From an uncultured Clostridia bacterium (GTDB taxonomy: Bacteria > Bacillota > Clostridia > Christensenellales > CALMFG01), in the NCBI GenBank assembly GCA_937863465.1, contig CALMFG010000188.1, positions 1 to 43,255 of the forward strand: a stretch of DNA of 43,255 nucleotides, read 5' to 3'. Shown here one piece after another: positions 1-43,255 of the stretch; position 1 is the stretch's first letter, and every line of letters starts with the position of its first letter. The notes under the pieces are model-generated. The model searched no databases. It had not been told where the DNA came from and worked only from the letters and a program-made list of their open reading frames with translations. Both the position numbers and the translations under genes were made by a program.

Positions 1-256
1 TGAAGCATACAAAATTTACGAGAGCGAGCCGTTTCTCCATGTGCTGAAAAGCGGACTTCCCGAAATCAAGCATGTCGCGGGCTCCAACAACGTCATCATC
101 GGCTTTGAGATTGACGAGCGGAACAACCGGCTGATTCTGGTTTCGGTCATCGATAACCTAATCAAAGGCGCGGCGGGGCAGGCCGTGCAGAATATGAACG
201 TCATGTTCGGACTGGCGGAGACCGAGGGGCTTTCCGCAATCGGGCTATATCTATAG
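1..256 (+). CDS. argC: N-acetyl-gamma-glutamyl-phosphate reductase, C-terminal part (5' end outside window)
   Basis: Frame open from position 2; ArgC signature IDNLIKGAAGQAVQNMN; directly upstream of argB. Confidence 0.95.
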   Translation, partial: EAYKIYESEPFLHVLKSGLPEIKHVAGSNNVIIGFEIDERNNRLILVSVIDNLIKGAAGQAVQNMNVMFGLAETEGLSAIGLYL

Positions 257-270
257 GAGACGAGACAAAC

Positions 271-1134
271 ATGGAAAAATACATCGAGAAAGCGGGCATC
301 CTGATTGAAGCGCTGCCCTACATCCAGCAGCTGCAGGGAAAGACCGTGGTCATCAAGTACGGCGGTTCGGCGATGATGTCCGAAAGCCTGACCGAAAAAA
401 TCTTACAGGATATCATTCTTCTAAAATACGTCGGCATGAAACCCATCGTGGTGCACGGCGGGGGCAACGACATCAACAGGATGCTGGATAAGCTGGAGAT
501 TGAACCGAAATTTGTGGAAGGGCTTCGGGTGACCGACGCCGCGACCATGGACGTGGTTCAGATGGTGCTGACCGGCACCATCAACAAAAACATCGTCAGC
601 AATCTCTGCACACTGGGCGGCAAGGCCATCGGCCTTTGCGGCAAGGATGCCAACCTCATCACAGCCAAAAAACTGATTAACGCCAGCGGCGTGGATTACG
701 GCTATGTCGGCGAAGTGACCGGCGTCAACACCAAGCTTTTGGATATTCTGACCAGCGACGAGTATATTCCGGTCATTGCGCCCATCGGTACCGACGAGAA
801 GGGCAACACCTACAACATCAACGCCGATACGGTGGCGGGCGAGATTGCCGTGGCGACAAAAGCCGAGAAACTGATGTTTCTGACCGACACCGACGGCATA
901 AGGCGCGACCCCAAAGACCCGGATTCGCTGATTCATATCATCTCGGAAGGCGAGATCAACGAGATGATTCACACCGGTCAGATCAACGGGGGCATGCTGC
1001 CCAAGGTGGCCGGGTGCATCCGGGCGCTGGACAACGGCGTTAACCGCACGCATATTTTGAACGGAACCATCGAGCACCCGATTATTCTGGAGATTTTCAC
1101 CGATGCGGGTATTGGAACCATGGTCTATAAATAA
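271..1134 (+). CDS. argB: Acetylglutamate kinase
   Basis: VIKYGG, VHGGG, GLRVTD, NINAD and GGMLPK motifs; AGGAG RBS at 255-259. Confidence 0.97.
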   Translation: MEKYIEKAGILIEALPYIQQLQGKTVVIKYGGSAMMSESLTEKILQDIILLKYVGMKPIVVHGGGNDINRMLDKLEIEPKFVEGLRVTDAATMDVVQMVLTGTINKNIVSNLCTLGGKAIGLCGKDANLITAKKLINASGVDYGYVGEVTGVNTKLLDILTSDEYIPVIAPIGTDEKGNTYNINADTVAGEIAVATKAEKLMFLTDTDGIRRDPKDPDSLIHIISEGEINEMIHTGQINGGMLPKVAGCIRALDNGVNRTHILNGTIEHPIILEIFTDAGIGTMVYK

Positions 1135-1144
1135 GAGGAATGCG

Positions 1145-2338
1145 ATGAACTATCAGGAAATTAAGCAAATTGAAAATACGCATTATGTCGATGTGTTCGG
1201 ACGACTGGACGTCTGCTTTACCAAGGGCAGGGGCACAACGCTGATTGAAAAACGCGGGAAACACTACAGCGACTTCTTAAGCGGCATCGCGGTCAACGCG
1301 CTGGGGTATTCGGACGCGGGTTTTAAACGGGCGTTAAAGAAACAGACAGATAAGCTGCTGCATACCGGCAACTACTTCTATATTGAAAGTCAGTCCGAGC
1401 TGGTGAAAGCGCTGGTGGCGGCCACGGGGTACGACCGCGTGTTTATCGCCAACAGCGGCGCCGAGGCGGTGGAAGCCGCGATTAAGCTGGCGAGGAAATA
1501 CTTCTACGACAAAGGCGAAAACAAAACCGAGATTATCACCATGGATGGCAGTTTCCACGGCCGAACACTGGCGACCTTGGCGGCCACGGGACAGAGCAAG
1601 TTCCACGAGGCCTATAAGCCGCTTTTGGAAGGCTTCAAGTATGTGCCTTTCCAGAAAATTGGCGCGCTGAAGGAAGCGATCACCGACAAAACATGCGCGG
1701 TACTGATTGAACCGGTGCAGGGCGAAGGCGGTGTGATGCCCGCGGGAGAAGTCTACTATCAGACGGTGCGGCAGATCTGCGACGAAGCCGGAATCCTGAT
1801 GATTGCGGATGAGATTCAAACCGGCATCGGGCGGTGCGGGCAGTTTTTGGCCTCGCAGGTGTATGGCGTGAAACCGGATATCGTGTGCCTGGCTAAATCG
1901 CTGGGCAACGGCCTGCCCATCGGCGCTATGCTGGCGACAGAAAACACGGCGCAAGCCTTTAAAACCGGCGACCACGGTTCCACCTTCGGGGGCAACCATC
2001 TGGTGTGCGCGGGCGCGGCGTATGTGGTGAAGAAAATCAGCGATGAAAAATTCCTGGCTGGGGTTCGGAGCATTTCGGAATACTTCATGCGAAAACTGGA
2101 GCCGCTCGAACGATTCCCGCAGGTGGAGAGCGTTCGGGGGTTAGGGCTGATGCTGGCGGTGGCCTTCTATGAAGGGTTCAGCGCCAAGAACTATCAAAAA
2201 GCATTGCTGGACGCCGGGTTTGTGGCGGCCACGGCGGGGCAGAACACCTTGCGGTTTCTGCCGCCCTACATCGTAAAGAAAAAGCAAATTGATGAACTGG
2301 TCAACGCGTTGGAAACGATTTTAACCGGCGAAAAATAG
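1145..2338 (+). CDS. argD: Acetylornithine aminotransferase (class III PLP)
   Basis: NSGAEA, SFHGRT, EPVQGEGG, DEIQTGIGR, AKSLG and STFGGN motifs; ATG 1145 follows AGAGGA and is preferred to 1103, which overlaps argB. Confidence 0.93.
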   Translation: MNYQEIKQIENTHYVDVFGRLDVCFTKGRGTTLIEKRGKHYSDFLSGIAVNALGYSDAGFKRALKKQTDKLLHTGNYFYIESQSELVKALVAATGYDRVFIANSGAEAVEAAIKLARKYFYDKGENKTEIITMDGSFHGRTLATLAATGQSKFHEAYKPLLEGFKYVPFQKIGALKEAITDKTCAVLIEPVQGEGGVMPAGEVYYQTVRQICDEAGILMIADEIQTGIGRCGQFLASQVYGVKPDIVCLAKSLGNGLPIGAMLATENTAQAFKTGDHGSTFGGNHLVCAGAAYVVKKISDEKFLAGVRSISEYFMRKLEPLERFPQVESVRGLGLMLAVAFYEGFSAKNYQKALLDAGFVAATAGQNTLRFLPPYIVKKKQIDELVNALETILTGEK

Positions 2339-2350
2339 AGGAGAAGAAAA

Positions 2351-3307
2351 ATGGACTTAAAAAAATACAAAGCAAAAGCGAAATTCAACCAGAAACACTG
2401 TCTGGGTCTGGAAGGCTACACCACCGACGAGATTCTGCAGGTGCTGGCACTGGCGTTTGAGTTAAAAGAAAAACAGAAGAAAGGCATCCCGCATAAATTG
2501 CTGGAAGGCAAAACGCTGGCCATGATCTTTGAAAAATCATCGACCAGGACGCGGGTATCCTTTGAGACCGGCATCTTCCAGTTGGGCGGACAGGGCCTGT
2601 TCCTCTCCTCCAGCGACCTGCAGATGGGCCGCGGCGAGCCGATTAAGGACACATCCAAGGTTATCAGCAGTATGTGCGACGGCATCATGATTCGGACATT
2701 TGCGCAATCCATCGTGGAGGAACTGGCCGAGTATTCCAGCGTGCCGGTCATCAACGGCTTAACCGATCTTCTGCATCCGTGTCAGGCGCTGGCCGACGTG
2801 ATGACCTTCTACGAAGTGCATGGTACGTTCGAGGGAAAGCTGATGTGCTACGTGGGCGACGGCAACAATGTGGCGCATTCGCTGATGATGGCCTGCGCGA
2901 AAATCGGCCTCGATCTGGCACTTGCCTGCCCCGAAGACCATATGCCCGACCCTGAAATGATGAAGAAAATTTCGCAGGAAGCGACCAAGAACGGCGTGGC
3001 CATATCCATCTATGACGACCCCAAAAAAGCGGTTATCGGCGCGGACGCCATCTACACCGACGTTTGGACCAGCATGGGACAGGAAGCGGACGCCGCCAAG
3101 AAGCAGGCCGCGCTATCGGCCTATCAGGTGGATGAAGCGCTCATCGCCCGGGCCAATGACGACTGTATTTTCCTGCACTGCCTGCCCGCCCACCGTGGTG
3201 AAGAGGTAACCAGCGGTGTTATCGACGGTGTCCAGTCAGCGGTCTACATCCAGGCTGAAAACCGCATGCATGTGCAAAAAGCGCTGATGGCGCTCTTGAT
3301 GAAGTAA
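2351..3307 (+). CDS. argF: Ornithine carbamoyltransferase
   Basis: STRT, HPCQ, DVWTSMGQE and HCLP motifs. Confidence 0.97.
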   Translation: MDLKKYKAKAKFNQKHCLGLEGYTTDEILQVLALAFELKEKQKKGIPHKLLEGKTLAMIFEKSSTRTRVSFETGIFQLGGQGLFLSSSDLQMGRGEPIKDTSKVISSMCDGIMIRTFAQSIVEELAEYSSVPVINGLTDLLHPCQALADVMTFYEVHGTFEGKLMCYVGDGNNVAHSLMMACAKIGLDLALACPEDHMPDPEMMKKISQEATKNGVAISIYDDPKKAVIGADAIYTDVWTSMGQEADAAKKQAALSAYQVDEALIARANDDCIFLHCLPAHRGEEVTSGVIDGVQSAVYIQAENRMHVQKALMALLMK

Positions 3308-3819
3308 TGCAGACGGTTGAACTTTTGCCCGCCGTGGTGGCGGACGCCGAAGCCATTTTTGCGCTGACGCATAAGTGCTTTATCGCTTATGCCGAAAAGA
3401 TTTTAAAGGACGGCAAAATTGAGGCGCTGACCGAGACGCTGGAAGACGTGAAACGGGATATTAGAGAGAAGCATGTCATCAAGTGTGTACTGGACGGCGA
3501 AATTGTCGGCTCGGTGCGGTACGAGATTCTGGATGATGACATCGCGTACCTGACACGATTCGGTGTGGACCCCGAGATTCAGTCGCTGGGGCTGGGCAGT
3601 CTTTTGATAGAGAAAGTGGCGGGGGAATGTGCGGCCAAAGGCGTGAAAGCGATTACGCTGTTTACGGCTTCTAAGATGACTTCGTCGGTGGCTTTCTACA
3701 TGAAGCATGGATACTATGTGCACAGTATCACGCGGGACAAGGGCTATATCCGCGCGTTTCTGGTGAAGGAGCTTTTACCCATGGACGAGCTCTACGATTT
3801 TGAGAAGGTACTGAAATAA
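3307..3819 (+). CDS. GNAT-family N-acetyltransferase
   Basis: Motif A-like VDPEIQSLGLGSLL and C-terminal FYMKHGY; TAATG overlap with the argF stop. Confidence 0.85.
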   Translation: MQTVELLPAVVADAEAIFALTHKCFIAYAEKILKDGKIEALTETLEDVKRDIREKHVIKCVLDGEIVGSVRYEILDDDIAYLTRFGVDPEIQSLGLGSLLIEKVAGECAAKGVKAITLFTASKMTSSVAFYMKHGYYVHSITRDKGYIRAFLVKELLPMDELYDFEKVLK

Positions 3820-3824
3820 TGAAT

Positions 3825-3856
3825 AGCGGCTGCCTGGTGCGGCCGCTTTTTTGTTT
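3825..3856 (+). terminator. Intrinsic terminator of the arg operon
   Basis: AGCGGCTGC/GCGGCCGCT 9-bp stem (one G-U) followed by TTTTTGTTT. Confidence 0.85.
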
Positions 3857-3951
3857 ATCCTAAAATCAAAAATCTGTCGCAAAACCGCTGGAATTTTGAT
3901 ATGATACTTATGTTTTATTCTTAAGACTACTTTTCACTTAAAGGGTATGCG

Positions 3952-5427
3952 ATGCTATTTAATTCGGTCAGCTTTCTGATATTTTTCCCCATCGTGCTGG
4001 TGCTGTATTTCTATCTGCCCCAGAAACTTCGGTGGATGATGCTTCTCGCGGCCTCATACATTTTCTATATGTTCTGGGAGCCCAAATACATCGTCCTCAT
4101 CGTCTTTGTGACGCTGGTTAATTACGCGGCAAGCCTGCTAATCGCAAAAGCCGAGAAGAAGGGGGCCAAGCGCCTGTGGTTGACAGCAGGGCTGATAATC
4201 AGCCTGGGTCTTCTGGTCGTTTTTAAATACGCGTCGTTCTTCAATGAAAGCACGCGTGCGCTGTTCAGCCTGATGGGGTTCAATTACCCGGTCAAGCAGT
4301 TTTCATTGATTCTGCCCATGGGCATCTCGTTTTTCACCTTTCAATCCTTAAGCTACACCATCGACGTGTACCGCGGCAGAACGCCGGTGGAAAAGCATGT
4401 CGGCTACTTTGCGCTGTATGTTTCCTACTTCCCGCAGTTGGTCGCGGGCCCGATTGAGCGCTCGGACAATCTGCTGCCTCAGCTGAAAAAAGAATTTGTT
4501 TTTGACTATGACCGTGCGGTGCAGGGACTCCAACGCATGCTGTACGGTTTTTTCCTAAAGATTTTCATCGCGGACAATATCGCCAAATGCGTCAACGTGG
4601 TATATGATAATCCTTCGGCTTTTTCGGGGCTGGCGTACATCGGTGCCACATTCCTGTTTGCCATCCAGATATTCTGCGACTTTGCGGGCTATTCCGAAAT
4701 CGCCATCGGTTCGGCCAAGGTGATGGGCATCGACCTCATGGAAAACTTCCGCCAGCCGTATTTCGCCACATCGGTCAAGGATTTCTGGCACCGCTGGCAT
4801 ATCTCGCTGTCCACCTGGTTTGGGGATTATGTCTACATTCCGTTGGGCGGCAGCCGCGTAAAACCCGCGCGCAAGTACTTCAACATCATGGCGGTATTCC
4901 TGCTGTCCGGCCTGTGGCACGGCGCGGCATGGACGTTTGTCATCTGGGGATTTCTGCATGGGGCCATGCGCGTCATCGAAGAATTTTTTGCAAAACCGAG
5001 AAAGGCGCTGGAATCGCAGCTTTCGGGCGGACGAAAAAATGCCTATCGTGTAACCTCGGCGATACTGGTATTTCTGTTCGTATGCTTCGGGTGGATATTC
5101 TTCCGCGCCAACAGCGTGGGAGACGCGTTCTACATCGTATCGCATCTGTTCAGCGACGTACGCCAATGGAACGAATTTGCGTATATCGACAGCGTTCGGT
5201 CGGCCATGCTGATGAAATTCACCACGGTCTTCCTGCCGCTGGTCTTTGGTCTGTCCGTCATGCTGTTTGTATGGGCTCGCAGGGAAAAACACAAGGGCAT
5301 CCACCGTATGGTGAACGGATGGCCGTCGCTGGTCCGCTGGGGAATGTACTTCGCGTTCGGTCTGATGATCTGCCTGATGTTCATTTTGGGCAACAGCGAA
5401 GCACAGTTCATCTACTTCCAGTTCTAA
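3952..5427 (+). CDS. MBOAT O-acyltransferase, AlgI/PatA/DltB-like
   Basis: MLFNS start, LPMGISFFTFQ, FPQLVAGPIER, DFAGYS, FWHRWHISLSTW, SGLWHGA and C-terminal FIYFQF. Confidence 0.93.
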   Translation: MLFNSVSFLIFFPIVLVLYFYLPQKLRWMMLLAASYIFYMFWEPKYIVLIVFVTLVNYAASLLIAKAEKKGAKRLWLTAGLIISLGLLVVFKYASFFNESTRALFSLMGFNYPVKQFSLILPMGISFFTFQSLSYTIDVYRGRTPVEKHVGYFALYVSYFPQLVAGPIERSDNLLPQLKKEFVFDYDRAVQGLQRMLYGFFLKIFIADNIAKCVNVVYDNPSAFSGLAYIGATFLFAIQIFCDFAGYSEIAIGSAKVMGIDLMENFRQPYFATSVKDFWHRWHISLSTWFGDYVYIPLGGSRVKPARKYFNIMAVFLLSGLWHGAAWTFVIWGFLHGAMRVIEEFFAKPRKALESQLSGGRKNAYRVTSAILVFLFVCFGWIFFRANSVGDAFYIVSHLFSDVRQWNEFAYIDSVRSAMLMKFTTVFLPLVFGLSVMLFVWARREKHKGIHRMVNGWPSLVRWGMYFAFGLMICLMFILGNSEAQFIYFQF

Positions 5428-5437
5428 GGTTTGTGAT

Positions 5438-6406
5438 ATGAAAAAACTTCTGCTGAAACTGCTGCTGATCGCCGTCATCATTCTCCTGCCTCTGGAGGGG
5501 CTGCTCTTTTTTGCGCCCATGTGGTATCAGAACACCGACTATGTCATGTGGAAGGCGGCATGGGAAATGTGTACACAGGAACGTGAGGCCCTGATTATCG
5601 GAGATTCCAGAGCCAAAGCCGCCATCATGCCGAACATGCTGGATGACGACACCGCATCCATCACGGTGGGCGGGGGAACGCCGGCCGAAGGCTACTATAT
5701 GCTGGAACGGTATCTAATGTATAACGAACCGCCGGAATATATCGTGCTTTCCTACGCGCCGTTTGACCTTACGGAACATGGATGGCTGTGGTACCGCACG
5801 GTGAAATATGGGTTTCTTTCTTTTAAAGAACAGGCCGAAATCGTCAGCGCATATCCGCACAGCGCTTCCGGCCTGATGAAGGACTGTGCCAAGCTGGTGC
5901 TGTATCGTGTGAAATACCCCAAGTATTACATGGCCGAACTGCGGGACTTTATCCTGCACCCCACGGAGAATATCGTCAAAAACAAGGCGACCTGCGCGCG
6001 CCTCAACCTGCTAGACGGATATCATTGGTTTTCGCAAAGGACGTATTCAGCTGATTTGAACGTCGAGGCCGGATATGCCGACTTTACGCCGAACGCGGTT
6101 CTGGACGATTACTTGAACCGCATCTTAACGCTGTGCGCGGAGAATGGAATCACAGTCTACTATGCGACCATGCCGATGAACGAAGCGTCCTTCTCGGCGC
6201 TGACGCCGGCCTATCAGGTCAGCTATGCCGAATACATTGACAGCCTGACGGCGGCGCATGCGAATATGACCGTGCTGTATGACTTGTCGGCCAGACCCAA
6301 CAGTTGGTTTTCGGACAGCAGTCACATGAATGAGAGCGGCGCCAGAGCGTTTACCGAGGAGTTTGCGGCGGCGCTGGCCCTGGCAAGGGAGGCAGAAACC
6401 CGTTGA
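5438..6406 (+). CDS. Membrane-anchored SGNH/GDSL-like protein (AlgJ/DltD-like partner), paralogue 1
   Basis: N-terminal hydrophobic anchor; GDSRA and DSSHMN motifs; adjacent to MBOAT. Confidence 0.75.
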   Translation: MKKLLLKLLLIAVIILLPLEGLLFFAPMWYQNTDYVMWKAAWEMCTQEREALIIGDSRAKAAIMPNMLDDDTASITVGGGTPAEGYYMLERYLMYNEPPEYIVLSYAPFDLTEHGWLWYRTVKYGFLSFKEQAEIVSAYPHSASGLMKDCAKLVLYRVKYPKYYMAELRDFILHPTENIVKNKATCARLNLLDGYHWFSQRTYSADLNVEAGYADFTPNAVLDDYLNRILTLCAENGITVYYATMPMNEASFSALTPAYQVSYAEYIDSLTAAHANMTVLYDLSARPNSWFSDSSHMNESGARAFTEEFAAALALAREAETR

Positions 6407-7383
6407 AAAAACTGCTGATTAAACTGATTATTTTTTTAGCCGTCTTTTGGGGGCTGTTTGCGGCGGCGGTGCTGGTTTTTCCGAAGTACCTGTATAACGA
6501 TGAATATGCGCTGTATACCTATACGAAAGGTGCGCTCACTGAAACACACGACGTGCTGATATTGGGAGATTCCCGCGCGCAGGCCGGTATTCTGGCGGAA
6601 GATTTCTCATCGGACGTTCAATCGCTGGCACTGCCCGGCGGCACGGCTGTGGAAGGGTATTATGTGCTGAAAGATTATCTCGCCCAAAACCCGGCGCCAG
6701 AGGCAATCATCATCTCCTATGCGCCCTACCATTTTGAGCTGGGCGAGACGTACTGGGAACGGGCGGTGAAGTTTAACTTTCTTTCACCGGCGCAGAGCTT
6801 GGCGATGGTGACCGATTCGGTCAGACTTCAGGACGATATCGAACTTCGGGGGAACGGCGCAAACGGCGCGGTTTGGCAGGTCGGCAGACTTCTGCTTTAC
6901 CAGTTGAAGTTTCCGCCGTACTACTTGGCCGACGTATCCGCGGGGCTGACGAAGGGCGCGAGAAACGCCGACTGGTATCGGAGTGTGACGGCTCAGGTCC
7001 GTGAAGGCCGCGGGCATTTCTACTTTGGACGCGACGAAAAGGCCGAAGCGCCGAATTCCGAAACCGCGCGAACTGATTTTGAAGAATCGGCGCTGATCGG
7101 CGAATACTTTGATCGTTTGCTGACGCTTGCCGAAGAAAACGACATCACCGTATATTTTTTCTGTGCGCCCATGAGCGAAATATCCGAGCAGGCGATGGAC
7201 GATGATTTTGTAAACGGGTTTCAGGCCATGATGGCCGGGGTGCAAAAAGCACACCCGTCGGCGGTGATTGACGCGTCGTTTCACTATCTGCCGGATGGAT
7301 ATTTCGGCGATGAGAGCCATGTGAACCCGAAAGGCGCCGAATGGTTCACCGAGTATATTCAGCAGAAAACGGGAATTGAATAA
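6403..7383 (+). CDS. Membrane-anchored SGNH/GDSL-like protein, paralogue 2
   Basis: TTG start overlapping the previous stop; GDSRA, SYAP and DESHVN motifs; colinear similarity to paralogue 1. Confidence 0.75.
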   Translation: MKKLLIKLIIFLAVFWGLFAAAVLVFPKYLYNDEYALYTYTKGALTETHDVLILGDSRAQAGILAEDFSSDVQSLALPGGTAVEGYYVLKDYLAQNPAPEAIIISYAPYHFELGETYWERAVKFNFLSPAQSLAMVTDSVRLQDDIELRGNGANGAVWQVGRLLLYQLKFPPYYLADVSAGLTKGARNADWYRSVTAQVREGRGHFYFGRDEKAEAPNSETARTDFEESALIGEYFDRLLTLAEENDITVYFFCAPMSEISEQAMDDDFVNGFQAMMAGVQKAHPSAVIDASFHYLPDGYFGDESHVNPKGAEWFTEYIQQKTGIE

Positions 7384-7386
7384 AAC

Positions 7387-7420
7387 AAAAAACGGATACG
7401 TGAGTATCCGTTTTGATTTT
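7387..7420. terminator. Bidirectional intrinsic terminator between convergent genes
   Basis: AAAACGGATAC-GTGA-GTATCCGTTTT perfect inverted repeat with A tract before and T tract after. Confidence 0.85.
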
Positions 7421-7436
7421 TCTCTTTATAATTTTT

Positions 7437-8084
7437 TTATGCGTATTTATCGACCAGATAGGTTTCCACAATGTCTTTAATCTGATACGGGCTGTCTACG
7501 ATGTAGTCAGGGTTTTCTTCCACCAGATGCGAAAGGCCGTCGAATCCCCAGGACGCCGCGATGACCTTGACCCGCGCTTTTTTACAGGCCAGAATGTCGC
7601 GCACTTCGTCGCCGACATACAGCACTTCGTCGGGCTCCAGATCGTTTTCCTTTAAAAAGCTTTTGATGAACTTGTGCTTTTTAAACAGCTTTTGCACCGA
7701 GATGATGCTGTCGAAATGGTCCACGTCGTTTTGCGCCAGCAGGCTGTGAATGTTGTCTTTCGAATTGGATGAGATGATGGAAAGTCCCACGCCGTAGTCT
7801 TCCAGGTCGTTTAGCAGATCGACGATGCCGTCAAACAGGGTGATACTGCTGATATGGCGCATAAAAGAAAGGCAACCTTCCACCCAGTACTTGGGTATCT
7901 GGTACCATTTGACGTTAAGCGCTTTAATCGCATCCTTCAAGGGCATTTTCGTCAGCTGCTGGTACTGCTCATGCGTGAACAGCGGCAGGTCGAATTTTGT
8001 GCAAACGTCATTTGCCACATGGAAAAAAACCGATTCAGAATCGGCCAGAGTTCCGTCGAAGTCAAAAATGATCTGTTTAATCAA
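7437..8084 (-). CDS. HAD-family hydrolase (phosphoglycolate phosphatase-like)
   Basis: FDFDGTLADS motif I, SSN motif II, YVGDEVRDI motif IV; TTG start with GGGGA RBS. Confidence 0.9.
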   Translation of the reverse strand: MIKQIIFDFDGTLADSESVFFHVANDVCTKFDLPLFTHEQYQQLTKMPLKDAIKALNVKWYQIPKYWVEGCLSFMRHISSITLFDGIVDLLNDLEDYGVGLSIISSNSKDNIHSLLAQNDVDHFDSIISVQKLFKKHKFIKSFLKENDLEPDEVLYVGDEVRDILACKKARVKVIAASWGFDGLSHLVEENPDYIVDSPYQIKDIVETYLVDKYA

Positions 8085-8282
8085 AATGCTTTTCCCCAGT
8101 TATTTAAGTCAGTATTTAAGTTAACTTATTATACCAACATCAATTCATCTCATCAATATGTTTATTGCTGTGAATCGTTAACATCGTGTAAATTTTAACG
8201 TAAATCCGTATAAAATATAAAAATATGGAAGTGAAAAAGAAAAAAACAGCGATAACCCGCTGTGCGCGTTGACACGCAAGTA

Positions 8283-8291
8283 TGATATAAT
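8283..8291 (+). promoter_or_regulatory. Extended -10 sigma-A promoter for the YhhN-YitT genes
   Basis: TGaTATAAT shortly upstream of a GGGAGG RBS. Confidence 0.55.
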
Positions 8292-8313
8292 CACTTGAAG
8301 CGAGGGAGGGTTT

Positions 8314-9018
8314 ATGGTCTATTTATACATTGCATTTATACTCTACGTTGGTTTTGCGGCGGCATATATTGTGGCCGATTACGGAAACAGAAGCAAGCTG
8401 AAGCGGGCGACCAAGATTCCGGCGGGCGTTCTGTATCTGGTCATTGCCCTGCTGGCATTTTTCCTGAACCGCGTGGATGGCAAGCTCGCGGCGGTTCAGC
8501 ACTTTGCCTGGGTGTTCGGCGCCATGCTTTGCTGCTTTGCCGGGGATATGATGATGCTGGGCGCGGGCGGAAGCAAAAAACGGATGCTGCTGGGCATGCT
8601 GGCGTTCTTCGCGGCGCATATCCTGCTGGCGGTTTACTTTACGCTGTATCTGCTGCGCACCGGCGCGCCGGCTGTCAGCCTGACCGAAGGCTTGATCATT
8701 CTGGCGGGGGCGGTGCTGGCGGGGCTTTTCCTGCGGATCAGAAAGCTGGATCTCGGTACACGCGGATTTAAAGCGATAGCGTTTATCTTTTTCATGTCGT
8801 CGGTCATCATGATCGCCAAAGCGGTTTCACTGATCAAGATGATGAATACCAACGCATCCTGGCCCACGCTGGTCGGCGTGCTGTTTATGGCGGCTTCGGA
8901 TTTCTTTTTGGCGTATAAATATTTCAGCACCGAAAAGAGCACCTATGCGCTGGGTACCGCACTGACCTTGTACTTTGCGGGCATGGCGGCGCTTCCCTTA
9001 AGCATCTATTATATCTAA
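8314..9018 (+). CDS. YhhN / lysoplasmalogenase-like membrane protein
   Basis: Multiple TM helices with TK, AGD, GMLAFFAAH and SDFFLA motifs. Confidence 0.75.
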   Translation: MVYLYIAFILYVGFAAAYIVADYGNRSKLKRATKIPAGVLYLVIALLAFFLNRVDGKLAAVQHFAWVFGAMLCCFAGDMMMLGAGGSKKRMLLGMLAFFAAHILLAVYFTLYLLRTGAPAVSLTEGLIILAGAVLAGLFLRIRKLDLGTRGFKAIAFIFFMSSVIMIAKAVSLIKMMNTNASWPTLVGVLFMAASDFFLAYKYFSTEKSTYALGTALTLYFAGMAALPLSIYYI

Positions 9019-9036
9019 TTCGTTTAGAGCAATTGT

Positions 9037-9909
9037 ATGGTGAAGGATATTATTAACAAAAAAACAGACGCGGTCAAAAATAACCGATATATCAGAGAAT
9101 ATGCCCTGATTGTGGCGGGCGTTTTGCTGGCCAGCTTCGGGCTGGACGGATTTCTCATCCCCAACAAAATCGCGGCGGGCGGAGTGAGCGGCATCGCGAC
9201 CATCCTCTATTATCTGTTCGGTTTTCCCGTGGGCGTCACCATGCTGGTCATCAATATTCCGCTGTTTATCGCGGGCGGCAAGGTGGCGGGCAGGGCGTTC
9301 TTTTTCCGCACACTGATGGCGACGATACTGATGTCTTTGTATATCGATCTGGTGCCGACGCCGGTGATGACGACCGACATGATTCTGGCCACGGTGTACG
9401 GCGGGACGCTGGTCGGAATCGGTCTCGGGCTCACCATATACGCCGGAGCGACCACCGGCGGGTCGGATATGGCGGCCAAGATTCTGCATGCGCGCGTTCC
9501 AAAAATCAGTGTGGCGACATTTTTATTCGTCATCGATGTGGCGGTGGTGCTGGCCGCGGCGCTGGTGATGGGCGCGGCTGTGGCGCTGTATGCCATCGCC
9601 TCGCTGTATATCTCATCCAAGCTCATCGATGTGGTGGTGGCCGGATTCAAGACCGGTAAAGCCTATTTCATCATCACGACCAAGCCGGACGAGATTAAGA
9701 AAGGCATCATTGAGGAGTTGGACCGGGGCGTCACCATCATCTCGGCGACGGGCGGATATTCGGGTGAGGAGAAGGCGGTGCTGCTGTGCGCCATCCGACG
9801 GAACGCCGAAGTGGTTGCCCTGAAGCGGCTGGTGGCCCGGGTGGATGAAAAAGCGTTCATGATTGCGACCAATGTGACCGAAGTGCTGGGCGAAGGATTT
9901 AATGATTAG
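9037..9909 (+). CDS. YitT-family membrane protein
   Basis: GGVSGIA, NIPLF and TTGGSD motifs; C-terminal RGVT...D.KAF...EVLGEGF domain. Confidence 0.9.
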   Translation: MVKDIINKKTDAVKNNRYIREYALIVAGVLLASFGLDGFLIPNKIAAGGVSGIATILYYLFGFPVGVTMLVINIPLFIAGGKVAGRAFFFRTLMATILMSLYIDLVPTPVMTTDMILATVYGGTLVGIGLGLTIYAGATTGGSDMAAKILHARVPKISVATFLFVIDVAVVLAAALVMGAAVALYAIASLYISSKLIDVVVAGFKTGKAYFIITTKPDEIKKGIIEELDRGVTIISATGGYSGEEKAVLLCAIRRNAEVVALKRLVARVDEKAFMIATNVTEVLGEGFND

Positions 9910-9929
9910 CAAACCTTTTTCTAAAAGGG

Positions 9930-9958
9930 TTGTTAAATATTTTTAATTGGTCTATGAT
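9930..9958 (+). promoter_or_regulatory. Putative sigma-A promoter for the MATE-flavodoxin operon
   Basis: TTGTTA-17 bp-TATGAT in an AT-rich spacer. Confidence 0.55.
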
Positions 9959-10031
9959 GATGCGTAAGACGCGTATGCGTATGCGCATTTTTTAATCCCT
10001 GAGACTATAATTTTTAAAGGTTTTTAAATAT

Positions 10032-11408
10032 ATGAACAACGCAAAGAATTCTGCATTAAAGCTGGGCGAAATGCCCATCCCCAAACTGGTGCTCACCATG
10101 AGCGGACCGGCCATTGTTTCGATGATGGTGCAGTCGCTCTACAACGTGGTGGACTCCATCTTTGTATCGGGGTACTCTGAGGCGGCGCTGGCCGCCGTTT
10201 CGTTGGCTTTCCCCATCCAGCAGGTGATCATCGCCATGTCGGTCGGCATGGGTGTCGGCGTCAATTCGATGATCTCACGAAAATTGGGCGCCAAGGACCT
10301 GAAAGGCGCATCCAACGCGGCCGAACACGGTATCTTCCTGCTGGCGATTATGAGTGTGCTGTTCGCTTTTTTGGGGAGCTATACATCCGGATTTTTCTTC
10401 GGAATTTTCACTGCCGACAAACAGCTGATTGAATACGGAACGACCTATATCGGCATCATCATGACCTATTCGGTGGGCCGCATGATGAGCGCGGCGTTTA
10501 TGAGCATCCTCCAGGGCTCGGGCGATATGAAACTGCCGATGATTGGGCAGCTGATCGGCGCGGTGACCAATATCATCCTGGACCCCATTCTGATTTTCGG
10601 CCATATCGGCAGTGTTAACTTCTGCGAGCCCATGGGCGTGGCTGGCGCGGCGATTGCGACAGTCATCGGTCAGACGTCAACCTTTGTCTTCTTGGCCATC
10701 GCGTTCTTCTCGCGGGAGCATGTGGTCAAGTTGGACCTGAAAAACTTTCGTCCCAACGGCGAAATATTGGGCGGTATCCTGCGCGTAGCGCTTCCGGCCA
10801 TGGTGGCACAGGCGATTATCTCGGTCATGGTGGTCGGCATCAACAAGGTCATGGCGATTTTCAATTTTGCGGCGGTGACGGCTTTCGGCGTATACGTGAA
10901 AATTCAGTCGATGATTTTCATGCCGATTTTCGGACTCAACGCGGGCATCATGCCCATCTGCGGCTACGCTTACGGCGCGGACAACAAGAAGCGCTTCACT
11001 CAGGCGGTTAAGGTGGGATGGTACTTTGCAATCGCCATCACACTCCTCGGCTTCGTTTTGTTCCAGACCATCCCGGCGATTTTGTTCAGCATCTTCACGC
11101 TGTCCGACGAAGTGCTCGGCATCGCGATGTCCACCATGCGCATCATGGCGTTCGGCATGCCGCTTGCGGCCAGCATCTTTGTACTGTCGGCGCCGCTTCA
11201 GGCGATTGGCAAGTCATATATCACGATGATCAGCAATTTTCTGCGGGGCATCGTCCTGATACTGCCCCTGCTGTACCTGTTCAGCCGCTGGCTGGGCGTC
11301 TATTATGGTTGGATTGCGGGACCGATATCAGACCTGCTGACACTGGTCTTTATCGGTTTCTCATATATGCACATTATGAAGAAGTGGGATTATTTACACG
11401 GGAGGTAA
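10032..11408 (+). CDS. MATE-family efflux transporter
   Basis: LYNVVDSIFV, NIILDPILIFG and MGVAGAAIATVI motifs; 458 aa, polytopic. Confidence 0.93.
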   Translation: MNNAKNSALKLGEMPIPKLVLTMSGPAIVSMMVQSLYNVVDSIFVSGYSEAALAAVSLAFPIQQVIIAMSVGMGVGVNSMISRKLGAKDLKGASNAAEHGIFLLAIMSVLFAFLGSYTSGFFFGIFTADKQLIEYGTTYIGIIMTYSVGRMMSAAFMSILQGSGDMKLPMIGQLIGAVTNIILDPILIFGHIGSVNFCEPMGVAGAAIATVIGQTSTFVFLAIAFFSREHVVKLDLKNFRPNGEILGGILRVALPAMVAQAIISVMVVGINKVMAIFNFAAVTAFGVYVKIQSMIFMPIFGLNAGIMPICGYAYGADNKKRFTQAVKVGWYFAIAITLLGFVLFQTIPAILFSIFTLSDEVLGIAMSTMRIMAFGMPLAASIFVLSAPLQAIGKSYITMISNFLRGIVLILPLLYLFSRWLGVYYGWIAGPISDLLTLVFIGFSYMHIMKKWDYLHGR

Positions 11409-11412
11409 AACC

Positions 11413-11907
11413 ATGAAAACCTGTATTGCCTTTTTTAGCAGAGACGGGAGCACCAAACTGGCCGCGGAAATTCTGGCCGAAAAGCTGAAAGCCGATTTGA
11501 TTGAGCTAATCGACCCGGTGAACTATCGCGGCGTCATCGGTTTCCTGCGCGGCGGATTCCGCGCGTCTTCCGGGGTTTCGGCCAAATTGGATGCGGAGAC
11601 GCTGAAGAAAATTGCTTCTTATGATACGGTGGTGGCCGCCACGCCGATCTGGGCGAGCAAGACCACGCCCGCGTTTAATGCCATTTTGACAGAAGCTGCG
11701 CTTTCGGGCAAAAGGTTTGTGGCGTTAACTGTGCAGGGAGACCTGAATGCTGCGGGGCACGACCAACGCGTTTCTGATATGAAAGAGAAATTGGCGGCGG
11801 CGGGCGCGGTGTTCGGCGGATGCTATCCGGTCGGCAGTGCGAAATTCGGCCGATGTGCGGATAAAGCGGACTTGGAGAAAAAGCTGGAAGGGTTTAAGAT
11901 TGAATGA
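11413..11907 (+). CDS. Flavodoxin-like protein
   Basis: FFSRDGSTK phosphate loop and TPIWA motif; GGGAGG RBS. Confidence 0.8.
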   Translation: MKTCIAFFSRDGSTKLAAEILAEKLKADLIELIDPVNYRGVIGFLRGGFRASSGVSAKLDAETLKKIASYDTVVAATPIWASKTTPAFNAILTEAALSGKRFVALTVQGDLNAAGHDQRVSDMKEKLAAAGAVFGGCYPVGSAKFGRCADKADLEKKLEGFKIE

Positions 11908-11916
11908 TGAAATTGA

Positions 11917-11951
11917 AGGACGGTCTGGTTTGTTCCGGCCGTCTTTTTTTT
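11917..11951 (+). terminator. Intrinsic terminator
   Basis: AGGACGGTC...GGCCGTCTT stem running into an 8-T tract. Confidence 0.75.
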
Positions 11952-11988
11952 GTCTGTGGTCTGGAAAGGTTTGCAATTGAGTAAAACG

Positions 11989-12798
11989 ATGAAACGGGAG
12001 ACTGTAAAACCGGTATTTTTTAAAGGCGAAACCGCTTTGCGGACTGAGGCCGAAGCGGGGTATGCCGCCAGCTTTGTGCGCTTTTCCACGCGGCATTACA
12101 GCGCCGAACCGATATCCGCGCCGGACAGGGAAGCGGTGGATGCTCTGGCGGTGCGCATCAATGCGTTTGACGACGGCATCCGAGCCGTGCCGGTATACGG
12201 CGCTGCCCCCGAACTGTTTGAATCTTTCGGCTACACCAAGTTGTCAGGGGTTCCAGCTTTTCTGGCGATTCTGGGGAAGAGAGAAAAATTCGCCGATGTG
12301 AAAGCGGGATTCTACGGCGAGGCGCTTTGTCTGGCTTTGACCCGCCGGAATTTGAAAACCTGCTGGGTATCGGGTTCTATAAAAAAGCAAATGCTGAAAG
12401 AATATATTGAGATATCCCGGGATGAGCGGTTTTTAACATCCATTGTTTTTGGGTATGGCGAAAATCGAACGCCCGAAGCCATCGCCGAACGCCGGAAGCG
12501 AAAACCGCTGGACAGGATATTCGCGGGCGAGCTGACCGATGAACGAACCCGCAAGCTCATGACGTGCGTGCAGAATGCGCCCTCGGCGATCAACAGACAG
12601 CCATGGCAGTATGCCAAAGAGAGCGGTTGCTTGGCAGTGCGCAAGCCGGTGATTCCGGGCGGGCCCTTTCCCGAAGCGCTGGATATCGGCATCTCGATGC
12701 TGCACGCAACTTTTGCTGGCGAGGCGCTGGGCATGGCGGGCGTGTGGAAAAAAGCCGACGGCGGGAATCTGGCTGTGTTTTCGATGTCCGCAGTTTGA
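11989..12798 (+). CDS. Nitroreductase-family protein (start uncertain)
   Basis: R.STRHY, TCWV and APSAINRQPW motifs; ATG 11989 or a downstream TTG is more likely than 11950, which lies in the terminator. Confidence 0.75.
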   Translation: MKRETVKPVFFKGETALRTEAEAGYAASFVRFSTRHYSAEPISAPDREAVDALAVRINAFDDGIRAVPVYGAAPELFESFGYTKLSGVPAFLAILGKREKFADVKAGFYGEALCLALTRRNLKTCWVSGSIKKQMLKEYIEISRDERFLTSIVFGYGENRTPEAIAERRKRKPLDRIFAGELTDERTRKLMTCVQNAPSAINRQPWQYAKESGCLAVRKPVIPGGPFPEALDIGISMLHATFAGEALGMAGVWKKADGGNLAVFSMSAV

Positions 12799-12823
12799 AA
12801 ATATCGAAAGAATATGATATTCT
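12795..12823 (+). promoter_or_regulatory. Putative sigma-A promoter with palindrome over the -10
   Basis: TTGAAA-17 bp-TATTCT with extended TG; AGAATAT-G-ATATTCT at 12809-12823. Confidence 0.55.
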
Positions 12824-12862
12824 ATCAGCGTTGCAGAATAATGAATTAAAGGGAAAACATCT

Positions 12863-13411
12863 TTGAAAGACTCGATCGATTACCTGTTAAGGTTTCTGTT
12901 CTATATTATCGGGAAACTCCTGCTGCTGTTGGTGGTGGCCACGCTGTTGGTGTTCAGCTTTATGGCCGCCAAGGATTACATGAACATCAATGTTCTGATT
13001 TCGGACGGCTTGAAGGAGCGCGCCAGCGTGGTTCTGGAAGGGGAAGACACCGCCAGCTTGTCACAGATTTTCAGTGAAGCGTATTTGGAGAAAGACGACC
13101 GTCTGGATGACGACACATACAACGGCTATGTCATCCGCTCATACCTGCAGGATATCGATATCGGATTTAAGCTGATTATGCCCTGGCAGCAGAAGGTTTC
13201 GGTGCGCGTCTCCGAGACCATCACGCATATCGACGGCGAACTGCCCGAAGACAGCCAGACCGAAGACATGACCGAAGCGGACATTGCGCCGCCAGAATGG
13301 GATGGCGCGGTGTATATGGTGACTTTGGAGCGCAGCGAGACCGCGTGGCATATCACCAACATGGAACGTATCGGGGATGCCTATGCGTCTTCAGCGACGG
13401 CAACCGAATAA
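12863..13411 (+). CDS. Hypothetical membrane-anchored acidic protein
   Basis: TTG start after AAAGGG; N-terminal hydrophobic helix, acidic soluble domain; fills the intergenic space. Confidence 0.75.
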   Translation: MKDSIDYLLRFLFYIIGKLLLLLVVATLLVFSFMAAKDYMNINVLISDGLKERASVVLEGEDTASLSQIFSEAYLEKDDRLDDDTYNGYVIRSYLQDIDIGFKLIMPWQQKVSVRVSETITHIDGELPEDSQTEDMTEADIAPPEWDGAVYMVTLERSETAWHITNMERIGDAYASSATATE

Positions 13412-13470
13412 ATGGAGAATTGTATCAGTCATGGGAAAAAACCGTGGCTGATTTATATTGCGGGGGAAAG

Positions 13471-14460
13471 ATGGATTTAAAGCAGGCGATGCAGGGCAAG
13501 GTGCTGCTGGCGCCGATGGCGGGTGTGACCGACCGCGCGTTTCGCGGTATCTGCAAGTCGATGGGCGCGGATTTGACCTATACCGAGATGGTCAGTGCCA
13601 AAGCACTGCAATTTAAAAACATCAAAACCAAAAGACTGCTGGATATCGGTGAAATCGAAAAACCGGCGGGTGTACAGCTCTTTGGCAGCGAGCCCGATGT
13701 CGTCGCGGATATGGCGGCGATGATTGCCGAAAGCTATGCGGGTGACATTTTTTTGATCGATATCAATATGGGCTGTCCTGCGCCCAAGATTGTGAACAAC
13801 GGCGAAGGCTGTGCGCTGATGAAAAATCCGGCGCTGGCCGCGCGGATGGTGCGGCGCGTGAAGGACAGCGTGAGTCTGCCGGTGACGGTCAAAATTCGCA
13901 AAGGATTTTCGACGGATACCGTAAACGCCGTGGATTTTGCAAAAACATGCGCAGACAGCGGCGCCGATATGGTGACCGTGCATGGGCGCACGCGGGAGCA
14001 GTATTATTCGGGGAAAGCCGACTGGGAAATCATCCGGCAGGTCAAGCGCGCGCTGGATATTCCGGTGGTCGGCAACGGAGACATCTTTTCGGCGGCGGAC
14101 GCCAAGCGCATGTTTGAGGAGACCGGCGTGGATGCCGTGATGGCGGCGCGTGGCGCGCTGGGCAACCCGTTTCTGTTTCGGGAGATTCAGCACCTCTTAA
14201 AAACCGGCGAAGCGATGCCCGAACCGGATGCGGCCGAACGCATGGAAACCCTGATGCGGCAGGCGGCCGAAACCGTGGCGCAGAAGGGTGAAAAAACCGC
14301 GGTGGTCCAGCTCCGTAAGCATGCGGCTTGGTATATCAAGGGACTTAGAGGCGCCAAGGTTTACCGCGAAGCGCTGGTGCGCGTCAACAGCTTACGCGAA
14401 CTGGAAGATATTGCGCGGGAAATAATCGCCGAATCGTCTCGAAGTCGTGCGGAATTTTGA
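13471..14460 (+). CDS. dusB: tRNA-dihydrouridine synthase B
   Basis: LAPMAGVTD, TEMVSA, DINMGCP, VHGRT and GNGDI motifs; ATG 13471 after GGGGGA. Confidence 0.93.
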   Translation: MDLKQAMQGKVLLAPMAGVTDRAFRGICKSMGADLTYTEMVSAKALQFKNIKTKRLLDIGEIEKPAGVQLFGSEPDVVADMAAMIAESYAGDIFLIDINMGCPAPKIVNNGEGCALMKNPALAARMVRRVKDSVSLPVTVKIRKGFSTDTVNAVDFAKTCADSGADMVTVHGRTREQYYSGKADWEIIRQVKRALDIPVVGNGDIFSAADAKRMFEETGVDAVMAARGALGNPFLFREIQHLLKTGEAMPEPDAAERMETLMRQAAETVAQKGEKTAVVQLRKHAAWYIKGLRGAKVYREALVRVNSLRELEDIAREIIAESSRSRAEF

Positions 14461-14516
14461 TAGTTTTTGCTAAAGAAAGTCCTTATAATCTTGTGTATTG
14501 TGAAAAATAAAACAAA

Positions 14517-15422
14517 ATGCCGATGATAAAACAGGAAAACGCCACATCCCATGGCCTGAATAAAACACGAAAATCGTTTGCCGAAAAGTTTGCCGCGCTG
14601 ACGTCGGCTTTCAAGCGCGTGGATGAGAATTTTTTGGAGGAGCTCGAAGAAATCCTGATTCTCTCAGATATGGGCGTGGAAACATCCGCCTATCTCATCG
14701 GCGCTTTGCGGAGCAAGGTGAAGCAGGAGGGCATCGAAAAGCCCGAAGCGATTCGTTCGGCGCTGACCGATATCATTGCCGAGCTTTTGGCGGGAGACGC
14801 GCCGAATTATGAAAGCCCGACCGTGATGCTGATTGTGGGCGTCAACGGCGTGGGCAAAACCACAGCCATCGGGAAGCTGGCACATCGGTTTAAGACCCAG
14901 GGCAAGCAGGTGGTTCTCGCGGCAGGCGATACCTTCCGCGCGGCGGCCGGCGAACAGTTGGCCAAATGGGGGAAGAACGCGAATGTACCCGTGGTGAAGC
15001 ACCACGAGGGCACCGACCCGGGCGCGGTGGTGTTTGACGCGGTACAGTCGGCCAAGGCCAAAAACGCGGATTTCCTGATCTGCGACACGGCGGGGAGACT
15101 GCACAACAAGCAGAACCTGATGGAAGAACTGGAGAAAATCGACCGCGTTATCGGCAAATCGTGGCCCGAAGCGCACCGCACGAATTACCTCGTGGTGGAT
15201 GCGGCCACCGGCCAGAACGCGCTGGTTCAAGCCAAAGCTTTTATGGAAAGCGTTAAGATTGACGGCATCATCCTAACCAAGCTGGACGGAACGGCCAAGG
15301 GCGGGATGGCGTGCGCCATCAAGAAAACGCTGGGTATCCCGGTCGTCTATATCGGCGTGGGAGAGAAGATGGAAGACCTGATTCCGTTTGATGCAGACGA
15401 ATTCGCAAGCGGACTGCTGTAG
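14517..15422 (+). CDS. ftsY: SRP receptor FtsY (NG domain only)
   Basis: GLNKTR, GVNGVGKTT, DTFRAAA, DTAGRL and TKLDGTAKGG motifs. Confidence 0.96.
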   Translation: MPMIKQENATSHGLNKTRKSFAEKFAALTSAFKRVDENFLEELEEILILSDMGVETSAYLIGALRSKVKQEGIEKPEAIRSALTDIIAELLAGDAPNYESPTVMLIVGVNGVGKTTAIGKLAHRFKTQGKQVVLAAGDTFRAAAGEQLAKWGKNANVPVVKHHEGTDPGAVVFDAVQSAKAKNADFLICDTAGRLHNKQNLMEELEKIDRVIGKSWPEAHRTNYLVVDAATGQNALVQAKAFMESVKIDGIILTKLDGTAKGGMACAIKKTLGIPVVYIGVGEKMEDLIPFDADEFASGLL

Positions 15423-15518
15423 GCGGCTTACGGGAGATATGCCCTTGTAAAAAAGCCTGATTCGGTATAAAGTATTGCGTATAGATGGGTTTATTCTTTA
15501 GGATTGGAAGCGGAGCAC

Positions 15519-15797
15519 ATGATTGAAATCATCATCGGCGCGGTGGTGGGCATCGTCTTTGGCATCATACAGGTTCTGATTTTAACCCGTGTGGTGGAAG
15601 CGGTGACCGGCACCGGCAACGCGAAACCGGGCGGATTCATCTGGATTGTCCCGCAGTTTCTGGTGACGGTAGCGGCGTTTGCGGCTTTGGGGTTCTATTC
15701 CAATAAAGCACTGCTGGCGGCGGCCGGGGGTTTAATCATCGCTACATTTGTGGTCTGGATGATACGGTCGAATAAACCTTCAGGAAAGGAAGAATAG
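15519..15797 (+). CDS. Small membrane protein, probable AtpI-like first gene of the atp operon
   Basis: Hydrophobic 92-aa ORF ending 1 bp before atpB; call rests mainly on position. Confidence 0.55.
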   Translation: MIEIIIGAVVGIVFGIIQVLILTRVVEAVTGTGNAKPGGFIWIVPQFLVTVAAFAALGFYSNKALLAAAGGLIIATFVVWMIRSNKPSGKEE

Positions 15798-15798
15798 T

Positions 15799-16482
15799 AT
15801 GGGTTCAGGTTTTTCTGTTGAGATTAACCCCACGCGATACAATATTCTGGGGCTGGATATCGGCGTTACGGTCATTACAGCATACTGCGTCAGTCTGGCG
15901 TTGCTGATATTCGGTCTGATTGTACGCTTTGTCCTGGTGCCCAGATTCAAGGATCAACCCAGAAAGATCCAAAACATCCTTGAACTGATTGTGGAAAGCA
16001 TCAATAAGTTCTCCACGAATACGGCGGGGGAATATGGCAGCAAGCTGGCGGCATACGGACTGACGCTGGCGTTTTTCCTGGTGGTGTCCGGCTTATTGGA
16101 GCTCATCACCATCCGTGTACCTGGAACGGATATCAATTTTACCATCGCGATTTCCCTGATGAGTTTTATCATCATCAACGTCATGGGACTGATGGAAAAG
16201 GGTATCTGGGGCAGAATAAAGCATTACTTAAAGCCAAACCCGATTATCGGATTCTTTCGTCTGGTATCGGATTTGATGATCCCCGTTTCGCTCGCCTGCC
16301 GGATGTTCGGCAATCTGCTTTCGGGACTGGTCATCATGGAACTGGTTTACTTCGCGATGGGCAATTTCGCCGTGGGCATACCGGCGGCCTTAAGTGTGTT
16401 CTTCACCCTCTTCCATGTGCTGATGCAGACCTACGTGTTCCTGATGCTGACCTTCTCGTTTGTGCATGAGGCGACCGAGTAG
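15799..16482 (+). CDS. atpB: ATP synthase F0 subunit a
   Basis: QNILE, SLACRMFGN (essential Arg) and QTYVF motifs. Confidence 0.95.
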   Translation: MGSGFSVEINPTRYNILGLDIGVTVITAYCVSLALLIFGLIVRFVLVPRFKDQPRKIQNILELIVESINKFSTNTAGEYGSKLAAYGLTLAFFLVVSGLLELITIRVPGTDINFTIAISLMSFIIINVMGLMEKGIWGRIKHYLKPNPIIGFFRLVSDLMIPVSLACRMFGNLLSGLVIMELVYFAMGNFAVGIPAALSVFFTLFHVLMQTYVFLMLTFSFVHEATE

Positions 16483-16557
16483 GCAATATATAACGAAACT
16501 GACTGCCGGAAGGCAGTGAAAATAAACGTGAATTTTAATTTTTGGAGGATATGATAG

Positions 16558-16776
16558 ATGGACGGATTAGTTGCAATTGGTGCAGGTATTGCGGTTTTGA
16601 CCGGTTTCGGCGCAGGTATTGGTATCGGTGTGGCCACATCCAAGGCATGTGAAGCGATTGCGCGTCAGCCTGAAGCGATGGGCAAAATCACTTCGACGCT
16701 GCTCTTGGGTTTGGCGCTGGCCGAATCCACCGCGCTGTATGGATTTGTTATCTCCATCATGATGATTTTCAAATAG
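16558..16776 (+). CDS. atpE: ATP synthase F0 subunit c
   Basis: GxGxGxG helix, RQPE loop, AESTALY carboxylate site; GGAGG RBS. Confidence 0.97.
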   Translation: MDGLVAIGAGIAVLTGFGAGIGIGVATSKACEAIARQPEAMGKITSTLLLGLALAESTALYGFVISIMMIFK

Positions 16777-16833
16777 AAGAGCATCGGGATAATCGGGTAA
16801 GTTTTTTAGAAAACGTTTGGAAGGTATACGCAT

Positions 16834-17310
16834 ATGGAAATACATTGGCAGGATATCATACTTCACGCAGTCAATATCGTCATACTGTTTGTTGGTCTGC
16901 GTATGCTGCTCTACAAACCAATCAACAAGTTTTTACAGGCGCGGGAAGCGCGGTTTGAGGGCAGAATTTCGGATATCGAACAGAAGGAAGCCGAGGCTGC
17001 CAAGCATAAGCAGGAGTATGATGCGCTTCTTAGCAGGGCGCACAGCGACGCGGCTGAGATTATCAAGCACTCGTCTGATTTGGCCAAAGACCACGCCAAG
17101 GAAGTGGTCACCAAAGCGGAAGACCAAAGCCGCGATATGATTTCGCGCGCCAAAAAAGATATCGAGAACAAAAAGCTTCAGGAGAAGGAAAACCTGAAAA
17201 CCGAGATCACCAATATGGCGGTTCAGATTGCGGGCAAAGTTCTCCAGCGTGAAGTGACCATGGACGACAACAAGAAAATCATTGATGATTTCTTTACAAA
17301 GGTGGGCTAG
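16834..17310 (+). CDS. atpF: ATP synthase F0 subunit b
   Basis: N-terminal TM helix, LYKPI motif, long charged coiled coil, AVQIAGKVL near the C-terminus. Confidence 0.92.
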   Translation: MEIHWQDIILHAVNIVILFVGLRMLLYKPINKFLQAREARFEGRISDIEQKEAEAAKHKQEYDALLSRAHSDAAEIIKHSSDLAKDHAKEVVTKAEDQSRDMISRAKKDIENKKLQEKENLKTEITNMAVQIAGKVLQREVTMDDNKKIIDDFFTKVG

Positions 17311-17313
17311 AAG

Positions 17314-19128
17314 GTGAGCATTAAGGGAAGATTGAGAACGGCGGTAGATTTCGACGAAACCTCCATCGCGTCCATCAAACAGCAGTTTGAAGAGATGGTC
17401 GGGGAGCCTATCGATTTCTCTGTCGATAAAGACCCGAATATAATCGGCGGGTTTATCGTATATGTCAAAAACAAAGTATACGATCGGAGCATAAAGACTC
17501 ATCTGGATGAGATTAAAAAATACATTCAGGAGGTCTATGAAACGCCATATAAGGATGACGAATACGTGGAAAGTGGATTTGAGCTGAACGCCGAAGCGTT
17601 TGGTAAAATCACCAAAGAACGCATCTACGAATATGAAGAAGACCGCACAAAGAAGGATGTGGGAATGGTCACATTCAGCGGCGACGGCGTGGTGCAGGTC
17701 AAGGGTCTTGACAACTGCAAATACGGCGAGCTCTTGCAGTTCCAGAACAATGCTTTTGGCATCGTCATGAATCTGGACAAAGAGAAAGTCGGCGCGGTTC
17801 TTTTAAGCGCGGCCAGCGAAGTGGCCGAAGGTTCGCCCGTCCGAAACACCGGCAATGTGGTTCAGGTGCCCGTGGGAGACAAGTTGCTCGGGCGCGTCAT
17901 CAACCCCATCGGTATTGCGATGGACGACAAAGGCAAGCTGCACATCGAGCGGCATCGGACGATTGAACATGAAGCACCGAGCATCATCGACCGTCAGGCG
18001 GTTCGTGAACCTCTGGAAACCGGCATTATGGCTGTGGATGCGATGATTCCCATCGGCAAAGGCCAGCGCGAGCTGATTATCGGCGACCGCCAGACCGGCA
18101 AAACGGCGATTGCGATTGATACCATCATCAACCAGCGCGGCAAGGACGTCATCTGCGTCTATGTGGCCATCGGCCAAAAGGCCAGCACGGTGGCCAGCAT
18201 CATCAGCACGCTGGACGAAGCCGGCGCGATGGACTATTCGGTCGTGGTGGTTTCCACAGCTTCCGACTCGGCGCCGATGCAGTATATTGCGCCCTATTCG
18301 GGTTGTGCGATTGCTGAAGAATTTATGGATAAGGGCAAGGATGTACTGATCGTCTATGACGATCTTTCGAAGCACGCGGTAGCCTACCGCACCATGTCCC
18401 TGCTGCTCCGCCGTCCGCCGGGACGCGAAGCTTACCCGGGCGACGTTTTCTATCTGCATTCCAGACTGCTGGAACGTGCGGCCAGAATCAGCGACACCAA
18501 AGGCGGCGGATCCATCACCGCTCTGCCGATTATCGAAACCATGAGCGGCGATATTTCGGCGTATATTCCGACAAATGTTATTTCCATCACGGATGGACAG
18601 ATATATCTGGAAAGCGAGCTGTTTAACGCGGGCGTTCGTCCGGCCATCAACGTGGGACTTTCGGTTTCTCGCGTAGGCGGTTCGGCGCAGACTAAGGCAA
18701 CCAAAGCGGTGGCGCATCGTTTGCGTCTGGATTTGGCACAGTTCCGCGAACTGGCGGTTTTTGCCCAGTTCGCATCCGACTTGGACAAGGCCACACAGGA
18801 CAGCCTGTCGCATGGCGTGCGGCTGACCGAAGTGCTGAAGCAGGGACAGTTTAGACCGATTCCGATGTCCACGCAGGTCATGATGCTGTATGCCGTGGTC
18901 AACAAGCTTTTAAAAGATGTGCCCATTGAGCATATTCGGACACTGATGCCCGAACTCATCGACCATATTGACGCCAATTATCCGGGCGTTCGCATGGAGA
19001 TTGAGAAGACCAAAGATTTGCCTGAGAACGTCGCCAAGCTGATTGAGCGGGCGACCAGCGAATATGTGCCGATTTTCTTCAAACTGCACAACATCACGCC
19101 GCCTGAAAAAGAGGGTGAATCCGCATGA
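17314..19128 (+). CDS. atpA: ATP synthase F1 alpha with N-terminal fused delta (AtpH) C-terminal domain
   Basis: GDRQTGKT and PPGREAYPGDVFYLHSRLLER; the first ~72 aa (TAV...VDKDPNIIGGFIV...VYDRSIKTHL) resemble the delta/OSCP C-domain. Confidence 0.95.
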   Translation: MSIKGRLRTAVDFDETSIASIKQQFEEMVGEPIDFSVDKDPNIIGGFIVYVKNKVYDRSIKTHLDEIKKYIQEVYETPYKDDEYVESGFELNAEAFGKITKERIYEYEEDRTKKDVGMVTFSGDGVVQVKGLDNCKYGELLQFQNNAFGIVMNLDKEKVGAVLLSAASEVAEGSPVRNTGNVVQVPVGDKLLGRVINPIGIAMDDKGKLHIERHRTIEHEAPSIIDRQAVREPLETGIMAVDAMIPIGKGQRELIIGDRQTGKTAIAIDTIINQRGKDVICVYVAIGQKASTVASIISTLDEAGAMDYSVVVVSTASDSAPMQYIAPYSGCAIAEEFMDKGKDVLIVYDDLSKHAVAYRTMSLLLRRPPGREAYPGDVFYLHSRLLERAARISDTKGGGSITALPIIETMSGDISAYIPTNVISITDGQIYLESELFNAGVRPAINVGLSVSRVGGSAQTKATKAVAHRLRLDLAQFRELAVFAQFASDLDKATQDSLSHGVRLTEVLKQGQFRPIPMSTQVMMLYAVVNKLLKDVPIEHIRTLMPELIDHIDANYPGVRMEIEKTKDLPENVAKLIERATSEYVPIFFKLHNITPPEKEGESA

Positions 19129-19997
19129 AGAACATGGGAGATATAAGGCATTCGATGCGGGCGATCAGCGATACCGAGCAGATCACCAAAGCGATGCACC
19201 TGATATCGACTTCAAAAATGAAGCGCGCAGTTTCAAACTACGAAAAGAACCGATACCATTTCGACCACGTACAGGCGGGCTTAAAGGATATTCTGGCGCA
19301 TTCGTCCGACCTTTCCCACCCATATGTCAAACACAGCGAGGGCGGTTCGGCGGCGTTTGTGGTCATCGCGGGGGATAAGGGCCTTTGCGGCGGGTATAAC
19401 CACAATGTGCTGAACTTTGCGCTGGCCGAAATGAAAAAGAACAAACAGCAGTATATCCTGACGGTCGGTCAGGAAGCGCGCGCGTTCTTTGAACGCAAAG
19501 GGTATATGATCGACGTTGAATTTCTGCATATCGCGCAGAATCCGTCGCTGGCCAACGCCCGAAACATCACGAACGATATTTTGGAGCTTTACGATTCGGG
19601 GGTTATGGATGAAGTGTACGTGGTGTACACCAAGTTCTATTCCCCGTTAAGGCAGGAGCCGCACATTATTCAGCTTTTGCCCGTGGAGGAATCCAACTTT
19701 GAGGACATCGAAACCGAGTACACATATTCCGCGGACTTAAGCTTTCACCCTTCGGTCAAGGAGGTTTTTGATCGGATGGTACCGCAGTATATTATCGGTC
19801 TGATGTACGGCTGTCTGGTTCAGGCCTATGCGTCCGAGCACAGCGCGCGGATGACCGCGATGGAAAACGCCACACAAAACGCGGACGAGATGCTGGCCAA
19901 GCTCTCACTGGAGTATAACCGGGCGCGTCAGTTTAACATCACCACCGAGATTTCCGAAATCATCGGCGCGATGGAAGCATTAAGCGACAGCTTTTAA
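19125..19997 (+). CDS. atpG: ATP synthase F1 gamma
   Basis: QITKAM, DKGLCGGYN, ARMTAMENAT and YNRARQ..IT.EISEI motifs. Confidence 0.96.
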   Translation: MKNMGDIRHSMRAISDTEQITKAMHLISTSKMKRAVSNYEKNRYHFDHVQAGLKDILAHSSDLSHPYVKHSEGGSAAFVVIAGDKGLCGGYNHNVLNFALAEMKKNKQQYILTVGQEARAFFERKGYMIDVEFLHIAQNPSLANARNITNDILELYDSGVMDEVYVVYTKFYSPLRQEPHIIQLLPVEESNFEDIETEYTYSADLSFHPSVKEVFDRMVPQYIIGLMYGCLVQAYASEHSARMTAMENATQNADEMLAKLSLEYNRARQFNITTEISEIIGAMEALSDSF

Positions 19998-21493
<1,496 letters not shown>

Positions 21494-21494
<1 letters not shown>

Positions 21495-21913
21495 TGGCGA
21501 ATACCTATCATTTGGAGATTATCACACCCGAAAAAGTGTTTTTCCAGGATGAGGTGATTTCCTGCATATTCCCGTCCGAAGACGGGTTCATGAGCATTCA
21601 GAGAAACCATGAAGCTCTGGTGGCGGCGGTGGTTATCGGCCCCGTCAAGATTCATCTAAAAGACGGCACCTGGGTGGAGTGCGCCACAACCGAGGGCTTT
21701 TTAGAGGTGCGCCCGGACGAGACCATGATGTTTGCCCAGACGGTGGAATGGCCGGATGAGATTGACATGAACCGTGCTCAGGAAGCCGCCGAGCGGGCCA
21801 AGGAGCGGCTGCGGCAGAAACAGAGCTGGAACGAATACCAGCAAAGTCACATTGCGCTGGCACGCGCGATGGTGCGCCTGAAGGTGGGCCGCAAGAACCG
21901 AAATATCGAATAA
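21494..21913 (+). CDS. atpC: ATP synthase F1 epsilon
   Basis: LEIITPE start, IDMNRAQEAAERA helix, ALARAMVRL; last gene of the operon. Confidence 0.93.
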
Positions 21914-21920
21914 TAAAACG

Positions 21921-21950
21921 ACCGGCGAAAATCCGCCGGTTTTTTTATTT
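21921..21950 (+). terminator. Intrinsic terminator of the atp operon
   Basis: ACCGGCG-AAAATC-CGCCGGT followed by TTTTTTATTT. Confidence 0.88.
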
Positions 21951-22063
21951 GCGGTAAGTTTTGGAAATAAAAACGCCTGTGTTTCCTTTTTAAAGTGTTT
22001 TATTTGGCTAACATCGGTGGTAGAATAGGAATAACGATTAAGAGGAATGGACGTAAAATCAGC

Positions 22064-22621
22064 ATGGGCAGGATTTTTTACATTACGGGCGGCGCCTACA
22101 GCGGCAAATCAGCATTCGCGGAGAATATCACATCCAAATTTGAACGACTGGGGATTATGGTCATCGGCAGAAAATCGATGGCTAAAAAAGAGGAGCCCGA
22201 GGAAAACGAAACGGAACAGCAGACAAACGGGGTGAACTGGGAACGGATTGAGGTTTCCGGCCACTTTGATAATGTCCTGATAGAGAAGGATTTTGATCTG
22301 TTTATACTGGACAGCCTGACCGCGCTGGTGAAACACCGCATCATGGACGCTTATTCGGGCACCAATGCGCCGAACGCCGAGAAAAAAAGGGAGATCAGCG
22401 AAACGGTGAGCCGCGAGGTGATGAATATGGTAGTGGCCGCCAAGGACAACGACCGCAACCTGCTGGTTATTACCAGTGAAGTCGGGATGGGCACTTTGCC
22501 CGAAGACGACATTGCGCGGTTTTTCCGTGCCGAGACCGGCCGGGCCAACCAACTGATGGCGTCTTTGGCCGATGAAGCGTATTTGCTGGTTTCGGGAATA
22601 CCGATTAAAATTAAGGGCTAA
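22064..22621 (+). CDS. cobU: CobU/CobP-like protein (adenosylcobinamide kinase family), degenerate
   Basis: ITGGAYSGKS P-loop, SEVGMG and GRANQ...ADEAYLLVSGIP; YIAT motif and catalytic His segment absent. Confidence 0.75.
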   Translation: MGRIFYITGGAYSGKSAFAENITSKFERLGIMVIGRKSMAKKEEPEENETEQQTNGVNWERIEVSGHFDNVLIEKDFDLFILDSLTALVKHRIMDAYSGTNAPNAEKKREISETVSREVMNMVVAAKDNDRNLLVITSEVGMGTLPEDDIARFFRAETGRANQLMASLADEAYLLVSGIPIKIKG

Positions 22622-22639
22622 ATTGAAGGAATTTTATAT

Positions 22640-23071
22640 ATGTTAATCAAACAGATTTCAATTTTTACGCAGAATATCAAAGGCGATCTCGCGCACATCA
22701 CGCGTACGCTGGGGGATGCGGGCATCGATCTCATCTCGCTCTCTATTGCGGACACCTCCACGTTCGGGGTGATTCGCGGCATTGTGGAGGACAGCGATCG
22801 TGCGCTGAAAGTGCTGAAAGAAGCGGGATTCACGGCCAAGACCACTGAGGTGATTGCCGTGGAAGTGCCGGATACGCCGGGCGGACTTGCCGGTGTGCTG
22901 GAGCGATTAAACGATGCCGGGCTGTTTGTGGAGTACCTGTATTCCTTTGTGCGGAGCAAGGGACAAAACGCGCTCATCGTCTTTCGCGTGGAGCAGCTGG
23001 ATTTGGCGATTGACGTTTTACAGAAACACGGCATTAAAGTTTTAACCAAAGAGGAAGTTTACAGCATTTGA
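22640..23071 (+). CDS. Tandem ACT-domain protein
   Basis: KQISIF...SIADT..FG.IR and VPDTPGGL...EYLYSF pattern. Confidence 0.88.
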   Translation: MLIKQISIFTQNIKGDLAHITRTLGDAGIDLISLSIADTSTFGVIRGIVEDSDRALKVLKEAGFTAKTTEVIAVEVPDTPGGLAGVLERLNDAGLFVEYLYSFVRSKGQNALIVFRVEQLDLAIDVLQKHGIKVLTKEEVYSI

Positions 23072-24207
23072 TGGATTTTGAACTGGACGAAAAAAGGACG
23101 AGCGTGGTCGTGGATCTGGCCGCCCTTTCCCATAATTTACGAGAATTAAAGAAAAATCTGCCGGAGAGCGCCAAACTGGCGGCGGTGGTGAAGGCCAACG
23201 CCTATGGCCACGGCGCGGTGGAAGTCAGCCGCACGGCCGTGGAAAGCGGCGCTGACCTTTTGTGCTTTGCCACGGTGGGCGAAGCGCGCGAAGTCATTCA
23301 GGCAGGCGAAAAAGCGCCGATGCTGGTGATGGGCGCGCCCATGAGCGACAGCCTCACCGATATCGTGGATTACGGCATACGGCAGTGCGTTTTTCTGCCT
23401 CTGCACGTTTTGGCGCTGCAAAAAATTGCCGAGGAGAAAAACACCGAGGCGCTGGTGCACGTGAAGATAGACACCGGCATGAACAGGCTTGGCGTGAAAA
23501 CCGAAGCCGAGTTTGAAGCGCTGCTGGCCACACTGATTCGATGTGACCGCGTCACCTTCGAAGGCATGTTTACGCACTTTGCGGTCAGCGACGAAACGGA
23601 CAAAGCGTTCAGCCGCGCGCAGGCCGAGCTTTTTGAGCGATTCTACCAAATGGCACTGGAAAAAGGATTTTCACCCATCCGGCACGCCTGCAACTCGGGC
23701 GCGATCATCGATATGCCCGAATATGCGTATGATTTTGTCCGCGCGGGGATTGCGATGTACGGATGCTATCCTTCCAACGAGGTTTTCAAGGAACGGGTGA
23801 ACTTAAAACCCGTGATGAGCATTTATTCGCATATCGCGCATATCAAAACCGTTCTGACCGGCGAGAGCATCAGCTATGGGAGAACATTCATCGCCGAAGA
23901 ATCCATGCGGGTGGCCACGGTGCCCATCGGCTACGGAGACGGATTCAACCGCCTGTTGTCCAACCGCGGCGAGATGCTGGTGCACGGCAAACGCGCGAGG
24001 ATACTGGGACGGGTCTGTATGGATATGACCATGATTGACGTCACTGACATTGACGAAGCCAAGATTGGCGACGTGGTGACCGTGATGGGAGAAGACGGCG
24101 GCGAACGCATTTCAGCCGACGATATGGCGGATATTTGCGGCACTATCTCATATGAAATTCTATTGTCATTTACGCCGAGACTGCCGCGGGTCTATATCCA
24201 TGGATAA
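23071..24207 (+). CDS. alr: Alanine racemase
   Basis: VKANAYGHG, KIDTGMNRLG, GYGDG and GRVCMD motifs; start TTG 23068 or ATG 23071. Confidence 0.96.
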   Translation: MDFELDEKRTSVVVDLAALSHNLRELKKNLPESAKLAAVVKANAYGHGAVEVSRTAVESGADLLCFATVGEAREVIQAGEKAPMLVMGAPMSDSLTDIVDYGIRQCVFLPLHVLALQKIAEEKNTEALVHVKIDTGMNRLGVKTEAEFEALLATLIRCDRVTFEGMFTHFAVSDETDKAFSRAQAELFERFYQMALEKGFSPIRHACNSGAIIDMPEYAYDFVRAGIAMYGCYPSNEVFKERVNLKPVMSIYSHIAHIKTVLTGESISYGRTFIAEESMRVATVPIGYGDGFNRLLSNRGEMLVHGKRARILGRVCMDMTMIDVTDIDEAKIGDVVTVMGEDGGERISADDMADICGTISYEILLSFTPRLPRVYIHG

Positions 24208-24757
24208 AGAAAATTTGCGGAAATCCCTGCTGAAAATCCGGCGGGCCATGAGCGCGGCCGAAGCGGAAGCAAAGTCGAAAGCCATTTTTGAAAACCTAAA
24301 AAAACAGGCGGCGTACCAGAGCGCCAGGGCAGTGCTGGTGTATGCCGATTTTGACGGCGAAGTGCAGACCGGACGCATTATTGCCGACTTAGAACAACGG
24401 GGTGTGAACGTATACCTGCCGCTCATCCTCAGCGACACCGAGTTTGTGCCCTGCAGGATGACCAAAAACGTGCAGAAGAATCGCTACGGCATTGACGAAC
24501 CTGTACCTTGCGAGACCGCACCCAAAGCCAGCGGCAAGATTGACCTGGCCATTTGCCCGGGTGTGGGGTTCGACCGCTTGGGGAATCGGCTGGGCTACGG
24601 CAAAGGATATTACGACCGCTATTTAAGCGGTGAAACGTGCTATAAAATCGGGCTGGCGTATGAGGCGCAGATCGTCGCAGCTCTGGAAGACGGGCCGGAT
24701 GATGTTGCCATGAACTGCGTCATCACGGAAAAGGCGGTGTATGGCGCATGCGGGTAA
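24200..24757 (+). CDS. 5-formyltetrahydrofolate cyclo-ligase
   Basis: MDKENLRK start, YGIDEP and PGVGFD..GNRLGYGKGYYDR motifs. Confidence 0.93.
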   Translation: MDKENLRKSLLKIRRAMSAAEAEAKSKAIFENLKKQAAYQSARAVLVYADFDGEVQTGRIIADLEQRGVNVYLPLILSDTEFVPCRMTKNVQKNRYGIDEPVPCETAPKASGKIDLAICPGVGFDRLGNRLGYGKGYYDRYLSGETCYKIGLAYEAQIVAALEDGPDDVAMNCVITEKAVYGACG

Positions 24758-25293
24758 TCAGCGGGAAATATCGGGGCAGAAAGCTGGCCGCGCCCGAAGG
24801 ACTGCACACCCGTCCGACCATCGACCGCGTGAAGGAAGCGCTGTTCGGTTCGCTCCAGTTTCGACTGAAAGAAGCGCAAGTACTGGATTTGTTTGCGGGT
24901 TCGGGGGCGCTGGGCATTGAGGCCCTAAGCCGCGGCGCCAAAACGTGTGTGTTTGTGGAAAACGACCGCGCGGCCTTAAAGACGCTGGAAGCGAATCTGA
25001 CTTTTGTGGAGGCCGGAGCGACGGTGATTTCGGCCGATTATCTGTCGGCGCTGAATCGGCTGAGCGGGCAAGTGTTTGACATCATCCTGATGGACCCGCC
25101 GTACGAAGCCGGATACTACGAACCGGCTATGGCATATATCGCGGAAAGCGGAACTTTGGCCGATGACGGTGTTTTGATTTTAGAGATTAAGACCGGCATG
25201 GAAAGCGGCGGCGAGAAGTATTTTTCGCTGACCAAGCAGAAGGTTTACGGCGCCGTGACGCTGGAGATTTACGAAAGAGGGGGAAACCAATGA
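24748..25293 (+). CDS. rsmD: 16S rRNA m2G966 methyltransferase
   Basis: MRVISG...RPT.DRVKEALF, LDLFAGSGALG and DPPY motifs. Confidence 0.95.
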   Translation: MRVISGKYRGRKLAAPEGLHTRPTIDRVKEALFGSLQFRLKEAQVLDLFAGSGALGIEALSRGAKTCVFVENDRAALKTLEANLTFVEAGATVISADYLSALNRLSGQVFDIILMDPPYEAGYYEPAMAYIAESGTLADDGVLILEIKTGMESGGEKYFSLTKQKVYGAVTLEIYERGGNQ

Positions 25294-25760
25294 GCGTTTG
25301 TATCTATCCCGGGTCGTTCGACCCGATCACCCTGGGACACCTCGATATCATCACGCGCGGCAGCCAGATGTTCGATCAGGTCATCGTCTGTGTGATGGTG
25401 AACACCCAGAAGAGCCCGGCGTTTCCGCTGGAAAAGCGGCTGGAGATGATTAAAGCGTCGGTCAAGCACCTCGGCAATGTGTCGGTGGACAGCCACGCAG
25501 GGCTTTTGGTGGACTATGCCAAAAAGCAGAACGCCGGGATTATCCTGCGCGGCCTTCGTGCGGTATCCGATTTTGAAAACGAGTTTGCCATGGCGGCCAT
25601 GAACCGCCAGCTGGCGGGCGACGTGGAGACGGTGTTCCTCATGACGCGCACCGAGTACTCGTTCCTTTCGTCCAGCGTGGTGCGGGAGATTATCCGCTTT
25701 GGCGGCGACGTATCCGAACTGGTTCCCAAAGCGATTTTAAGCGATGTGAAAGAACTTTAA
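25290..25760 (+). CDS. coaD: Phosphopantetheine adenylyltransferase
   Basis: YPGSFDPITLGH, RGLRAVSDF and SSSVVRE motifs. Confidence 0.97.
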   Translation: MSVCIYPGSFDPITLGHLDIITRGSQMFDQVIVCVMVNTQKSPAFPLEKRLEMIKASVKHLGNVSVDSHAGLLVDYAKKQNAGIILRGLRAVSDFENEFAMAAMNRQLAGDVETVFLMTRTEYSFLSSSVVREIIRFGGDVSELVPKAILSDVKEL

Positions 25761-25799
25761 GAAATAAGAGACTTTTGACTGTCAATCAGGGGGATTTTT

Positions 25800-28700
25800 G
25801 TGACAGGCGTTGATATAGAAAAATCAAAATTCAATCGGTTGGTGGCCGAGTGCTTCGAGCCTGCCGCACTCGCGGCGGTCAATATTCGGGAGATTTTCCT
25901 GCACAAAGCCAGCAACACCTACTATGTTATTTTCAATACCGAAAAAGTGTTCACCATGGCCGAAGAAGCGGCAATTGACCGCAAAAAGCATTCGGTCTTT
26001 TCGGGTATGCCCAAAGTGAAGTTTTTCTTCGATTATTCGGACCTCATTACCAAGGATCGCGCGATGATTGACCGAATCTTTGACCACGTCTATAACGAAT
26101 TTGTCTCATTCCGCCCGTATCTAAAGACCAGCCATGCCTATACCGACATGGGACGGTACCATATGGATTTTAAAACCGAGGCGGGCAAGCAGATGCTCTC
26201 GGATTTGGGCGTGGATTTGCGTATCAAAGAGCTCTTGTCTTTAACGTTCAGGAAGAACTACGCGCTGGCAGTGGGCATCGACCGCACACTGGAAGGGCGG
26301 GATGTTTCGGGCGTCAGCGTGCTGGAGCCCATGATGGAGACCGAAAAACCCAAAGCCCAAGAGACGCCGCAAGCCCCAAAAGCCGAAGCTAAGCGAAAAA
26401 CAGAAAAACCGCCATCCGGCAAGGTGCTGTTCGGCAAGGCCATCGCGCGAAAGCCGATGAAGATTTCCGATATCAACGATGAATCGGGCACGGTGGTGAT
26501 TGAAGGCGACGTGGTGGACTTTGACAGCCGTTCCTGTAAAAACGAGAGCGAGCTTATCTTGGTGCACGTCACCGATTACACCAACACCATCCTCTGCAAG
26601 ATGTTCATCAAAAAGGCGCAGTTCGAAAAGATTAAAGCCAGCATCAAAGGCGCGCATATCAAACTCAGCGGGAAAGTCTCGTATGACAAATTCAGCAAAG
26701 AACTGGTGGTCAACCCCATCGAGAATATCGTGACCCTGCCCACCGAAGCGCCCAAGGACACCGCCGAGAAAAAGCGCATCGAACTGCATCTGCACACTGT
26801 GATGAGTCAGGAGGATTCGACCATCCAGATTGCCGATGCCGTCAAGCGCGCCAAAGCGTTTGGGCACAAAGCACTGGCCATCACCGACCACGGCGTGGTG
26901 CAGGCCTACCCGACGGCGCAGAACGAAGCCAAACGGGCGGGCATCGATATCATCTACGGCATGGAAGCCTATATGACGCTGGACCGGGCCGACGCCTACA
27001 AAGGCGTGCGGGATATTCCGCTGTCGGGCGAATTCGTTGTGGCGGACATTGAAACCACGGGATTTTCGCCGGTGGCCGAACGCATCATCGAAATCGGTGC
27101 GGTGAAGGTGAAAGACGGCAAGCTGGGTGAAACGTTCTCGATGTTTGTTGATCCGGGAAAACCGATTCCGCTGGAGATTACGCGGCTGACCGGCATATCG
27201 CCGGAAATGGTGCTGGGCGCCTCCGGGCAGGAAGCGGCGATTAAAGCGTTTAAGGCCTTTGCGGGGGCTGCCTGCATCGTGGCGCATAACGCCGATTTTG
27301 ACCTGTCGTTTTTCCGTTCCACTGGGGCGCGGTATGGCGTATACTTCACCGAAAACCCGGTGCTGGATACGCTGGGGCTTTCGCGCTGTCTGCTCTCGCA
27401 GAATAAAAACCATAAGCTGGACACGGTCGTTCGGCATTTTGACATTCCACTAAATCATCATCGCGCCCTGAACGACGCCACGGCCACGGCCGAGGTGCTG
27501 ATTCGCTTTTTTGATATGATGAAAGCTATGAATATCTTAAGTACGGCGCAAATCAACAGCGGCCTTGCCAGCCTGAAAGGCAAACAGAACAACAAGGTGT
27601 ACCACACCATTCTGCTCTGCAAAAACAAGACCGGCTTAAAAAACCTCTATCAGATGGTTTCCCATTCGCATATCGAGGGGTTCTATCGCACGCCGCGCAT
27701 CACCAAGGCACTGCTGGAAGAACATCGTGAGGGGCTCCTCATCGGTTCAGCATGCGAAAAAGGCGAAGTGTTCCAAGCGGTGCTGCAGGGCATCTCGGAC
27801 GCCGGTCTGGACGAAATCGCCAAATTCTACGATTACTTTGAGATTCAGCCGGACGGCAACAACGGATTCCTCATCCGCGAAGGCAGCGTGAAGGACGCCG
27901 AAGCACAGCATGCCATGAACCGGCGCATCATCGAACTCGGCAAACGGCACGGCAAGCTGACTGTGGCCACCACCGACGCACATTTCTTAGAGGAACGGGA
28001 CGCGGTGTTCCGCGAGATTCTGATGCGCGCTAAAAAGTTTCAGGATGCCGAGTTGCAGCCGCCGCTGTTTTTCCGTTCCACCGACGAAATGCTGAAAGAA
28101 TTTGAATATCTCGGCAAGGAAACGGCTGAGGAAGTGGTCGTCACCAACACGCACAAAATCTATGCGCAGATTGAGAAATTCCCGCTGTTCCCCAGCGAGC
28201 CCGCTATGCCCAAGATTGAGGACGCCGACGAAAAGCTGAAAACACTGGCTTACGACACCGCGCACGCCATGTATGGCGAAACGCTGCCTGACATTGTCGA
28301 AAAGCGGCTGGACCGCGAGATGAAACCCATCATCGGGCATGGTTTTTCGGTGCTGTATTACATCGCCCATATGCTGATTAAGGACTCGTACGACAACGGC
28401 TATGTGGTGGGTTCCCGGGGCTCTGTCGGGTCGTCCTTTGCGGCCACCGTCACCGGCGTCACCGAGGTCAACCCCCTGCCGCCGCATTACCGCTGCGGAC
28501 ATTGCCGGTACTCGGATTTTGATGTGGACAGAACGCTGTATAAATGCGGCGTGGATCTGCCGCCCAAGACCTGCCCGAAATGCGGCGAAGCGATGATTGC
28601 CGATGGGTTCGATATTCCGTTCGAAACGTTTTTGGGACTCAACGCGGATAAGGTGCCGGATATCGACCTCAATTTCTCGGGCGAATATCAGCCAAAAGCG

Positions 28701-30095
28701 CATAAATGGACGATTAACTTTTTCGGCGCATCCCACGTATTCCGCGCCGGAACCATATCGACCATATCCGACAAGACCGCATTCGGCTACGTGAAGAACT
28801 ATGCCGAAGAGACGGGGAAGCACATCTCAAACGCCGAGATTACGCGGCTGGCCAAAGGCATTGTGGGCGTTAAGCGCACCACGGGACAGCATCCGGGCGG
28901 ACTGGTTGTTGTGCCCAAAGATCAGGATATTCACGATTACACGCCGGTGCAAAAACCGGCCAACGATATGGAGAGTGATTCGGTCACCACGCATTTCGAC
29001 TTCGATTCGATGCACGATACGCTGGTCAAACTGGATATTCTGGGTCACGACGACCCGACCATGCTGCGTCTCTTGACCGACATCAGCGGCGTGGACGCCA
29101 AGAGTGTGCCCCTAAACGACGCCGAAACCATGACGCTGTTCTCGTCATTGGAAGCGCTGAAGCTTTCGCCCGAAAAGATGCTGGGCAGCGAGGTCGGCAC
29201 ATTCGGCATCCCTGAATTCGGCACCAAGTTTGTGCGCGGAATACTGCAGATGACCAAGCCCACCACCATGGCCGAATTGGTGCGCATCTCCGGCCTGTCG
29301 CACGGCACCAACGTATGGCAGGGCAACGCCGAACTTCTGATTAAAGAGGGTAAAGTCACCTTAAGCGACGTCATCGCCACACGCGACGACATCTACAACA
29401 CACTTCTGGAATACGGCGTGGAAGGCAAGCTGGCTTTCTTCACCATGGAGAATGTCCGAAAAGGACGGGGATTGACGGACGAGATGGAGACCGCCATGCG
29501 CGAAAAGAGTGTACCCGAATGGTTCATCGATTCCTGTAAAAAGATATCCTACATGTTCCCCAAAGCCCACGCGGTGGCTTACGTGACCATGGCGCTCCGC
29601 ATCGCCTATTTTAAGGTACATCATCCGCAGGCCTACTACGCCGCTTACTTCACGGTGCGGGCGGATAACTTCGATGCGAGCTATGTGACCGGCAACGGCG
29701 ACGTCATCCGCGCACATATCGCCGCCATCGAGAAAAAGCAGAACGAAGGGAAGGCCTCCAACAACGAGATCAACATGATCACCTATCTGGAAGTGGCTTT
29801 GGAGATGTACGAGCGGGGCATCGGCTTTTTGCCGGTGGACCTAAGTAAGTCCCACGCGAAAACGTATACGATTGAAGGCCAATACATTCGTCTGCCTTTC
29901 TCGGCATTGCCGGGCATCGGCGGGAACGCGGCCGATAATCTGTACGAGCAGGCCAGGATTTCGCCCTTTATTTCCAAAGAGGACATCAAAAACCGCGCCA
30001 AGGCGAGCAGCACCGTGCTGGCCGCTCTGGAGGAGTTTGGATGCCTTTCCGGCATCTCGTCCGAAAATCAGGTCAGTTTTTTTGACATGGCATAA
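25800..30095 (+). CDS. polC: DNA polymerase III PolC-type
   Basis: OB fold, PHP (HLHT, TDHG) with inserted exonuclease (DIETTG, HNADFD, HHRA), GSRGSVGSS, PDIDLNF and YMFPKAHA. Confidence 0.97.
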   Translation: MTGVDIEKSKFNRLVAECFEPAALAAVNIREIFLHKASNTYYVIFNTEKVFTMAEEAAIDRKKHSVFSGMPKVKFFFDYSDLITKDRAMIDRIFDHVYNEFVSFRPYLKTSHAYTDMGRYHMDFKTEAGKQMLSDLGVDLRIKELLSLTFRKNYALAVGIDRTLEGRDVSGVSVLEPMMETEKPKAQETPQAPKAEAKRKTEKPPSGKVLFGKAIARKPMKISDINDESGTVVIEGDVVDFDSRSCKNESELILVHVTDYTNTILCKMFIKKAQFEKIKASIKGAHIKLSGKVSYDKFSKELVVNPIENIVTLPTEAPKDTAEKKRIELHLHTVMSQEDSTIQIADAVKRAKAFGHKALAITDHGVVQAYPTAQNEAKRAGIDIIYGMEAYMTLDRADAYKGVRDIPLSGEFVVADIETTGFSPVAERIIEIGAVKVKDGKLGETFSMFVDPGKPIPLEITRLTGISPEMVLGASGQEAAIKAFKAFAGAACIVAHNADFDLSFFRSTGARYGVYFTENPVLDTLGLSRCLLSQNKNHKLDTVVRHFDIPLNHHRALNDATATAEVLIRFFDMMKAMNILSTAQINSGLASLKGKQNNKVYHTILLCKNKTGLKNLYQMVSHSHIEGFYRTPRITKALLEEHREGLLIGSACEKGEVFQAVLQGISDAGLDEIAKFYDYFEIQPDGNNGFLIREGSVKDAEAQHAMNRRIIELGKRHGKLTVATTDAHFLEERDAVFREILMRAKKFQDAELQPPLFFRSTDEMLKEFEYLGKETAEEVVVTNTHKIYAQIEKFPLFPSEPAMPKIEDADEKLKTLAYDTAHAMYGETLPDIVEKRLDREMKPIIGHGFSVLYYIAHMLIKDSYDNGYVVGSRGSVGSSFAATVTGVTEVNPLPPHYRCGHCRYSDFDVDRTLYKCGVDLPPKTCPKCGEAMIADGFDIPFETFLGLNADKVPDIDLNFSGEYQPKAHKWTINFFGASHVFRAGTISTISDKTAFGYVKNYAEETGKHISNAEITRLAKGIVGVKRTTGQHPGGLVVVPKDQDIHDYTPVQKPANDMESDSVTTHFDFDSMHDTLVKLDILGHDDPTMLRLLTDISGVDAKSVPLNDAETMTLFSSLEALKLSPEKMLGSEVGTFGIPEFGTKFVRGILQMTKPTTMAELVRISGLSHGTNVWQGNAELLIKEGKVTLSDVIATRDDIYNTLLEYGVEGKLAFFTMENVRKGRGLTDEMETAMREKSVPEWFIDSCKKISYMFPKAHAVAYVTMALRIAYFKVHHPQAYYAAYFTVRADNFDASYVTGNGDVIRAHIAAIEKKQNEGKASNNEINMITYLEVALEMYERGIGFLPVDLSKSHAKTYTIEGQYIRLPFSALPGIGGNAADNLYEQARISPFISKEDIKNRAKASSTVLAALEEFGCLSGISSENQVSFFDMA

Positions 30096-30110
30096 ACTTG
30101 GATAATTTCA

Positions 30111-30139
30111 TGGACATTCGATGGAAATTCGTATATACT
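30111..30139 (+). promoter_or_regulatory. Putative sigma-A promoter for secD-secF
   Basis: TGGACA-17 bp-TATACT. Confidence 0.65.
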
Positions 30140-30204
30140 GTTAAATTGACAAATGAATAGGACGGGGGAAGCAACGCCCTTGTTTTTTAGGAGGCAGTTT
30201 TTTT

Positions 30205-31488
30205 ATGAAGTTTCGCAATGCACTATTGCTCATTGCAATCATTGCAATCGTCGGCGGACTCATATTCATCGGCATTACGGGCGCTCACTTTGGCATCTAC
30301 AAAGTCGATCCGCTGTATAAGCAGGTGAACCTGGGCCTTGACCTGACCGGCGGTGCGTATGTTGTATATGAAGTAGATAATCCGGACCAGGTTGATGACC
30401 TGGACTCAAAGATTGAAGGCACGATGACCGTGTTCCGAAACCGTCTGGACGCCAAGGGCTTCACCGAAGCGACGATTGCCCAGCAGGGAACCGATCGTAT
30501 TCGTGTGGAAGTGCCGTTCAACTCGGAAGACGGACAGGGCGCAGACCCGAACATGATCAGCGAAGTTCTGGGCAAAGCGGCCAAGCTGACCATTGTGACC
30601 CCAGACGGGGATGTGGTGGTTGAAGGCGACGAGATGGTCTCGGCTGTTGCACAGCAAGGCTATTCCGACACCGGCGTGCTCCAGTATCAGGTGGCGTTTA
30701 AGCTTTCCAGTGAAGCAGCCACAAAATTCGCTGAAGCGACTCAGAAATACCTCGGCCAGGCATTGTCCATCTATGTGGATGATACCATGATTTCTTCACC
30801 CACTGTTGAAGGCGTTATCGCTGGCGGCGAAGGCGTCATCACGGGAAGCTTCACATCGGAAGAAGCCATCGATTTGGCCATCCAGATTGAATCTGGTGCA
30901 TTGCCGCTTGAACTACACGAAATTGAACAGCGGTCGATTTCAGCCACGCTGGGTGTGGATGCGCTCTCCAAGAGCCTCTTTGCCGGCGCCATCGGCATCG
31001 CGATTCTGTTCCTGTTTATGATTGTATACTATCGTCTGCCCGGCCTTATCGCCGATATGGCGCTGGTCATCTATATGTTCATCCTGCTGCTCCTGCTTTC
31101 AACAATCAAAGGCATCCAGCTGACATTGCCAGGTATTGCAGGTATCATCCTCTCCATCGGTATGGCGGTGGATGCGAACGTTATCATCTTTGAGCGATTC
31201 AAAGAGGAGCTGCGGTTGGGTAAATCCTTACGCACATCGCTGACGAGTGGATATCATAAAGCGTTGAGAACGATTCTCGATTCGAATATCACCACCATAC
31301 TCGCGGCGGTTGTTCTGATGATTTTCGGCAAAGGCGTGATCAAAAGCTTTGCCTATACGCTCACACTCGGTATTATCGTTTCAATGTTTACCGCGCTCTT
31401 CGTCACGCGCTGGTTCTTAAGACTGTTTATGAATATCGGTATCAAGAACAAAGTGCTGTATGGCGGAAGGAGGGTTGAAAATGACTAG
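30205..31488 (+). CDS. secD: Protein translocase subunit SecD
   Basis: LGLDLTGG, SGALP, GMAVDANVIIFER and DSNITT motifs; AGGAGG RBS. Confidence 0.96.
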   Translation: MKFRNALLLIAIIAIVGGLIFIGITGAHFGIYKVDPLYKQVNLGLDLTGGAYVVYEVDNPDQVDDLDSKIEGTMTVFRNRLDAKGFTEATIAQQGTDRIRVEVPFNSEDGQGADPNMISEVLGKAAKLTIVTPDGDVVVEGDEMVSAVAQQGYSDTGVLQYQVAFKLSSEAATKFAEATQKYLGQALSIYVDDTMISSPTVEGVIAGGEGVITGSFTSEEAIDLAIQIESGALPLELHEIEQRSISATLGVDALSKSLFAGAIGIAILFLFMIVYYRLPGLIADMALVIYMFILLLLLSTIKGIQLTLPGIAGIILSIGMAVDANVIIFERFKEELRLGKSLRTSLTSGYHKALRTILDSNITTILAAVVLMIFGKGVIKSFAYTLTLGIIVSMFTALFVTRWFLRLFMNIGIKNKVLYGGRRVEND

Positions 31489-32413
31489 ATTTAAAGTGGT
31501 TTCCAAAGCAAAATACTTTATTTCGGCCTCCATTATCGTCATCCTGATTGGTGTCGGTTTTGGCTTGTTTAACGGAATCAACCTTGGCATCGACTTTACC
31601 GGCGGCACACTGATGACCATTGAACTCGGTCAGGAATTTGATGTTGCGGATATCAATGAAGTGCTGGTTGCCAATGGCATTAAAGACGCGCCGGTTGTTA
31701 AAACCAGCGAGGAAGCCGGAAGCGCCATGACGCAGGCGCAGATTCGGATTAAGAATGTGGACGGCGTTAAAACGGAAGAATTGCGTACTGCCATTCTGGA
31801 CGGTTTACAGGAAAAATATCCTGACGCGGTCGTTTTCGACGGTGAAACAATCGGCGGAGTCACCAGTTCGGAGATTATCACCAACGCCATCCTTTCGGTG
31901 GTTATCGCTTCGGCACTGATGCTGGTATACATCTGGATTCGTTTTGAACTGTTTTCGGGCATCGCGGCGGTGGTCGCGCTGGTTCATGATATTCTCATCA
32001 TGTCGTCGATTATGATCATCTTCCACAAGCAGGTGAACAGCCCGTACATCGCGGCCGTTCTGACCATTGTGGGTTATTCCATCAACGACACCATCGTGCT
32101 GTTTGACCGTATTCGTGAAAACAACCGAATCTACTCGCACGCGGAATATACCCGCGCGGAAGTGGCGGACATCTCGTTTAACGAGACGCTGTCCAGAACG
32201 CTGAATACTTCGCTGACCACACTCATGACCATCACCTGTGTGTACATCTTCGGTGTGGACTCCATCAAGGAATTCGCTTTCCCACTCATCGTGGGTCTCA
32301 TCAGCGGAACGTACTCGTCTATTTTCATCGCTGCGCCAATTTGGGTATGGCTGATGAATCGTTCGCTTAAGAAACTTGGCATCAAGCAGAAGACCAAAGT
32401 TAAAAAAGCGTAA
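31481..32413 (+). CDS. secF: Protein translocase subunit SecF
   Basis: GIDFTGG, GYSINDTIVLFDRIREN and RTLNTS motifs; ATG 31481 after GGAGG. Confidence 0.96.
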   Translation: MTRFKVVSKAKYFISASIIVILIGVGFGLFNGINLGIDFTGGTLMTIELGQEFDVADINEVLVANGIKDAPVVKTSEEAGSAMTQAQIRIKNVDGVKTEELRTAILDGLQEKYPDAVVFDGETIGGVTSSEIITNAILSVVIASALMLVYIWIRFELFSGIAAVVALVHDILIMSSIMIIFHKQVNSPYIAAVLTIVGYSINDTIVLFDRIRENNRIYSHAEYTRAEVADISFNETLSRTLNTSLTTLMTITCVYIFGVDSIKEFAFPLIVGLISGTYSSIFIAAPIWVWLMNRSLKKLGIKQKTKVKKA

Positions 32414-32435
32414 AAAAGATTAAAAAGTTATGAAA

Positions 32436-32469
32436 AAAAGCCTTTCCGTATACTATCGGGAAGGCTTTT
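32436..32469 (+). terminator. Hairpin, probable terminator after secF
   Basis: AAAAGCCTTTCCG-8 nt-CGGGAAGGCTTTT. Confidence 0.7.
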
Positions 32470-32504
32470 CTGATATGATTTAAGAGAGCGAAAAGAAGGT
32501 CCGC

Positions 32505-34892
32505 ATGATTAAATCGAGATATGAGTTTTCGAAAAACGATATGGAGATCGCCGCGGCACTGGGCAAGTCCCTGGATTTGCCGAATGCGGTGGCGCTTCTG
32601 TTGCTGCGTCAGGGCGTTCGGACGCCGGCGGAGGCACAGTCTTTCTTCTCGCCGAGTTTTAATGACCTGCATGACCCGTTTCTCATGAAGAACATGACCG
32701 AATCGGTCGAGCAGATTCGCTTGAATCTGAGTGCAGGCAAAAAAATCGCGGTGTTCTGCGATTATGATGTGGACGGCACGTCGGCATGCAGCATCCTGTA
32801 CTTCTATTTTAAAAAAATCGGTGTGACGATCGATTACTATACGCCCGACCGGAACAACGACGGTTACGGGCTTAACGCGTCGGCCGTAAAAGAGATTGTG
32901 GACGCGGGCACCGATCTCGTCATCACGGTGGACTGCGGCATCACGAATGTGGCCGAAACCGCTATGCTGACCGATGCGGGCGTCACAGTCATCGTCACCG
33001 ACCATCATGAATGCGGCGAAGTTCTGCCGGATACGCCGTATATCTTAAACCCAAAACAGCCCGGGTGCCCATACCCATATGATTTTCTTTCGGGCGCAGG
33101 CATCGCGTTTAAGCTGGTGCAGGCGCTGGGCGGCCGGGACGCGATGGATGTCATCGATTATGCGGCACTGGGCACGGTGGCGGATATTGTGCCGCTGACC
33201 GGCGAAAACCGCATCATCGCCAAACTGGGTCTTGAAAAGATGAACACGGCTTTGTCACCGGGGCTGAAGCTATTGCGGCCGTATGTGCTGCCCGACAATA
33301 AGGCCATCGACGAGTATCATATCGGATTCGGGTTCGGCCCGCGCATCAATGCCGCGGGACGTATGGAATCGGCGCACTTGGCGCTGGATATGATGCTGGC
33401 CGAAAACGAGACGCCCCAGGCCAAAAAAGCGGCCGAGCGGCTGAACAGCCTCAACGACGAACGAAAAGATATCTGTGACGGCATCGTTTTAGAAGCGATG
33501 ACGCAGGTGATTAAAGAAAATTCGCTGAAAGAACCCGGCGCCATCTTTGTGATCGGCGATTGGGAGCCCGGCGTGGTGGGCATCTGCGCTTCACGTATCG
33601 CCGCGCGATTTGGACGTCCGGTGCTGGTCTTTGCCAGAAAAGGCGATGAAGCGGTGTGCTCGGCGCGAAGCATCGATGCCGTCAACATCTATGATGTGCT
33701 GAATAATTTCAACGAATATTATACCAAATTCGGCGGGCATCATATGGCGGCGGGGCTGACCATTCAGACCCGCGACTATGAGACGCTGAAAGAAAAAGTC
33801 AACCGACATCTGGCCGAGCAGTACGGCGAGGATGTGTTTATTCCGGCCGTTACGTACGATATCGAAGTGAAAGGCAATTTGTCAGAGAAATTTGCCGAAG
33901 CGGTGACACGGCTTGCGCCCTACGGTACCGAGAACCCCAAACCGCGGCTGTTGTTCCGCGACAGGGCGGTGCGACAGAAGAATTACTTCGGGAAAACCGG
34001 GCGGTCGCACTTTAAATTTAACCTCAACGAAAACGGCCAGCCGCTGTCCGCCATCAAGTTTTTCTACGACGAGAAGGACGACGCCATCGTGCGCGCCGAT
34101 GTAATCGGCAGTGTCAACATCAGCGATTACATGGGGCGGCCTGAAATCTTTGTCGAGTACATGGAATCGACTGATTTGGATGAATATATGGTCATGCCGG
34201 CCTTTGCTTATGAGCGGGCACTGGAAAATCTCACCGCGATATTGGATGGGTCAGGAAACGGCGGGAAGCCAGTGGATTTAGATGAATGCATGGCAACCAT
34301 CCAGGCGCAGGTGAAAAAAAGCCCGTTCGGGCTGGCGGTGCGGGTGGAGGACATTTTCCAGTATCGATTGCTGGCGACCCACCGCGAGATGAAAACGCTG
34401 ATTGCGGATGGGAAATTGCTCATTAAAATGGCCAACGAGTACCATGTACCGCTGAACGCGGTGGTGTTCAGTGAAAAGGACTTTCTTGCCTTAAAGCCCT
34501 ACCGCGAAGTGATGTCGTTCTCGCCCAAAGCGCAGAATTTCGGCGAAAGCAGAACGACTGTTATGTCCGTAAAAGAACTGAACGATTTATATCGGGAAAA
34601 AGGCAAGCGGTTTTATGTGGACAAGAAAGACATGGCGGCGGTGTTCGGCTGGCTGAAGCAGAACGAAAAGGACGAGCGAAAGCACCCGAACAAAGAAACG
34701 CTTTATGCGGAGATGGCCAGAGAAACGGGGCTTGCCGTGGAACAGGCAGTATCGGGAATTGCGGTTCTGGATGCGCTACGATTGATAGATATCGAAAAAT
34801 CTGATAGTATTATAATCAAAATTGTTCCTCAAGACGAAAAGAAAGACTTAAGCGACGCCGCGGTGTATGCGGCGCTGCAGAGGCTGAAATAA
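32505..34892 (+). CDS. recJ: ssDNA exonuclease RecJ with C-terminal extension
   Basis: DYDVDG, TVDCG, TDHH, PRINAAGR and GGHHMAAG motifs. Confidence 0.95.
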   Translation: MIKSRYEFSKNDMEIAAALGKSLDLPNAVALLLLRQGVRTPAEAQSFFSPSFNDLHDPFLMKNMTESVEQIRLNLSAGKKIAVFCDYDVDGTSACSILYFYFKKIGVTIDYYTPDRNNDGYGLNASAVKEIVDAGTDLVITVDCGITNVAETAMLTDAGVTVIVTDHHECGEVLPDTPYILNPKQPGCPYPYDFLSGAGIAFKLVQALGGRDAMDVIDYAALGTVADIVPLTGENRIIAKLGLEKMNTALSPGLKLLRPYVLPDNKAIDEYHIGFGFGPRINAAGRMESAHLALDMMLAENETPQAKKAAERLNSLNDERKDICDGIVLEAMTQVIKENSLKEPGAIFVIGDWEPGVVGICASRIAARFGRPVLVFARKGDEAVCSARSIDAVNIYDVLNNFNEYYTKFGGHHMAAGLTIQTRDYETLKEKVNRHLAEQYGEDVFIPAVTYDIEVKGNLSEKFAEAVTRLAPYGTENPKPRLLFRDRAVRQKNYFGKTGRSHFKFNLNENGQPLSAIKFFYDEKDDAIVRADVIGSVNISDYMGRPEIFVEYMESTDLDEYMVMPAFAYERALENLTAILDGSGNGGKPVDLDECMATIQAQVKKSPFGLAVRVEDIFQYRLLATHREMKTLIADGKLLIKMANEYHVPLNAVVFSEKDFLALKPYREVMSFSPKAQNFGESRTTVMSVKELNDLYREKGKRFYVDKKDMAAVFGWLKQNEKDERKHPNKETLYAEMARETGLAVEQAVSGIAVLDALRLIDIEKSDSIIIKIVPQDEKKDLSDAAVYAALQRLK
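34782..34816 (+). promoter_or_regulatory. Putative internal promoter for rel within the recJ 3' end
   Basis: TTGATA-17 bp-TAGTAT with extended TG, immediately followed by TATAAT, in a locally AT-rich stretch. Confidence 0.45.
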
Positions 34893-34894
34893 AT

Positions 34895-37048
34895 ATGGAA
34901 GATCTTTTAAAAAAAGCGAAAGAAACCTACGGTTCGGATGCGAACTACGCGCTGCTGGAAAAAGCGTTTAAAGTAGCCAAGGAGGCGCACGAGGGGCAGG
35001 TGCGCCTTTCGGGCGAGCCCTATTTTGTGCACCCTTACGAAGTCGCCAACATCCTGATGGATCTGGGTCTGGACGTGATGACCGTGGCGGCAGGTCTTCT
35101 GCACGACGTGATGGAGGACACCACGATTACGTCCGATGAGCTGGGACGCGAATTCGGTTCGGAAGTGCTGTATTTGGTGGACGGCGTGACCAAGCTGACG
35201 CAGGTGGACTATAAATCCCGCGAAGAGCGGCAGGCCGAAAGCTTCCGCAAGATGTTTTTGGCCATGGCCAAGGACATCCGTGTCATCATCATCAAGTTAG
35301 CCGACCGCCTGCACAATATGCGCACATTAAAGTTCCAGTCACCCGACAAGCAGATTGAAAAAGCGCGTGAGACTATTGAAATCTATGCGCCGCTGGCCAA
35401 CCGACTGGGCATCAACACCATCAAATGGGAACTGGAAGACCTGTCCTTAAAATATCTGGAACCCGAAATCTACTACTCCATCGTCGATCAGCTGAAATCC
35501 ACTCGCGCCGAGCGCGAAGCCTATATCAACCAGATTATCACGCAGATTCGGACGCGCCTGAAAGTGATGCGCATTCCGGCCGACATTGCGGGCCGACCCA
35601 AGCATATCTACAGCATCTACAACAAGATGATCAACAAGGACATCGAGTTTGAGGATGTCTACGACAAGGTGGCGGTTCGCTGTATTGTGAAAAACATCAA
35701 GGACTGCTACGGGGTCCTGGGCATTCTGCATACCATGTGGAAACCGATTCCGGGGCGGTTCAAGGACTATATCGCCGTACCTAAAAAGAATATGTACCAG
35801 TCCCTGCACACCACGCTGCTGGGCGACGAAGGCCGTCCGTTCGAGGTGCAGATTCGAACCGAAGAGATGCACAAGCAGGCCGAGTACGGTATCGCCGCGC
35901 ACTGGAAGTATAAAGAAGGAAAAGAGACCGAGAGTGATCTTGACGAGAAGCTGACCTGGGTTCGGGAGCTATTAGAAGTCAACGACGAGTTTAAGGACTC
36001 CAAAGAGTTTTTGGAATCCTTAAAGATTGACCTGTACCAGAACGAGGTATTTGTCTTTACGCCCAAGGGCGACGTCAAGGACTTCCCCAAAGGCGCTACG
36101 CCGCTGGACTTCGCCTACGCCATCCACTCGGAGGTGGGCAACAAATGCACGGGCGCCAAGGTCAATGAAAAAATCGTACCGCTGGATTATGAGCTGAATA
36201 CCGGCGATATCGTTTCCATCATCACCTCGCCGAATAAGACGCCCAGCCGCGACTGGCTGAAAATTGTCAAGACTCATCAGGCGCGGTCCAAGATTCGTCA
36301 GTGGTTCAGAAAAGAGCTGAAAGATGAGAACATCGAGAAGGGCCACGATATGCTGGCTGAAGAAGCCAAGCGGCGCGGCTACCAGCTGAAGAACCTCGTG
36401 AAGCCCGAATGGGTGAAGGGTATCTTCAAACGATTTATGCTGAACTCGGTAGAGGATATGTACGCGGCCGTGGGCTACGGCGGCATCACCACCAAACAGA
36501 TTCTAACGCGTCTGATTGCGCTGTATGACAAGGAAAATCCGACTGAGCCCCCGGTTCATGACGAAAAGACGCTGGAACACAACCGAAACAAGCAGGCGAC
36601 AGGCGACGGCGTCACCGTGAAAGGCGAATCGGGCATGCTGATTCGCTATGCCAAATGCTGTACGCCGGTGCCGGGCGACGAAATTATCGGCTACATCACG
36701 CGCGGACGCGGGGTTTCGGTGCACCGTAAGGACTGCCCGAACATCAACGAAGTGGATTTTGAGACCGGACGCATCATTGAAGTGGAATGGGCGGGCGAAG
36801 AGCGGCCCTTCTACAATATCGATATCGAGATTCGCGGGGACGACCGTAACGGCCTTCTGTCCGACATCACCCAGCTGATGTATAACTTAAACTATTCCAT
36901 CATGACGGTCAACGCGCGCCGCCAGAAGGGAAAAGAGACGGTCATCGAGATGGGGCTGGTGGTCTCCAACACCAAGGACTTAAAGCTGATTACCGGCAAG
37001 CTAAAAGGCATCAACGGAGTGCACGACGTGTACCGTATCAATAAATAG
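34895..37048 (+). CDS. relA: Bifunctional (p)ppGpp synthetase/hydrolase Rel
   Basis: R.SGEPY..HP, LLHD, KLADRLHNMRT, YQSLHT and EVQIRT motifs, TGS domain, CC..PGD, ACT domain. Confidence 0.97.
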   Translation: MEDLLKKAKETYGSDANYALLEKAFKVAKEAHEGQVRLSGEPYFVHPYEVANILMDLGLDVMTVAAGLLHDVMEDTTITSDELGREFGSEVLYLVDGVTKLTQVDYKSREERQAESFRKMFLAMAKDIRVIIIKLADRLHNMRTLKFQSPDKQIEKARETIEIYAPLANRLGINTIKWELEDLSLKYLEPEIYYSIVDQLKSTRAEREAYINQIITQIRTRLKVMRIPADIAGRPKHIYSIYNKMINKDIEFEDVYDKVAVRCIVKNIKDCYGVLGILHTMWKPIPGRFKDYIAVPKKNMYQSLHTTLLGDEGRPFEVQIRTEEMHKQAEYGIAAHWKYKEGKETESDLDEKLTWVRELLEVNDEFKDSKEFLESLKIDLYQNEVFVFTPKGDVKDFPKGATPLDFAYAIHSEVGNKCTGAKVNEKIVPLDYELNTGDIVSIITSPNKTPSRDWLKIVKTHQARSKIRQWFRKELKDENIEKGHDMLAEEAKRRGYQLKNLVKPEWVKGIFKRFMLNSVEDMYAAVGYGGITTKQILTRLIALYDKENPTEPPVHDEKTLEHNRNKQATGDGVTVKGESGMLIRYAKCCTPVPGDEIIGYITRGRGVSVHRKDCPNINEVDFETGRIIEVEWAGEERPFYNIDIEIRGDDRNGLLSDITQLMYNLNYSIMTVNARRQKGKETVIEMGLVVSNTKDLKLITGKLKGINGVHDVYRINK

Positions 37049-37064
37049 GGGCGGACAAAGCGGA

Positions 37065-37520
37065 ATGAAAGCGGTGATACAGCGGGTCAAATCGGCCAGC
37101 GTCAAAATAGCCGGCGAGACGGTCGGCGAGATCGGACAGGGCTTTCTGGTTTTACTGGGCATTGAAAACGACGATACTCAGGAAGACGCCGATTATATCG
37201 TGAAGAAAACCGTGGGCTTGCGCGTTTTCAGCGACGAAGCGGACAAGATGAACCTTTCAGTATCGGAGATTGACGGCGAAATTCTGCTGGTTTCGCAGTT
37301 CACGCTGATTGCCGACACACGAAAGGGCAACCGGCCTTCGTTTATCGGCGCCATGTCGCCGGATAAATCGGAACCGTTTTTCCAAAGCATCATCGCGGAC
37401 TTTAAGGCGGCCTACCCGAAGATTGAGACCGGCAGGTTCGGTGCGGATATGGCGGTTTCGCTCATTAACGACGGACCGGTCACCATCTGTCTGGATTCTC
37501 ACATCAGGAGAAAAGAATGA
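37065..37520 (+). CDS. dtd: D-aminoacyl-tRNA deacylase
   Basis: MKAVIQRV, SQFTL, GNRPSF and NDGPVT motifs. Confidence 0.97.
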   Translation: MKAVIQRVKSASVKIAGETVGEIGQGFLVLLGIENDDTQEDADYIVKKTVGLRVFSDEADKMNLSVSEIDGEILLVSQFTLIADTRKGNRPSFIGAMSPDKSEPFFQSIIADFKAAYPKIETGRFGADMAVSLINDGPVTICLDSHIRRKE

Positions 37521-38143
37521 ACATCATCTGTATACAGACCGGCGATCTCATGGTGAACACCTATCTTTGCCATAACGAGACCTCCAAGGAAACCGTCATC
37601 ATCGATCCGGGCGGCTCTTATCATAAGATTAAGCACGTTTTGGACGAATATGGCCTCGAGCCGAAAGCGGTGCTTCTGACGCACGGGCACTTTGACCATA
37701 TCGGCGCGATGGAGCAGATTCGAGAAAGCTATGATGTGACGGTATTCGTCCATTCGGCCGACGCGGGGATGCTGACCGACAGCACGGCCAATATGTCCAC
37801 CTTTTTCTACTCCAAAGCGGTGATGTGCACCCCGCCCGATCAGACGCTGGAAGACGGTCAGGAACTGATGCTCTGCGGGATGAGTTTCAAGGTGCTCCAT
37901 ACGCCGGGGCATTCGCCGGGTTCGGTAATTTATCTGGCAGAAGGGCTGGCGTTTACCGGCGATACGCTGTTCTGCCGTTCGGTCGGACGCACCGATTTTC
38001 TGGGATGCGACCCCGCGGCCATGAACGCGTCGCTGGAGAGAATTAAGAAGATGATACCCAGAGAAACCAAACTGTTTCCGGGGCACGGCAGCGAGAGCAC
38101 CATGACCGAGGAACTGGAAGAAAACATATACTTAAATCAATAG
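37517..38143 (+). CDS. MBL-fold metallo-hydrolase (glyoxalase II-like)
   Basis: THGHFDHIG, TPGHSPG, GDTLF and PGHG motifs. Confidence 0.92.
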   Translation: MNIICIQTGDLMVNTYLCHNETSKETVIIDPGGSYHKIKHVLDEYGLEPKAVLLTHGHFDHIGAMEQIRESYDVTVFVHSADAGMLTDSTANMSTFFYSKAVMCTPPDQTLEDGQELMLCGMSFKVLHTPGHSPGSVIYLAEGLAFTGDTLFCRSVGRTDFLGCDPAAMNASLERIKKMIPRETKLFPGHGSESTMTEELEENIYLNQ

Positions 38144-38160
38144 ACAAAGAGGGAAGACAC

Positions 38161-38832
38161 TTGGGGAAATTGACCATTGCGCTGGACGGTCCGGCAGGTT
38201 CGGGGAAATCCAGCGTCGCCAAGCAGATTGCAAAAACACTGGGTATTCTTTACTTGGATACCGGCGCCATGTACCGCGCTGTCGGGTATGATATACTAAA
38301 AAAGGGCATCGATCCGCTGGACAGAGAACGGGTTGAAAGTGCGATGAAAGACATCGATGTTTTAATCCGCTTTATCGACGGCCAGCAGCAGGTGTGGGTA
38401 AACGGGGAGGACGTGACGGGAAAAATCCGTACGCCCGAAATCTCCAAAGCTGCGTCGGACGTGTCGGCGCATCCGGCCGTACGCATGGCTATGGTCGAGC
38501 TACAGCGCGAAACCAGCGAGCAGTACGACATGATACTGGACGGAAGAGACATTGGCACATTTGTTCTGCCAAACGCCGAGTTTAAGTTCTATCTGGTTGC
38601 TTCGTGCGAGGAGCGGGCCAGAAGGCGGCATAAAGAGCTGGCCGAGCGCGGGATAGATCGTCCGCTTTCCGAAATTCAGCGTGAGATGGAACAACGGGAT
38701 TACAACGATTCACACCGTGCGCTGGCGCCTTTAAAACAGGCCGAGGACGCCGTCCTGATCGATTCGACGGCGATGACGATTGATGAAGTGGCCAGACAGA
38801 TTATAGACACAATCAAGGGGGAAGTGAAATGA
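38161..38832 (+). CDS. cmk: Cytidylate kinase
   Basis: DGPAGSGKS, LDTGAMYR and DGRDIGT motifs; TTG start after AGAGGG. Confidence 0.96.
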   Translation: MGKLTIALDGPAGSGKSSVAKQIAKTLGILYLDTGAMYRAVGYDILKKGIDPLDRERVESAMKDIDVLIRFIDGQQQVWVNGEDVTGKIRTPEISKAASDVSAHPAVRMAMVELQRETSEQYDMILDGRDIGTFVLPNAEFKFYLVASCEERARRRHKELAERGIDRPLSEIQREMEQRDYNDSHRALAPLKQAEDAVLIDSTAMTIDEVARQIIDTIKGEVK

Positions 38833-39419
38833 ATGCGTTATACTGGGTGGCAAAACATATTGCGGCGGTGCTCAACCGATGCGTTTTCTTCTTACGCGTG
38901 AAGGGCAGAGAAAACACAGACAACAAGGGACGCGTGATGATTATTTCCAATCACGTTTCATGGTTTGACCCTGTCATGCTGGGCGGATTATTTAAACGCA
39001 AGATTCACTATATCGCCAAAGCCGAATTATTCAAAAGCAAGGTGTCGGCTTACCTGTTGTCCCGACTGGGCGCTTTTCCGGTGGCCAGAGGGCAGGGGGA
39101 TTACGGCGCGATTAAGAAGTCTTTCGAGATTTTGAAAGAAGACAAGTGCCTCGGTATTTTCCCCGAAGGCACGCGATACGAAAAAGGCGAGATGGGCGAG
39201 TTCCAGCGCGGTGCGGCGGCGATTGCATTGCAGATGGATGCCAAGATTATACCGGTCTATTTCATGGGTGAGTTTAAAGCCTTCCGTCAGATCAAGGTCA
39301 TCATCGGCAAAGCGTTTTCTTTAAAGGATATGCTGAACCCCAAGGACAAGACCGCGGTGGATGAAGGCACACGGATTTTAAAAGATACACTGCTCCGGCT
39401 GAAACAGGAGCTGGGCTGA
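38829..39419 (+). CDS. plsC: 1-acyl-sn-glycerol-3-phosphate acyltransferase
   Basis: NHVSWFD and FPEGTR motifs. Confidence 0.9.
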   Translation: MNALYWVAKHIAAVLNRCVFFLRVKGRENTDNKGRVMIISNHVSWFDPVMLGGLFKRKIHYIAKAELFKSKVSAYLLSRLGAFPVARGQGDYGAIKKSFEILKEDKCLGIFPEGTRYEKGEMGEFQRGAAAIALQMDAKIIPVYFMGEFKAFRQIKVIIGKAFSLKDMLNPKDKTAVDEGTRILKDTLLRLKQELG

Positions 39420-39432
39420 CAGGGAGAAAAAA

Positions 39433-41612
39433 TTGCAGGTTATTGTAGCCAAACAGGCGGGCTTCTGCTTCGGCGTCAGATCCACGAAGACCGCCGCGTA
39501 ATCTGCCTCCGCGTCAAGCGCGCCGTGGATGCCGTATATAAGAATATTGAGGCGTATAAGCATGTCTACACCTTTGGCCCGCTGATTCATAATCAGGCGG
39601 TTGTCCAGCGGCTGATGGAAGCTGGTGCGCCGTACGTGGACAGCTTGGACGAAATCACCGAGACCGAGAATGTGGCGGTCATCATCCGTTCGCACGGCGT
39701 AGCGCCTGAGGTACTCGCGTCCATCAAAGCCCGGGGCTTTGACATTATCGACGCCACCTGCCCCTTTGTGACGCGCATCCAGCGCAAAGCGCAGGACGCC
39801 AGCGCTGCCGATCGGTATGTCATCATCGTCGGGAAAGCCGACCATCCTGAAGTGGTGGGGATTTCGGGCTGGGCAAACGGACAGGCCTTTGTGGTGGACA
39901 GCGTAGCGGGTGTACGCGAATTGCCCGCGCTTAAAAATCCGCTGGTGGTGGCGCAGACCACCATCGAATCGACGATGTGGGAACAGGTGACCGAAGAGAT
40001 TATGCAACATTTCCCCGATGCCGAACTGTTCATGAGCATTTGTGAGACCACATGCCAACGGCAGACCGAAGCCGAGGAACTGGCGAAAAAGGCCGACCAT
40101 ATTCTGGTGGTCGGCGGAAAAAAAAGTTCCAACACGCAAAAACTCTACAATATTTGTTCAAAATACTGTAAAAGCGTACAGTTAATTGAGGATTCTAACG
40201 AACTATCTCTTGAAAAAATAAAACTTGATGATATAATAGGAGTTGTCGCCGGTGCTTCAACACCCGACTGGATGATTATGGAGGTAAAGAAAAGGATGAG
40301 TGAAGTGGAAAAGACGCCAATCGCGGCCGAGGAAGCGGTTGCGGGCGCTGAGGAGAGCGTCGTAGGCGTTGAGCAGACGGACGAGGTTTCTGCGGCTGAA
40401 AAGGAAGTGAAAACGAGCCAGGTAGAAACAAAATCCGCCGTGACAGACGAGGAAGACTTTCTTGCACAACTGAATGAAACATTCAAAACGATTAGAAAAG
40501 GGCAGATGATTACCGGTACCGTGGTACAGGTGACGGATGACGATGTTTCATTGAACATCGCGTACAAATCCGATGGTCTGATTTCCCGGAGCGAACTGCC
40601 GATTGAATCCGGCCAATCCGCCAAAGATGTCTATCATGTGGGCGATGAGCTGGAAGCTCAGGTCTTAAGCATGAATGACGGCGAAGGCAGAGTGAAACTC
40701 AGCCTGAAACGCATGCAGGACAAGGTCAAATGGCAGGAATTCTTGGATACGCACGAAGAAGATAAAGTGTATGACGCCAAGATTTTAAAAGCGGTTAAAG
40801 GCGGCGTAATTGCCAAAGTGAACGGCTATGAAGCCTTTATTCCGGTGTCTCATTTATCCTTAAAATATATTGAAGATGTGAAAGATTTCGTCGGAAAAGA
40901 TGTTAAAGTCAACATCATTGACGTCAATAAAGAAAAAAGAAGACTGGTTGCGTCTTTAAAGAATTTATTGTTAAAAGATGCGAAAGCGAAAAAGCTGGAG
41001 ATGATTGAGACCTTCGACAAGGGACAGAAGATCGTCGGTAAAGTTAAAAAACTGACCGATTTTGGTGCCTTTGTGGACGTTGGCGGCGTGGACGGATTAC
41101 TGCACGTGGCGGACATCTCCTGGAATAAAGTGAAACATCCTTCGGACGTTTTGGAAGAAGGACAGGAAATTGAAGTGCTGGTGCTGAACACAGACCCCAA
41201 AAAGAAACGCATCTCTTTGGGATTAAAGCAGCTGCAGTCCAAGCCCTGGGATGCGGCGGCCGAGAAGTATCTGGTCGGTTCCACCATTAAAGGCAAGGTG
41301 GTTCGCATCACCGACTTCGGCGCATTCATCACTCTGGAACCGGGCATTGACGGCCTTGTTCATATCTCTCAGGTTTCCAATCGCCGCGTTGAACGCGTTG
41401 AGGAAGTCCTGAAACTCGGTCAGGAGATCGAGGCAAAAGTGATGGAAGTCAAGCCGACCGAGCGTAAGATTTCCCTTTCGATCCGGGAACTCATGGAACC
41501 CGAAGTGAAGGAAGAGAAGCCCAAACGCGAAAAGGTTGAACGTGTGGTCATCCCGCCCGTTCAGGAAGCCACCGTCACCTTGGCGGATTTCTTCCCCAAG
41601 GAAGACGAATAA
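39433..41612 (+). CDS. ispH: IspH (HMBPP reductase)-ribosomal protein S1 fusion, interrupted after codon 15 by a 38-bp frameshifting insertion
   Basis: GGGAG RBS 39422-39426; TTG 39433 reads MQVIVAKQAGFCFGV, and KRAVDAVY resumes at 39516 in another frame. LIHN, RSHG, DATCP, HPEV, SICETT, SSN and AGASTP motifs follow, then four S1 repeats. Confidence 0.92.
39473..39516. other. 32-bp insert (39479-39510) flanked by 6-bp direct repeat GCGTCA
   Basis: GCGTCA at 39473-39478 and 39511-39516; deleting 38 bp restores the canonical IspH N-terminus and the reading frame. Confidence 0.92.
40210..40237 (+). promoter_or_regulatory. Putative intragenic sigma-A promoter for stand-alone S1
   Basis: TTGAAA-16 bp-TATAAT with extended TG, in a strongly AT-rich patch of the ispH CDS. 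Confidence 0.65.
40296..41612 (+). CDS. rpsA: Ribosomal protein S1 moiety, probably also translated separately from an internal start (438 aa)
   Basis: GGAGGT at 40280-40285 and in-frame ATG 40296 at the domain boundary; S1 repeats such as FGAFVDVGGVDGLLHVADISW. Confidence 0.65.
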   Translation: MSEVEKTPIAAEEAVAGAEESVVGVEQTDEVSAAEKEVKTSQVETKSAVTDEEDFLAQLNETFKTIRKGQMITGTVVQVTDDDVSLNIAYKSDGLISRSELPIESGQSAKDVYHVGDELEAQVLSMNDGEGRVKLSLKRMQDKVKWQEFLDTHEEDKVYDAKILKAVKGGVIAKVNGYEAFIPVSHLSLKYIEDVKDFVGKDVKVNIIDVNKEKRRLVASLKNLLLKDAKAKKLEMIETFDKGQKIVGKVKKLTDFGAFVDVGGVDGLLHVADISWNKVKHPSDVLEEGQEIEVLVLNTDPKKKRISLGLKQLQSKPWDAAAEKYLVGSTIKGKVVRITDFGAFITLEPGIDGLVHISQVSNRRVERVEEVLKLGQEIEAKVMEVKPTERKISLSIRELMEPEVKEEKPKREKVERVVIPPVQEATVTLADFFPKEDE

Positions 41613-41679
41613 AACTGTTATTTTGACCGGGGCGGCCCTTGGCTGTTCTGGCAGAATATATTAAGACCCCCTTTACTTT

Positions 41680-41709
41680 AGCCGTGTTGTTTTACACGGC
41701 TCTTTTTTT
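41680..41709 (+). terminator. Intrinsic terminator after ispH-rpsA
   Basis: AGCCGTGT-TGTTTT-ACACGGCT followed by CTTTTTTT. Confidence 0.85.
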
Positions 41710-41744
41710 AAGCAAAATCAGGGTTTGCGAATGAGGTTGTTAAT

Positions 41745-43255
41745 TTGCTGAAAGCGCTGTTCAAAAACAGAATCACCGATTTTAGGCCATGGGTTTTTAT
41801 CGCGCTCTATATGACGCTGGGCATTCTATCTGGCTATTATTCCGAGCAGAGCATGGTTTACGTCTATGTTTTTGGCGGCGTCGCGGCATTACTCGCTCTG
41901 CTGGACGGCATTAAAAACAAAGACGTCGCGTTTTTGGTGTTGTACTTCATCAGCTTTGCAGGCGGGATGATTCTGATGAACCTCACGCTGGACAGTGAGC
42001 CGCTGCCGTACGGCGAAACCAAAGTGACCGGACGCGTGACCAACGCCGTGCATTATGATACCAGGTCCTATTATATTCTGGATGAATGGACATTTGAGTA
42101 TAACGGAGAAACGGTCTCGCCTTACAAGGAATTACGGATTGCAACAGAGGCCAGAGATTTGGAGCCCGGCGATAGGATCGCTTTTTCGGCGACGCTGACT
42201 CTGCCCGATGTTCGGCGTAATATCGGCGGATTTGACGAACGGATATATTTGCTTGGCAAGGGCGTGGGGTATACAGCCAAGGGCACAGTGGAAGATATTA
42301 CTTTTATCGACCATACAACTACCGTTCAAAGTCTGCTCTCCGAGGTCAGCACGTATTTTAAGCGCACCATCGAAGCGATATTCCCCGACAGCACGGCGGG
42401 TATCGCCAAGGGCTTGGTGCTCGGCGATAAATCCGACATATCCGAAGCAGATTACGCCATATTTCAGCGCGGCGGCACGGCGAGTATTCTGGCGGTTTCT
42501 GGCCTGCATTTTGGTGTGCTTTCGCTTTTTGTCTTTTGGCTGATGAGTATTCTGGGAGTGGGGCGAAAACCCGCCCATGTCATCACGGCGGTGTTTATGC
42601 TGGCCTATGCCGGAATCGTTGGATTCACCATTTCGGCCACACGTGCGCTCATCATGGGCCTGGCTGTGGTTTTTGCCAGCCTGCTTGGAAAGAAAAAGGA
42701 CACACTCTCATATTTAGCCGCCGCTTATGTCATTTCTCTGACTATTTTGCCCGCTTCGCTGTTCTCGGCGGGCTTTATGTTGTCCTTCGGCGCGGTGTTC
42801 GCCCTGTTGGCGCTGACGCCGATTCTTGAAAAACCGCTGAAAAAGATACCCCGGCGCGTTTCGGGCCTGGTCACCGCACCCGTCGCCGCTACCATCGGCA
42901 CAGCCCCCTTCATCGTCAATTTTTTTTACTATTTTTCAGTCGTGGGTATCCTCGCCAACATCGTGGTCATCCCCATCGGCTCGCTGGCCGTGGTGACCAC
43001 GTTTATCGCGGCGATTCTGGGCAGAATTCTGGGTGTGCCGTTTGCGTGGGCTTCGGACAAGCTCATATGGCTGATGCAGACCATCACGGGCAAGCTGACC
43101 GCACTGCCGTTTGCGACGGTGGATATTCCGGCTTTGCCCGCCGGCTTCATCATCCTCTGGTTTGCCGCCATTTTTGTCGTCTCCGGCTATTGCCTGTTTA
43201 AACCCTGGCTGAAGCGAACGGCGGCAGCGATACTGGTCGTCGGCATGGCGGCCAT
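41745..43255 (+). CDS. comEC: ComEC/Rec2 competence protein (runs off the window; missing from the ORF track)
   Basis: TTG 41745 after GAGG; hand translation gives RNIGGFD, GLVLGDKS, ILAVSGLHFG, SATRALIM and GFMLSFGA, and the frame is still open at the window end. Confidence 0.9.
   Translation, partial: MLKALFKNRITDFRPWVFIALYMTLGILSGYYSEQSMVYVYVFGGVAALLALLDGIKNKDVAFLVLYFISFAGGMILMNLTLDSEPLPYGETKVTGRVTNAVHYDTRSYYILDEWTFEYNGETVSPYKELRIATEARDLEPGDRIAFSATLTLPDVRRNIGGFDERIYLLGKGVGYTAKGTVEDITFIDHTTTVQSLLSEVSTYFKRTIEAIFPDSTAGIAKGLVLGDKSDISEADYAIFQRGGTASILAVSGLHFGVLSLFVFWLMSILGVGRKPAHVITAVFMLAYAGIVGFTISATRALIMGLAVVFASLLGKKKDTLSYLAAAYVISLTILPASLFSAGFMLSFGAVFALLALTPILEKPLKKIPRRVSGLVTAPVAATIGTAPFIVNFFYYFSVVGILANIVVIPIGSLAVVTTFIAAILGRILGVPFAWASDKLIWLMQTITGKLTALPFATVDIPALPAGFIILWFAAIFVVSGYCLFKPWLKRTAAAILVVGMAA

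Follow-up and report, generated by a model that had tools for sequence, protein, structure and literature searches.

A 38-nt interruption of the ispH-rpsA gene in an uncultured Clostridia genome is very probably a one-off lesion flanked by microhomology

The fused ispH-rpsA gene of an uncultured Clostridia bacterium is interrupted close to its start by 38 extra nucleotides, which very probably represent a one-off, non-programmed and microhomology-flanked lesion in an otherwise ordinary gene. The interruption lies in contig CALMFG010000188.1, the whole of which (43,255 nt) was analysed and is referred to here as the window. As assembled, ispH-rpsA is broken and the 15 codons that carry the cysteine motif are cut off by a TAA stop. 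The insert occurs in this assembly alone, and the evidence says that the working allele of the species is the insert-less form seen in other samples. The underlying fused gene is ordinary and already well known. In the list of features that follows, G001 and G003 are genomes of congeners, and X1 and X4 are DNA sequencing runs from freshwater and wastewater, respectively.

38161-38832, forward strand: cmk (cytidylate kinase), intact, upstream context (Pfam Cytidylate_kin, 246.6 bits).
38829-39419, forward strand: PlsC-like acyltransferase gene, intact (Pfam Acyltransferase, 97.5 bits).
39422-39426, forward strand: Shine-Dalgarno (SD)-like GGGAG, 6 nt upstream of the native TTG, read from the sequence; GGAG precedes the TTG in G001 and G003 too.
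39433-39477, forward strand: native TTG start of ispH with its opening 15 codons (MQVIVAKQAGFCFGV), among them TGC at 39466-39468 for the conserved Cys; the orthologues of G001 and G003 have the same 15 residues.
39464-39478, forward strand: native copy of the repeat, TCTGCTTCGGCGTCA (repeat search, family D1).
39473-39510, forward strand: the 38 nt absent elsewhere; one contig each from X1 and X4 joins 39472 to 39511, and blastn against G001 leaves a gap at 39473-39510.
39479-39501, forward strand: 23 unrelated nt, the final three bases of which are the in-frame stop TAA (39499-39501); delimited from the sequence and the repeat search, with no second copy found in the genome, the relatives or the collections searched.
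39502-39516, forward strand: second, imperfect repeat copy, TCTGCCTCCGCGTCA, which matches at 13 of 15 bases (repeat search, family D1); it ends on base 1 of the Lys-16 codon, at which the native frame restarts.
39516-41612, forward strand: remainder of the fused ispH-rpsA, from KRAVDAVY to the stop (Pfam LYTB, 265 bits, profile positions 18-266 of 267, then four S1 stretches).
41745-43253, forward strand: ComEC-like competence gene that runs past the contig end, downstream context (Pfam Competence, 189 bits, and DUF4131).

A preliminary description of this DNA had reported a 38-bp interruption of the ispH-rpsA frame, and the interruption is real. Translation from TTG 39433 yields an ORF of only 22 aa (MQVIVAKQAGFCFGVRSTKTAA) that is terminated by TAA 39499-39501, and the sequence KRAVDAVY resumes at 39516 in a frame that differs from that of the TTG. 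The hexamer GCGTCA occurs twice, at 39473-39478 and 39511-39516, with a 32-mer (39479-39510) in between; because this exact 6-mer is present at both ends, the placement of the 38 nt can slide by 6 nt, to 39479-39516. Removal of the 38 nt leaves 2142 nt encoding 713 aa with zero internal stops, and only then is the gene intact, with a single uninterrupted frame in the range of about 700-720 aa. The description had further read the two hexamers as a 6-bp duplication. The exact GCGTCA copies stand, but they are not the full extent of the repeat, which according to the repeat search is 15 nt long and imperfect: TCTGCTTCGGCGTCA (39464-39478) and TCTGCCTCCGCGTCA (39502-39516) match at 13 of 15 bases with a spacing of 38 nt. 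The chance of finding seven matches in the nine positions outside the exact 6-mer is about 0.001 (binomial, p = 0.25 per base). A better description of the insert is thus 23 unrelated nt (39479-39501) followed by a flawed 15-nt copy of native sequence. Such an imperfect repeat suggests that ends were joined at microhomology, and speaks against a clean target-site duplication. The repeat search shows no terminal inverted repeats at the insert, and the sole inverted pair that touches it is 7 nt long and formed with downstream native sequence. What looks like a precise insertion with a duplicated target can thus prove to be a microhomology joint once repeats are searched for.

The ORF caller starts the downstream piece at GTG 39525, which gives 695 aa. 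As had been noted before, no SD-like motif is seen by eye ahead of this GTG, and the 695-aa ORF is devoid of the cysteine motif, which sits in the separate 22-aa ORF (39433-39501) while the LYTB match begins at profile position 18. The Cys of the N-terminal GFCxGV motif serves as a cluster ligand in IspH. Since the 695-aa ORF is without it, the genome as annotated appears to lack a functional IspH and could be misread as having a broken MEP pathway, in an organism for which no marker of the mevalonate route was found. The bifunctional IspH/LytB-S1 architecture is nevertheless present in the 695-aa ORF, with LYTB (PF02401, 265 bits) followed by S1 (PF00575, four stretches), and the stop of the acyltransferase gene (TGA 39417-39419) is in frame with this downstream piece. 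A second ispH or a mevalonate route, for which the preliminary description had proposed to check, did not come to light: the genome contains a single LYTB match together with GcpE, and no HMG-CoA reductase was found in it. On these grounds ispH is probably indispensable here.

Several homologues, including some from Christensenella, are named by NCBI as bifunctional 4-hydroxy-3-methylbut-2-enyl diphosphate reductase / 30S ribosomal protein S1, and the gene resembles these fusions in the order of its LYTB domain and four S1 stretches. The joined reading of 713 aa compares with 713 and 711 aa in the nearest relatives (86-87% identity). The N-terminal motif and the TTG start are the same as in the congeners, where the TTG is kept in both G001 and G003, and the intact congener protein matches solved IspH and S1 structures. 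What sets the gene apart from the known fusions is the 38 extra nt after codon 15, for the motif (GFCxG[VI]x[RNK]A) is unbroken in 119 of 120 among the homologues listed. A literature search by title and abstract retrieved no paper about the ispH-rpsA fusion.

The insert is missing from both foreign contigs that span the site, which come from two independent metagenome runs. The X1 contig joins 39472 directly to 39511 and skips exactly 38 nt, with 0 other letters changed over 214 nt; the X4 contig has the same joint with the same 38 nt skipped, and 6 other letters changed over 251 nt. Positions 39476-39509 have no coverage in any of the four metagenome runs compared, all of which are from samples other than the source. 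Nine such runs were screened, no RNA run among them, and in each of them fewer than half of the sampled words occur. Two congeners (G001 and G003) align straight through the site, and all three (G001, G002 and G003) read AGFCFGVKRAV without interruption. Only one contig, CALMFG010000188.1 itself, has the exact 695-aa product recorded for it. A search of the insert against the genome and its relatives, as the preliminary description had envisaged, produced no second copy: the best other match of a 70-nt stretch containing the insert is 14 nt in its own genome, and the insert is found in 0 of 40 relatives with up to 3 mismatches. The exact 32-mer has 0 matches in the genome_contigs, viral_contigs and metagenome_contigs collections, and blastn of a 44-mer against plasmid and phage collections returned chance-level rows (best E 0.6).

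The rest of the genome (G000; 2.17 Mb, rated 97% complete) was compared with that of G001, to which 1.58 Mb could be aligned, leaving about 0.6 Mb of G000 outside the alignment. Over these 1.58 Mb the 38-nt insert is the largest of 5396 gaps in which G000 has extra sequence, followed by gaps of 26, 24, 23 and 22 nt. Among the 40 gaps of at least 10 nt whose length is not a multiple of three, the ispH insert alone has a flanking direct repeat of more than 3 nt. The possibility raised earlier that further genes are frameshifted by repeat-flanked segments is not borne out, as the 1.58 Mb contain no second case. A scan for split genes, based on 2106 crude ORFs taken from 2.27 Mb of the G001 genome (a further 0.4 Mb or so of G001 lay outside this set), gave 47 candidate HSP pairs; the junction alignments were inspected for 15 candidates. 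Twenty of the 47 pairs, from 15 query ORFs, have no open frame over the junction, and Pfam searches with 10 of these 15 ORFs assigned a family to one (4HBT_2). The five ORFs left out of the Pfam search comprise four that appeared to be antisense or whose junction fell in intergenic sequence beside a gene start or end, and one made up of three tiny HSPs. Some of the split-gene candidates are frameshifts in G001 and not in G000. The scan is blind within about 25 residues of gene ends, where it missed ispH, which was caught by the nucleotide gap scan. Only one Pfam-supported split gene other than ispH is thus seen in about 1450 orthologue comparisons, so the genome is otherwise clean and gives no reason to suspect sloppy assembly in general. 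As indirect evidence on the earlier statement that the window contains no further broken gene, the split-gene scan lists nothing else for this contig, and ispH is its sole entry among the gaps of at least 10 nt whose length is not a multiple of three.

Three readings of the insert had been put forward in the preliminary description: a removable or bypassed element, a captured fragment that recently broke ispH, and an assembly artefact. The latter two both fit the data; the first is not supported, given that the insert is absent from two of two foreign contigs and three of three congeners, has no second copy wherever it was searched for, folds as RNA no better than shuffled sequence, and has no rare codon right after the take-off codon. 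In its most explicit form this reading is a programmed translational hop in which peptidyl-tRNA-Val would leave GUC 39475-39477, skip 38 nt, re-pair with GUC 39513-39515 and resume at AAG 39516 to yield the 713-aa protein, which is extremely improbable here. It draws on the match between the GTC take-off and landing codons, on a frame-0 stop 7 codons past take-off, on a small hairpin including GUC in the predicted fold, and on ispH being single-copy and probably essential; in addition, a gap of 38 nt falls in the 27-55 nt range of yeast mitochondrial byps (Manning and Atkins, preprint, 10.1101/2022.08.31.505936). However, the matched codons are a trivial outcome of the repeat, because any 6-nt duplication yields them. 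The A-site codon AGA has a frequency of 4.85 per 1000 codons (0.485%) and makes up 10.9% of Arg codons in ORFs of at least 300 aa, so that it can be classed neither as a stop nor as 'hungry'; the example of a hungry codon in Manning and Atkins (10.1101/2022.08.31.505936) stands at 0.08%. The 71-nt fold (-21.4 kcal/mol) does not stand out against a shuffle mean of -22.6 (z +0.42), with 129 of 200 shuffles at least as stable. No SD-like motif with AU-rich flanks precedes the landing site, as the gap ends in GUAAUCUGCCUCCGC without GAG or GGAGG and its last 19 nt are about 68% G+C, and no slippery heptamer for -1 frameshifting is seen by eye at GGC GUC AGA. The insert is not found in relatives or in other samples of the species, nor is there a second case in the genome. 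For T4 gene 60 the preprint describes a 50-nt coding gap and a MobA element (Manning and Atkins, bioRxiv 10.1101/2022.08.31.505936). The ispH locus is similar to gene 60, as it is portrayed there, in having a short non-coding gap within a gene, identical bounding codons and a stop soon after the first of them. It differs from that portrayal in that no stop or hungry codon directly follows take-off, no conserved stem-loop is apparent and no SD is present in the gap, the gene is not a phage topoisomerase gene and has no adjoining homing endonuclease, and the 38-nt gap is conserved in no relative. The nascent peptide is short as well, with 15 residues made at take-off, whereas the gene 60 signal resides in a longer nascent chain (10.1101/2022.08.31.505936). 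The mitochondria of Magnusiomyces capitatus have 81 byps of 27-55 nt in 12 of 15 genes (quoted in 10.1101/2022.08.31.505936), and the insert is like these, as they are quoted, in its size and matched flanking codons. Unlike them it stands alone in a genome of 2.17 Mb, of which the 1.58 Mb aligned contain no other repeat-flanked insert of a length indivisible by three, has a G+C-rich 3' part, and lies in a bacterial cytoplasmic gene of which an insert-less allele is circulating.

A functional protein might alternatively be rescued from the other frame, with leaky initiation at the near-cognate ATT 39432, in the frame of the 695-aa ORF, giving a protein of full length but with a different N-terminus. 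The downstream frame is indeed open back to 39420 (730 aa), and ATT 39432 lies 5 nt past GGGAG and 1 nt before the TTG, where it would share the same SD. The flawed repeat copy reads ...VICLRV|KRAV, with its Cys in the native Cys register, and C25, V28 and A31 fall in columns that are invariant over 41 sequences (alignment A1). The 15-nt repeat accounts for the Cys in register, which hence requires no selection, and alignment A1 places the Cys in an invariant column by construction. The frame contains no ATG, GTG or TTG from 39420 to 39524, and the AlphaFold2 model shows no strand ahead of helix 26-38, with pLDDT below 50 for residues 1-18 and block means of 42 (11-20) and 65 (21-30). Rescue of this kind is therefore extremely unlikely. 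The extra DNA could also have come from a mobile element, either as its footprint or as a miniature copy, in which case the direct repeat would be the target-site duplication; a related possibility is a 32-nt CRISPR-type spacer that integrated ectopically. A direct repeat does border the extra DNA, and 32 nt is a common length of CRISPR spacers. Against a mobile element, the repeat is imperfect over 15 nt (13 of 15) and not a clean duplication, the ends of the insert are without inverted repeats, and neither the genome nor 40 relatives nor three collections contain a further copy. Integration by Cas1-Cas2 is expected to duplicate a repeat-length stretch, but the exact duplication here is only 6 nt, and the genome, rated 97% complete, has no match to Cas1 (PF01867). 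A mobile or spacer origin is accordingly very unlikely. That the allele with the insert is real and dominant, and that working IspH is still made from it by the hop from GUC 39475 to 39513 or by initiation at AUU 39432, is highly improbable; if true, recoding would be sustaining a natural chromosomal gene of a bacterium after filler DNA had been inserted into it, a rare case of translational bypass or N-terminus replacement on a bacterial chromosome. The value of the observation is mostly one of quality control.

The one-off lesion of the preferred reading has the signature of, and probably arose from, a pair of template switches or joins at short homology, of which one would depart from the gene at GCGTCA and the other return to it via the 15-nt look-alike. 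Insertions by template switching at microhomology, and metagenome chimeras or mis-joins, are a known class of event. The insert is like these in that unrelated filler lies between short, partly imperfect homology (6 exact nt, or 13 of 15), and in being a singleton that is not present in other samples; it is unlike them in that its donor is a weak candidate only. The setting may have been the tube or the assembler, in the form of a chimeric molecule or mis-joined contig ends, or a cell of the sampled population in which a single template-switch mutation would have created a one-off null allele. As to machinery in the cell, neither Ku nor Cas1 was found in the genome, which is rated 97% complete. 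A de Bruijn assembler can output a 38-nt novelty only if some reads contain it, and as a rule it retains the path with the better coverage. This behaviour would argue for a real and not-rare variant, which would be odd given that the ispH is the sole copy and probably essential. Between an artefact and a real one-off allele we lean slightly towards the artefact. A DHH/DHHA1 gene of an Opitutaceae MAG is a possible foreign donor of the filler, as a weak lead from sequence identity. The 22-mer core of the insert has one match in genome_contigs and none in metagenome_contigs. About 0.07 exact 22-mer matches are expected by chance in 596 Gb, and the identity with the Opitutaceae gene ends after 23 nt (39481-39503, from the third insert base to 2 nt beyond the filler). 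None of the three DHH genes of the genome itself holds the filler match, and a six-frame scan of the genome for DYAAVFVD-like patterns returned only the insert and one unrelated place. Read on the minus strand, the insert encodes EADYAAVFVD, which compares with DDYAAVFVD in the Opitutaceae DHH gene.

The 38 extra nucleotides (39473..39510) that interrupt the fused ispH-rpsA gene after codon 15 are a singleton, non-programmed and microhomology-flanked insert in a known gene family. The window is one entire contig (C188) of a genome that is rated 97% complete and comprises 209 contigs (2.17 Mb, 51% G+C), and the gene is preceded by cmk and a PlsC-like acyltransferase gene and followed by comEC. 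The broken frame and all coordinates of the preliminary description are confirmed:

39433-39501, 5' piece of ispH, starting at TTG 39433 behind GGGAG and encoding MQVIVAKQAGFCFGV, then RSTKTAA, up to the TAA stop at 39499-501
From 39516, remainder of ispH-rpsA (KRAVDAVY...) in a different frame; the listed 695-aa ORF begins at GTG 39525
39473-78 and 39511-16, two GCGTCA copies separated by a 32-mer

A Pfam search of the 695-aa ORF finds a LYTB domain, matched over profile positions 18-266 of 267, with four S1 stretches behind it, and conceptual translation with the 38 nt omitted yields the intact 713-aa fusion that had been proposed, free of stops. The flanking duplication had been described as 6 bp long; the GCGTCA pair is indeed exact, but the complete repeat recovered by a repeat search is an imperfect one of 15 nt, TCTGCTTCGGCGTCA (39464-78) versus TCTGCCTCCGCGTCA (39502-16), with 13/15 bases identical at a spacing of 38 nt. 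By binomial arithmetic the chance of 7/9 matches outside the exact 6-mer is about 0.001. The extra DNA therefore consists of 23 unrelated nucleotides and an inexact duplicate of the native stretch that codes for the Cys motif. Target duplication by a transposase would be exact whereas this repeat is imperfect, and such a partial-homology joint would be the mark left by template switching or a mis-join. A perfect 7-nt inverted repeat, ATCCACG/CGTGGAT, pairs the insert start (39480-39486) with native sequence 8 nt beyond the joint (39524-39530); it could be due to chance by rough estimate, or could be a trace of strand switching in the event.

The insert is common to no other sample or relative examined. 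Nine public runs, none of them on record as RNA, contain parts of 39000-40000, each with less than half of the sampled words, and contigs of four were placed on the site. Two from different studies cross it: a 214-nt contig of a freshwater DNA run, without other letters, and a 251-nt contig of a wastewater DNA run, with 6 other letters; both join 39472 to 39511 and skip exactly 38 nt, the position of the joint being ambiguous by 6 nt. No contig of the four runs covers 39476-39509. Among the congeners AGFCFGVKRAV is intact in all three (G001, G002 and G003), the alignments of G001 and G003 run uninterrupted across the site and the G001 orthologue is an ORF of 713 aa. GFCxG[VI]x[RNK]A is unbroken in 119 of the 120 best listed homologues, with the Cys at residue 8-22, and the sole exception lacks the whole N-terminus. 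Several listed homologues are named bifunctional IspH/S1 by NCBI, and the fusion is therefore a known family. In a protein collection search the exact 695-aa product is recorded from this contig only, and since its closest full-length relatives share 86-87% identity, a conspecific protein is absent from that collection. The 90%-identity cluster containing the product is represented by a 54-aa partial hypothetical protein of 'Pantoea sp.', an odd pairing that looks like a clustering quirk.

The suggestion of a removable or bypassed element is unsupported, given this absence from both contigs and the congeners. Programmed translational bypass over the 38 nt would yield IspH-S1 and is highly improbable when judged by criteria drawn from a preprint (Manning & Atkins, bioRxiv 10.1101/2022.08.31.505936). 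Matched take-off and landing codons are present, but these arise from any 6-nt duplication; AGA, the next codon after take-off, is not rare (0.485% of codons here), the nascent chain at take-off has 15 residues only and the 38-nt cassette is conserved nowhere. The 71-nt fold has a z-score of +0.42, with 129/200 shuffles folding equally well or better. It is equally doubtful that a near-cognate start in the downstream frame gives IspH with a replaced N-terminus. That frame is open back to 39420, and in it the flawed repeat copy encodes ICLRV ahead of KRAV, so that a Cys falls into the column which holds the invariant Cys in an alignment of 41 sequences; however, this placement is accounted for by the 15-nt repeat, which copies the native Cys-motif sequence. 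The frame offers near-cognate starts only, such as ATT 39432, and in the AlphaFold2 model residues 1-18 have pLDDT below 50 with no strand ahead of the first helix. ATT 39432 and the native TTG 39433 overlap by two bases and have GGGAG in common, and the acyltransferase stop (TGA 39417-19) shares the frame of the downstream piece.

Similar breaks were sought by comparing 2.27 Mb of G001 with the genome under study (G000) at the protein and nucleotide level. A match of at least 50% identity in G000 was found for 1450 of 2106 crude G001 ORFs, and 47 HSP pairs suggested a split, 20 of them (15 ORFs) without an open frame at the junction. Ten of the 15 ORFs were searched against Pfam and one only contained a family, a 4HBT_2 thioesterase whose gene is truly broken in G000:

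G000:C40:2194-2202, minus strand, break in the 4HBT_2 gene, outside the window

In place of the G001 reading ...GATCGCCGCCGGCATT..., G000 has one base too many and an A-run in which TAA occurs; identity to G001 is 82% for one half and 75% for the other, the two lying in separate frames. This is the only Pfam-supported broken gene found besides ispH, which was itself missed by the protein-level scan, blind as it is close to gene ends. Several other candidates are intergenic sequence or G001's own frameshifts. Conserved genes frameshifted in G001, for example near G001:C6:246123-247091 and G001:C3:340415-341332, one rpoC-like and one NuoF-like as judged from their translated sequence, read cleanly in G000, and the G001 assembly thus has errors of its own as a reference. 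The nucleotide alignment (1.58 Mb) contains 5396 gaps with extra G000 bases, of which the ispH insert is the longest (38 nt, then 26, 24, 23 and 22), and it alone among 40 gaps of at least 10 nt and not a multiple of three has a flanking repeat longer than 3 nt. There is thus no byp-like family of inserts, and the two scans do not indicate systematic assembly damage.

The genome contains one LYTB match and an intact GcpE, and searches for a second ispH or a mevalonate route found no further LYTB and no HMG-CoA reductase; IspH is therefore probably indispensable to the cell, and it would be unexpected for a null allele to be fixed. Ku and Cas1 are both absent from genome searches. Apart from the improbable rescue readings, this leaves an artefact or a minority or dead-end variant caught by the assembler. 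Of the preliminary alternatives, a captured fragment that recently broke ispH and an assembly artefact both stand, the balance tilting slightly towards a chimera or mis-join, with a one-off template-switch null allele nearly as probable.

No second copy of the insert exists in the genome, where the best other match to the 70-nt insert-bearing stretch is just 14 nt, or in 40 relatives with up to 3 mismatches allowed in the 32-mer. The exact 32-mer has no match in genome_contigs, viral_contigs or metagenome_contigs, and blastn against plasmids and phages returned chance-level rows only. The genome's own three DHH genes lack the insert sequence, including the one at 32742-33173 of this contig (open frame of 802 aa, 6 kb upstream of ispH). 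The 22-mer core has a single match, with identity spanning 23 nt, on the minus strand within a DHH/DHHA1 gene of an Opitutaceae MAG, where DDYAAVFVD corresponds to EADYAAVFVD on the reverse strand of the insert. By our own arithmetic about 0.07 such 22-mer matches are expected by chance in 596 Gb, and the match is therefore a lead rather than a finding; if the donor were a gene of another organism, an extracellular chimera would gain likelihood.
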